Source of the DNA: Epithemia pelagica
Taxonomy: Eukaryota > Protista > Bacillariophyta
DNA length: 64,000 bases
Direction: 5' to 3'
Assembly (NCBI GenBank): GCA_946965045.2
Contig: OX337235.1
Coordinates: 2,852,001-2,916,000 of the forward strand
Made by a program: the position numbers and the translations under genes. The stretch's first letter is position 1. The number at the start of each line of letters is the position of its first letter. Shown here piece by piece: positions 1-64,000 of the stretch. The notes beneath the pieces are model-generated. The model saw only the letters and a list, made by a program, of their open reading frames with translations. It was not told the origin of the DNA and ran no database searches.

Positions 1-698
1 AGACCATACTGCATGACGAGAGGACGTCGGCTACCGAGTCGAGTGGCATTCAAATGATGCTCGGTCCTTTGTCGCAGGGTCTCGAGCTTTGCTGTATGAC
101 TTGGAAGCGTATCATAGATTGAAGAGATTTTGTCTTCCCCAGATACCGAGTCGTCGTCATCCAACCGGGACCGAAGAATCTCGTCCTTCTCCGGGTCATT
201 CTCTTGGTTTGATTCATCATGATCCGAGGAAGACGATGGTTCCACAGAGGACCAGCTAAACTTTTTCAAGTCCATATCTACGACATCATCGTCAAACTGT
301 GTAGTTGAGGAATTGCTTGGATCCCCATTGGGTGTTGCAGGGGTTTTTGCAACGTGATTTTCGTCACGATCAACCAGAGGTGAAACTAAATGGCTCATTT
401 GATTTTGCGACGACATGTGGACAGGTCTTTCAAACTCGCTCGCGACCGTGCCCCCACCATTCGGCCGACGTTGTTCAATGTTATTTGCGTCCCTGTGGAT
501 TTTTGAAACCTCATATTTTCGCGATTCCGCTTTGACAGAGTTGTTCAACCTTTCATCGGTTTCATGGCCACCGATCAAAGGTTCACTTTGATTTCCCTCA
601 CTACCCCGATGAGGACTATTTCGGTGATGAGCGTTGGTAGCTTCATCTACGGTCGCTGTCCGTGCTTTCTGTATTCTACCACGAACAAGTTGTTGCAT
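1..698 (-). CDS. Hypothetical low-complexity protein, partial (runs off window start; true start or upstream exon uncertain)
   Basis: Manual translation of the minus strand from ATG 698 (MQQLVRGRIQKART...) is open to position 1. S/D/E-rich, no recognisable domain. Confidence 0.45.
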   Translation of the reverse strand, partial: MQQLVRGRIQKARTATVDEATNAHHRNSPHRGSEGNQSEPLIGGHETDERLNNSVKAESRKYEVSKIHRDANNIEQRRPNGGGTVASEFERPVHMSSQNQMSHLVSPLVDRDENHVAKTPATPNGDPSNSSTTQFDDDVVDMDLKKFSWSSVEPSSSSDHDESNQENDPEKDEILRSRLDDDDSVSGEDKISSIYDTLPSHTAKLETLRQRTEHHLNATRLGSRRPLVMQYG

Positions 699-1407
699 CT
701 CTTCGTGCGATACCTTACGAACTGATCCCCCCTCTGTACGTATGGATATCGAATGTCTCGGTGATTGAGAGGTTGTTGAAATAGTCGTCATGGTAACATG
801 CCACAACAAGTTGCCTTACGTCTCTCCAAAGGACACCAATTCTCCAAAAGTAATAAGATTCATAGCGAGGTGGCGATTTTGTGAGCGTATTCTAAATTTA
901 GCGACTGTATGATAATGAGTACATCGCGCGCGACGGTGCATTCTTTTCTTTCGAACAATGAGCTCACAAAATGGCGAAACTCAAGCCAACCCGGAGACCG
1001 ACGATAAATAAAACTACCGGTAAACAAGATCATGCGTGTAAGAGGTCAGTCTTCCGCAGGGTGTCCGATACGCTATATTGTCCGCTAAGATGATCTCCCA
1101 GTAAACAGAGAGCTCGAAGCCATGTTTTGCAGATAAGATTCTTTCGTAGTAAATACGAATGTCTACATTATTTTATTCTTCTGTCCATCGCGAAAGAAAG
1201 AGAGTCCACAAACTCCAAACTCACGCTATCAACACAGCTACCATACTTCCAACTTTCCATTTTTAAACTCTCTGTCCTCGTTGTACGTGGAAAGAGCGAG
1301 ATTCATCACACCTACGAGCTTCGCCGACAAAGAAGAGCTCCTCAAAAAGCAAAAATTCCCGTTTTAACATAGAGTTATGAATTCAATATATACAGACAGC
1401 TGACTAA

Positions 1408-2881
1408 CTATCGTCGATTGTGCATAAATGCCGTGCCTCTGTCGTATTGAGCACGGTATTTGGACAGCAGCAATTGATAATAGTTCATAATTTTCTTAAT
1501 CGCCTGTGCCTCCGAGAGCTGATCCCATTCACCCGAGGAGTCTGTTCGAAGAAACCTGCCTCCGGCATCTGTCACCCATGCAAAAATCCAGGATGCCACT
1601 GTCTTGCGTTCTTCCGAAGTTTGCGCCCGTCTGTAGTATCCCAACAAGTGCCGCACACGTTCACGGTAAAGCTTATTCCCAGCTGTAATGTACCAGAAAA
1701 CCATGAATGAGTTCAATGTCCAAACACAGAGAATATCATAACGATCAGGCAAGACACTTACAGTAGTTCGAGAAAACCGAAAGACCCATTTCGGAATCCC
1801 CTTGAAGAACATCATTTGGTCCAATCCAAGCCGGTAACTGGAGTTTCGGCGTATAGTGCGTGTTCTTAACTAGCACTGAATAGGGGCCCTGGTTCGAAGA
1901 TGGACCATTTACAAGAGGAGTTCCGTCCTTCTTATCTTGCATCAACTTCGAATAGGGACCTTGATTCTTCGGGGGAACTGGAGGGTGCATGGACCCGTAA
2001 ACGTTACGGTGCATTCCTGGTTGACAAGGCGCTGGAGTGGCGGCATGATACGCACCACCATTCGATGGATTCGTTGGTCGTACCCGTGGATTGCGAGACA
2101 TGCATTGACTGTATGCGCCATGATACGGACCACTGCCTGGATACATAGGGTACTGTGTTGCCTCGTCCGATGCATACTTTTGGTTCTGCTCCTTGCTACC
2201 ACGTGAGCGAACTGCGGAAGTCGAAGTCACGTCTTTGCGTATAGAAGAATGCAAGCGGTGACGTGTTTGCGATTCCCCATTTCCCCAGTCTTCATCTCGC
2301 TTGCTTGATTTTGAATGATCACGATGGGAAGAAAACGAAAACTTGGACGAAACCGTATTGGAGGTTCCACTGGAGCTTCGCCTTCGAGACATATCACCAG
2401 ATGGTGCATACCCATGTGAGTGTGAGTTTTCGTGTGGCTTGTCTCCATTTCTCGCTTCTGATGTTGTGAAAGTTTTGTGAAACGGATTGAACCCTGCCGT
2501 TTCTACAGGTTCGTTTCGCGTGGTATCGTTCCTCCTGGAGTTCAACTGATGATCATCATACGAACAGTCAGTCACAACTGTAGAAGCAGAAGGAGGGAAT
2601 GACCCTGAGGCAAGATTGTATTTTGGATCCATCGAGGGAGAACATCGCGGCCGATCCTCTCTGGTGGGAAGATCTCTCTTGTCACACTTCATGATCAAGA
2701 CATCGTGCAAGAACTCAGCATCCAAATGATCAAGCCCATCCGAATTCATATCAAAATGCCTTGCCTTCATCTTCTCGACTGATTTTCTTTTGGATTCCGT
2801 ATACGGATCGAACACTGAGCCGGTTCTCATGCCAACGGCATGTGCTCTGGGGACGGGTTCCGAGGCTGCTAAGCTCAACAT
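1408..2881 (-). CDS. DUF6824-domain protein (2 exons; intron 1683-1761)
   Basis: Joining ORFs 1745-2881 and 1408-1824 across a 79-bp GTAAGT...TACAG intron gives GPNDVLQGD...YSGNKLYRERVRHLL...IFAWVTDAGGRFLR...W...AIKKI, the DUF6824 pattern (ND VL.G / GN..YR / GGRFL). Confidence 0.75.
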
Positions 2882-3625
2882 AGCGATAAGATATCAGGCA
2901 GCCCAGCACTACCAGCGACTCTTTCGATTCTACGGTTTCTAGCGTGGAATGAAGAAGCTTGGAATTGATAAACGAATAGAAGAATCCTTACAAGTTGTTG
3001 TCAAGGTAACTCATCGATGTCGAGAAAAAGTGGCTGAATTTATCAACATTTCTATCGACTCCTGTAAAGTTTCGTCCGCCGAGTTGATTCGGCTCGGATT
3101 CGCGATGCCAAACTTAAGCCCTTGCCGGTAAATACACGTTAAACGAATGGTACCGGCGCGGCGTGCAGAGAGTCCCGCAGACAGTAGCTAGTCACAGTCG
3201 CACTTCGTACGGACTGGGACTGAGGACTCAAAGGAGTACCCGGGACAGGAATCAACCAGCAGGCTTTTGTCGCAGCGACAGTCTTCGGTCCGTCGTCACC
3301 GCAATCGAGAAAGAAGTGCCGAACAAGAACAATCGATACACACAACTATAGAATATTCATTGTACGTATGTCGTCTGTCCGTACGGCCCATCCACACTCG
3401 CGATAAATCGCCCCGATACCCACACATCATTTCTCATTGCTTCTCCCTCCGTGTCTCAGCAAGTCAAGATCGTAACAAGGACAAGAGAGAAGTCAAGCAT
3501 CGCTATAAATTTGTCGACTCTAAATCCGACTCAGACTGAAGTTGTCGAACGGATCGTTGCTCATAGCAGGTACACAATCCTGTGAGTTGAAAGGAAATGC
3601 ACATTGGTTTGAAAGTGGGTGTACG

Positions 3626-4036
3626 ATGAGTAACGAAGGACAAGTGTTTGCGGCCGCCGTGGATTCGGAAATTGCCAGATTTCGCTCCCTCCAAGACGAG
3701 TTGAAAAGTCTGCAGACGGATTTATCGACTGTCCTTGGACAAGAAACGGAGAATGAAATGGTCATGATTGAACTGAACCTGTTGGCAGAACCCGCTGGAG
3801 TCTTCAAATTGCTTGGTCCGATATTGGTCCCCCAGGATTTGGAGGAGTCCAAACAAACAGTCCAGAAAAGACTGCAGTTCATTAAAGGAGAAAAAGGGCG
3901 TCTTCAAAGTAAAATCAAACAAACAGAGAACGCTGGAGAAGAGCTAGCCAAGAAGATTAACAGCATGCAGGCAAATTTACAACGGACGACTGCGGAGGCA
4001 GTTCGCGCCATCGCGGCACACCATGGAAGGCAATAA
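3626..4036 (+). CDS. PFDN6: Prefoldin subunit 6 (beta-type)
   Basis: QETENEMVMIELNLL...VFKLLGPILVPQDLEESKQTVQKRLQFI matches the PFDN6/Gim1 beta-hairpin and coiled coils. ATG at 3626 preferred over the upstream near-cognate start. Confidence 0.9.
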   Translation: MSNEGQVFAAAVDSEIARFRSLQDELKSLQTDLSTVLGQETENEMVMIELNLLAEPAGVFKLLGPILVPQDLEESKQTVQKRLQFIKGEKGRLQSKIKQTENAGEELAKKINSMQANLQRTTAEAVRAIAAHHGRQ

Positions 4037-5207
4037 CAGAAACGTCTGACACCTTTCGGGACACAACTGGAAGCTACGTGTCGAGGACCAGAAACAAGCA
4101 CAGGGAATTATGTTCTCAGAATGACAGACATTGTGGCATTTGTCATCTTGATCTAAAGGTTGCGGTGCATTGCACTGCTGTCAACCAACATCCTCAGGAC
4201 TGAGAAGATTCAGATATTTGGGAAAAAGAGAGGAGCACATTCATCCGACGCTGAGTGAATCAGGAATCGAACAAAGGTAACTGGAAACCGATCCAAGTGG
4301 ACCATCTTGCTTGCTATTAATGTTGCGTTTACAAATTATTATAGAGTCCATTATATTTTAATCCAAACTTGTGGACAATGAGATACAGGTATCCAAATTC
4401 TTTTTTGGAGAGTCTTTGTTGTGCAAACGAAGTCAACCTAATGACTTTCGGTTCTCATGCTTCGATACAGCTTTTCGTAATTGTCGTCTAATCAGAGAGT
4501 AGGTATGCGTTTTGCTCTTTACTTACGCTCCACGTACACGCTCCATGTGCGCGGTGCATGCCCTATGCTCTGCGGTGATGCGCGAACTTGCCAGTTGCAA
4601 GAGTTTGTGCCAGAGGGATCGACCCATCAGTGTCGGTGTCAGTTATCGTCAGTGTATTCCCGTCCAGTAAAAGAATACCCATTACCCATGTCCTCACAGA
4701 AAACCTGGACGGTTTGTCCACGGGACAACAGAAATGACAACAAACTATGACGGCAACCGCAGTGAAAAGACTGAACTAACTCCTTACTCCACGTTCGATT
4801 GGACCTCAATACGAACAGTGCAATAGAGACCTGAGCGAAGATTACGATCACGATTAGAGAGTTACTCATAGAGGGATATGGACCTCGTGATTCGTGATAG
4901 TGCTACTAGGAGTAGTAGGAGTACTACTCTAGCTAGGAGTACTATGCCATAGTTCGACTGTCGTTTGATAGCTACCCCTCCCTCCAACAATTCCGAATTC
5001 GGTCCCCCAAAAGGCTGGCGCGTGCGCCTGCTGTCACGCCTTCCATTCAAATCGGCCACAAAACAATGAGCTCATCTCCATCAGTCACACATCTAGCTTG
5101 TTGCAAAAGGAACATCCAGAAAGGAAGTCCACCATCAAACTTTGGATTTCAAGAAGGAGACTGTCCCTTGACTGAACTGTATCGCATTTATTGTCAAGAA
5201 TCCCGAA

Positions 5208-7130
5208 ATGATGCAGTCCGCGTTCTGCCGACAAGCAAAGAAGAATGGCCGCAGTCGCCATGCGAACACTGCGACGGAAATTCCTTCCAGGTCTGAGGGA
5301 GCCCCTTGTGCAAAAGAGAAGACGCGTCCGGCCCTAAGATCCTCTTCGTCAGCTCATGATACTAGAGTCGCAGCAAGGCGATCGTCTCAAAGTTTACGAT
5401 TCCAAGGTGCCGCAGTGCCGCGTGTTAGTGCTTCCTGGTCCTCCACAAGCACCGACAGATTCCAACGAGGGGATGAACATGGCTCACAACCAAGCTATGT
5501 TGGTCACGTCGGTCACTCAGGAAGTCATCTAGGCAGTCGTTTGCCTTATAGTCAGATTCAGACACAACCTTTTCACTTGACAGGTCAACCACCTGCCCAT
5601 CCTTCTTACCAACAAGGTTTCCACACCTACCAGTCCTCCCAAGGTTCCAACTTCCACCATCCTGGTGTTCGTCCACCTCTGTCCCCACAAGGAGCTGTGA
5701 GTTTCCAGAACAATGTCATGGTTGGTTTCAACCAGATGTCGCAGCTGACGTGCTCTCAAGATACCGGAAGTCAGGGTCCCTGCTTTTCGCAAGGCAGTAC
5801 ACAACGTTCGACACAGGAGCAACGTTGTCATTATCCATCCAGCCAACAGTCTCGAATGATGCCTACTCGAGAGACACCGTCTGTTTTCGCCGATAATGAC
5901 CCGCTGAAATCCCATGTTGAACCATCTCGACGAATGCAAAAGTCCCAGTTGCTCGAGATTGCTGGCTATGGGTCTAGCAATATTCCCCAGCCATGGAATC
6001 GTACAAATGGAGGGGCCTCACAATGCAGCACAAAGAGTGGAAGTAAAAGCAGTCTAGGGGATATGAGAAACGTTCTACGTCCGCTTCCGGAATCGAAAAT
6101 GCCTCTTACTCAAGCGATGCAAACAAAACTTCAGGCATTTGTGCGTTGCGAGGTCAAAAAACTTATGCAAACTCAGCACGATTCTTGTATTGAGACTGTC
6201 CAAGAGGCAGCTGCCTCAAAGGTGGACGAGTATATCGAGGGAAAGAACAAGCTGTTCGACGCCAAGGTCGCTCATGAAATTGAACGTCTTGCTAACCTCC
6301 GGACGGAAAACGACGACCATTTCAGGGACGTCTGCAAAGAAGCTGCCTCAAACGTGGACGAACACATAAAGGAAAAGAACAAGCTTTTCGACACCAAAGT
6401 TGCGGAGGCAATGGAGCTTCATGCTAAACTCCGGACGGAAAGCAAAGGCCATTTGAGGAGAGTCTGCGAAGAAGCAAAAGAAGAGCTGTTACAGGAGGTC
6501 CACAGTGCAAAGGATGAAGCGCTGGAACTAGTCTCAAATGCGACAACAACCACCTTGAAGAAAATTGCAGCTGCAGGAACCCATCTTGTACAAACTATTA
6601 TTCCCAAGATTAACAAGCACGTCGGAGGGATCATGGAGACAATCAAAGGAGACCGCCCAAGGGCTCCGTGCCGAGAGAAAACCCCGAGTCCCAAAACATT
6701 AGCCAAGGACACTGATTGTCTTCACCATCGAGCTCAACGTGAAATAAAGGGGGAAACCATTGAGAAGACGGAAATGGTTGGGAGCTCACGTGACACGTCG
6801 AAAAAGAAAACTACTCGAAAGAGGAACCTTGCTCCAACTAAATCCACTGTCACACAAAAGCGTGCCAAGATATCTGCTTTGACGCCCCTTGAGATTGTAC
6901 AGATTGAGTCTTCTCCATCGAACAGAGTCCGAATAGCAGAATCCCCAACAAGCACAACTGTTTCGATATCTTCTGAAGAACACGAACGAATCAAAAAGAA
7001 AGAGAAACAGTTTCTTTCCCAGGGTACCAGATCGCGGAGAAATATGTCCAAAGCATCAAAATGCAAGGGGCAGAAAGGAGTACATGTCTCCCACCTCCAA
7101 GGCTTCCAAGACATTTCGGGTTTTCTGTAA
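5208..7130 (+). CDS. Hypothetical protein: S/Q/H-rich disordered N-terminus, central coiled coil with a 44-aa internal duplication, basic tail
   Basis: 640-aa ORF; no family recognised. Confidence 0.7.
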   Translation: MMQSAFCRQAKKNGRSRHANTATEIPSRSEGAPCAKEKTRPALRSSSSAHDTRVAARRSSQSLRFQGAAVPRVSASWSSTSTDRFQRGDEHGSQPSYVGHVGHSGSHLGSRLPYSQIQTQPFHLTGQPPAHPSYQQGFHTYQSSQGSNFHHPGVRPPLSPQGAVSFQNNVMVGFNQMSQLTCSQDTGSQGPCFSQGSTQRSTQEQRCHYPSSQQSRMMPTRETPSVFADNDPLKSHVEPSRRMQKSQLLEIAGYGSSNIPQPWNRTNGGASQCSTKSGSKSSLGDMRNVLRPLPESKMPLTQAMQTKLQAFVRCEVKKLMQTQHDSCIETVQEAAASKVDEYIEGKNKLFDAKVAHEIERLANLRTENDDHFRDVCKEAASNVDEHIKEKNKLFDTKVAEAMELHAKLRTESKGHLRRVCEEAKEELLQEVHSAKDEALELVSNATTTTLKKIAAAGTHLVQTIIPKINKHVGGIMETIKGDRPRAPCREKTPSPKTLAKDTDCLHHRAQREIKGETIEKTEMVGSSRDTSKKKTTRKRNLAPTKSTVTQKRAKISALTPLEIVQIESSPSNRVRIAESPTSTTVSISSEEHERIKKKEKQFLSQGTRSRRNMSKASKCKGQKGVHVSHLQGFQDISGFL

Positions 7131-7392
7131 CAAAACTATTCGACCCGACTTCTACCAGAACAGTTTACATCGACCATGGTACCACGCTCTAAGTCTTTCA
7201 AGTGACTGGTCTGATATGGTTCTTTCCCAATTTTCCTCTGTTCTGCTTCCAAAATAACTGTAGAAGTGAAATGCATACATGATATTCAATTTTCCTTCGT
7301 GCTACACTGCATTCGCTGCAGGCATATATTCGTCTGATCGTATAAAGCGTCTTCAGAGGTCATAACTGTGAATGCGAGAAGTCGGGCCCTCT

Positions 7393-9054
7393 TCAGAAAA
7401 ACGAACGTATCGTAGGAAGTATGACCTTGAACGGCAAAGAGAGCTGTGCTGATGGTTCGCGCGAGAAATGCGCAGCATGGTCACTCATTTCATTCCATTC
7501 TTGTTTATGTTGTTCGGCAAGTGGGGATCGGGGAGGAAACAGTAAAACCAAGTTGCTTTCAAAATCCCGTTGTTCCGATCGTGCCCCAAAGTTACCGGAG
7601 CCATGTGTAACGACTTTCAAGTCTTCGTTTTCGGCAATAGGAAGAGAATCATCTAAGTTCTTTTTCTTATCCAACGTTTCATTGGAACTGGTTGGGACCA
7701 TGGAGAGCCATAATCCTTTGGCATGAAACGTCCAGTCTGGTCGCTGGTAGAACCAAACAGAAATCTTTCCGGATCGAATGGATCGGGCGATCTCATCAAA
7801 CACGGCTGGAATCCAGACTTTGCCCTTGTTCCCGGGCTTGTCTTTGGGTTTAAAGCCATGCGAAACTTGTCCGGCAGTCAAAAACTGTACCCGAGGAAAA
7901 CCATCGATTGCCGCCAGCATTAGTTTGGTTGGGTTGAGATATGCTGTAGCCAATCGAAGCGCGGCTTGTTGAGTAGTCTCTGTCTTCGATGATGTTGATG
8001 ATGATGCTTGGAGAAGGTCCTGCATGGCATCCACATCTGATCGTAACCTTGGTGTGCTACCGAAACTAGAAGGTGCCTGAAAGGTTGGGACAGCAACTGC
8101 TACAATTGCATCCTGTGGTTGATCCACATCTATTGTTGGTTTTGCAGAATCCTTGATTGTGGATTCATTTGTCGTCATGACAATGTCTGCGACAGACTCC
8201 AACAGAACCGCTGGGGAGGTGGAAGTGGCTGGACCCACACCGTCTTGGGTGAAGACACGGGCATGCTGACAGAGCACTTCCACTAGTTGTGCATAGAAAT
8301 CAACCAGACCATTGCCGCCCTGTTGAATGGAAAGATAGCGATCATGACGATCGACAAAGTATTCTTCCGACAGGTTTGCACCGGACAGGATAAGAGTATC
8401 GTCCACAATATAGGCCTTGATATGAAAGACTCCCATGAGCTCATTGTATGGGTTTGTTAGAATAGTTTGCCAAAAGTCGGTCAATGCCGAAATCAAAAAT
8501 ACATTGGGAGTGTCACTCTCAGTATTGTTTTTGGAGGGTGAGGATGATGTACCGAGAGCTTCCAGACAAGCTTTGGCCGAAGAAGTGGTCGTCGCTGTTT
8601 CATGCTTCTCGTCCAGCTCCTTGGCATCATTCTTCGAGACTTGAACGGGACGAAGGGCGCGATTGAGATCCAGTAAGAGCTTAACATTGACATGATTTTG
8701 CTTCTTGGCGTGTCCAATGGCGTCCAGTAATTCGGCTTCCCGGGGAAACGCTTGTCGGTCCACAGCCGGTCCAATGTAGAGGGAGGCCAAATATACTCGA
8801 CGCTTCGCCGATCGGATCCGTTGACAAAGAGTCGAATGAAATTCCTCGGGTGTCGCGGTGACAGACGTACGTGAGGAGGAGGAGCTTCCGAGCAGCTCCA
8901 CATGATGCGATGCCAAGGGAAAGTGCTTGTAGCAATACTGCTGCTGCTGCCGTTTGGGAGCAGATGTTGATTCTGGAAGCTGCGGCGGTTGCCGTATCCC
9001 ACGAAGAGCATTCAATACTCTTTGACGGCTAAAGATGGCTCTCGGAGGTTTCAT
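7393..9054 (-). CDS. PGS1: CDP-diacylglycerol--glycerol-3-phosphate 3-phosphatidyltransferase (PLD superfamily), probably mitochondrial
   Basis: AKRRVYLASLYIG, two HxK motifs (GVFHIKAYIVDD...SGANLSEEYF and WTFHAKGLW...GSGNFGARS..RDFESN), R-rich N-terminus. Likely ATG at 9054. Confidence 0.9.
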   Translation of the reverse strand: MKPPRAIFSRQRVLNALRGIRQPPQLPESTSAPKRQQQQYCYKHFPLASHHVELLGSSSSSRTSVTATPEEFHSTLCQRIRSAKRRVYLASLYIGPAVDRQAFPREAELLDAIGHAKKQNHVNVKLLLDLNRALRPVQVSKNDAKELDEKHETATTTSSAKACLEALGTSSSPSKNNTESDTPNVFLISALTDFWQTILTNPYNELMGVFHIKAYIVDDTLILSGANLSEEYFVDRHDRYLSIQQGGNGLVDFYAQLVEVLCQHARVFTQDGVGPATSTSPAVLLESVADIVMTTNESTIKDSAKPTIDVDQPQDAIVAVAVPTFQAPSSFGSTPRLRSDVDAMQDLLQASSSTSSKTETTQQAALRLATAYLNPTKLMLAAIDGFPRVQFLTAGQVSHGFKPKDKPGNKGKVWIPAVFDEIARSIRSGKISVWFYQRPDWTFHAKGLWLSMVPTSSNETLDKKKNLDDSLPIAENEDLKVVTHGSGNFGARSEQRDFESNLVLLFPPRSPLAEQHKQEWNEMSDHAAHFSREPSAQLSLPFKVILPTIRSFF

Positions 9055-9213
9055 GGTTACCGGAACGATCAACACAAGGCAATGGCTGCCGACTGCCGAC
9101 AATAACAAAGGTTGCGATCATTTTGCATTGCAACCAATAACGAGAAGCAAAAAATGCCATCTTGGTCGCTTGTAAGTCGCCTTTATGAGCAGCCGAGACT
9201 TTCCGTTTCTTCT

Positions 9214-9375
9214 TGTTGGAGTTTGGAGCAGACAACGTGATTCTATCGATAAAGGAAAATTATAAGTTATCGAGTTTGTCGTACAACGTCTGCCCACGTG
9301 ACTGTTTTCCTAGCCGTGGACTTTGTCATTGTGTCACGAGTTGCTCCGCGCCGGGCGACTTCCGCTTTCTCAACG
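9214..9375 (-). repeat. 3' LTR of copia 1
   Basis: 162 bp; differs from 16729-16890 at CCTAG/CCCAG and at the PPT-proximal terminal base. Confidence 0.95.
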
Positions 9376-9384
9376 CCCCCCTAG
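9376..9384 (-). promoter_or_regulatory. Polypurine tract of copia 1
   Basis: Minus strand CTAGGGGGG directly abuts the 3' LTR and overlaps the pol stop codon. Confidence 0.8.
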
Positions 9385-12300
9385 TTCGGTATCAATGGCA
9401 CAACTAGATCACGAAGCAAAGTAAAGTGGGAGTCATCTCGGTGCTCTTTAGTCAAGAGATCAGCAGGATTGGTTTTGCCGGGAATGTGGTGAACAGAGAT
9501 TTCACCAGCTTGAATGGCATCACGAACAGCTACTTGTCGCATGTTCAAATGACGAAGACGTTTGGTGATGGCTCCTGTGCCACTCCAATCGACGGTCCCC
9601 TTGTTGTCATTGAATACCGGGATTGCTTGATGGATGTCTGGGAGATCCATTTCTTCCATAAGGTACGTGAGATGTTGCCCTTCCTTTGCGATTAAGTCGA
9701 CTGATTTGATCTCAGCCTCACAAGAACTGCGGCTACAGCGCTCCTCGCGTTCTACCTTCCACCATATAGGTCCGCTCGTTCGCATCATCATTGCACCCTG
9801 GACGGATTTGCATTCGTCGTCCGTGACAGTCCGCGTCTCTTGTTCTTCAGGGAGCGGACGGGAGGCGTCTTGTGGTCCCCAATTGGAGTCCGTGTAGTCG
9901 CTAGTGAGACCATGTGGAGGTGGCGTGACGTTGTGAGGCCATGCTACGAAGCCGTGTAACTTGTCATCCTCTGGTCTCTCCACGAAACAAAGTCCGCGGT
10001 CACTAGTACCCCGTATGTATCGCAGGACATGTTTCCCAGCCTCCATGTGTTCAGGAGAGGGATTACTCATATGGCGGCTGAGTAATTTGTGGGCAACAGC
10101 AATATCAGGGCGTGTACTGATAGTAAGCCAGGTGAGTCCTCCGATAAGTGATCGGTACTGCTTCACCAGGTCAGAGTTGGGGTCTGCCTTGGTAGTTGGA
10201 GTCGGTAACCGATCGATGGGAAGGCCTGACCGATAAGGTGTCTTGACTGCGTTGCACTCGTGCATGTTGGACTTCTCCAGTAACCTTTCAACAAATCCAG
10301 GTTGTGATATGTGGACGCCGATACCATCGTTGGCTGTCTTGAACCATTGATAGCGACACCCGAGGAAGTAGGTGACCGCACCCATAAAGTCCACGGTCAG
10401 AAGTTTACCCAGTGACTCTTCAAACCATGTCTCCGATTTGGTCGACGCACTGAAGTAGATAAAGTCGTCTACGTAGACTCCGACATACACTGGATCCTCG
10501 TCAGGGAACGGCCGGCCCACCAGCACACATGGGTCGTTAGCGCACTGTTGGAACCCCAGATCGTTTACTAGGACAGCAATAAACTTGTCATACCAGTGTC
10601 GAGGACTGCGTCGAAGTCCGTATAAGGTTTTCTTCAATTTCCAATACGTTCCAGGCTCACTGATAGGACAGCCACGTGGTGGTTCACAGATAACAACTTC
10701 GTCCTCCGGCAATTCCGGTTGACAAAACGCATTCTTACAATCGCCTTGTTTGGCTATCTTCCCATGCTGGACCGCAAGAGAAATCAGCAGACGACAACTT
10801 GTAGATTGGAGAACTGGGGCATATCGCTCGGAGTTGCTCCAAATACGTTCTTCTAGGTTCCCCAGTACCACGATACGACTCTTAGCACGGTACGGGTTGC
10901 CCAGCTCATCGGGTTTTACTGTGAAGATGTTCATAGTTGGGATGGCCTTGAATCCTTGGGCCTTGTATCGTTGATATTCTTCTCCACTGATTACATCGAA
11001 GACGTCCATTGTTTTCAAGTTACCGTGTTCCTCCGAGTATGAGTCCCCCCATATGATCTGATCCGTTGGTTGTAACCTGGGGAGATGCAGGAGGCAGCTA
11101 GGTGCTGTCTTCGATATGAGGTTTGCCGCTGACACAAAGCGTCCGACTAACTGGGGACGACTCGGGTTGGCAGCCCACCCGACTTGCAAAATACCCTCCT
11201 TCAACCGCTCAAGATAAGTCTGTAGGAGGTCGGGGATAGGTATGATAGGTCGTTGATTGTTAGGCAATTTGGAACTCCCCACGAATTCCCAACATCCATC
11301 TCTGTCTTGCCGTAGCCGGCCGTGAAGGAAACCATGAACGTCGGAATAGAATGTTACGGCCTCATCATCACGGATCCAGGTCGGACGGAGGGGATGGTCA
11401 ACGGTCAGTTCCTGGGGGACATTATCCTCGGAAGAAGGACTGTCCAGAGAAGGGTGATCGCCTTTGAATGGTAAAACCCCCCATATGCGGTCGGGAGCAA
11501 CTTCCACCGTTGTTTGATCGTCGGTACGGATACTGTAGCTAGGCGTCTGACTGGTAGGCACCTGTAGGACGACACCGGACTGACGGTCTGTGGCACCAAC
11601 CGGACACCAATAAACCGAGGATCCTGGCGGATGCAACACCTTAGACTCTGTATGATCCAGTAACGACAACTGGAGCCCCCCATCGTACACGAGCGAAGGG
11701 AAAGCATCCGAAACGCCACGGTCAACATCCAACGTGTAATCGCTGGACACCGAGAAGGTATGAAGATCCGGGTTGTAAAACACCAACCCGTTACAAAAAT
11801 CACTGCGCCCAACAGCAATACCCACAAAGCTATGGGCTTCAAACGTGCGACGAGACCGAGGACCATCGGATGGCCGGTTAAAATACCCAATCGCACCGAA
11901 CTCAAACAATACACGGTAGTCGGGACGACACCCATAAAAGAGAGCAAGGGGTGTGGTCCATTCACTGGGCTGAGTCGAATCGGACGACAGAGACTGAACC
12001 GGAAGTAGATTCATGCGATGGAACGCGGTCCGAAGTGCCCAGAACCAAAACCGAGTCGGAAGTTTGGCTTCGGCCAGGAAAGCCCGGGCCATGCGAACAC
12101 CAGTTCGCCAGTAGCGCTCGACAAGGCCATTGGACGACTGCCGCCGAGGTGCCGCAGAACGAACACGAATCCGAAGACTACGGAGAAACTGGGCGACGCC
12201 ACCCCCCAAGAAACGACTGTCAAAGTCGCATTGAATCACTTTGGGGATACCACCAGCATCCACGACAAACCGCCACAAGGCGTCTTGGAGATCAGCCCCA

Positions 12301-13637
12301 CGGAGACTACGAAGGCCGTAGCAAAAGACCATCCGTGTGGCAGAATCAACAAGAGTCAGGCAGTAGTTGTACCCCCCAGGAGACGTGCCGTTCCCGTAAC
12401 CGATGTCCATGCCAACTAAATCCAATTTGCGGGCACGGCGACGCTGGGAGGGTCCACGCCGGCGTTGGTCGACGGTGACAAAGTCACCGGCGGTGGCGGT
12501 GGGTTCCTGGGCCAAAGTAACCGAGATGCCACTTCCAACATCGCCAAGAAGCGTATATTCCTTGAGATTACGATTGCCAAAAAGTCGGTGAAGGGCAAAG
12601 GGAGTGTACCGGCGAGTTGCCCGACTACCCGTGTCAGCAGTATAACATGAAGGGAGAACGGGTTCTGCGGGGACCTCCTCAGGGGACTCGTCTGGATCCC
12701 CCTCAGCAGGGGAGGACGAGGGTTGAGAATGTGTCATGGATCTGGTCTGCATGCGACGAAGGACACAATGCATATTACCGTAACGGACACTGCCATGATC
12801 ATCACTATATTCGGGAGGGCCAGTCGAGTCTGGACAAGCGGTAGCCGACAACAATGCATCCTCGGTATCATCCACGTGGAGGACAAAGGATGGGAAAGTC
12901 AAGTACATACCGTCATCGTCGGCGATGAAACTGCAACCAGCGCCCCGACGGCGGTGCACCCGAATGGACAACAAATGGACGTCAAGGGTAGTCACGTGCA
13001 GACAGTCTGCCAAGCGGACAGTATGGCCCCCAAGACAAACGTTGACGGTGCCACACCCGACAATGGGCACCCGACTGCCATCGCCCATTTCAACATACTG
13101 ATCGACCAACGGGACGTAAGTCGCATCATCGAACAGGTGGCGGTCCCAAAACATGTCGGCGGTAGCGCCAGAGTCGGGACACACCAGGGGACGCGAGTGG
13201 ACAGTGGTTGGGTTCCAGCTACGACGACAAGTAGGAGTCGGGGAAAGTTCAGTGTCTACATCATCATGTGTTACTAGCTCTCCTCCAGGTAAGGGTGGTT
13301 CTCTCATATGTAGGTATGCAGGGACGTCGTCGTCGGTAGGATCACCCGTGGTAAAACACGAGGAGTATGACCATGTATCGTAGTCATCACAAGCGACGTC
13401 GTCAGTTGGAGGCTGCACAATAGAGAGACGGTGAGGAGGAGGAGAGCCAGCCTTGTCGGACACGGCAGGAGAACGACACTTACTGGCGGACGTAGGGCTG
13501 GGACTGTCTTGAGGAGGTGTTTCGGACACACGGCGAGCCGCGGAGGAAGTAGGAGGGGAGGACGGAAACGACGAAGGAGCCCCCCCCAGCGGACGACCCG
13601 GAAGCACCGGCATCGGCACGACGACCACGACCACCAC
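9381..13637 (-). CDS. pol: Copia pol (protease, integrase, reverse transcriptase, RNase H)
   Basis: PR CPDSGATADM; IN VGMDIG / QCDFDS / NGLVER; RT RAKSRIVVLGN, QGDCKNAF, YVDDFI; RH YTDSNWG, CEAEIK, NDNKG, NPADLLTK. Confidence 0.95.
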   Translation of the reverse strand: MVVVVVVPMPVLPGRPLGGAPSSFPSSPPTSSAARRVSETPPQDSPSPTSASKCRSPAVSDKAGSPPPHRLSIVQPPTDDVACDDYDTWSYSSCFTTGDPTDDDVPAYLHMREPPLPGGELVTHDDVDTELSPTPTCRRSWNPTTVHSRPLVCPDSGATADMFWDRHLFDDATYVPLVDQYVEMGDGSRVPIVGCGTVNVCLGGHTVRLADCLHVTTLDVHLLSIRVHRRRGAGCSFIADDDGMYLTFPSFVLHVDDTEDALLSATACPDSTGPPEYSDDHGSVRYGNMHCVLRRMQTRSMTHSQPSSSPAEGDPDESPEEVPAEPVLPSCYTADTGSRATRRYTPFALHRLFGNRNLKEYTLLGDVGSGISVTLAQEPTATAGDFVTVDQRRRGPSQRRRARKLDLVGMDIGYGNGTSPGGYNYCLTLVDSATRMVFCYGLRSLRGADLQDALWRFVVDAGGIPKVIQCDFDSRFLGGGVAQFLRSLRIRVRSAAPRRQSSNGLVERYWRTGVRMARAFLAEAKLPTRFWFWALRTAFHRMNLLPVQSLSSDSTQPSEWTTPLALFYGCRPDYRVLFEFGAIGYFNRPSDGPRSRRTFEAHSFVGIAVGRSDFCNGLVFYNPDLHTFSVSSDYTLDVDRGVSDAFPSLVYDGGLQLSLLDHTESKVLHPPGSSVYWCPVGATDRQSGVVLQVPTSQTPSYSIRTDDQTTVEVAPDRIWGVLPFKGDHPSLDSPSSEDNVPQELTVDHPLRPTWIRDDEAVTFYSDVHGFLHGRLRQDRDGCWEFVGSSKLPNNQRPIIPIPDLLQTYLERLKEGILQVGWAANPSRPQLVGRFVSAANLISKTAPSCLLHLPRLQPTDQIIWGDSYSEEHGNLKTMDVFDVISGEEYQRYKAQGFKAIPTMNIFTVKPDELGNPYRAKSRIVVLGNLEERIWSNSERYAPVLQSTSCRLLISLAVQHGKIAKQGDCKNAFCQPELPEDEVVICEPPRGCPISEPGTYWKLKKTLYGLRRSPRHWYDKFIAVLVNDLGFQQCANDPCVLVGRPFPDEDPVYVGVYVDDFIYFSASTKSETWFEESLGKLLTVDFMGAVTYFLGCRYQWFKTANDGIGVHISQPGFVERLLEKSNMHECNAVKTPYRSGLPIDRLPTPTTKADPNSDLVKQYRSLIGGLTWLTISTRPDIAVAHKLLSRHMSNPSPEHMEAGKHVLRYIRGTSDRGLCFVERPEDDKLHGFVAWPHNVTPPPHGLTSDYTDSNWGPQDASRPLPEEQETRTVTDDECKSVQGAMMMRTSGPIWWKVEREERCSRSSCEAEIKSVDLIAKEGQHLTYLMEEMDLPDIHQAIPVFNDNKGTVDWSGTGAITKRLRHLNMRQVAVRDAIQAGEISVHHIPGKTNPADLLTKEHRDDSHFTLLRDLVVPLIPN

Positions 13638-16600
13638 TGTTGGGAAAGGACGAAGGTTTACCTTCGGGGTTCAAAACGCGATCTTTTTCATAATCGTATT
13701 GGATCGTGAAACCGCATTCCTTCAGGATAGGACACTTGGCCGTAGAATGAATGCCCGGCGACTGCTTGCGATTTCCTTTCCGATAAATTTTACACAAGAG
13801 ACACTTGAACTCCTTGTGATTCTGGCGGGCATCATCCGGACTCAAAGTAGCACCAACAGGAGTGAAACCATCAGGAGCAGCCTCCTGGACGCGACGACCC
13901 TTGGCACGGCCACTACCGCTCACTTTACCCTCCACGACTTCCATGGTCGAGTGGCTTTTGTAGCACTGCTCGCGGAATTCTTGGTGCAACATCATAAACA
14001 AGTCCTGGGTAGAAATAGTCTCCAAATCAATGCGTCCACATTCCCTCCGATTGCGGGGGTACCTCCCGTCTGCTGTCCATACGGTTATTGCCAAATTTTC
14101 CTAAAAAATGTAAAAATTACTTCTGTCAAATTTCCTTTGATTTAGCAAATTATTATAACGTCCAAGCCAACTGTAATAACTGGCTTGGCCATATTGTGTA
14201 GCCGCTTGCGCTCATGCAAACCGTGATTGACGAGACATGTGCACAGAGAAATCTACGAGCCCATTTTGTACTCTATAGTCTATACTGTTTCAGAAGCGAG
14301 TACTCTTTACGCAGTAGTGGATCAAGCTTCACGGAATCATCACGCACACACACCAAACCATGAAATACACACACATCATGGATCATGGTGCAATGCACCT
14401 CTAGGAGTATCAACACAAGCTCCTGGCACTTTGTCTATGGGAAAGATAAAAAGAATAGTCCACTACTAGTTTAGGCTGCCTCCTTCCTGAGCTTATACAC
14501 CCCATGATGATGCTGTCAAAACTTCGCCTCATCATTGCAGTGGTTGATTGTTCTTTGCAGTGGTTGATTGTCATGTTTCATGTTGTCATCCTTCCTTTGA
14601 TGCATTCCGCCTTCACTTGTGATCTAGGTGGATGGTTTTGACCATAAAGTTGTCACTGTGGTCGTTCGTACGGCTGGATTGGTTTTTGGTGTGCTCATGG
14701 TCGTCTTTTGTGGTGTTGCTCGAAAAGTGAGACGATTCCTGGCCCTTTTGTGCCAGAAATACAAGGCGTGACCGGCGCGTCGATTTCGAACGATCGAAGG
14801 GAGGCTGGCGATATTACCCGGCTGGCGCTTTGGGAAAAAATACGGGACAATTTTTTTCCTTTCGGATGACGGACGAACAAAGGTACCCCCCCAAACGCAC
14901 CCCTTCTTCGATGGTACCCATAGCGTGCCCGTAGGGCCCCTTGATGACCAAGTAGTACAGGTGAGTGCGAAACTGAAAGTCCGACATGGTATAGGAATGG
15001 GTACTCAATCGGTGGCGCGCTTCCTTGGCACGACGGTAGAATGTCGTGAGATCTTCCTTGTTCTGGTGACTGAGCCGACTCCACGTGTCGAAGTCATGAA
15101 GAAACGAGCTGGACGTGGTGGGATAGGCTATGGCCCGTAAGGACTCAAGCAACTTAATGCCATTTCCATAGTCGTCTGTCGCACGCAATTCCGAAAGTAC
15201 CCCGAGCGCCACAGGGTTGCGATGGACCTGGATGGACACCACGAGGTGATAATGGAGGTGACTGGAGACTTGTCGATCGTGATCATCATCCGGTGTATCC
15301 GTGTGGGAGGTAATGACGCTGCCATCGCTGAGCAACCAGTGTCCCATATGCACAATATTACGCACGGCCTCATAAAAGACATCGAACAATTCACCAGTAA
15401 AAGCGGTTGCAGGGTACTCCGGGAACCCCTTTTGTTCCCGTCGAAGTTTCCCATCACTCGTCTCGGTCCCACGAGGAACGGAGGAAGAAGTGAGATGTCC
15501 CCCCGACTCAGGACGAGAGGGGACAGGGGACGAGTAGGACTCTTCAAGACGACGAACCACCTCGGCCACAGTATCGGCCGGAAGAGAGGTCGAACGGAGA
15601 GAGGATTCCACATGGGCCGGGAGGGAAGAAGGAGCGGTGCGAGCAACCGGCCCACGCACAAAGGGAACCGACGGCGGAGGGGGAAACGGACCAGCTGGAG
15701 AAGGACGGTGGGAAGGATCCCAGCCGAGGTAACGAACGGCGGCAGCATAGGTGCTGGCACTCGCAAACTCCGCACCCTGACCAGTATGAGGCTTGAAATC
15801 AATGGTGCGAACCCAAGCGGCAGCCCACGACGTAAAAATCCCAGGATTCCAACCGGTTTTGACGACGTAGAACCGTTTCTGGGACTGCTGAAGACTACGG
15901 TCGGGACCGATATAACCACGGAGGTACGGGTGACCGACTCCCTCATAAGAATCTTGAACAATCACCGCTTGAGGAGGTGTGGAAGAACTGGTCTGAGCGT
16001 AAACAAGAAGATCCGAGGCGCCCAAGGTCAATCCGGGAGGAAGAGGACAGGAAGAAGAGGGACTGGCAAAACTGACATCCGGAACAGATTCAACACTGGG
16101 ATCGGATACATAGGACGTGGTCAAAGGTGACTCAGCAGCGGAGAACTCGGCCCGCGGTGCAATGATGTGGGGTGGAGTCATTGCCTCCTTAAGGGTCCCA
16201 TCCGACATATCATAGGCGGCATCTTCGGCGGCTTCAAGGGTGTCAAGGGTGTAGGAACTACGAGCAATGGATTGATCACCGCCAGCGAGAATAACAGCAC
16301 GCGTGTACGGACTGTAGGCACTGAGTGGATCCTCGTCATCGGCAATAGGTGAAGGTGCTTGATAGGAAGATGGAGAGGGTCCACTGGGTGCTGGATCAGG
16401 ACGTACTCGAAGGTGAGAACTGACAGTGGAAACCGTTTCGACGGTGACTGGCTGGACATTGGCTAATTCCGCTTGTAAGGGGACAATGTTTCGATCCACT
16501 ACTGATGTGCGTACATCCGACGATTGAGTACTGGCAGGTAAGACGGGGCCCTGCCATCCATGAAGAATACGTTGGAATGGAGTCCGTCGAAGAAGATTGG

Positions 16601-16673
16601 CGAATGAAGTTGTGTGACCTGGGGGATCCTCATTAGATCGACCCGAGGTTGTCATGATGAGGGTATCACCCAC
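13580..16673 (-). pseudogene. gag: Copia gag with RNase H1 N-terminal-like domain and Cys/His knuckle, split by an 824-bp insertion
   Basis: ORF 14814-16673 and ORF 13480-14094 become one frame when 824 bp are removed (...VRLGG|YPRNRRECGRIDLE...). Knuckle CLLC...H...C. Confidence 0.85.
14059..14886. mobile_element. Non-autonomous insertion (824 bp including one target copy) at a duplicated palindromic GTAC/GGTACC site
   Basis: GGTACC at 14058-14063 and 14882-14887; the reconstructed empty site restores the gag frame. Non-coding; only weak terminal inverted similarity. Confidence 0.85.
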
Positions 16674-16715
16674 ACCAGGAACGTTGCCTGCCGAAAGGGA
16701 AGCAATCCGACAGTT

Positions 16716-16728
16716 GGGCTCAATAACC
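16716..16728 (-). promoter_or_regulatory. Primer binding site, half-molecule tRNAiMet type
   Basis: Minus strand GGTTATTGAGCCC immediately after the 5' LTR; the complement of the tRNAiMet anticodon arm is GGTTATGAGCCC, so there is one extra T here. Confidence 0.75.
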
Positions 16729-16890
16729 TGTTGGAGTTTGGAGCAGACAACGTGATTCTATCGATAAAGGAAAATTATAAGTTATCGAGTTTGTCGTACA
16801 ACGTCTGCCCACGTGACTGTTTTCCCAGCCGTGGACTTTGTCATTGTGTCACGAGTTGCTCCGCGCCGGGCGACTTCCGCTTTCTCAACA
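16729..16890 (-). repeat. 5' LTR of copia 1
   Basis: TGTTG...CAACA termini, 162 bp. Confidence 0.95.
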
Positions 16891-18154
16891 TCTCTATCAA
16901 AAGGTTCAGAAGAGGGCTGCGAAGCTGAAAGCCATAAGAGGCAAAATCTTGCTTTGTTAATGAATACGGAGGTGAGTATCTATAGTTATTAGAGACCGAC
17001 ATGAGTTCAGCCTCATCCCAGCGCTCGAATGGGGATAGGCTACTACGTTGTGGTCTGTGTCACGAAAATTGACTGCCGCAGTGAAACACAGAAATGAACC
17101 ATGGAAGGGAACAAACCTTACCAAACGAGGATTCCATGTCCAACCTGCAACTTAAATCTTCTATAAGAACCTCCCATGGAGGAACGTGGCTTGTGCAGAA
17201 TAGGTTGATTTGGGTCGTATGATATCAAATTTTTATGTGAACTGGGGAATACCATGTAACTTGTAGAGTATCCAGTTGACATTCAAACAAAGAATCTCTG
17301 CTCACTCTCTGTCTGTCGCAGGCCATGTACAGGTTCGACCGCTCAACAAGGCGCCACACCAGCAGCTCTTGGTATTGCCGGGTGGAACGGCAATGGACAG
17401 TAACAAGAAATCTTGTCCCGACTCTTTCAGCTTCATCAAAGTCCATCATCATCATGGCCTTCATCATTCTTATTCCCTTCCTCATTATACAGACATTCGA
17501 AGCTCGAACATTCCCGTCGACAAACCTCCCAGAATGGAGTCGATGATCGGAGAGCGCAAGATGGCTGTGCGAACATGGACATAGTCCAGGATTCATCTTC
17601 TGCTGTCATGGACCTTTTTTTTCAACCAGGACAGACCCGAGTCTCAGTGTAGGTGGAGGCGTATCCCTCGGAAGGACGCCAAGCATCCCTTCCAAGGAGG
17701 TATTTGTCCTGACAAGTTTCTGTTTGAAAGAAAACATTGACGCCATATCGTGTGTTCTATGTCAAACTTGGTTGCGGGGAACTTGTGTGTGCAGTCCGGG
17801 AGGCAATTACCTTCAATATAGCAGGACACACAGAACCGGGCAAATAGCGTTGCTACCCGACCCACCACGACATCCGGCGGGGCTCGCAGATCAAGACTCA
17901 TGGACACCACCAACTGGGACACACACGTATCCCTATGAAACATCTTTATTGCCGTCAATCACAGCGAGAGACAATACATTTCATTGTCCGACACTGTTAC
18001 TGTTTTGGTGTGACCCACAACTTTGGGACTGTCCTGTCATCTTCACCAACTGACCCACTGCTTCGTTTGTTCTCCCGGATCGATAAGAAATGGGAACGAT
18101 ACACAATCGACGCATTCGTTGGACCTGCTCGCTCACCCCGCTGCCCTTGGCGTT

Positions 18155-19696
18155 AAGTCCTTCGTTGAAGGCAAGACCGACGACATTCCAAAGATTCGCC
18201 ATTAAATCCCCTCCATTTTGGTGAGGCGGCCAGACAAATCCCCAACCCTATCCTTTTTTCAGTGTCGCCCGCCACTGCTCCAGGTAGCTCTAAGTATCTC
18301 TAATTGCCAACACCGTTACATCAAGGTCGGCTTGCGTCCAGCTTCCTCGGATTTGGTTTCTTGTTTAGGACGAATCCTCACAAAATTGGGCAACCCTCTC
18401 GTTCGCGTCTCTCACAAAACCCAAAACCGAGGCACATGACATGAGGTATGAACCATGGACGAATCATGCTGGGCTGAATCGCTTCTAACTTCTCACTACT
18501 GCTGCTTAGTTCTAATCTTCTTGTCTCCTTTTCTTTCTTCTTACTCATCACTGCTGCAATCTTTCCTTTCGTTCATGCATAATCCTTTGGTTTTGTCTCA
18601 TGTTGTACGCGTAGACTAGTAGGTATAAGCTGCTTGTGGTCAGGTGGAATATCTATCCCTTTCCCTTGTTGCAATTCTTTTGTTGTTTGATTGTTGGCTG
18701 GTTGGTTACTTTTATGTCTTCTGTAGGATAGATCATTCTCAATCATTTCTCAACGACCAAACATGTTGTTGTTTTTGCTTCCACACCCTACTTTCCAATT
18801 ATCAGCACCTAGATCTAGAGTCATACAGCGAATGATTCAATTCGTAGCTGTAGATGAGTGTAAGAGCTGCTCTGTCGTGTGTTCATGGTGGAACTGAGGG
18901 TCATTGACGTGCTCAAAACAGAAAACAGATGTACAACACGAATACAGAAGGCACTTAACTCTATAGATGGCTAGCACATGAGTTCTATTTCTAGTGAATA
19001 AAGAAAAGAAGGTTTATAGTCTGTGGATGAATGCAATGAAAGTTATGGACTCATTTCGACAGAAATGAACAATGGCAAGTAATTAGCTGCTGAGCCAGAG
19101 ACACAGCAGATGAGCAGACGCTCGTCCAATGAGCAGAGCAAGCAAAAGAGACAAGTGTGAGTGAGCATGAGCAATGTAATTGTCATGGCAATCCGCAATG
19201 GATCAAGCTCACCTGGAATGCCATTAATCCGATGTGCTTTGGCAAGAGAAAAGGATTGTGTGCTTGTTGCTTGTCCGACATTATGAAACAACCAACCGTC
19301 ATCCACGCAGGGCCGCTTGCAGGCAGTTGGAGAGCTGGCAAAGCCACCCATTTGAGAGCAAGCTCTTCCAAGCACGTGTCCAGGACAAGCGACCGAATTT
19401 GGTCTGGCCGCCTCACCAAAATGGAGGGGATTTAATGGCGAATGGAGAGACCTCGTGACATTATTATTTGTGTTTCGTCGGGGTATCTTTTCGCCACACA
19501 CTTCATAACAAAACACCGCCGGGGAAACCGTAGATGAGTCTTGCATCGTTGCCATGATCAACAGGCTGCTCCGTTTGCTCCATATAAGCAAAGTGTGCAG
19601 CAGTCGCACAAAGAGGAGACAGATGGACCTAGATATCATAATTTCCAAAAGGACAGTTTTACCACTCGTATGTACGAGTGCATATGACTTTGCTGA
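18155..19696 (+). repeat. Permuted fragments of the copia 2 LTR (3' part followed by 5' part), interrupted by a TIR element
   Basis: 18155-18193 = 27215-27253; 19443-19584 = 27259-27400 (2 mismatches); 19585-19696 = 27062-27173 (4 mismatches). Confidence 0.85.
18194..19443. mobile_element. 1.25-kb non-autonomous element with ~45-bp terminal inverted repeats
   Basis: ATTCGCCATTAAATCCCCTCCATTTTGGTGAGGCGGCCAGAC at the left end and its reverse complement ending at 19443; the uninterrupted site is visible at 27241-27270. Confidence 0.75.
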
Positions 19697-21386
19697 GTTT
19701 ATCAGACCCACAGCTCCAAGAGATGAGCCAATGGCTGCCCAAACTGCCTATATGAGCCATGTGTGCTTAAAAGGAGTCCCCAGGAAGAACCTTGGGACTA
19801 GCGTAATACATATATGTAAACCATGGTTGATAGCCATAGCCGATTACAGGACGAACCTGTGGAACGATGGCAAGCAATGGAGACCATGCATGGATGGGAA
19901 CCACCACGTTCATTGATTTTCACGTCTTCTCCACGTGACCATCTATATACATCGATGCATAACATCCTTGTGTATGACGGGCAACATGTCGACATTGTCC
20001 ATCCTGATCCACCAGGAAAATCATCTTTCATGCTGAAAGGACCAAGGCGTCTCCGTGCCTCACCCGGCCGTGCACGCTAGTCGCTCTGCGACTCATATTA
20101 CTCTTGAAAATTGTCACGGCCATGACTATCGATCCCATGCATGCGACATGGAATAATTATGCCCACACATACGCGGCCAGAGTGCCAAGAGTCATTCTCA
20201 CGCATGTTGCAGGCCGAGATCATGAGATCTTGTCATGACCTCTCTTTCCCATTCACACACCGTGTGCAACCTGTTGGCTTCCCCATTGGGGTCACACAGG
20301 AACGTCTCACTGGTTACCTTCTCACACCTAGTGTTACAATTCTTTCTGAATCGTAGGGACATCAATGCTCGTTAGAGCAGACAATCAGGTAGTCACCAAC
20401 CGATACAAACCTCTCCACGGGTAAGAGAGGAAAGCAAGTCGTAGTCTATCAAAAAGATAGTCGGGACACAAAAGAGGATGTGATAAATGGTGATAGTGTT
20501 AGATTGTGTGTTGATTACTACGATAGGTCTACGTGAAATGTTCGGTCCTGCCAAGGGTCATGTGTCATAGGTTCTTGGCGGCAACAGGTTTGGAATAGTT
20601 GGAGTCGATTCATGTGATGTATATGACATGTATATGTGGACGGATAACATATACAGGGTCAACAGCTCTTGCTTTGGATTGGCATAGTTGTTTTCATGGC
20701 GCGCAGCTTGTTGACAATTTGGAGATTGTGGGAATGAAAATATGGTCTCGCGTGATCGTGTGTCGTGCTTGGGATACTTAGACCGTTGGGTGGGATAGAT
20801 GCCGACGGCGCTCGGATGTCACTTGGGCGCGCTCGATGATTTCGGGCGCGTACGCTTAGGGCGTTAGTATAATGTCCGAGCAACGGCCAAATTTACGTCC
20901 GTTGTAATACCGCACGACCCAGTTTAGTCTTGAGAGTGAGTTCGTCAATCTATTCTCACTTTTCATGATTTGCGAAGAAATATAGGTCGATATAGCGCAA
21001 AGCTAGGGAACATAGCTCGAAGCTAGATGGCATGATGCGATAGCACAAGGCTATGTGGCATGGGGAATCGATGAGATGTAGAATCTAACCACCATAGACG
21101 GTGAGAATTCTAACACCTAGGGCTCATGCGTAGTCCTAATATGACCTTTTGCTTCTCAAGTGAGATGTCTTTGGCCGGTCATCTACGACTAGCTCATTGA
21201 AGAATGTCCAAAACCTATCTTGGGCATCCTTCAATGGGGGGACAAGTGTCACCTAGTCGTTGTCTTAACTTTTAACTTTCACCACTTGCATCGTCACGAG
21301 ACGATTTGCTGATCTCACAACTCGATTTGACACTTGAATCGAATTCCTGTTCCCAGTTCTCCAAGTTCCAACACCCATTCGAAACC

Positions 21387-22844
21387 ATGGCTGCTGCTGC
21401 TGTTGCTATGCGTGCTGCGTTCACGCGTATTGGCTTCTCTGTCCCTGCTGCGACGTATTTAACTGATCAGCAAGGCCTGACAACCGTGTCCCAACTCGTT
21501 GACCTCCGTGACGAGGCTGTCTCCAACCTGTGTAAGGCAGTCCGTCGCCCAGGTGGTGTCGTGGCTGGTGGTGGCGTCAACCCTGGACAGCCCGTATCCA
21601 TTCTGGCTGAAGAAAATCTCAAGTTGACTTGTTATTTTGCGCGTCACCGCATCCGTGTCTCACGCGACACTGTCCCGAACGACATCACCATGGTCAACAT
21701 CACAGCCATGCGCGAGCTCCGTGACTTCGAGACAAGCCATGAGGATCCCGAAGTCCCCGAAGTTGACGAGCACGATTGGCCAAAGACGATTGATGCCATC
21801 CGAGAACATCTCGCCAACTGTTATGGCACCACGGGGATTCCGTTGGCCTATGTCATCCGAGAGAACGTTAACCCTCCTGCCGCTGATCCGCCGGGAGGAT
21901 ACGACACGGAGGAAGAAGAAATGATCGCGAGGGCTCCTCACCGAGTCAATGTCGCTGCGAATGCCGCTTTTACGGCCCAGTACAAGATCGACCGTGGATT
22001 GGTGTATGAGAAACTCAAGCTCATGACCCAAAAGCTTGATTGTTGGACATACGTGAAGCAAGGAAAGCGTGGCAAGGATGGAAGAGCTGCATTCTTTGCA
22101 CTCTTCAACCACTATCTTGGACCCAATAACGTCGACAGCCTTGCCCATGCCGCGGAAAGGAAGCTCCAGACAACGACGTATGACGGTGAACGCAAACGAT
22201 GGAATTTCGAGAAATACGTCAAAGTGCATGTGGATCAACATGCGATCCTTGAGCAACTACAGTCAGACGGTGACCACAACGGAATCGATGCGCGATCCAA
22301 GGTGCGCCATCTCATGGACAGGATCAAGACTGACAGTCTGAATGCCGTCAAGACTAGAATTATGTCTGACCCTGGCTTGCGCAATGATTTCGAGCGTTGC
22401 GTCACGCTTTACAAGGACTTTATCGCTCAGACCAAGGCGAACTCCACGCGAGGGACTAACATGAACGCGGCTTCCATTACCAGCCAATCCAAGGCGCCGG
22501 GTGGGAGTCACAACAAGAGTGGTGGAAAAGGTGCATCTTCTGGCGGAACGCATGTTGAGGATCGTTATTATAAAAGTGACGAATACAAGAAGTTGACTCA
22601 ACAACAGAAGAAGAAGTTGAAGGAAATGTGCGAAAGTCGGAACAAACGCAAGCGCAACAATGGTGGAGATAACAATGACAAGAAAGCCCGCAAGGTTGCG
22701 GCTGCTGCCACTAACCCGACCGACAGTGGAACGGATAGTGAATCGTCTGAGGACGAACAGATGGATATGAAATCCAAGGATGGCTCTAAGAAGTCGGGCA
22801 ATCGAAACCATCCCGCTCTTACTCGCCAATCCAAACAGGGATGA
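21387..22844 (+). CDS. gag: Copia 2 gag
   Basis: GIPLAYVIRE...YDTEEEEMIARAP...DGRAAFFALFNHYLG...YDGERKRWNFEKY...H, typical of diatom CoDi gag. Confidence 0.85.
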   Translation: MAAAAVAMRAAFTRIGFSVPAATYLTDQQGLTTVSQLVDLRDEAVSNLCKAVRRPGGVVAGGGVNPGQPVSILAEENLKLTCYFARHRIRVSRDTVPNDITMVNITAMRELRDFETSHEDPEVPEVDEHDWPKTIDAIREHLANCYGTTGIPLAYVIRENVNPPAADPPGGYDTEEEEMIARAPHRVNVAANAAFTAQYKIDRGLVYEKLKLMTQKLDCWTYVKQGKRGKDGRAAFFALFNHYLGPNNVDSLAHAAERKLQTTTYDGERKRWNFEKYVKVHVDQHAILEQLQSDGDHNGIDARSKVRHLMDRIKTDSLNAVKTRIMSDPGLRNDFERCVTLYKDFIAQTKANSTRGTNMNAASITSQSKAPGGSHNKSGGKGASSGGTHVEDRYYKSDEYKKLTQQQKKKLKEMCESRNKRKRNNGGDNNDKKARKVAAAATNPTDSGTDSESSEDEQMDMKSKDGSKKSGNRNHPALTRQSKQG

Positions 22845-25800
22845 TCCCGATCCATCACCGTAAGAATCGGTGCAGTGGTGAATAGCAACGACGGCACGTG
22901 TCGGACGGAGCTAGATAACCATGCAGACACATGTGTGGTCGGTAATAATGTTCTTATTTTAACGGACTATGATCGTCCTGTGAACGTTAGCGGGTATGAC
23001 GAGTCGAAAGGGACGATGCATCGTTCATGTCCTACCGTCAGTGCCGCTGTGGCTTATGATTGCCCGTATACTGGTGAGATGGTCATCTTCATCCACCAGG
23101 CCGTCTACATCAAGAGTATGTCGAATAATTTGTTGTGTCCCATGCAGATGCGGCTTAATGACGTCAGGCTTTCGGAGTGCCCGAAGTTCCTGACTGACCG
23201 TGCCCATCTCACGGATGACCATCATTCTCTCGTTGTCACCAATGACAACGACGACACGATCCTGATTCCCTTTGAACTCCATGGAGTCACAAGTTTCTTC
23301 TATACCCGCAAGCCTACCCACGAAGAGTTTTCTGCCGCCGATCGCGTCTTTCATCTCACCGCCGATGAACCCCGTTGGAATCCCCATTCCAAATCCTTTT
23401 CTCGCCAGGGACGGCGAATGCTCGACAAACGTGGCTTACTCCACGATCCTCCAATGCCCCTTGGCGCAGGGGGACCTGTTTCGGTCGCCTCAGTACATGC
23501 CATTGACCTCGATGCCCCAAGTGGTGGATTGGTGGATGAACTGGGAGACGGACATGCCCGATTTGACTCCGTCCTTGAAATGAACGTTGCAGTGGTCAAG
23601 TCCAACCAGTCTGGTGGTGCTATCAAGGCCAATGTGTTGGCCAAACGATGGGGTTGTGGTGTGGACCAAGCGGCCAGGACACTCCAAGTGACGACCCAAC
23701 GAGGAGTCCGATCCGTCCTCCATCCAACCCTGTCAAGACAATACGCCACAAATGACCGAATGCTCCGATATCGACGACTTGGAACGACCATGTTCTCAGA
23801 CACCATGTTCTCCGAGACAAAGAGTCTTGACGGCCACAAATGTGCTCAAGTCTTTGCTGCCAGAAACGGATGGACCAGGGCGTATCCAATGAACAACAAG
23901 AGCGAGGCACATGAAGCTCTATCGCTCCTCTTCCAACGAGAGGGAGTCCCACATGAGTTGATTGTAGATGGTGCCTTGGAGCAAATAAAAGGCCGATTCC
24001 AACGCAAGGCAAGAGAGGCAGGTTGTTACATGAAACAGTTGGAGCCGTATACTCCATGGGCGAATGCGGCCGAAAGCGCAATTCGCGAACTCAAACGTGG
24101 CGCGGGAAGGAAAATGCTCAAGGAACAAGTACCGAAACGACTCTGGGACTATGCTTTGCAATATGAAGCACACGTCCGCTCCCTTACCTGTCATGACCAC
24201 TTCGAATTGAACGGTCAAGTACCAGAGACAGTGGTGCTCGGAGAGACAGCCGACATCAGCCTCTTCTGTGAGTTTGGCTTCTACGACTGGGTGTACTTTC
24301 GCGACACCTCACAGCCTTTTCTGGAAGATAAAGAAGTCCTTGGCCGATACTTGGGGCCAGCACAAGATGTGAGCCCAGCCAGGGCTGCTGTAATCATCAA
24401 AGAAAATGGTCAGAGGGTAATTCGATCTACCTTTAGGCGCTTGACGCCTGATGAACTCGCCTCTCCAACAGAGGAATCAAAGCGACGTACCTTTGACAAG
24501 AACCTCCGCGACAAGATCGGATCCATCACCATTGAATCCGACCTTGTCTGCTTGGGTGTGGAAACACCAACGTATCAAGCCTATGACGACGACGACGACG
24601 ACGGTGGTGTCGGTGAAACCCCAGACATCGACGATGCCACACCAGAAGAAGGAGACATGTACCTGGGAGCCGAAGTAACGCTGCCCCAGGGTGACAAAAT
24701 GGTTGCTGGCAAGGTCCGTCGACGCAAACGCAACAGCTCCGGTGAATTGTTTGGTCGATCCCACCGCAACCCGATGCATGACACTCGAATCTATGAGGTC
24801 GAGTTCCCAGACGGTGAGGTTTCAGAATATGCTGCCAACACCATTGCCGAAAACATGTTCATGCAATGTGATGCATCTGGCAACCAATATCTGCTGCTGG
24901 ACGAAATCATTGACTACCGCAAAGATGCAGACGCGGTGGCAATGGCTGATCAATATGTCGTGATCTGTAGTAGACAGTATCCTCGCAAAACTTCAAAGGG
25001 ATGGCGCCTTTGTGTACAGTGGAAGGATGGATCCACATCGTGGGAACGTCTTGCAGGACTCAAGGAATCTTTTCCAGTCCAGATTGCAGAATATGCCGTA
25101 GCACAGGGCATAGATCATGAACCTGCGTTCTCATGGTGGGTCCGCCCTTATCTCAAGAAGAGAGACCGTATAATTAAAGCCGTCTCCAGTCGCTACCAGA
25201 AAGCCCGCTTTAAATTCGGTATTGAAGTCCCAAATACGGTTGAAGAGGCTTACCAACTGGATGAGAAAAATGGCAACGACTATTGGAGAAAGGCCATCGA
25301 AAAGAATATCCGAGTTGGTTTCAAATTCCTAGCGGATGACGACCCCATACCCCCCGGATATCAACAGATTGACTGTCATATGATTTTCGACGTCAAGATG
25401 GAGGATTTTCGACGTAAAGCGCGCCTGGTCGCTGGGGGACACAAAACCGAAGCGCCAGCCACGCTTACGTACTCTAGCGTGGTTTCAAGAGAAAGTGTTT
25501 GCATTGCCCTCACAATTGCCGCGCTAAACGACCTTGAAGTTAAGACAAGTGACATTCAGAACGCATACCTTACGGCACCCAACGCAGAAAAGATCTGGAC
25601 AGTTCTTGGAGCAGAATGGGGACAACAGGCCGGTCAGAGGGCTATAATCGTTCGTGCACTCTACGGGTTAAAGTCGGCTGGGGCAAGCTTTCGCAACCAC
25701 CTAGCAGCTTGCATGCGTACCCTTGGGTACCAGTCTTGTTACGCGGATCGGGACTTGTGGCTCAAGGCGTCCGTGCGTCCTTCCGATGGACACGAGTAGT

Positions 25801-26927
25801 ACTCATATGTCTTGTTATATGTGGATGACTGTCTCGCAGTTTCACACGATGCACGCTCGCTACTCGACGAAATAGATAACTTCTTCCAGATGAAGGCCGG
25901 CTCGATTGGGGACCCCGATATGTATCTTGGGGGAAAACTGAAAGAAATGGTGCTACCTAATGGAGTAACGGCATGGGCCATGAGTTCCAGTAAATACGTG
26001 CAGGAAGCGACAGCCAACGTGGAAAAGTTCATCAATGCTGAAATGGATGGACACAAGCTGAATAAGAGGGCAGCAACACCGATGCCGACTGGATATGATC
26101 CCGTAATGGACACGAGTCCAGAACTGACGGGCAAGCTCGCCAACTTCTACCAGTCGCAACTCGGAGTCTTGCGGTGGATTGTGGAGTTGGGGCGGGTAGA
26201 TATCATGACGGAAACATCGCTTTTAGCCTCCCAAGTCGCTTGTCCACGTGAAGGGCATCTTGATGCCGTACTCCATATGTATGCGTATCTCAAGGTCAAG
26301 CATAACGCCAGGATGGCGTTTGACCCGACATACCCTAAACCTGACATGAGTGGATTCAAGACCGATTGCCCATGGAAGGAATTTTATGGGGATGTCAAGG
26401 AGGCAATACCTCCCAATGCTCCGACGCCACGAGGCAAGGAGATCGACATGCAACTATACGTCGATTCGGATCATGCTGGGGACAAGAATCTACGACGCTC
26501 GCGAACGGGTTTTCTAATTTATCTCAACATGTCGCCCATTGTGTGGTACACGAAGCGGCAAGCAACCATTGAGACGTCAGTGTTCGGAGCGGAGTTTGTT
26601 GCAATGAAGACCGGTGTGGAAGCTGTCCGAGGTCTGAGATATAAGCTGAGGATGATGGGCATTCCAGTGTCCGGACCAGCGCTCGTCTATGGAGACAATA
26701 TGAGCGTGATTCACAATACCCAACGGCCTGAATCCGTCCTCAAGAAGAAGTCGAATTCAATATGCTACCATGCGGTACGCAAATCTGTGGCAATGGGAGA
26801 ATGTTTGACGACACACATCCCAACGACAATGAATCCAGCCGATGTTGCAACAAAGGTCCTGCCAGGTGGGCAGAAGCGTGATCATCTGTTAGGTCTAATC
26901 ATGTATGACCTGACAGATCATGATTGA
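22845..26927 (+). pseudogene. pol: Copia 2 pol with a premature TAG at 25797-25799
   Basis: PR ELDNHADTCVVG; IN DTMF / VDGALEQ / NAAESAIRE; RT CHMIFDVK..RRKARLVAGGH, DIQNAYL, (stop)YSYVLLYVDD; RH YVDSDHAGD, GAEFVAM, GDNMSV, NPADVATK. Confidence 0.9.
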
Positions 26928-27061
26928 GACGTCCAATGCATCAGTTCCGTCCACTCGAGGAGTGGTTTCAGCAGGTTAGACGGTTCCCTTCGTTTTTACA
27001 AGAATACAACTGATGCACCCATTCAACAAACGGAAATATGGTATGTTCCGTTTGGGGGGAC

Positions 27062-27400
27062 TAAGCAAAGTGTGCAGCAGTCGCACATAGAGGAGACAGA
27101 TGGACCTAGATATCATAATTTTCAAAAGAACAGTTTTACCACTCGTATGCACGAGTGCATATGACTTTGCTGACATAAACCATGAAAACGTCTGGAGTCT
27201 GGAAGGTCGATACAAAGTCCTTCGTTGAAGGCAAGACCGACGACATTCCAAAGTGCCTTGGAGAGACCTCGTGACATTATTTTTTGTGTTTCGTCGGGGT
27301 ATCTTTTCGCCACACACTTCATAACAAAATACCGCCGGGGAAACCGTAGATGAGTCTTGCATCGTTGCCATGATCAACAGGCTGCTCCGTTTGCTCCATA
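27062..27400 (+). repeat. Putative 3' LTR of copia 2 (TA...TA termini)
   Basis: Starts directly after the PPT; both boundaries are independently defined by the copies at 19443-19696. Confidence 0.7.
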
Positions 27401-27401
27401 A

Positions 27402-28537
27402 CCCTCCGACTAGATGTCCGCTTCTTAGCTCGTCTGTTCGGGCAAGACAAACCCAATCTCACAGACAAAAAAATGAATGGAAATTTCACATCCATCGGTG
27501 GAAAGGCTGGCGTGCTGTGACAGTTGGAAGATGGCAGGCGTTCTGCTCAACAAGACTCAAAATAGTGTTCTCGGTGGGTTCACAGTTCACATGCCACAAA
27601 ATCGATGCAGGCAACGAAACCAGGCAATGACCAAACCAACACCAAAAACGGCATGCTTCGTCCCTGGGCATCTCATCTCATCTTTGTCACTGCACATCCA
27701 GCATGGTAAGTTCTGGAATGACTAATAGTTGCATTGGAATGGACAATGTTTAGTTTTAGGCTCTCACTACGTTGCCATAGTGTGTCATTTGTTTGTGCCT
27801 AATAACATCCATTTTGGTCGATGCTGCTGGCATCATTTATAGGATTCTTATAGGACAAAATAGAGCTATAGACCTCAATTAGGAGTAGATAGGATAAGTG
27901 GAGGAAGCTATCCATTTTTCCTCTGTCGTCTCTAGTCGATTGTGATGTCGACCTGCTCCTCTTATTCTTTTTTTATTGCCATGAGCATGACATGTCTTTC
28001 CCAGCAGTGCAGGGGACTCTACACTCAACATACTCCATAACGGAACTCGAAAGAAACGTATTCTAAAATAGGACTGTAGTAAGTCAAGTGGTTGCAAAGA
28101 GACAAGCCTACGGCAACGGCACGGTGTTGTGGAGGAGGGTTCACTTTTAAACGGACACTAACACTAGAAACAACCACACTTCTCCTAGAAAAAACAAAGA
28201 AAGGATGGAGGTAGAGCGAAACAATATCTATAGTCTATATGTCAAATGTCCATGGTGTGCAGATGATGGAGAATGCATTGTGATGGTGCATGTCCATTGT
28301 CCATGTCAAAAGGTGCGTGGTGAAAATAATGTGGAACAATCAAGAATGGGGAAGACCAACGGTCAAAGTGCGCACGCCTGCTCACGGAATTTTGAAAGTG
28401 TGATCCAGAAGGCCGGCGTGGTCTTTTTCATTTTGACCAGAAATTTTCTTCTAAAACGCAAAAAAACCAAAATAAAAATGGTTGGTCGCGGAGAGCGGCT
28501 GGGGGGCTAAGAAGCGGACACCTACCTAGTCGGAGGG
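27402..28537. mobile_element. 1.14-kb non-autonomous TIR element with CCC...GGG ends
   Basis: Left CCCTCCGACTAGATGTCCGCTTCTTAGC; right GCTAAGAAGCGGACACCTACCTAGTCGGAGGG; flanked by AA/AA. Confidence 0.75.
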
Positions 28538-28643
28538 AAAACGTCTGGAGTCTGGAAGGTCGATACCGCAACTCTGCAGCAAATCGGAACGGTCTGTTTT
28601 GTCCGTCCGATGCAATAGTGTTCAACACCAGTTCGTCTACGTA

Positions 28644-29066
28644 ATTTGCGCATTCCTGTCCCCCCTATAGTCCTGTCCCCCCCACTCCCCTTAAACGTAC
28701 ATGGCCCCCTAACTTTTTATCTGTAGGTTCTTTCTGGGCTTATGGGTTACCCCCACATTCCTCACGTTCCGAGCTTTCTATCACACTGCCTGACATTACA
28801 TGGGAGTGAATCAAAGAGGAGAAACAAGAGATAAAGCATGATGGGTATTATGATTAGGGTTAAGGCTACGAATTGAAGCATGGTCTTTCCCCTGAATGGA
28901 ATTGTGCGACCAAACCTTCTCTACAACCCCGAGGTTGAAAATTAATTTACTAAGAAATGAATTGTAGGGTGTGAATGGAATCTTAAGAAAAATTATCCAA
29001 AATTGCGTAGTCCTGTCCCCCTCCTCTTAATTTTTGTACATTCCGGGGGGACAGGAATGCGCAAAT
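28644..29066. mobile_element. MITE-like 423-bp element with 22-bp perfect inverted repeats
   Basis: ATTTGCGCATTCCTGTCCCCCC (28644-28665) and GGGGGGACAGGAATGCGCAAAT (29045-29066); extra TCCTGTCCCCC copies inside; no clear TSD. Confidence 0.6.
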
Positions 29067-29450
29067 GGTAGTAAAATCCGATTTCATAAACCCCAAGACG
29101 AGAGACAACATGGTGTGCAAGCAAAAAGTGATGTCCGAACAGACGGGGGCGTTTGGAAAAAAGGAGCTGCCGCGTACTCGAAGTCCCCAGACCCCCATGT
29201 CCTACCAATACCAAGCCCCCAAGAGCAAAGAAGGGTCACAAAATTTTATATTGCCCCTAGCCCCCAATGCAACACACAGTCCACCATACGAGCTGGTAGG
29301 GTAGTGAGTTATAGTATATGTACAGAAAGTAATACTCTTCAAGAGGGGGGCGTCGTGTGAATAATGAGACGACTCGAAAAAGAAAAGCTAAGTTCACCTA
29401 CCTAGTTGAGGGTAGGAGGTAGACAGAGTCAGGTTGTTAATCCAAACTGG

Positions 29451-30117
29451 TAGAGGTGGCTCCAGCGGTGAGCGGACGCGCAGCTCCAGCGCTGGAGCTC
29501 CAGCGCTGGAGAAACTCCAGCAAAGATTTTCTGTTGCGAGAAAAGAGCGCTACATTGGTCGCCGTTCTCTGTGACTGTTGCATGTCATTCATTTGCTCCG
29601 CACTGGTCATTGCTGACCCTGTGTCATTCATTTGCTCCACACTTCCTTCCACAATGTCTGATTACAATGATGATGATGACTCATCAAAGGTGGAAGAGCT
29701 TGATATGGATGGCAGTCAATGATACAACAAGATTCACGGATCCTTTGGCGTCATGGTGGAAGATGAAAGTAAGTGAATTTCCCAACATTTGGCGCCTAGC
29801 GAGAAAATATCTTGCGTTGCCTGCGACTGCTGCCTCTTCTGAAGGGGCATTCAGTATTGCAGGACTGATCATATCTGCGAAACAAGCATCACTGGACCCT
29901 TCCACCGTTACAGATTTACATTTTTTACGTGAGAATTGGGAACATGTGTTCTCACCATAAGATAGATTCACTAGGAGTAGCTTCTAGCTAAGCATTTTCA
30001 TCCTGGTAGCATAGGTAGTCTTTTCTCCAGCTGGAGGCGCTCACCTAGCTCCAGCAGAGACGTCTCCAGCGCTTACCTAGCTCCAGCAGAGATGAGCTGT
30101 TGCTGGAGCCACCTCTA
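29451..30117 (+). mobile_element. Internally deleted hAT transposon
   Basis: TIR TAGAGGTGGCTCCAGC at both ends, perfect 8-bp TSD CAAACTGG (29443-29450, 30118-30125), subterminal CTCCAGC repeats, and hAT C-terminal dimerisation domain (WWK..SEFPNIWRLARKYLALPATAASSEGAFSIAG). Confidence 0.95.
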
Positions 30118-30160
30118 CAAACTGGATGTAGAGTACTCCTAGGAGTAAAAAATAAAAAAT

Positions 30161-30244
30161 CCCTCCGACTAGATGTCCGCTTCTTAGCTCGTCTGTTCGG
30201 GCAAGACAAACCCAATCTCACAGACAAAAAAATGAATGGAAATT
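30161..30244 (+). repeat. Second copy of the left end of the 27402-28537 element
   Basis: 84 bp identical to 27402-27485. Confidence 0.85.
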
Positions 30245-30600
30245 GAGTAAGACGACGCGAACCCGGCGAAAAGAAGCTTCGATAGATTCGATCGGGCAAG
30301 ACTGTTTTTACTCACCGTTTTTCGATATGTGTTTATGGCTCGGGTCCATGGCTTTGTGAGATCTGATCACATGAGACCAAAAGTCGTTGCTTTTGGCTCT
30401 CCTCCTCTGATGCCCTCTGATTTGGCGGAGGCAATCGTCGCCATCTATAAGTATACAAGTAACTTGCATCTCATAGGAAGGAAATAATATTATGGTGTAG
30501 AAGGAGGATGGGCTATGGACTATGGGCTTATCCAGTTCTTCTTCTTTTTCACGGAGGGATCGAATAACAACAGGGATACAAAAAAGAGACGCTGTGTTGC

Positions 30601-31090
30601 CAGGGTGACCGGAGTCTAATTATACCCCCACTTTTAGACCCGGTCTAAAAGGGTATAATTCTTTTAGACAGAGGTCGAGTCTAAAATAAAATTTTTAGAC
30701 TCTTAACCTTAACCCTTCAGTAGCGCCGCCACCACTTCGTGACTAGGAGACCGTTCTGCCTCATTCATCTCAATGCCATCGCAATGAACAAAGAAAGGTC
30801 TCTGTTATCCTCTCTCATGCTTAGAGAGTGCAAGAACAATGTTATCCATACCATCCAATAACTTAGATGATGAAGCTATGAGGTCCTCTGGATGTGTTGT
30901 CATAGACAATGCTCGCTCCTAGTAGCTGGCTGTCTAGGGTTAGGGTTATTGCTTCGCCGTACAAAACCACGGAGAGATTTTAGACCCTGTTTTAGACATT
31001 TTATACAGTCTAAACGTACTTGTAGATTTATTTTAGACCCGAAATATTTTAGACTGTCTAAAGTGTTGCCCATTATTATTTGAATCACCA
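30601..31090. repeat. Putative non-autonomous element with clustered TTTTAGAC/GTCTAAA motifs
   Basis: About 11 motif copies in two terminal clusters; boundaries approximate. Confidence 0.5.
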
Positions 31091-31467
31091 GTGTCGCTTT
31101 CGTTTCCGAATCGAATGAGTTTGTTTTTCTTTTCAGCAGTCAGCGACCAAGAGTGGTCGTGAACCCGACCAACCAAGCCTTTATCATTTATCAGAGTTCT
31201 CCAACGAACACCGAAAAGGGCGAGGTACTTTCGGTTGGATGCGGTCCATAAACAGAAACGAGTCCCTACAAGACTGATACAGGTGAAAACAGAATGATTT
31301 GGCCGCTGAAAGTGTCAAGCTTTTCGAACAAAATGTCCTGAACTCGGATGCAATGGCCGGTGTTCTACTTCCCAACCAGAAATCTGTCCCTAGCATCGGA
31401 CTCACTTCGAGTATGGCAACTAATCTATAGATCGACCTCTACCTCTACCCCACCGTACTCGTAAAGC

Positions 31468-31499
31468 TACTCGTACTCGTACTCGTACTCGTACTCGTA
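31468..31499. repeat. (TACTCG)5 microsatellite
   Basis: Direct reading. Confidence 0.8.
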
Positions 31500-32396
31500 G
31501 CTAGAGATACGAACGAATAATCGGAGAGTAGGTACTCGTTAGTCATAGAGTACTCGTATCCTGAGTATTCTGTATTCTGTTGTGTCAAACAGGAATAATC
31601 CTTAAGCCTTTAACGGAAGAATCCAAAATCCGAACTCCTTACTTAACTACCTTTACCACTCGTTGTCCTACCCTTCCCCACTCACTGAAGACTCACTGAG
31701 GAGTAAGTCACTCCCCACACTCACACTACCTAAAACCCCAAAAATTACTGTACTTAGATGTTTTATTCTAGTGTAGATCGTGGTCGGGTCGCGAGTCGCG
31801 AGAGGAGTGGGGGATGGGAAACATTGACTCTAAGTATTCTGTCACACTATGGATGCAAGAAGCATGCCTCGGAGTTTGATTGGCATGCAATAACTGTGAG
31901 ATAAATGATACTTCGACATAAAGCGTTATAAATCATCCGATAAAATCGGATGAGGTCACTTAAGTGACGGGGTTAATTACAAACATTTAAAGATTACCTA
32001 GTGCCCCATCGAAAGTAGGGCAAGCTTAATTGTGTAACACTAATTAGGATCACGACTACTAAGTATCCATTGAGAGAACCGATCACTTAGGAAGACCGAA
32101 GATTACCTTGGGTGCGCTGGCACGACTCCTCGTGACACAGGAAGCTAACATACTTTAATAGCCCCGGGGGACTCCTCGTCGCGGGGCGCCCCTCGTGGCT
32201 TAACTCCTCGTCGGGCAATAGCTAAGAGACGCCCCTTCAATCATGGTCATCACACCCAAAAGGGCGCATGGCCTTTGGCTTCGTCCCACGAGACATTCCG
32301 TGACACTCATGATTCATGATAGACCCCAAGATTTCAACTTCCGCCAACCAGTGACATTCATTCCTTTTCATTCATTTTGTGATCTCAGCAGCAACC

Positions 32397-35300
32397 ATGG
32401 TGCAAGAGGATTTTCAAGATGAAGACGTTCCAAACTCTCGCTCTCACCGACGAGGGAAAACCGGTGGTTACAAGCCAATGAGCGAAGCTGCCAGTGCCAG
32501 GCTTGCCAAACGAGGATCCGAGAAAACACTGCACATTCAAAACACCTTTGAACGAGCAGAGCCAGAAGAGCCCGAAGAGCAAGAACCAACCAGTCATAAC
32601 AGCACCAACGATGGTTCGTCGTCCGGACAGCAAGAACTCAAGAGCAACAGGTTGACAAGGATTGCATTCCGTTCCAAAGTTTTTTTCTTTATTCTTCTTT
32701 TGATGTTGGCAATCGCTGCCGCAGCATTCACGTATATCTACATTTCAAAGCAAGAAAATGATGAGTTCGAGAACGGCGTACGTTGAATGAAATTCAGTCA
32801 GCGTTGTTTCGTTGTTCCTGATGTGTTCCATTCGTTCTGACATGTTCCCTCGTTTGAATCTGTTTCATTCCTAGTTTACCCTGAAAGCCAAGGAGATTGC
32901 TCCCATGTTTGTGAACACTCGCAACTTCAAAGGACAGGTGGGGGAGAATCTGGCATTCACGATATCATCCCTCGCCCGTTCCTATGAAATGAAATTTCCG
33001 TTTGTTGTCATTCCAGACTTTGCGCGCCTAGCCGAAGAAGCTCGAAGAATGGCATCCAGTGACGTTGTCATGTATGTTCCGTTTGTGCCCACGAATCTCC
33101 AGTCGGACTATGAAAGTTTTGTTCAGAACCATACCGGGTGGATTGAGGCAAGCCTTGAGTTGCAAGGACTTGCGGGTGAGGACCCTGGCCCAATACCTCT
33201 TGCCATTCATGATTTCTTGGAGGATCGAAGTGGTGGAGACCACGGCCACCATGGCCACCACGGAGGACATGGCACTAACGACGAGATGACCCATAATGAC
33301 GGCACACACCAGGGCCACAACACTGGGGGAGGGCACATGGCTGGGCATCATGGCGAAGACACGACACACAATATGGGTGATACCAACATGACACATAACA
33401 TGGGTGATACCAACATGACACATAATATGGGTGATACCAACATGACACATAATATGGGTGATACCAACATGACACATAATATGGGTGATACCAACATGAC
33501 ACATAACATGGGGGATACCAACATGACACATAACATGGGGGATACCAACATGACACATAATATGGGCCACAATGACGGCATGACCGGGGATACGATGGGC
33601 AATGGAATGGGCATGGCTATGCCTAGTGGTCACCGGTCAAATAGGCTCCTTGCAATGGACATGATGAGTTCGGACATGACCAGTGGTGGGGGGCATAACC
33701 ATGATATGAACGGGGGTTATGGTTCGTCAATGACGGGTCCTTCGGGAAAAAATCATGGAATGGAGGGACAAATGGGCAATGCAGACGACGCACCTCCTTT
33801 TGTTGTGGAAGGCAACGCGTTCGAACTCTTTAATGTTACTTCGCCCTTAGGGTACGTGGCCGGAAATGAAAGTGAGCTGTACTTCGTTCGAGTCAAAAGT
33901 AGGTCTAACATGTATCTTGCAAAACAGTATGACTTGGCCCTCTCCTCGGAACGCCACACTGATAAATGCCGATTTGCAACTTGACCTTGGGTTTGCGGGG
34001 CTGACTCACTTTGCGTTTGGAGAGAGAATAAGTGTATTGTCCAGAATGAGGCAATGGGATAAACTCTTCGACAATCTTTTTCAATGCGATGGTCTCACCA
34101 ACGACAATGATGGTCGTCATTCGCACGACATACGTTGCACAAGTCCAAAGATGGAGCATGGTGTTCATAGTGGTCACGGAACGGAAATGGAAGATGGCCA
34201 TGGTATGGGAATGGACGATGGTCATGGAATGGGAATGGATAGTGGTGAAGGTGAAATGGGAATGGGAAAAGACAACGAAAGTGGAACAGGAATGGACAGC
34301 AACAATGAAATGGGGATGGACAAGGGCCATGGCCATGGCCATGGAAACGAAGATATTATGTTAACAAGACGGGTCGCTGAAGGCCATAGTCATGGTAACC
34401 ACAATCACGAAGATGGAGGAGAGAAGGAACCTGTTGGTTATATTCTTTCTCCCATTTTTTGGGACACTGCCACAAAACGAGATGTTGTTGGTTTTGTCGT
34501 AATTGTTTTCCATTGGTCCTCTTTTGTCGACTCCCTTGTGTCAGTGGATACCGAAGGTATTGACTTGGTGATCAGCGATTCGTGTGGCTCGGTATACACA
34601 TATTACCTTGCTGGCAGTGAATTTAAATTAAGAGGAAGCGGGGACATGCACGATACCAAATATGACCACTTGAGGAGTACCACACTCTTGGAAGTCGAGG
34701 AACAATTTGACCACTTGCACGAAACCTGCACGTATGTACTTGATATTTATCCTTCCAGTGAACTGGAGGATCAATATGTCTCGAACCATCCACTTCTCTA
34801 TGCCCTTGTGGTCCCCGCGATTTTCTCTTTAACCGCCATCATTTTCATGTTTTATGACTGGGCAGTGAAGAGACGAAAGGAGAAGATTACACTGACTGCG
34901 AAGAAGACCGAGGCTATTATTTCGTCCATTTTCCCCAAGAACGTTAGGGCGCGTCTTCTCGAACACGATAACATCAGCGATCCTGTGGATCAAGGCAAAC
35001 ATCGCCCTGTTTACAGAACTCGCTCCTTGTACAGTATCAAAACAGAGACAGAAGACGCTGATAATGTGAAAGAACAGAACAAAAGAAACATGCTGTCGAA
35101 ACCCATCGCCGATCTATTTCTCGATGCCACTGTTATGTTTGCAGACATCGACGGATTCAACGCCTGGTCATCGACTCGTCAGCCTTCTCAAGTCTTTGAA
35201 CTTCTGGAAGGGATGTACGGAGCATTCGACGGAATTGCGCGTCGACACAAAATATTCAAGGTTGAAACAGTTGGAGACTGCTATGTCGCCGTCGCAGGTC

Positions 35301-37246
35301 TTCCAGAGCAAAGAGCAGACCATGCTGTCGCAATGGCTCGATTTTCTGCTGCATGTCTATCAGAGTTCTGCAAGACCTCTAAACAGCTGGTGGTGCAGCT
35401 AGGTCCGGATACAGAAGAAATGGCTCTTCGAATTGGGCTTCATTCGGGACCGTAAGTTGTCACATGAATACACATATGACGTGTTTTGTGTTCTCAGTAA
35501 TGCCTTACCTTGTCACTTTTTATTGTCACTTTTCAGAGTTATAGCGGGCGTCTTGAGGGGAGAAAAGGCACGCTTCCAACTCTTTGGGGACACTGTCAAC
35601 ACTGGGGCGCGGATGGCGACAACTGGCGCTCGAAATAGGATTCACGTATCTGAAGAGACTGCGAACTCGTTGAAATCCCACGATAAGGATCACTGGTTAC
35701 TTCCACGGTTAGAAAAGGTCGTGGCCAAAGGCAAGGGAGAGCTGTGCACGTTCTGGGCATGCCCAACTAATTTTTGCAGGGATATTGGAGACTTTGCTTT
35801 AGAAGAAGATTTGAAGATGGCGAGAGAGACTGGAGATGATACATTTGTAAGCAAACGCAAAGTACGAGAACCCTCAACGAAAACACAAGATGACAAGATT
35901 GGAAGGTTGGTGGAATGGAATTGCGAAGTGTTGTCGAAGCTTCTGAAGAATTTAGCCTTAAGTCGAGAGTCCACATCACATGCCTCATTAAAGCAAAGAG
36001 TGGTTGAAGCCCAAGAACTCAGAGCACTTGAAAAGTCTCACTTCGATATGACTGAGGCCCTAGCGGCAGAAATCACAATCCCTGTTTCTGCGTCCAGAGA
36101 GCCCTTCAAAGATGCATCTACCATCTCTCTTGGCAAACCCGTGGAAGAACAAATTAAAGAGTTTGTTCAGGAGCTTGCAGCATTGTACCACGGGAACCCA
36201 TTCAGCAGTTTTGAGGTACGTCCTTCTACCACATGTCGGTATAAATCATAATGGCACAACGGCAAATGTTGAAATCATCTTACCTTTTCGCACCATCAAC
36301 GTACAGCATGCGTCCCATTGCGCAATGTTAGCAACAAAGATGCTGTCGCGGTTCGACACATCTGACGACAACGAGGCGACGGACTCCATAGGTGGTCGTA
36401 TGGCATCTGGTAAGTCAAAAACTTTCACACACCCTGTTGATAAACACTACAGTGTTTCTCATATGTTTACTTGTTGATACAATTGGGGGGTGTTTAGACC
36501 CTTTGATCCATTTGGCCATAGTCTTTTCGTCGCTTATTCTCAAGGTGAAGCATTCAGGAGTGTCCAACTCGCAGTTGGCTGTTGAGGATCCTTCTCTGTT
36601 GACCAAAATCCAAAACACAACGAATGCCGGGAATTCGACACGCTTACTCTCCCAACAACAGGCGTTTTCGACAGCATGGGACTTATTCCTCCAGGACAAA
36701 TATACCGACCTTCGTCGTATCATTGATGGTTCTCTAGTTGCTGAGTTTGTTCGGTTTCGGCAAACGGTTCTGCAAATGGTGCTAGCTACGTTCGATTTGC
36801 ATGACAGCTACGAAAAGATATCAGAAACTGGAAGGAAAGACGTGGACTCGAACGTCTTGCCGGAAAGGACTGCCCAAAGCAACGAAATGACATCCCCTGT
36901 TCCACTGTCACGTGCTCTTTCCTACGTGATCCAAGTTGTGGATATTTCTCATGCAATGCAGCATTGGCATGTCTTTCAGAAATGGAATCGGCTTTTGTTT
37001 CTGGAAATGGCCCAAGCATTTGAAGCGGGTCGTGCGGGACAAGATCCCTCTCATGTTTGGTACGAAAGGGAAAAGGCATTTCTTGACAATGTGGCCGTGC
37101 CATTGGCGGAACAACTGGTGGGACGTGGTATCTTTCGAAAGGCGTACGTAGACGAGCTTCGGCAATACGCAACTCAAAATCGTCAACACTGGGAATATCA
37201 GGGGCAAGATCTTGTTGCATCATTTGTCAACGAATGTCAGCAATAG
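32397..37246 (+). CDS. Receptor-type guanylate cyclase: TM - large extracellular loop - TM - class III cyclase - PDE-like domain (6 exons)
   Basis: Introns 32778-32874, 33852-33927, 35452-35536, 36216-36306 and one from 36410 (acceptor uncertain). Cyclase VMFADIDGF, FKVETVGDCY, GLHSGP, RFQLFGDTVNTGARM. Glu in KVET suggests GTP specificity. Confidence 0.9.
33364..33567 (+). repeat. Coding 27-bp minisatellite, 7.5 copies (THNMGDTNM)
   Basis: ACACA(T/C)AA(T/C)ATGGG(T/G)GATACCAACATG tandem units. Confidence 0.95.
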
Positions 37247-37723
37247 GGAAAAGGGGACTAGGCTAGAATGATAATGAATGAACAAATCCTAGATACTAAG
37301 TACGCGTCCTTGTCTCAGTGGACGAAAAGATCAATCGAAGCATTACCTTGAACTAGCTCTGAGTGATTTCCATCAGCGTCTCTGGTACGATTGCCCACTA
37401 ACCGTATGATTGGTAGTTGAAGATCTTTCGTGTGAAATGGGATTGTTGGACACAGGGCTGCTCAGTAAGGCGACATGGTATCATTTGTATCGCATAACCG
37501 TCATATTGGGAGTAAGCGATCTGTCCAATGACTCAGCAGGTCGTCGCCCCGTCGTTTAGTTTGTTGTTATCCTTCATGCCACCTATGTGTACCCCCAATC
37601 ACAACTACGTCAGTGGAAATCACCAGCAAGCCTCTCCTTCTCTCGAGGTGTCTGGAGGGTTTGGAACAATGCTTTTTACTGTGTCCGTGAGGTCCGCCGA
37701 GGATCACACGTTCACAACAGTAT

Positions 37724-39070
37724 CTACGACGACTTTTTCTCCTCTACAGTGGTTTCATCAATGGCGTCCATCTCATTTGACTGTAGACCTAACCATGCCA
37801 ATACTCGACCCTTGACATGATTTCGACACGGAAAGCTTTGCCAAAAAACCCAAAGAAAGACAAACTTCTCCCCTTGCGAACCAGGAACGACAATATTGAT
37901 AAGCATGGAAACCCAGCCAACCAGATCCAGAATATCAAAACGATGAATCCATTGACGCGCCATGTCCATGTAGGGAACAAGGAACGGCAGACCGTGCCAC
38001 AGGACGGCGAGATCCAACCAACTTCTCGCGGCGTCACGATCTTCAAAAACGAACCAAGCAACTGCAATCATGGAAGCGCAGAAGATTATTTTCAACCAAA
38101 AAGATGGATTGTTGTAATCACAGTATGATACATTGACGAATGTCAGGACCAAAAGGTTTGTCCAGACTGCCCAAAAGGTGATTTTTTCATAGCCAACAAA
38201 GTTGTAGGGCCATCTCAGAACGAGTCGAAGAACAAACGTTGTCAGCAACAGCCCAAAACCATGAAACACCAACATGGTGAGCTGATTGATCATGAAAGCG
38301 CAGAGAGATACCAACAGTAAGAGCGGTCGAAAAATTGCTGGAGATTGTAGAAGAGCAGCTTGAAATTTGGTGATCGCCGGAATCAATTTATCGCAAAAAT
38401 CCTTCTTCATGGTTGCTTCCACACTTTTTCCACCATTTTCTTCAAGTTCTTTGTCGGAAAGAAGAAGAGCCTTGCTATTGTCACGCACGGAGTAGTAAAA
38501 ATGACATGTATGATCGACCGTCACGAAGGCCTTCTCAGAATCCCGTTTTTCCGGGGTTTCAAATCGGATTAGGTTTAGAGAAGCATCCAAAACGGACTGA
38601 TCGAGGGTGCTCTCATCCTGTTCTGTTTGTGGTTTCAGCTTTCCTATCATATCAGCTACCTTTTTGCAATTTCCTGGAAAGGGCACGTCCAGTGGTCCTT
38701 CGTACTCTTCAAAATCAATCTTGGCAGATTTGCCATCTTCATTGACGATGCAATTTGGAATTGTCTTTACTATCTCACTGATCTCGAGGAGGCAATCAAC
38801 ATTCAACTCCGAAATTGTTCTCATATCATCATTGCTGAATGGCCAGGAAGATACCTCATGGATTGCTGCCATTACGTTGTAAAGCGTGAGGAAGAAGATG
38901 AGTCGTCGAAAAGGGAAGTGGTGCCCATACCATGATTCCTTGTGGAGGCGACTCTGAAAGTTGGCTTGAGATATCACTGCGCGAAAGAAACTTAAAGGCT
39001 TCACCGGTGTCATTACCACTGTTGTGGTTTCTTGATTCGACACATCGTTGATATCTTCATTGTTCCTCAT
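37724..39070 (-). CDS. Hypothetical multi-pass membrane protein
   Basis: 448-aa ORF with one N-terminal and about 5-6 C-terminal hydrophobic segments; family not recognised. Confidence 0.7.
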   Translation of the reverse strand: MRNNEDINDVSNQETTTVVMTPVKPLSFFRAVISQANFQSRLHKESWYGHHFPFRRLIFFLTLYNVMAAIHEVSSWPFSNDDMRTISELNVDCLLEISEIVKTIPNCIVNEDGKSAKIDFEEYEGPLDVPFPGNCKKVADMIGKLKPQTEQDESTLDQSVLDASLNLIRFETPEKRDSEKAFVTVDHTCHFYYSVRDNSKALLLSDKELEENGGKSVEATMKKDFCDKLIPAITKFQAALLQSPAIFRPLLLLVSLCAFMINQLTMLVFHGFGLLLTTFVLRLVLRWPYNFVGYEKITFWAVWTNLLVLTFVNVSYCDYNNPSFWLKIIFCASMIAVAWFVFEDRDAARSWLDLAVLWHGLPFLVPYMDMARQWIHRFDILDLVGWVSMLINIVVPGSQGEKFVFLWVFWQSFPCRNHVKGRVLAWLGLQSNEMDAIDETTVEEKKSS

Positions 39071-39397
39071 GTCGCCATCTTCTTCCTCGACTCTCTATTG
39101 TACGGTATCTAGGTACATCTACGGCGACAGCGCACACTTTGAGATCAAATCCGGGTGAGTAAAAGCCCTATCTCCTTTCAGTCGCTTCTAGGTCGCGTTA
39201 CAGCGAATCATCTCTCCAATTTCCAATGACAACAAAAACGAGAAAGGAGCCGTATCCGTATACCATACGAATACCATCTTAGCATTACGCCTCATCCCTG
39301 TTCCGCTCATACCATTACCGTCTTTGATCTTCTCTACTCTGCTTGGACCCCCTGTTTCACCGAGTATAGACTCGGTACCCTACTTGATCGATCGACA

Positions 39398-40073
39398 ATG
39401 GGGCCACTCGTTGTTCCCTTGCAGTTTCCTACCGTCCAATCACCACCCAGTGCCAAACGGCAACGTCGTGACAACCAGGATGTCAACAACGACCCACACA
39501 CCAGAGACGAATGCGACGAACCACAAGTTCCGGAATGGGCCATGATTGAGCTCAATGGAGAACTGTTGCACCCATCCGATTGCTCGATTCCTTCTACAAC
39601 AACAAAAGGCGACAACAACGACAACCAAGAGTCAAAAGCTGCATTGAACAGCGAATTCGACTGGTCCCAACATGTTGAATTGGGATCTCTGTGGTTTGAC
39701 CCACAAGATCAGGTATGTTCCTTCGAGGTGCTGTCTCTGAACAGCCTCGGACATTAAAACGAATTCGCAGTGGACATCTCATTTTTGTCTACGGATTTGT
39801 CATTCTCCCCTTTTTAATTTCACTTTGCAGAATCCTCGCATGATCGTGGGAAGCCACGAACTGAAGGGAATCGTGGAGAAATTGAAACAACCCTTTTGTG
39901 TACTCCAAAAACATGTGGCCTCCGACGACGACGCACGGAGCGATGTAAGCCATCAGGATTTGAAAAATGCTTCCGATGATACAGCTACCAGATATATTAT
40001 CAAGGGAATGATCACTCGCAAACTCTTGTTTCAACACTACCCCAAAACAATTTTGAGATCGTCAGCTTCGTGA
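39398..40073 (+). CDS. CTF8: Chromosome transmission fidelity protein 8 (intron 39713-39830)
   Basis: EWAMIELNGEL...ELGSL...MIVGSHELKGIVEKLKQPFCVL...YIIKGMITRKLLFQHYPK.I matches Ctf8; GTATGT...TTGCAG intron is in frame. Confidence 0.85.
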
Positions 40074-41314
40074 AGGGGATAGCCGTCATACTGGTGGAAC
40101 CGTGTGGGCAACAGTCATGGTGAGGAACTAGGGTTTCCACTCAGTAGTGTCTGGTTGCTTGCACAGAAGAAACAATAAATATGATTTCATCGACGAGACG
40201 CCGTCGCGGGAGCTCTGAAACACAACATGAACGGAGTGGAAACTTTACAAAATCTCATGCTTCCGTAGCAAATTAACAAACATTTTGCTGTAACGCGTAT
40301 TGGTTCACATTCACGGCAACGCGTACGAATACATGTCTAGCAATCATTCACGGACTGGAGAAGGAAGAAGGGAATGAAATCATGTGGGCCTTCCATTTTC
40401 GAAACGCTAACATCTGCAGAAGCGTGAACACAGACAACCTCACTTCTCCAAGACATGCCTCTTCCCTTTTCGATTTTGTAGCAGTCATGGACCAGAAATT
40501 ACAAAAGATCGGTACCTCAAAACTTTGACAACTTGCATCGATCACGAAAAGAATGCTTATGGATTCATTTGTGTTGTTTGCCCAATATATATAATGGGAA
40601 CAACAGCATCACTTTTTGCATCGGTAGGCTATGACACGAACCCTTTCGATGCCATCAGTCTTCCGCATCCTTGGTAACAATGGATTGAGAACGATGACTA
40701 TCATGTCCGTAACTGTCTCCGATGTACCATTGTCACAGTATTCATTATGTTCTGCTTGGATTTCCAGGCCAACATACGCGGTGTCTTGTCCTCATCTTGT
40801 TCGGTCCTTCGGCATTCCGTCAAACGACGCCAGATCCAGGTAGGAAGATAATGACGGCTCCAATTTCGTCATGTGTATTATTCTCCCGTGGCCTGTTAAC
40901 CAACGAGCAACGAGCCATACTTAGCTTCGTGTGGACCGATTGGGGAGGCGTCTATCTTTGGAACTCTTCGAAACAAGTCTATGGATGCACCTCTACACGA
41001 AAATCGAGAATCGGATGGCGTGATGCGCAGCAGCAATGCGCGAGCGAGAATGGATACTCCTACGCGACTGTGACATGGAAGCATGCATGATGCGTGCATG
41101 CGGAGTCGAGCACATAAACAATTTAGAGATATATAGTATACAGATACGAATATTATTATTATCCTACGCGCTGGACGAGGCATTCCAGCCAAGTCCACAT
41201 ACATTCGCCATGCATTCGATCCTGGAAAAACAAGGAAGTTTTGTTTGTTTTGGAATTTGGAATATCATCTGTCACCATCGTCAGGAAAGACAGAGTACTC
41301 AGAGGACAAAGACG

Positions 41315-44068
41315 ATGTTTGCATCCAAGATCTCATTTGTCTATGTTGTGTTTTTGTTGACGCTAGGGACCCCTTACCAAACAAAAGCGTCGGAGGATTC
41401 CATCGAATATGTGCCACCTATTTTCCAAACACTTGACAGTCTCCAGACGAGCAATGAATTTCAGCGTGAGTTGAATGATATTGGTTCTTCGACGACAAGT
41501 TCTCCGACAGAATCTCCAGCACCATCTCCATCGCCATCGGCGGTGCCCACGGGGAGTCCAACAATTACTCCAAAACCTACGGATCAACCAACATCCTCAC
41601 CGACGGAAAGCCCAGCACCTTCACCCAGCCCATCAGCTACTCCCACAGCATCACCTTCAGGATCCCCATCATCGCGGCCATCACAATCACCTACAGATGA
41701 GCCATCTTCTCAGCCATCGCAGTCACCTTCAGATGAGCCATCTTCCCAACCAAGTGCAAAACCGACCGGAGTGCCATCTTCTCAACCATCGCATGCACCG
41801 ACAGGTAAACCGTCTTCTCAACCATCGCTTGCTCCGACAGGTAAGCCATCTTCTCAACCATCGCATGCACCGACAGGTAAACCGTCTTCTCAACCATCGC
41901 TTCCTCCGACAGGTAAGCCGTCTTCTCAACCATTGCATGCACCGACAGGTAAACCGTCTTCTCAACCATCGCTTTCTCCGACAGGTAAGCCGTCTTCTCA
42001 ACCATCGTTTGCACCGACAGGTAAACCGTCTTCGCTCCCTAGCTTTGATCCGACGGGGCCACCACCTACGAAAACTCCCTCACAAGCTCCATCTCCAAAC
42101 CCTTCAGAGCCTCCGGCAGTGCAACGTGCACCAACTCGACAGCCATCGGTGGATCCTACAATCCCACCAAGTGTCGAGTCGACAGTTGTTTTGACAAATC
42201 TGCGAGAGCAGTTCACGACCCAGATCAACCTGTCAAACCAGCTATCCACTCAAATCGAAGTCGCTTCATTCACTCGAGGTGTTTCGAGTTTCATCACCAG
42301 CAACAAGCCAAGTACAGGAAATGTATACAATGTACTTGTGACAATTGCGCAACAAACCACTATTAACGGGAACACGCGGGGACGTCGGAATCTTTCCATG
42401 CAGCTTATTGAAATCAAATACGACGTTGAGGCATCCTATGCAGGAACCGATCCGAATTTCAGTCTTTTCGATACTTATGGGGCGGCATTGCGAAACTTAG
42501 ACATGGGCTTTGTTCAAAAGCTTGCACAAGCCTTTGATGATCTTGCGGATTCCTCTCAACCGAACATCTATGATCATCTTCTCACCAACCCCTCATCAAT
42601 CAATGCAAGGGTTGATGCTACCAATGAGGGAGAAGGTGTGACGACAACCGCCAAGATCTTTTCCGGTGTTTTTTCTGTCTTTGCAGTGGCATTGGCTGTG
42701 ATTGCGAGTGTGTACGCTCTGCGGCGCTACGAAGGTGATCAGAAACGTGACATTATACCGGTAAACACCTCTACGGAAGAAGAGCCGGACCTCCAGCGGA
42801 TTGAATCAGATGATCGGTCATTCGATGCCATTGAGGTTGCTGAAAAAAGCGACCTTGAAATAAACAAAATCTCCAAAGGTCAATCTGCAGTAATCCGATT
42901 TGGTCAAGCGTCGTACCTAGTAGATGTGTCAAGCGCAATCGACACAGAAGAGAAAGTGTTAGCAAGTGGAAAAATCGTTCACCGGTCAAAAGCTAAAAAC
43001 AGTGAAGATGAACTTGCGCTGGGAGACAAGAAAAAAGGGTCACAAACATCGAAACAGGCCGTACCAGATGCTCTTCGATCAATAAGAGAAGCATCGCGCC
43101 GTCTGTCACCGTCACCTCCGCGTACGCCCCGACCTCAGAAGCACGTTGCTTCGAAACGGCCTGGAACAGTCATCATGTTGGATAAAGCGACACTTTCACC
43201 GGAAAATCGAAATGATGAGGCCATCCGTACCAAAAAGGTTTCTCATGAAACAAATCGACGACCACAAGATGCACCCTCAGATCCTCCAACTTCGAAAGCT
43301 GGAGATGGGAACAAGGGCTTTCAAAACTCGGTATGTCATTTATTTCATGTTCCTGCCTATCTTTTTTTGTTTCTCACTGAATATTTGAATTTCTAGAATG
43401 AACCTACGCCTCGCAACCGTGAGGTTTCCGATATCACGTTCGCGGACGGGGAGCGACATCCACAGCATCTCCAGAGTAACCCAACTCAAGTAGGCGGAAG
43501 AGGAAATCGAGCGTCCATGTCGATTGCCCAAAGAATTGCTCAATTTGAAAAGTTGTCGGAAACGGGGTCCGATAGCACCAATGACGTTGCCACAAACGCG
43601 GCACTGTTGGGACGAATCCCAAATCCACTGGGCATGAACCTAGGCAGCACTTCGGAAAGTCAAGAAGGAAAGTCTGATTTGACGTCACAGGCCAAGGCGT
43701 TTATTTCAAACATGCTGGTCCAAGCCGCAAATGTGAACCAGCCACAAGAAAAACAAAGTGAGCGAAAAGGGACGAGTGAACCATTCTCCAGACACGCCGT
43801 CAAAAAGTCTCGGAAAATGAGTCGATATGATGTTTTTGCTCCTTCCGGAGCCATTGGCGTTGTGGTCGACACGACCAAAAATGGTCCTTCCGTCCATTCT
43901 CTCAAGCCAACATCTCCCATGTTGGGCCTCATCACTCCAGGTGATCTCATTGTCGCCTTGGATGGTCAGGATACGACTGGGATGAATGCCGCCACTCTGA
44001 CGCGCTTAATGGCCAAGAAATCGTCCCAAACGGAACGCAAGATTACCTTAATGTCCATTGAGGAGTGA
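41315..44068 (+). CDS. Type I membrane mucin-like protein with cytoplasmic C-terminal PDZ domain (intron 43331-43396)
   Basis: Signal peptide (MFASKISFVYVVFLLTLG), P/S/T repeats, TM (IFSGVFSVFAVALAVIASVYAL); the intron joins in frame to ORF 43517-44068 with PDZ-like YDVFAPSGAIGVVVDTT...GDLIVALDG. Confidence 0.75.
41762..42049 (+). repeat. Coding 36-bp tandem repeat, 8 copies (PTGKPSSQPSxA)
   Basis: Direct reading of DNA and protein. Confidence 0.9.
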
Positions 44069-44585
44069 AGCAGGAACAACCATAAACCATACACCATGAG
44101 AGTGCTTTCTCGTGTTCCATCACCTATAATTCAGTAGTAGTTGGATGATTTGTTTGGGGGAGATTCCAAGAAACAATGTAGTGGCGAACGTTCTATTCTA
44201 CGATATTTCGCCTCTTTGAGTTGAGACTCTTTACACCACATACGCAGACATTGAGAAGGACGACCGCATGACAAGGATCGACCATGTTAACAGATGTTGA
44301 CGCGAAACTCTTTTTGTGTGGCCAGAAAGCCGGAACCAAATCTCGGCGCACGCTCTACCGCGCGGGGCACGCCATGTACGCGAGGCGCGCGTGCGTCACG
44401 TACAGTTTGTGCGACTCCCATCTTCACCGGAAAGTCCGGGGAGGCGCCGGAGTGATCCTCTGTGTATCTTGTTTCGCTCCTTGTTCTTTGTCCTCTGTCT
44501 ACCTAGAACGTCGACCAAGAAGAGAAAAGACCAGAATCCATCCGTCACCACAGGCAGTCCGTTTTGTGTCATTGTCCAGAGTAGG

Positions 44586-45465
44586 ATGAGCCATGGCGTG
44601 TGCAAGGAACACGAGGATCATTCCCAAACAACAACATCCAGGTATCAGGATTCCCAATCCAAGGACGACGACGTGGACGACGAGAACACTGCCCGTACAA
44701 CCACCACGGACGAGTGCCCATCACACCACGAAATTCTCTCACAAACAACCTCGAACGCCACCGCAACAACAACAACAACTACTGCTACCTCTTTTACGAG
44801 TTGTGGTTGTGTGAAGAAGCAAGCCATTGCGGAGTATTTGGACTTTTTGTGGAGCGCCGCCAATTTGCGTCGGGATGATGCCTTGCGCAAAGTGTTGTGG
44901 AAACAGAGTCGCAATCACAATCCTTCGTCCTCCAATGGTAATGATGATCACTCGCAACAGAGCTTTTACAATGCATCGCTGTCGGTGGGGACCATTTTGC
45001 GATTTCCGACCGTCGCCGCTTGGACGTGTCATGATGGGTCCAGCACCGAAGACGAGGCGGCCCACCTCGTCGTCGAGGCCGTTGCACAACATTCGACCCT
45101 GCTGCGCCTGGTCCGCGTGACACCACACAGTACTGCCAACAACAACAACAAGGCCAACCAACCACCACCGCGCTATGCCTATAGCGTCCACGTGCAACGC
45201 GTCGTTCCCTTTACTCCGGCCGACTTGCGTCTCCCGGTGGAGTGTATCTTGGTGGTGGGCAATCTGCCACAACCCAAACACAAGCAAGCTACGAGTCGTA
45301 AAAAGAACCACCATACGAAAACCAAGAAGAAGGAGAAGAAGACGGAAACGAAGAAGAATGAAGCGAAGAAGAACTCCGAACCGTCGCATTCAGAGGAAAC
45401 AGACACTTTGCCCTCCAATCCTCCACAACCAACACTCACGAAAGAACAACAACAACAGCAGCTGC

Positions 45466-45497
<32 letters not shown>

Positions 45498-48400
45498 CGA
45501 ACACACTACCACCATGGATGGTTGCCTGCCTGGAGTTCTCCCGAGGACAATCATGGTACAATTCGAGCACAAATTCTTCATCAACTAGAGGAACAATTGA
45601 AACCCTCGGGAACCATTTCCCTTATACAGCTCAAGACCAGGCCGACGACGACGACGACCAAACTGACAAATCCCAGCAGCAGCAAGAACCAAACCAAGAC
45701 GAGCCGCAATGTTGAACGAGTCCATTCATTCTCCAAATTACCGTCGTCATCATTACACCAATCGTTGGATGCCAGTTCGTCGTCGTCGACAACCATCCAT
45801 GATGATGATCATGATCATGATGCAGGAGGTTGTGTGGCATGGATTGAATTTGCACACCCCAATGCCGTGACGTGGGCCATGGCCGAATGGGGGACGCATA
45901 CATGGGTCGATCCTCCTTCCACCACCACCATCACACTGGAGAATGACACCACCCCTCGGCAAGAGCCACTGGGCGGTTGGAAGAACTCGTGGCCTCCACA
46001 AGCCTCGTATTTGGAATATTCAAACGACACTCCAACAACCAACATCAACGTCGACACGAGTGAACGGCGTCCACGTCGTACCTTGACTGTCACCACATTG
46101 AATCATGTGCGACGTCAGGAACGATACGAACGACAGATGCAACATCAAGCCTATCAACGCGAGGCCCAAAAGCAGCAAACCGCCTTTGGTCGACACGTTT
46201 GCGATACCACCACACCGTGGCAACTGCCACGGTGGAACAGAGTACCGTGGACGACGGGTCAACCGGCCTTTTTGTATCGAATGGTCCTTCGACCACCCCG
46301 ACTCTCTGAAATGGATGGTTCTTCTTCTTCTTGTCGTTCGTCCTCCGTTTTACAATCCATCAAGGAACGACCCATTACCATGGGCTTGCTTCTGCCGGTG
46401 GACTTGCAAGAATTGTGTCGCTTGTCGTCGTCCTGTTCGTCGTCGTCCAAGGAATTTTTTGTGCAAACGTCCTTTTTCATTCCCTTGTCCCATACCAACC
46501 AGTCGGTCGAATGGACAGTACAATTGCATTCCTGTGGTGGTGGTTCCAGGGTGCCGTCGGGAGTTACGTCCTGTCAATTGCAGTGGTTGCGACACTTTCA
46601 ACACGTGTTGCGAAATTGGAAAACCTATGGCCATGGGCGAAACCAAGACAGGAACCATGACGACAGTGATGATATGGAACTCGACGACGTGTCTCTCCTG
46701 CCGTCCTTGACCCAGGATGGATCGACGGGGTTTTTGGTTCCTCTCGTGCAACGACAGGAAGACGGCTCTTGTTGTACAGACAGGGAAACAAGGACTCATA
46801 CGTCATTGTCCTTGTCACACGAATGGGACATTGACTGGACTGTGTTGGAACATGAAATGAAACGACATACCATTCCCTTTTTGGATCATCGGCGTCATTG
46901 TTGTCCTCAAGGCGACCGACAGCAACCACCACCAACAATCCCTAATGAACACAAATCCTTTGTCAACGCTATGGCATGTACGCATTTGGTATTGCATCGA
47001 CAAATGCGACACATGATAGAGCCAATCGCCATGCAGAACGACGATGATGACAATCATGGTTGGACGGCCGTATCCCCCTTTCCGTCCCAGTTTCAAACGA
47101 TATCGTCGGCCAAACACGACTTTTTTCTACGACGGTTTGGATTGAATCTCCACACGGCCACCTTTGCCGACTATTATGAAAAACGATATGGTACGTTGTG
47201 AGACAAAATGTTGCTTCTAGTTGTTGGTATGTTGTAGTCTCACACCAGTGCCACAGACATGCCAGTCAAGCACGTGAATGAGCCGTTGGTGCAAGCAAGA
47301 GTGGTCAAGTCCTTGGCCGATCACAATTGGTACGATGCGTCCCGACAATTACTCAAGGAGGAAACCAACAAGGCATTGGAAGAAGAATATGGTGAAATGT
47401 CTACCGAACCTCACACTACAAACCAAGACAGAAACGAAACAAGCCATGACAATAGCAACGCACAAAAAGACGACCACCCGGTTCATCTCCTTGCCGAATA
47501 TATTCAGATTTTACCGGTCCCTCTTCCCCTCTTGTTTGTCATGCAGTATCAACCCTATTTCATGTCGGCTCTTGGACGGGAAATTGATTTGTGTCTGTTA
47601 GAGCATCGGCTATTAGAGTGTGTGATCAAGCCAGGAAATGCCCAAGAGAATGAGAAACGACAAGATCCACTGGACGAAGCTCACCGAAACGTCACTGTTC
47701 CGACGGACAATAAGAATCGCAAAGAGCCACACCACCATGTCCCATTGGTTGAGTTGTTACGCCAAGCGACCACTCTGGTCCCTATTCCTCTCTACGATCG
47801 GCTCGAGTTTTTGGGTGATGCTGTATTAGGATATTGTTTGGCAATCAATTTGTTTGCAACCAATCCATTGTGGCTCGAGGATCTGTCACCAAAGGACGAA
47901 ACAAGATATTCTCCTTCCAACCTCTTGGCATTCTTGGATCGCACATGGGACAATTTTAGTATGGCCGAGCACATTAGTCGGGCTGGTAAGAATAAGGCAC
48001 TGGCTGAGGTGGCCAAACGGATACAGCTCCAAAATGTCTTGTTCGTTCAAGCACCCTTTCAGAGTGCGTACCGAGGACAGGACAGCCAGCAACCATCCAG
48101 CAACAAAAACAAGACCCCACCTATAAGTCAGAAAACATTGAGTGATTGTGTCGAAAGTCTCTTGTGTGCGGCTTTTTTATCCCACGTCCAAGAGCCGCTT
48201 TTGGTCTTTATTCTCAATCTGTTGCAGTTACCCCTCCCCGCGACAAGTGAGAAAAGCTCTTCAAGTGCAAGTACTTGCTGGTTTCAAGCCTCTGGAACAG
48301 CATTACAGCATGGTTACTCGTTCTCCGATTGCCACCTTAATCGATTATCCGAGGTGGCTGACATCTTAAATACCAGGGAAGCTGTTCAAGAAAAGCTTCA

Positions 48401-49245
48401 TCAAAACGTTCATCAGCTCATGGAGATTCTTGGAATTGACGTGCTAAGCAGAGGTAACAACGTTGGCCAATACGACAAGGGTTTCTGCACTTACACCTGC
48501 AAGGATACGGACGATTCAATTCTCATGCAATGCGCCTTATTTGACGACGACCTCCTTACGGAAGCTTCAAGCGTTGGTCATGAAATGCTTCCCCTGGCGC
48601 TCATCCGTGAGAGCCTGTTCACTGTTGGTGCCTATGCACTTCAATTGATGATTTCTCATCACTTTGTTGAATCGTGTCGACATGCCAATTCCAATGATTT
48701 GCATGTTCTCCGAGCCTGCGTAAGTTCGCGGAAAAGGAACAATGGATCACGTTTCTCTCCCAATCTTGTCTGACAGATTTCATACAATGACCTCGCGTCT
48801 TGCTCAACAGGCCATGTCGGATGACGTGATTGCGTACATAATGGTGAAAAACGGAATACATGAGTGTCTTTATGACCAAAACGCGGAAGCGATTGTCTTT
48901 TGTGTGAGTCAAGTGCAGCGGGCCGAAAGATTGGCTTTGGAACTGCAACAAAAAAATGACAAACAAGACGAGGAAACATTTGTTTTGAAAAAGTATCCTG
49001 GAGTCGTCGGAGGACGACTACGAGGATCCGAATCGACCAAGCTTGAAGAAAAGTATACGAGGGAACTGATGTTTTCTTTCAAGTGTATTGTGGGAGCTAT
49101 GACCTTGTCCATGGGTACCAAGGCAATGTGGGTGATCATTGCACAGTTGTTCGATGAGCTGTTAGAACTCTCACCCGAGGTGCTACGCCTCCATTTCAAT
49201 GAATCAACAGTGGTGCAAGCCTACTACTGTGAGACAAAAAAGTGA
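44586..49245 (+). CDS. Dicer-like RNase III protein (RRM-like, PAZ-like, RNase III, degenerate RNase III); introns 47191-47256 and 48720-48810
   Basis: RNase III signature DRLEFLGDAVL and SDCVESLL; TFADYYEKRY PAZ-like motif; spliced junction LRAC|AMSDDVIAY; polyQ and other low-complexity tracts. Confidence 0.8.
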
Positions 49246-49593
49246 GATGACTATGAATAAGCGGGTGTGTGCATGGATTAAAAGAGTAAAGAACGACTTA
49301 AAAAGCAACAAAGGGTTGCCAGTACATTTACTATTTCATTAGAGGACAGCCACTTCCTTGTGTATTTTACAAACGTAGCACTGATAATCGACATGTCCAA
49401 GCCTGTAGGTTGAGCACTATTTTTCAGGCTTCCGGTAGCGAAACCCGCATAAACTAAAATACTTGTCATTTCCTGCCTGGAAGATGGTTGAAATATGAGG
49501 GTGGCGGCCTTTCATAATTGCGCTACGACGGAAATCGTTATGTGATTGAGGGAGTAGATATTCCCGCTCATTGTTGTCTCGTTGCAGCACACT

Positions 49594-50077
49594 TTATTCT
49601 CGTTGAGGTCCCCGAATACGTCGTGCCAAATGAAGGTCTTTGGGCATGATAGTGACGCGCTTGGCATGAATGGCACAGTAGTTTGCGTCTTCAAATAGAC
49701 CCACCAGATGCGCTTCGGCAGCCTCTTGGAGTGCCAGGATCGCGGTGCCTTGCCATCGATACGGTTTCCCGAAGACAAGCGTTTGAATTTCCCGAACAAG
49801 CCGGGCAAATGGCAGTCGTCGGAGCAACAAGTCGGTGCTTTTTTGGTACGCACGAATCTCCTTAAGAGCACGTTCTCCTACATCACAGGTTCCACGGTTC
49901 AACCAACAACGTGTCAGATGTCACAATCAAGCTGGAAAAAACTCAAATCCTCCTGTACCTACCAGGCCGCATTCGTCTTCTTCTACGGGCTGGCTCCTGT
50001 CTTTGTTGTCCCTCGGGAACTTGACGTGATCTTCCAAGTCTCGGACGAGAGCGTCCTGTTTGCTTGAACCGCGCCAT
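49594..50077 (-). CDS. CENH3: Centromeric histone H3 variant (intron 49878-49962)
   Basis: Histone fold [16 protein letters not shown]...[10 protein letters not shown]...RWQ...[15 protein letters not shown] with CENH3 hallmarks (Q68 to A, F84 to W, loop 1 one residue longer) and a divergent R-rich tail ([13 protein letters not shown]...). Confidence 0.9.
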
Positions 50078-50285
50078 TATTTCTTTTCTGTTTGATTCTT
50101 TTGTTCCTTCGAAAAAGGGCGTGGGTGTCCGTTCTCCGTTCTCCCTTCTTTCTTCTTTGGGTCAGTCGCAAAATGGCGAGAGACGAAAGTCCAAGCGAAA
50201 GATCGTCCGGCGACGCTTCGGCGTGACATGTGTGACCGGCGCGAAATAGTATGCTGTACAAGTACACTACTTATGTAATGCGTGA

Positions 50286-51743
50286 ATGGGATTTACCGAG
50301 TACCGAGTAAGAGTACTGGTACTAATTGTACACGACACACGATTTTTCTCACACCACCACACACACACACCATCGACCACCGACCACACCGACCACACAC
50401 GCACACACCCCGCACACACCCAAATAATCGGACAACACAGTCAAAAACACAATAAACAGCGGGGACAAGTGCCAGTCGTGTACCTCTCGGCGTCGTCCCG
50501 ACACAATTTCGAACTCCTTCTGAGAGCTTACAACGCCTTCCACCAAGCCGCCACCGAAAACGAAATCCATTGGCGTGGTAACATCATCCAGGTGCTGCCC
50601 ATCCCCAAGAACCAACAAACCAGAACAACCACCCTCGAAGCTTTGAAAGACCTAGACCAATACTTTGGAGCTAGTGTCAGAATTCGCCTCCACCCTCTCA
50701 ACGAGTTGGCTTCCGAGAGCGACTGGACCGAACTCCCGTCCATCCCCAACTACCAAGCGGCATTCCCTGAGTTCTGCCACCACCAACCCGAGCCGGTGGC
50801 ATACCATCTACACCTGCTCCGAACACCGGACACCCACCACATCAACTCAACCACAATCCGCAACTACCCCGGATTTCCTTCTAACATACTCCGCCCCACA
50901 ATGGCAGCAGCGGCTGCGTCACCCGCAAGACAACAAAACCCCAATGAACAGGCGGCGCAACCTCACACCCACACATCCAGACTCCTCGACCTTACTCGTC
51001 GAATCACACAGCGTACCCAGGACAACGAGGGCAGCAACACCGACAACACATCAGCTACCACCACAACACGAGCACGTTCCACCACACCGACTACACAACC
51101 ACCAAGAAAGAGGGCCGCCCCCTCCGACGACACGAACACAAACAATGACCAAACCTCGTCCGACAACAACAGCGACCCCTACGACGACAGATACAACTGG
51201 ACCACCGTAGCCGAAACGGCCGCTCGACAAAGCGAAGCACACCACAACAGAGGATTCGACATCCACACCGACAGTCAAAACACCTTCGTTTCGACCCTGT
51301 CCTCGGTCAACCGGTACTCCATCTTAGGGGAGCAACAAGAGGAGTCTTACAACAAAGAAACCGACCGCTACCACGACGGGAACCCAAGCGATGTGGACAT
51401 GGACGAAGAAGACTTGGACGAATGGGACAACATGTCCGCTTCAGAACGTTCCAAAGCCTTGCTCCATCCAAAAGAAACCTCCCCCAACGACCCCTCACAG
51501 AACACTCTGAGTGAAATACAGCAAATCAAGGCGTTTGTCCAACACAACAACAGCTCTCAGCTCCCGGCCCTGGAGAAGTACATCGGCACCATCACCTCCT
51601 TCACCACGGAAACAGACGCGCAAGACGCCTGGGAATTCGCGGAGAGGCTCGTCCAGCAGACACGGCCCTCGAATTCCCCCGTCGCCGGCCCCCGCCCCGG
51701 CCATGTGGACCCGCATGACAACATGGGCCAAAGGGCCAAATGA
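50286..51743 (+). CDS. ORF1 of the CRE-like element, unknown function (start uncertain)
   Basis: 485-aa open frame with the same compositional bias as ORF2; its TGA overlaps the ORF2 ATG. Confidence 0.6.
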   Translation: MGFTEYRVRVLVLIVHDTRFFSHHHTHTPSTTDHTDHTRTHPAHTQIIGQHSQKHNKQRGQVPVVYLSASSRHNFELLLRAYNAFHQAATENEIHWRGNIIQVLPIPKNQQTRTTTLEALKDLDQYFGASVRIRLHPLNELASESDWTELPSIPNYQAAFPEFCHHQPEPVAYHLHLLRTPDTHHINSTTIRNYPGFPSNILRPTMAAAAASPARQQNPNEQAAQPHTHTSRLLDLTRRITQRTQDNEGSNTDNTSATTTTRARSTTPTTQPPRKRAAPSDDTNTNNDQTSSDNNSDPYDDRYNWTTVAETAARQSEAHHNRGFDIHTDSQNTFVSTLSSVNRYSILGEQQEESYNKETDRYHDGNPSDVDMDEEDLDEWDNMSASERSKALLHPKETSPNDPSQNTLSEIQQIKAFVQHNNSSQLPALEKYIGTITSFTTETDAQDAWEFAERLVQQTRPSNSPVAGPRPGHVDPHDNMGQRAK

Positions 51744-54700
51744 GCAGCCAAATCCACCCGATCCGGTGCTGCCCGGTACCAAACTGCAGCTGGAAACCAA
51801 CCGATACACCAACACAAAAACAGAACAAAAAAGAAACCATCCTCCAACTGAAACAACACCTCATCCAAGCACACAGCGACACTCCCCTGTCGGACCACAT
51901 CGACGAAACTTACTGCAAACGGCACGGCATCCATGCGTGTCTCCAATGCAACAAGCCTACAACGATCTTCACCACTCCCGGCCACCTGAGAAACCATCAA
52001 GAGAATAAGCATACTAGAACAACAACCAATTTACAGATAGTATTAAATACTTACAGGCACGCAGACAACCAGACGGCACAAACTTGGAACGCCGCCATCG
52101 ATTTTCTCCACAACTTGGAGATCACACCCCCTCCGTTCCGGAGGACGATATGGCACAAGCTAAAACACCCCCTACGCCAAGAATACTTCGTGGCCTATCA
52201 CAACGTCGTCCGTTGGACACTCGAAGCCACACCCCCACTCCGAAACGAAACAAAGAGAGACACACGACCAAGCGCAGCACAAACGGACTCCAGCCCCTTC
52301 TGGAAGCTCCTTCTCCTCATGGAACCTCTCCTTTTAGCACCCCCAGCAGCCACCGAACACAAACGACCTTCCGACGCAATACGAGCACGGCACCAATTGC
52401 TCAAAGAAGGCAAAATTCAAGATCTCTACGATGCCATCTGGCAGCCCCCAGCGGACCGACAGCCCGGACAACAACCGACACCAAGCCGGGGACAAGACCA
52501 CCAACACGCCCCCCCTCCCTCTAGAGTAGCGGCGGCACAAAGAGCGGCAGACGCAGGAAACTACTCCACCGCCTTCACAAGGCTTACAACCCACATGCCG
52601 ACAGCAACCTTGACGCCGCCACGAGTAGAAACCATCCGAAAAGAGCTCTTCCCCCCACGACGAGACCCACCAACAACAACGAGACAAAAAGGACACCTCA
52701 AACATCCACCGGCCCCAGACCAATATCTCCATCTAGAAAGCAGATTGTTCGAACTGGCGATCCGCCAGATGAAACCCGGCACAGCCTCGGGACCGTTCGC
52801 GTCCTGCACAGACGCCCTGACAACGATGGCGTTACACCGCACGACCAGAGCACCCAATTCCACGCGGCCGTACTTCCAGAGCCTACAACAGCTCTTCCAG
52901 TTGATTGTTACGGCACAACTCCCACCACCAATCCACGCCATCCTGGGTAGCAACTATTTTTTGGCCTTACACAAAGACCCCACCCGCCCAGAACGCCTAC
53001 GACCCATCGGCATAGGAACAGCACTCCGCCGCATGGCAGCCAAGATCGCCCTGGTTCACGTCTCCGACGCCGTCACGCCCCTACTCGTCGCCGGGGGACA
53101 GTACGGAATACAAGTCCCCGGCGGCATCGACTTTGTGGCCCACACAACAATGGCCGCCGTTCAAAGCAACATCATCCAACCACCAACACCAACCCGAGCC
53201 CTTCTACTCCTCGACCTAAAAAACATGTTCAACAACACGTCGAGGACTGCGGCGCGCCAGATTTTGTTACAACACAAGGCCACTGCGCCACTCGTCCCCC
53301 TCTTCGACTTACTCACACAAACGGCCACCCCGTCATGGTACTTCAACGAATACCAAACGGCCGACAAGTTCATGCAAACAGAAGGATTCCCGCAAGGATG
53401 CCCGTTGAGCCCTCTTTTTTCTTGCCTCGTCCTCCTGGCCCTCACGGATCAAATCAACACCGAACAACTGGCACGAGCCAGCGCTCGTCTGCAAGCAGGA
53501 GACTCCCACGACGACGGTAAGGGAGGCCGAGCGCACACTGCGTCGATAATGGACGACACGTCCATTAGCCTACCACACGACGACTTACCTTGGTTCTTAC
53601 GACGCTTCGGAGAGTTAGGCAAACCGCTCGGAGTAGAACTTAGCAAACACAAAACTTACATCCTAACCACCACCACAGGCACCTCCCCGACGAGCCTCCT
53701 CACCAACACCAAAAAAGAGAGCCTCATCACAGCACTAAGCTTCCTCAACCCCGCCGACCCCAGGCACCACGAGATTACTGGCGGTACCAGGTTCCTTGGG
53801 CAGCCCATTGGATCGCCCGACTTTGCCAGACAGTTCATTGCACTCTGTCTGGAAAAAATGTCGCAAAACATCAGCATGTTAGAGGACCTTCCGGATTTGC
53901 AAACCAGAAGCCACCTTTTCCGATACTCACTTGTACCATCAATCCTCCACCTTCTCCCGGTCGACATGGTCCTCGCCCACCCAGACTCCCAGTCCGCTGC
54001 CACCGTCTGGGAGAGCCCTGCAACAAACCACACACACAAACTGGTCAAACAGTTCCTAGCACAACTGACATCAACCCCCCACGACAAGATCACCGAAACA
54101 GCAACGTTGATAGCCTCAATTCCCAACCGTTTAGGAGGTTTGGGCTACCACAACGCCTCCTCTGCCGCCCGCCCCCGGCTTATCACCCAAACTGCTCGCA
54201 CCCTCAAGCTCGCCGTTTCCACGGAAACTCCCGTCCCTGGACCACACAAAACTTTTTGGGAAGATTGGCAACATAGCGAGCTGCCGTGGCTGACAACTTT
54301 CCGCCGTTCCCTCACCCTTTATGCAAAAGAATACGCCGGGGGACACCTTACCGATCCAAGGCGATTCGATCACACCACACACCGTGGATTGTTACATCAT
54401 ACGATCACTGAGCACACCATCCCGCAGCTGATAGACCTGTCCCCTGCACACCTACGTCCGTCTCTTCCGTCCGCTCTTTCTCCCCTTACCAGTCTTGCTC
54501 TCCACCTACCCAGGACTGCCGAAGCGTTCCGTTTGGACAATCCAACCTTTGCCACAGCCGTGAAACGAAAACTTCGCTTGCCGTTGGTACCGGACAAGCT
54601 GTGCCACAAATGCATATGTACCAGTGGCCCACCCATCGACCCAGAAGGCGACCACCTATTCTCATGCTCTGCCACTTCCAAGACCGCCCTTTCCAACACA

Positions 54701-55564
54701 CTTCGGGACTCCCTTTTTGACATCCTCCAGCATCTTGCCCCACGGGCGGGTCTAGTCGAGGACTTTAGGGATGTGCATGTCGAGCCACCTGGCCTGGCTC
54801 CACAACACTCTCGGAACATAAGACCCGCCAATGTCGGACTGCTTTTACAGCAACCGCACAAAAACGATCCTTTTCATTATGTCGCCATCGACATAACGGT
54901 TCCCCCCCCACCAACCAGAACGCCAATTCCTGCCCCGGCCGACCCTATTGCCCTTGCCTCTGCTGCATCGAGGCCGCATCAGGAATCAGCTCGTTCGAAA
55001 TATTGCCGTGACGACGACACAGCCAAACACCTCTTCCAGAATGGAGTCTATCTCTTGCCGTTCACCATAGATCATCTTGGCTCCCTGGGTTCATTCGCCC
55101 ACTCCTTCCTCTTCCACAACGACGATCTACCACACCAATTCTCCTCCGCCATCCCACCGGAATGGCCAGACGCCCACTTCGGACGATCTCCCACAAGAAG
55201 CAAGTCACATGGAGCCTCATTTGCCCTGTACGAACAGCTCCAGGAACTCCCACGCAACATCGCAGCCAAAGCCACTGCCAAAACTCCTGGTTTTTCATTC
55301 CCCGAAGCACACATCAACTCGATAGGATACTTTGCCAAAGCCTCACTATCTCATGCCATCGTTTCTTCACTCGCGACGCACCTCAACAAACAGATATCAG
55401 CAACACGCGCACAAGAATTTCACAGCCGGATCCTTAAAACTCAGCGCGCCAGACTGGAACAAAAAGGCTTTGCCCCACAAATGCCTCTGTACACTCCATT
55501 CTCCTTAGCACAATTCTTCCCGGCAGAACATCAGCCCCACCTGTTATGCGGCACCGCCGCTTAG
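51740..55564 (+). CDS. ORF2: zinc fingers - reverse transcriptase - CCHC - REL endonuclease
   Basis: CPVPNC...HLIQAH; CLQC...HLRNHQENKH; LRPIGIG, QYG, LDLKNMFN, GFPQGCPLSP, IMDD, RFLGQPIG; CIC...DHLFSC; VEP...RPANV...AIDITV...E...SKY. Confidence 0.9.
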   Translation: MSSQIHPIRCCPVPNCSWKPTDTPTQKQNKKETILQLKQHLIQAHSDTPLSDHIDETYCKRHGIHACLQCNKPTTIFTTPGHLRNHQENKHTRTTTNLQIVLNTYRHADNQTAQTWNAAIDFLHNLEITPPPFRRTIWHKLKHPLRQEYFVAYHNVVRWTLEATPPLRNETKRDTRPSAAQTDSSPFWKLLLLMEPLLLAPPAATEHKRPSDAIRARHQLLKEGKIQDLYDAIWQPPADRQPGQQPTPSRGQDHQHAPPPSRVAAAQRAADAGNYSTAFTRLTTHMPTATLTPPRVETIRKELFPPRRDPPTTTRQKGHLKHPPAPDQYLHLESRLFELAIRQMKPGTASGPFASCTDALTTMALHRTTRAPNSTRPYFQSLQQLFQLIVTAQLPPPIHAILGSNYFLALHKDPTRPERLRPIGIGTALRRMAAKIALVHVSDAVTPLLVAGGQYGIQVPGGIDFVAHTTMAAVQSNIIQPPTPTRALLLLDLKNMFNNTSRTAARQILLQHKATAPLVPLFDLLTQTATPSWYFNEYQTADKFMQTEGFPQGCPLSPLFSCLVLLALTDQINTEQLARASARLQAGDSHDDGKGGRAHTASIMDDTSISLPHDDLPWFLRRFGELGKPLGVELSKHKTYILTTTTGTSPTSLLTNTKKESLITALSFLNPADPRHHEITGGTRFLGQPIGSPDFARQFIALCLEKMSQNISMLEDLPDLQTRSHLFRYSLVPSILHLLPVDMVLAHPDSQSAATVWESPATNHTHKLVKQFLAQLTSTPHDKITETATLIASIPNRLGGLGYHNASSAARPRLITQTARTLKLAVSTETPVPGPHKTFWEDWQHSELPWLTTFRRSLTLYAKEYAGGHLTDPRRFDHTTHRGLLHHTITEHTIPQLIDLSPAHLRPSLPSALSPLTSLALHLPRTAEAFRLDNPTFATAVKRKLRLPLVPDKLCHKCICTSGPPIDPEGDHLFSCSATSKTALSNTLRDSLFDILQHLAPRAGLVEDFRDVHVEPPGLAPQHSRNIRPANVGLLLQQPHKNDPFHYVAIDITVPPPPTRTPIPAPADPIALASAASRPHQESARSKYCRDDDTAKHLFQNGVYLLPFTIDHLGSLGSFAHSFLFHNDDLPHQFSSAIPPEWPDAHFGRSPTRSKSHGASFALYEQLQELPRNIAAKATAKTPGFSFPEAHINSIGYFAKASLSHAIVSSLATHLNKQISATRAQEFHSRILKTQRARLEQKGFAPQMPLYTPFSLAQFFPAEHQPHLLCGTAA

Positions 55565-55842
55565 CTGCGCCCGCCAACCGTAGACAACTAAAATAAAATA
55601 AAAGGACAAAAGCAACAAGCAACCATTGTCAATTGTCAACCAACCAATAACCATACCACAAGTCAGCTTCACTCTTTTCCCCTAACACTGACGTCGAACC
55701 TTGCTTCTCAAAGGTAACAATGAAAAGCAGTACAAGTGTCACAACAAAAAGAATAGCACCTTGACCAGCTACAAGCACCAAAACAACAACAACTCGAAAG
55801 CTATGAGCATGTGACGATAGTCCTTCAAGAATACGCAAGGCC

Positions 55843-56560
55843 ATCGATCTCATTGGATATCGTTTTCACATGATCTCGCCGGTCGAAACTCGCATGGTCA
55901 CATGGAAGATGGCACGAGCTTTTCGGTTTCGACCCTCCGTTCGCTCCGGAGAAAAATGTGTCGCACCCGACAATTTGGTGGAGTTCTTGACCACATTCTC
56001 GGGTGCCACACATTCTTCTCCGGATTGTCCCTGAGTTCCGAGCTTTGTCTTGTACGCAAGGCTATCGATCTCATTTGATATCGTTTTCACATCATCTCGC
56101 AGTTCGAACTCGCATGGTCACATGGAAGATGGCACCAGCTTTTCGGTTTCGACCCTCCGGTCGCTCTGGAGAATAACGGAGGGTCGAAACCGAAAAGCTG
56201 ATGCCCTCGAGAAGAGTGTTTCCGAGTTCCGATGCCAGCTACACCCGTCAAGAATTTGAAGCGGCCTTGTGGCACCCGACAATGAGTAGTTCTTGAATCT
56301 CTTTTATGCTGGTACCGCGGTGGTACCAGCATAAAACCAATTCAGGAACTCCACCACATTGTCGGGGTCACATGGAAGATGGCACCAGCTTTTCGGTTTC
56401 GACCCTCCGTTCGCTCTGGATAATAACGGAGGGTCGAAACTGTCACCGTGGTGGTTCCAGCATAAAACTGATTCAAGAAATCAACAACATTGTCGGGTGT
56501 CAGATTCTCGAGAATAGTGGTTCCGAATTCCGATGCCTGCTACTCCCGCCAAGAATTTGA
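55843..56560. repeat. Mosaic of short direct and inverted duplications with three perfect hairpins
   Basis: GGTCACATGGAAGATGGCAC...TTCGACCCTCCG unit three times; stems at 56136-56200, 56302-56336, 56396-56440. Confidence 0.85.
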
Positions 56561-57451
56561 AGCAGCCTTTGGCGGCATCCCTAGCTCTACTCCGTCGTCA
56601 CTTCTCACTCCGTCGTCACAAGCAAACTTTGTCGGCTGGTGTTGCGGCCGACCAGCAGTCCACGTTTGGCTGGATGGCAGTCGCGGGTGCAATTGGAACA
56701 GCCGCCCTGCATACGGATTGCGGCATTGTAAAAAACGACGATAATCCGAGGACCTGCTATTCGTGAATCACAGATTGTTTCCGTGCGTTCTGTCGAATGA
56801 GCACTACGATTACCATTTGTGGAAGAATCAAAGTATAGATGTTCAACGTCCTTCATGAACTGGCCCAATTTGTTTTTGATAACCGGTGGAAAACTTAGAT
56901 CTGATAACTTAGAATGTTTTACTGCCGAGATTTATTTCAACAACTGTCCATGGGTTATTAGATGTGAATGGTCGTTTCACTGAGTCTCTCCTATGAGAGT
57001 GTAGCGAAGTGTCTGTCTATGAAAAGAGTTCATGTCCTTTGAAAAAGCATACTGGTTTCTTACTTTTTCCGTCACCTAGGACTGACACACCAAAACAGTA
57101 TACGGATATAAGCAAACTTTCCGCTACGAAACTCATCCAGACCGTGTGACCTGTTCTTGACTCACATCTGCAGTAGACTCCTCCGTGGCTCGCATTTTTT
57201 TTTACCTTTCAACAGGAGACATATTTCACTCACAGCCTAAAAACGGCTGTCTGTTAGACATTGGGTGGAGGAGCAACAAGTTCATATCGCTGGTGAATTT
57301 GCTTCTACAGTGGATTCTTGGTTGTTAATTCAATGGCGGTCGTTGACGACTGGGAGGCTTCTTCCTCGTCTCGTCGCCTTGTCCAGGTGTTGGTCTTTTC
57401 GTCGTCGTCATCATCATCATTGTGATTCCGGGTCTCGCTTTTGTGGTTCAT

Positions 57452-59566
57452 CTAAGTAGAGCCCTTTGCCACCATTGGATTCATGGGTTGAACTTCACTC
57501 CACGACACGGTCGCCGATCCTGTCACCGAACCTTCTGGTCCACATGCGGTGGCAGTATCCGAATAGTAGTAGTAGTACGAATAATACGTCATCCACACGG
57601 CATAGAGAAAGAGTCCTACACATCCCAATCCAAGACATACTTGAAAGGGGGACCAATGGTACTCATCTTCCAATCGACCCGATACAATGGCCGAAGCGCT
57701 TTCCCCCATCAAGGCCAAGGCAAAATCCAGCGACATGACCCGTCCCAAGAGGGCCGATGACGAATACGTTTGTAACAATAACGAACTATTGATCCAAACC
57801 GCCGACACCCCCATGGCTCGAAGACAGGTTAAGACACACAAGCTACCAAACACGGACCATGGCAGTGGCGAGGAAAAGGACGACAAGGTTCCATTCCGTG
57901 TCTCTTGGCTATTGTTCTCGTTCGGAACAAACCATGACATGCCACCCATGCCAAGACAGGCCATAGCAGACACGCCAATGGCGGTAATGCAAGCGAATTG
58001 CAACGTCTCGGGTCGTTGCATGTTTGTATATCGTTCCGCAATCAAGGGTCCCAACAAACAACCGATACCAACGCCGGCAAACAACAAACCCAATCGAAAG
58101 GCATCTTCTTCTTCTTCTTGCTGTTCCGATTCGCTCATGGCATGTATGAGTGCTGTCGAGTTTTGGGTTGTCGAAAACGTGACATTGGTGCCAAGCATTT
58201 CTCGCATCCACCAGTGACGCAAGTCGTTTTCGTTCACGTAGGATCGAGGACGAGCAGCAAATTTGACATTGACGACATCCAAGGTTAACCACAAGGCAGA
58301 ACACTTGAGAAAGACCAATGGACCCCAAAACGAACGGCATACATAGGCCAAACCATCCCAAGCCATGGTCGTACTTGTTCCAACCATTGATATCAACCAA
58401 CAACAACCAAACTTGGGGGAGGTTGCATGGGATGCGATGTCGCATGCTTCAAGTGATGATGCTGGTCTTGTTCCTATATCTGGTCCCTCCTTAGCAGCAT
58501 CATATTTATCCGTGTGCAAGTCGCACAGAAGGACGTCTCCGTCGTTGTTATCATTCTCGTTGTTGATCATGGGTCGGTACCCCACTACCATGGGATCGAG
58601 ACGGGCACACCAATACATTAACAGGGCACTGATCCCATATGTGACACAATCCACGACAAAACAAGCTCGAATGCCCAATTGGGAAACCAAAAAGCCTCCC
58701 GACGCACTGCCCACGGCTGCGACGGTCGACCACGCCATGCCTGCTACAATGGTGGCCTTTTTCAAGGCTTGTTGTTGATATTTTGTCAGTCGAGTGCTCG
58801 TGTCAGGTTTGTTCTCGTGACTGTCTGGCTGTTGTTGTTGTTGTTGTCGTTGCTGTTGTTGTATGCCAACGAGGGAGGGTAAGAGTGCAGCTCGACTGGG
58901 CTCGTACAAGCCGCCACTGACGGCTTGTTGCAGAGAGGTGGCGACAAAAATGCCCACAATACCCCTCGTGGCGGAAGACTCGGTGGTTTGGTCGCGGTCC
59001 TCGTCGTCGTGGTTGTGGTCCGACTCATCAAGGTCTTGGACGGCCCAAACAAACAACCAGGCAATGGCGGCCCCACAGAGATCCAAGACAATCATGACAT
59101 GACGACGATCCCAAGGGGCATCGGCCAAGACACCGCCTGCAGGCGATAGGACAACGGACGTCATGAGACGTACCACTACCAAGTAACTGATAATGGTTTG
59201 GGGACCCCATCCATCGTTTCCATCCTCATCGGGATGGAGATTTCCCAGCAGCAATTGAACGGCGGCCAAGGAAGACAAGTAGGTCAACCATTCTCCAAAA
59301 TAGTTGGCAATATAACTCATCAAGTACAATCGATATGGCACATTGTCTCGAATCAAGCTCCAATACGTCACCCCTTCCTTGTCGTCGTCGTCGTCGTCTT
59401 CGCCGTCCTCGTTTTTGTCTCTGCCTCCTTCACGACAATGTCTCTGTGAGTCTTCCTGGATCGCATGTTCGTTGAATGGCAATGGCTCAGGAGACAAGGA
59501 CAAGGGCAGCGACGACGACGAAGAAGAAGATTGGTTGCTGGACGTGCTTGTCGTCGTCATCGACAT
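57452..59566 (-). CDS. Major facilitator superfamily transporter
   Basis: YRLYLMSYIANYFGEWLT, motif A-like GGVLADAPWDRRHVMIVLD, about 12 hydrophobic segments. Confidence 0.85.
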   Translation of the reverse strand: MSMTTTSTSSNQSSSSSSSLPLSLSPEPLPFNEHAIQEDSQRHCREGGRDKNEDGEDDDDDDKEGVTYWSLIRDNVPYRLYLMSYIANYFGEWLTYLSSLAAVQLLLGNLHPDEDGNDGWGPQTIISYLVVVRLMTSVVLSPAGGVLADAPWDRRHVMIVLDLCGAAIAWLFVWAVQDLDESDHNHDDEDRDQTTESSATRGIVGIFVATSLQQAVSGGLYEPSRAALLPSLVGIQQQQRQQQQQQPDSHENKPDTSTRLTKYQQQALKKATIVAGMAWSTVAAVGSASGGFLVSQLGIRACFVVDCVTYGISALLMYWCARLDPMVVGYRPMINNENDNNDGDVLLCDLHTDKYDAAKEGPDIGTRPASSLEACDIASHATSPKFGCCWLISMVGTSTTMAWDGLAYVCRSFWGPLVFLKCSALWLTLDVVNVKFAARPRSYVNENDLRHWWMREMLGTNVTFSTTQNSTALIHAMSESEQQEEEEDAFRLGLLFAGVGIGCLLGPLIAERYTNMQRPETLQFACITAIGVSAMACLGMGGMSWFVPNENNSQETRNGTLSSFSSPLPWSVFGSLCVLTCLRAMGVSAVWINSSLLLQTYSSSALLGRVMSLDFALALMGESASAIVSGRLEDEYHWSPFQVCLGLGCVGLFLYAVWMTYYSYYYYYSDTATACGPEGSVTGSATVSWSEVQPMNPMVAKGST

Positions 59567-59955
59567 GGCCTTTGTGTGGGTTTTTGGATATCGAGAATTT
59601 GTGACATGATGGCGTTGCCCCCAAACACCCCGGAACCGCCCTCAAACGGAAGTGGAGGCGTGCGAATCTTGGGCCAGACGCGGACGTCTGGCATCGCGCC
59701 GGCAGGCCCATATATGGGACCTTTATGCGACCCATGTGCGTCGATCGTCGGAACCACAAACCTGCGCTTTGTTCTGGTTGAGTGTGATGGCTGATGGCAA
59801 TGGCACATCGTTTGGTGTGTCAACCGAAACGTCCCTCGTAGTAGGAGAGTCTGATTGCACACAAGGCTTTTGATCAAACAGTCCGAAAGCGATTGGGAAA
59901 ATCTCTTCTATCCATTGCTGTCGATTCCACCTGTGCTCACACAGTCAGCCAGTGG

Positions 59956-62900
59956 ATGGCATCTGTGAGGAGGATGGCCCGTGTGCCTACCATTGCATGG
60001 CTTTGTCTTTTTCTTTGTCGGGTTATTCAAAGAATACCATTCACTCGAGGATGGACGTTGGGGAGATCGAGAGCAAGTGCTTTACATCATCCATTCCCCG
60101 AAGTTTTGAGAACCAGATGTTTCTTGAGCTCAGATAACACTATCGATACTCAGAACCATCGATCGTCGAATGGAGACTCGGACTTCATTGCTCAAGGACA
60201 CGCCGAGTTTCACCAGTATTTTGACTTCCCCCTGGACGATTGGCAGCTTCTTGCCGGAGGGGCAATCGCGAGTGGATGTAATGTGATTGGTACGTGTTCC
60301 TTGGATCTCGCTCTCTTGTGAGTTTTGATGGACTTTTGAAACACGAGAAAGGACTCTGACGCTGTGCAATTCTATTAGTGTGCGCTCCTACTGGAGCTGG
60401 GTAAGTCACTGTCTTCAACTTGCACTTTGCTCGAACGATTCTCGCCGCTGATCGAATCATCATGTCACTCGTTTCGTCTGTCTTCCAGGAAAACAGTGGT
60501 GGGCGAAATGGCACTCTTACATGCGTTTCACGCCTTGGACTTGTCAGGAATCTATACAACACCATTGAAGGCATTATCCAATCAAAAGTATGTCGATTTG
60601 TGTCGCATCTTTGGACGGAACAATACAGGCTTATCGACGGGTGACATTTCCATCAACAAGGGAGCCCAAATCACCGTCATGACCACCGAAGTCTATCGAA
60701 ACATTGCATGGCGTTCCTCCACTCCCTCCTCAAACATATTGGGAACGAATGAATTGGCTCAAAATGCGATTGTGGTCCTGGATGAATTCCATTTTATGGG
60801 AAACCCTCGTCGGGGTGGAGTGTGGGAGGAAAGTGTCATTACCTCACCCTCCCATTCCCAAATCATTGGGCTCTCGGCGACTCTATCCAACGGACAGGTA
60901 AGTCGGTCGATAGAAACAAACAAGGTGGATGTCCTAAAGGCACTGCTGATACACCATGGAATCAATGTTAGGATTTGGCTTCGTGGATGGAATATGTTTC
61001 AGGTCGACGGACAATTCTCGTGGATGTTCCTGGTCAGAAACGGCCTGTCCCTCTTCGGTACATATTTGCGAGGAAGAGAAACTTGCATCCTTTGTTCCGA
61101 GATCCCGATGCCGGTCCTGGGGCACCCAAGGGACTTTTAGGGTATCGCGGAGATGGAATTCCCCAACCTGATGGAAAAGGGAAAAAGAAAAAGAAGAAAG
61201 GATTTGACAAGGGAAACAATGACGTGGATGTCGGGGTTCTTCCAAGAGGGTTACAGGCCAATCCAGTTCTGAAAGATGCTGCAAATGCCATCCTTAGCAA
61301 GGTTACAAAAACGATTGATAAACGAAAGCAGCGAGACCGAATTCGTGCAGCGGCAGGTGAACCATCGTTTTCTTCTTTTCGGGGCGGCATGTCACCACGC
61401 GAAGAGCGTCGACAAAAGGAACGCTTGTTAAAGAGTGAATTGCGGCGGGAAGTCCCTTCCCTATCGTTTTTACTAACGAGTCTACGAAGGAAGAAATTGC
61501 TTCCGGCCATCTTCTTCATTTTTTCTCGCGCTGGATGCGAAGAGGCCGCACGAAACGCCTACCAAACAATGAGTGGTCCACGAGACCCTAGTCGCATGTT
61601 GGACGTTGAACTGGAGCAATTCGATGTGTCCCAAGGGAAAAGACAGAGGCGGAACCAAGGATATGATGCGGAAGGTCTTGAAACGGACGGCGATGGTAGA
61701 TTGTTTCGGTCCAAGGGCGCATTGGATCTACTTGATTCAATCCTCGATGATGATTCATCCATGTCATTGGACGAACAACCTCACGAGGACAGGTCGCCTT
61801 TGTGGCCTGATAACTGGGAGTTCTACTCGAAAGCAGGGCTACTCAGTCTAGACGAAGTGAAAGAAACTGCGTACAGAATATCCGTGTTCAATGAACAAAA
61901 TCCTGAAATTGCTTTCGACGATGAAATATCCGAGCAATTCATGTTTGGCATTGGATCACACCACGCTGGCCTATTGCCTGCACATAAGTCTTTCGTCGAA
62001 ATTCTCTTTCGTCGACAGCTTCTCAAGGCTGTTTTCGCCACTGAAACATTGGCTGCTGGAATCAATATGCCTGCACGAACAACTGGTAAGAAAGACAAAT
62101 GCATGTGAGAATAATAATGTACGAACACCTCTCACAATTCATTTGGTGCCTTTCTGCTTCTGGCTCCCAGTTATTTGTTCAATGGCTAAACGTGGTGGGG
62201 GATCGGGTATGTCCCTTTTAGAGACGTCCAATCTCCTCCAAATGGCAGGGAGAGCGGGGCGCCGAGGTTATGACAAGGAAGGGACATGCGTCATCATGGC
62301 GACTCCATTCGAGACTCATGACGATGCTGTGAAAATCCTCACAGACCCGATTCAGCCGATCAAGTCTCAGTTCACACCCTCGTAGTAAGTGCGAAGGAAT
62401 GAAAATGACATTTTGAAGTATTGACTCATGCCTCGCCCTTATAATACAACGTACGTTGTTGAATGACAGCGCTTTGGCGATCAATTTGGTTGCACGTGGG
62501 AACGGCAAGCTGGACGTGGCGCGTCAGTTGGTAGGAAAGTCGTTTGCTTCATGGGTACATCAAAAGGTAGAAGAGAACGTGAATCTGGCGTCTCCGGATG
62601 GCCTCAACGAAGTCATTCAGGTGTCAGCAGAGGAGAGGTTCATGAGCGTTCTTGTGGAGACACTTGAGAGGAGACGAAAGAAGCGAGATGAAGTAGAAGT
62701 TGATTCGATGCTGGATATTTTGAACAACCGCGACGCACTGAAAAAGGCTTCAAAATCTTTTATTTCTCTTGCAAAGGCAATGGAACAAGAAGAAACAACG
62801 TTGAGTTATTTAGAGCAAGAAATACAACAGTCAGAAGAAAGAGCCTCTGATTATCTAGAAATAGAGAAACACCTGTCGCTTCAGCAAGAACGTATACGAG

Positions 62901-64000
62901 AAGCAAAAATGCTTCTGCGACAACATGCATTTACCGCAATGGCAGAGTTGGCCCAAATGACGATGAGTTTGAAAGAGGATAGCAAGCACGGACATCGCCT
63001 TCGAGAAGCGCTGACGGGCGCCCGCGGGTTTGAGACCAGTCCAGAGGAGGTCCCTTTTACTGCCATGGAGCTTGTAACCTATGCCAAATCAGCAGTCGTT
63101 GCCGGCAAACGAACACGAAAGCTTCTGAACTCAAATCCTGGTCTTGATCCAACGTCGCTGTTCTTAACCATGGACGATTCGTCGAAAGACAGTTCATGGG
63201 AAAGCATGCTTGCGATCACAAATACGCTGTTATCGTACGGATGTCTGAAAGTGGAAGATGGTGATCCCCGGAATTGTGAAGAGGCAACGTTCTCAATCAC
63301 TCCCGCTGGAATGAATGTAGGAATGCTGGGATTCGACAACAGTTTGTGGGCGCTGGTGGCAATTGGCGGTTCCTGGTATCATCCCGACTCCCATGGTGAT
63401 GAAAGCACTAGCAATAGTTTGGATGCGAATTCGGGTATGGAAGCAAAGCTCTTGGTGGAAGGTCTCTGTGGGATGGATGCCGCCGAGTTTGCAGGCTACA
63501 TATCAGCGTTTGTGTCGGAAGGCTCACGAAGCGACGGATCGGAGGTTCTCGACGTGTTTCGTGGTCTTACGCCTTCACAACAAAGAGTGATACAAACGGC
63601 CCTCACTTTGATGGATCAATTTATGGGTGTACAAGAGAGGCATTCGGTGGAACCTGGCGCCCGCACTTGTAACTTCGACATATCATCGGTCGATGTCGTG
63701 ACGCAATGGGCGAGAGGATGTACCTGGAGCGAAGCATTGAGTCTGTCCGGATTGCCACCTGGAGATTTGGTACGAACACTCAGTCGTGTGTTGGATGCGG
63801 CTCGACAACTCGGCAAGCTTCCGTATGAACCCATTCGAAAGGGAGACCTTTCGGTTGGAGGGGGACGAGAGTCCATGGGGATTCATCCCCGGATCCGCCG
63901 GCTGTGTGTTGAGGCTGTGGCCGCCATTGATCGCTACCCCGTAAAGGACAATTTGTTGTTTGAATCTTCGGGGGACGCCAGCGCCGATGAATCCGGGGAA
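59956..64000 (+). CDS. Ski2-like DExH RNA helicase, ISE2-like (probably plastid-targeted), partial; introns 60290-60378, 60401-60488, 60898-60971, 62086-62170, 62385-62469
   Basis: [61 protein letters not shown]-like [12 protein letters not shown]; hydrophobic N-terminal leader; last exon open to the window end. Confidence 0.85.

Follow-up and report, generated by a model that had tools for sequence, protein, structure and literature searches.

Sro991_g228730 of Seminavis robusta is a receptor-type guanylyl cyclase/phosphodiesterase (GC/PDE) (Moeys et al. 2016, as cited in PMC8027222 and PMC5485032). As far as it is described in the citing papers, it has a short cytosolic N-terminus and an extracellular stretch between two transmembrane (TM) helices, followed by GC and PDE domains, and the gene described here is laid out in the same way. 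Extracytoplasmic tracts rich in His and Met are known from copper proteins. In human CTR1, extracellular clusters of His and Met bind both Cu(II) and Cu(I) (PMC8867124); a part in Cu binding has been attributed to the Met/His repeats of CopA and CopB (PMC12428095), and binding of Cu(I)/Cu(II) is documented for the tracts of Ctr1, CopA, PcoA, CopB, CueO and CopI (PMC8867124, PMC12428095, PMC13308877, PMC3847284). In the diatom Mayamaea, GC and PKG genes are up-regulated under Cu exposure (PMC9724779).

The gene lies in a window of 64,000 nucleotides of the Epithemia pelagica genome (contig OX337235.1, positions 2,852,001 to 2,916,000). It is a member of the diatom GC/PDE receptor family, which was already known; what is new is that a member carries two His/Met-rich inserts in loops of a CHASE domain. 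The original prediction had proposed a surface receptor linking trace-metal binding to cyclic-nucleotide signalling, with no described example; the receptor family had in fact been described, and the prediction had overlooked the CHASE nature of the ectodomain and the PDE-like domain at the C-terminus. To our knowledge, the way in which diatoms perceive Cu, Zn and Fe, which are limiting or toxic at sea, is largely unknown, and the literature searched yielded no surface metal receptor with a second-messenger output.

Gene structure and membrane topology

The gene model was built by eye from the open reading frames and the sequence, and comprises the following features (window coordinates).

32397-37246, + strand: whole gene, six exons
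32397-32777, 32875-33851, 33928-35451, 35537-36215, 36307-36409 and 36498-37243, + strand: exons 1 to 6, followed by the stop codon
32679-32744, + strand: TM1 (VFFFILLLMLAIAAAAFTYIYI)
32745-34792, + strand: ectodomain of ~625 aa, predicted CHASE-type fold, broken by two inserts and by introns 1 and 2
34793-34855, + strand: TM2 (LLYALVVPAIFSLTAIIFMFY), followed by the cytosolic DWAVKRRKEK

The exons total 4410 nt, or 1470 codons, for a predicted protein of ~1470 aa, and translation showed an open reading frame through each exon piece. The introns measure 76-97 nt and every one is of the GT..AG type. Intron 4 (36216-36306) was seen spliced in a metatranscriptome contig, and the exon borders at 36215 and 36409 coincide with the ends of RNA contigs; introns 1-3 were placed from the continuity of the frame and from homology with paralogues. 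This RNA evidence comes from Logan contigs, which cover one splice junction and insert 1, with insert 2 and introns 1-3 outside their coverage.

The protein was analysed exon by exon, each exon being tested separately and not as part of a joined 1470-aa chain. Tested in this way, the exons matched the order of parts of the GC/PDE family (N-in, TM, ectodomain, TM, GC, PDE). The topology is almost certainly N-in, TM1, ectodomain, TM2, class III cyclase and PDE-like domain: the cytosolic N-terminus before TM1 is ~94 aa long and ends in RLTRIAFRSK, both helices are bordered by basic residues on the cytosolic side, and the two-TM layout is likewise present in 30 full-length relatives. Both His/Met-rich blocks lie between TM1 and TM2. 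The positions of the helices and the match to Pfam PF00211 uphold the original prediction of a two-TM receptor-type cyclase with both blocks extracellular. The neighbouring genes gave no clue to the function of the receptor cyclase. Minus-strand open reading frames over the repeats (33028-33633 and others) were rejected as repeat by-products.

Predicted fold of the ectodomain

The ectodomain is longer (~625 aa) than those of the relatives (320-420 aa). An AF2 model of one relative's ectodomain (pLDDT 83) was compared with solved structures and resembled the CHASE sensor of AHK4 (Z 19.3, rmsd 3.1 A, 244 of 262 aa) and PcrK (Z 17.7), with dCache domains as the next class, at most 14. The Pfam CHASE profile (PF03924) matched the ectodomains of 7/29 relatives at E <= 1, the best at 1.8e-5; it matched none of the exon pieces of this gene and none of 5 relatives scanned whole, and a family ectodomain profile found no significant match among PDB sequences. 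The CHASE identity was thus revealed by fold comparison and by Pfam on individual members only.

This gene aligns to the relative's ectodomain model on either side of both inserts. Insert 1 aligns to model residues 123-147, a loop with pLDDT below 50. When the ectodomain piece of exon 3 was itself modelled with AF2, the loop of insert 2 had pLDDT 38-56 and no secondary structure between flanks above 90, and the C-terminal CHASE subdomain folded with pLDDT >90. On the strength of these models, it is nearly certain that the ectodomain has a CHASE fold and that the inserts are expansions of two CHASE loops. One insert is located in the N-terminal half of the ectodomain and the other immediately ahead of the strand that opens the conserved C-terminal beta-sheet; insert 2 is directly followed by the conserved strand PVGYILSPIF. 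The loop of block 2 is predicted to be disordered, and the site of block 1 is of low confidence in the relative's model.

Composition and repeats of the two inserts

33238-33780, + strand: insert 1 (block 1), 181-aa His/Met/Gly/Asn/Thr/Asp-rich tract within exon 2
33359-33566, + strand: 27-nt minisatellite in block 1 (TRF: 7.7 copies, 96% matches)
34079-34426, + strand: insert 2, predicted disordered loop, exon 3 aa 51-166, including block 2

Translation in the exon frames confirmed the coordinates and counts of the original prediction, which had given about 25 His and 30 Met for block 1 and the motifs GHGMGM and GHGHGH for block 2; the NRLL of block 1 and the TRRV of block 2 are also present. 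The 181 residues of block 1 include G 37, M 30, H 25, N 25, T 24 and D 16, with just 3 K+R and 3 large hydrophobic residues. Block 2 (34118-34408, 97 aa) contains G 22, H 14, M 12, D 9 and E 9, with DGHGMGMD occurring twice and GHGHGHG. His and Met make up 2.8% and 2.2% of the remaining 1188 residues, so that the blocks are enriched five- to eight-fold. Residues one step from the His codons (R, Y, L, P; basic, aromatic or hydrophobic) are almost missing from the inserts, and CAC and CAT codons are intermixed in the non-repetitive start of insert 1.

From position 33373, the minisatellite encodes seven complete MGDTNMTHN units, each with one N-x-T sequon (NMT) and one MxHxM motif. The peptide is identical in all seven, and the DNA differs at two third-codon positions. 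Block 2 contains a 24-nt repeat (2.9 copies, 82% matches). Tandem duplication of 27-nt and 24-nt units thus accounts for at least part of the expansion of the inserts. Ligand spacing was of the form MxHxM (7) and MxxxM (11) in block 1 and MxM (4) and HxH (5) in block 2, and the canonical Cu motifs MXXMXHXXM, MxxMxM and MxMxxM had no match in either block.

The inserts are near certain to be coding sequence, as originally proposed. The frames are open, which has a chance of 1.7e-4 over 181 codons and 0.009 over 97 codons in a model of non-repetitive non-coding sequence; metatranscriptome contigs lie on insert 1 (33241-33392, 33363-33419 and 33508-33711); and one relative has equivalent His-rich loops at both sites inside a single intronless 1252-aa ORF. 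No RNA contig was found for insert 2 among the Logan contigs. The possibility that the blocks are a dispersed genomic module was ruled out by their single occurrence in the 60.5-Mb genome. DNA coding for HGHGHG is about as frequent in the genome as its control, and three other exact 18-mers for HGMGMD are irrelevant, all of them deriving from a 55-aa ORF of a dispersed repeat. ESM Atlas look-ups with block 1 and block 2 returned no usable match.

Relatives and variation of the inserts

When the exon 3 ectodomain was used in a word-based protein search, the only matches were one paralogue and the copy of this gene in a second assembly. The length window of this search hides full-length relatives, and an exhaustive search was therefore used for them. 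With phmmer, thousands of relatives were found, the best full-length ones being 1150-1250 aa long with the same order of parts. A scan of JGI metagenomes for close orthologues confirmed no locus.

The closest paralogue lies in the same genome (contig C13:1406488-1409254, locus L031) and is ~50% identical in the folded parts. Its own inserts occupy both of the sites described above; the first has 13 His and 1 Met in 126 aa, the second 25 His and 0 Met in 114 aa, and the His residues are accompanied by Asp and Glu. Alignment to the inserts of this gene is no longer possible. The comparison with paralogues that had been put forward as a check on the specificity of the inserts thus gave a divided answer: His-richness is shared at both sites, but Met-richness is not conserved. 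At site 2, a short loop rich in His is found in three more paralogues. HGNGEMxH repeats occur at this site in P0008 and His/acidic loops in P0027, P0034 and P0112, and P0094 has MDHGSDMGMDHGTD in a different loop. Strongly His-rich site-2 loops were present in 6/128 relatives, the strongly His-rich state requiring ~5 changes on the tree of these 128, and His in the site-2 loop amounts to 3.1% family-wide compared with 2.5% overall. This indicates that the receptor works without His-rich loops.

The minisatellite has 7-8 copies in this assembly and 9, one unit more, in the second assembly, and one extra unit has a His to Arg change. Against environmental RNA contigs, insert 1 showed 5 nonsynonymous to 3 synonymous differences, compared with 6 to 19 elsewhere (p = 0.08), and the differences from the second assembly cluster in insert 2 (p = 0.05). 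Both observations are as expected for relaxed constraint.

Cyclase and PDE-like domains

35123-35756, + strand: class III cyclase catalytic domain (Pfam PF00211), split by intron 3 (35452-35536)
36307-37243, + strand: PDE-like domain, exons 5-6 (Pfam PDEase_I, PF00233)

The Guanylate_cyc profile (PF00211) scored 82.3 bits with exon 3 and 48.2 bits with exon 4 (cut-off 21.9), profile positions 8-180 being jointly covered. Both metal-binding Asp residues (in FADIDGF and VGDCY) are in place, as are the transition-state Asn and Arg (TVNTGARM), and all are conserved with the relatives; we take the roles of these motifs and of KVETVGD to be those established for class III cyclases. Judged by its residues, the class III cyclase is intact. 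Substrate choice in these enzymes depends on a pair of residues, Glu with Cys/Ser/Thr for GTP and Lys with Asp for ATP. Position 1 is here a GC-like Glu (KVETVGD), and position 2 is Gln (RFQLFGD), as it is family-wide. The link to cyclic-nucleotide signalling drawn in the original prediction is favoured by the Glu and by the cGMP literature on the family (PMC8027222, PMC5485032), with the Gln of position 2 as a reservation. The product is probably cGMP, as the family literature suggests (PMC8027222).

The PDEase_I profile scored 33.6 bits with this gene (cut-off 24.8), compared with 104-111 bits in relatives. In an alignment anchored to solved PDEs, the metal ligands were lost where relatives and solved PDEs keep them, HN being replaced by SS (FSSFEHASH here, FHNFEHASH in relatives) and HDxD by LKxK (SLILKVKHSGVSN here, ALIHDVDHPGVPN in relatives). 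The HNxxH and HD ligands of an active class I PDE are absent, and the domain probably has a PDE fold and is probably not catalytic. Loss of PDE activity may thus be possible within members of the GC/PDE family, a point that stands even if the idea of metal binding fails.

Possible role of the inserts

As the final step of the explanation that we consider best, we tentatively propose that the His/Met loops of this gene modulate the CHASE receptor through metal. The property kept by selection would be a dense set of imidazole ligands, here with thioethers too, and carboxylates, with hardly any basic or hydrophobic residues. The loops would then act at the surface of the cell as polydentate chelators of Cu, Zn or Ni; metal loading would compact them or cross-link them within the receptor dimer, and this might bias the CHASE sensor and the output of the cyclase, probably cGMP. 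This signal would be spared from breakdown by the protein itself because its own PDE-like domain appears inactive. The loops would be modulators of an existing ligand sensor and not the entire sensor. Chelation of metal by the loops is chemically plausible and would fit the retained His-richness; constraint on His is suggested by the paralogue, which is ~50% identical in the flanks and yet His-rich at both sites with Asp/Glu as partners. On the other hand, slippage can preserve a low-complexity composition without selection, Met-richness is not common to the paralogue, the canonical Cu motifs are absent, and the core of insert 1 is a young minisatellite. A more far-reaching version, in which the protein would be a eukaryotic trace-metal receptor of the cell surface, Cu, Zn or Ni on the loops would directly set cGMP, and His/Asp/Glu loops would tune the paralogues to other cations, forming a small diatom family of metal-to-cGMP sensors, is unlikely.

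It is just as conceivable, and likewise short of probable, that the inserts are tolerated expansions of 24- and 27-nt units driven by slippage, in CHASE loops that accept any hydrophilic disorder. The His/Met bias would then be a by-product of ATG/CAT/GGN-rich seed repeat DNA, the loops would have no specific role, and the ligand would be sensed through the CHASE pocket. This would agree with the tandem repeats at both sites, the copy-number polymorphism, the raised nonsynonymous differences and indels in the inserts, the predicted disorder at site 2 and low model confidence at site 1, the unalignable inserts of the paralogue, and the lack of such loops in most family members. It accounts less well for His-richness kept at both sites of a paralogue with other partners and other DNA, for the same loop being His-rich in several separate lineages, for one peptide encoded by all seven full units despite two third-codon differences, and for the exclusion of basic and hydrophobic residues.

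The same arguments from composition apply if the loops bind surface metal without signalling, as a Cu/Zn reservoir or as a buffer for uptake or protection, another ligand controlling the cyclase, and the His-Met ectodomains of Ctr1 serve capture and not signalling (PMC8867124). However, a scarce signalling receptor would be a poor metal store and the tracts are inside a sensor fold, not at a free terminus, which makes this role distinctly unlikely. Insert 1 could instead be mainly an N-glycosylated spacer or shield, a mucin-like brush that alters ligand access or blocks proteases: the repeat, extracellular or luminal by topology, has 7 NMT sequons, and the ectodomain pieces outside it have 4. 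Sequon arrays are missing from insert 2 and from the two inserts of the paralogue, and the feature that recurs in relatives is His and not N-x-S/T, so that such a shield seems improbable. Diatom biosilica proteins are processed at RXL, and the original prediction had suggested that cleavage at RxL or dibasic motifs (NRLL, TRRV) might release metal-binding peptides. NRL is found in insert 1 of both this gene (NRLL) and the paralogue (NRLF). Nevertheless, the whole protein contains 7 RxL, no more than the ~8 that its share of R and L predicts by chance, TRRV is not kept in the paralogue, and the motifs are within one folded CHASE domain, where a cut would split the sensor. We give cleavage hardly any credence. 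For modulation of the receptor by metal, the gene offers a concrete candidate, with a cyclase that appears intact, a PDE that has probably inactivated itself, and a CHASE sensor with nearly 280 ligand-rich residues; the paralogue, with Asp/Glu instead of Met, provides a natural swap of composition.

Comparison with known systems

The published GC/PDE members respond to sex pheromone, and the family of Sro991_g228730 differs from this gene in the shorter ectodomain, the additional length here coming from the two inserts, and in the PDE-like domain, from which the metal and acid residues of HD and HN are missing here. In the closest paralogue the two loop positions likewise carry His-rich inserts, with Asp/Glu partners and virtually no Met; the 27-nt repeat and the PDE exons are absent from it.

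The CHASE sensors of AHK4/CRE1, the Arabidopsis cytokinin receptor (PDB 3T4J/3T4S), and of PcrK from Xanthomonas (6K62) share with the modelled ectodomain a long stalk helix and two alpha/beta subdomains, nearly the whole solved domain being covered. Identity is 9-12%, and the output is here a cyclase and not a histidine kinase. No long His-rich loops were observed among the CHASE models and structures compared. A CHASE-type ectodomain in the large diatom GC/PDE family, mostly missed by Pfam, should aid the search for ligands, including sex pheromones, and this would stand even if the idea of metal binding fails.

Like the tracts of Ctr1, CopA, PcoA, CopB, CueO and CopI, the inserts are extracytoplasmic, probably flexible and dense in His and Met, with Asp and short periodic units (8-9 aa here). 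There is no homology between them, and the MDH motif MXXMXHXXM and the Mets motifs MxxMxM and MxMxxM are replaced here by the spacings MxHxM and MxxxM. Those proteins transport or oxidise copper, whereas the tract described here is embedded in a signalling receptor.

Structure of the gene and of its His/Met-rich blocks

The model of the receptor cyclase gene was built by eye from open reading frames and sequence. It comprises six exons with an open frame in each piece, a coding length of 4410 nt (1470 codons) and five introns of 76-97 nt, all GT..AG. A marine metatranscriptome contig skipped intron 36216-36306 exactly as modelled and further RNA contigs stopped at 36215 and 36409; the remaining introns were placed by frame continuity and homology to paralogues. 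The RNA evidence consisted of assembled contigs, none of which covered insert 2, the second His/Met-rich block. Single exons or relatives served as input for the searches and folds. Pfam identified a class III cyclase domain, which intron 3 interrupts, and exon 6 scored weakly against PDEase_I.

Features of the receptor cyclase gene, its neighbour and its closest paralogue
32397-32777, 32875-33851, 33928-35451, 35537-36215, 36307-36409 and 36498-37243, + strand: exons, followed by the stop codon
32679-32744, + strand: transmembrane helix TM1
34793-34855, + strand: transmembrane helix TM2
36307-37243, + strand: PDE-like domain lacking the metal and acid residues of class I PDEs (loss also noted for 36190-36570)
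37724-39070, - strand: neighbouring 448-aa ORF without a Pfam match, with membrane-type hydrophobic stretches apparent from the sequence
about 1175-4456 within C13:1405000-1412000: closest paralogue (locus L031)

The original prediction described two blocks loaded with His and Met between two transmembrane helices, and the translation bore this out with matching counts. Block 1 (33238-33780; 181 aa) includes 25 His and 30 Met, and block 2 (34118-34408; 97 aa) includes 14 His and 12 Met, with DGHGMGMD twice and GHGHGHG once; His and Met account for 2.8% and 2.2% of the other 1188 residues. The extracytoplasmic location also held, as TM1 and TM2 bracket both blocks and the positive-inside flanks of the helices place them outside the cytosol. 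In both tracts the dense His and Met are accompanied by Asp and Glu, and Lys, Arg and hydrophobic residues are nearly absent. No second occurrence of the block sequences was found anywhere in the genome, and apparent HGMGMD matches elsewhere belonged to an unrelated dispersed repeat. A 55-aa ORF (VLLRKHGMGMDNGDSTKK...) with the look of a dispersed repeat was present in three near-identical copies (C2:4330575, C16:2851749 and C18:417722; L036-L038), which have an exact 18-mer in common with insert 2.

Receptor family, ectodomain and catalytic domains

When exon 3 was the query of an exhaustive phmmer search, approximately 20,000 cyclases were retrieved, of which the best 150 had the C-terminal half of the ectodomain, TM2 and the cyclase in common. 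Full-length relatives are 1150-1250 aa long, with two transmembrane helices, an ectodomain of 320-420 aa, and GC and PDE domains; the gene is a member of this diatom GC/PDE receptor family. Such receptors have been described in Seminavis and Pseudo-nitzschia, where sex pheromone-induced members are linked to cGMP (PMC8027222, PMC5485032). More than 60 cyclase genes were counted in the genome, and a tandem cluster (C5:3423000-3497000) holds at least seven receptor-cyclase paralogues with a common intron at cyclase profile position 110.

The ectodomain of this large family has the fold of CHASE sensors. The ectodomain of one relative, modelled by AF2 from a 29-sequence alignment (pLDDT 83, pTM 0.83), matched the solved CHASE domain of Arabidopsis AHK4 with Z 19.3 (rmsd 3.1 A, 244/262 residues) and Xanthomonas PcrK with Z 17.7, and dCache and KinD-type sensors with Z of at most 14. 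Pfam CHASE matched about a quarter of the relatives' ectodomains (7/29; best E 1.8e-5) and gave no score on the gene studied here. The C-terminal subdomain of the family ectodomain has a conserved G-x-G-D-x-H-D-x-x-Y-D motif and two near-invariant Cys (relative P0006:78-425, alignment A3). The gene could be aligned to the relative's model on either side of each block: insert 1 stands in for a loop at model residues 123-147, already of low confidence in the relative, and insert 2 directly precedes the conserved strand PVGYILSPIF. When the ectodomain piece of this gene's exon 3 was folded with AF2, aa 51-166 (34079-34426) had a pLDDT of 38-56 and no secondary structure, between folded flanks (pLDDT >90). 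The inserts make up the length of the approximately 625-aa ectodomain beyond that of its relatives.

All cyclase catalytic residues are present. The GC-type Glu is present too, and the second specificity position holds Gln here and throughout the family, which leaves cGMP as a likely product. The PDE-like domain is probably a pseudo-PDE: compared with relatives and solved PDEs, SS replaces HN and LKVK replaces HDxD at the metal and acid residues (FSSFEHASH versus FHNFEHASH, and SLILKVKHSGVSN versus ALIHDVDHPGVPN, in relatives). The L031 paralogue lacks the PDE exons altogether; the receptor of this small clade would be a cyclase that no longer degrades its own product.

Distribution and evolution of the inserts

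The L031 paralogue, with approximately 50% identity in the folded parts, has inserts at both same loop positions (sites 1 and 2), of 126 aa (13 His) and 114 aa (25 His, 30 Asp, 20 Glu), with virtually no Met and not alignable to those studied here. A desaturase-like gene follows it on the opposite strand. In three further paralogues insert 1 is missing and site 2 carries no more than a short His-rich loop, e.g. DHAHQGHSHSHAAGSDHEHHG. In other organisms, site 2 carries HGNGEMxH-type repeats (P0008) or His/acidic loops (P0027, P0034), an intronless ORF has His-rich loops at both sites (P0112), and in P0094 MDHGSDMGMDHGTD occupies another loop. The trait does not extend to the whole family: among 128 aligned relatives, only six have a strongly His-rich site 2, and His averages 3.1% in the loop versus 2.5% overall. 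The His-rich state requires approximately five changes on a FastTree tree, with only two changes forced by well-supported branches; His-richness has thus been kept or regained repeatedly. Met-richness is peculiar to the gene studied here and a small number of others.

At the core of insert 1, a 27-nt unit is repeated in full seven times (33359-33566; TRF counts 7.7 copies), each repeat encoding MGDTNMTHN and differing only at two third-codon positions; short-read contigs break within this minisatellite. Insert 2 holds a 24-nt repeat unit. A second assembly, whose strain is identical or a sibling, carries an additional in-frame 27-nt unit in insert 1, with a single His to Arg change; its insert 2 is shorter by 3 nt (deletion at 34354) and differs at two amino acids. 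A DNA run from this organism shares the additional unit and the 3-nt deletion, and in both data sets the 5' leader gains 27 nt at 32333 (L035). Against environmental RNA contigs, insert 1 showed 5 nonsynonymous and 3 synonymous changes, compared with 6 and 19 elsewhere (p = 0.08); those in insert 1 fall at Gly, Ser, Asn and Asp and none at His or Met. These differences from the second assembly and the RNA contigs indicate that the inserts evolve faster than the folded domains.

Function of the loops

The loop chemistry, with dense His and Met alongside Asp and Glu, scarce Lys, Arg and hydrophobics and an extracytoplasmic placing, favours metal chelation. The best reading, a tentative one, is that the loops would chelate metal and modulate a receptor cyclase of CHASE type. 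Given equal weight, they may be tolerated slippage products without a specific role: polymorphism, predicted disorder and the absence of the loops from most relatives argue that the basic receptor could do without them. That His-richness has outlasted a deep split between paralogues and keeps recurring at one loop speaks for some selection on this property. Capture of metal at the cell surface without signalling would draw on the same chemistry and is an unlikely, minor alternative, and an N-glycan brush on the seven NMT sequons of insert 1 is slightly less probable still. Release of peptides by processing at RxL motifs near the blocks, part of the original prediction, was not borne out and is very improbable, as the motifs occur at chance frequency and cutting there would divide the fold. 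Overall, the original interpretation was partly supported.

As context, Cu exposure was reported to raise expression of GC and PKG genes in another diatom (PMC9724779). The tracts resemble the His-Met clusters with which CTR1 binds Cu, and the Met/His repeats found in CopA, CopB, CueO and CopI (PMC8867124, PMC12428095, PMC13308877, PMC3847284); as neither block contains an exact MXXMXHXXM or Mets motif, this likeness is one of analogy, without membership. The gene is a variant within a known receptor family, and metal binding by its loops is a plausible hypothesis that lends itself readily to testing.
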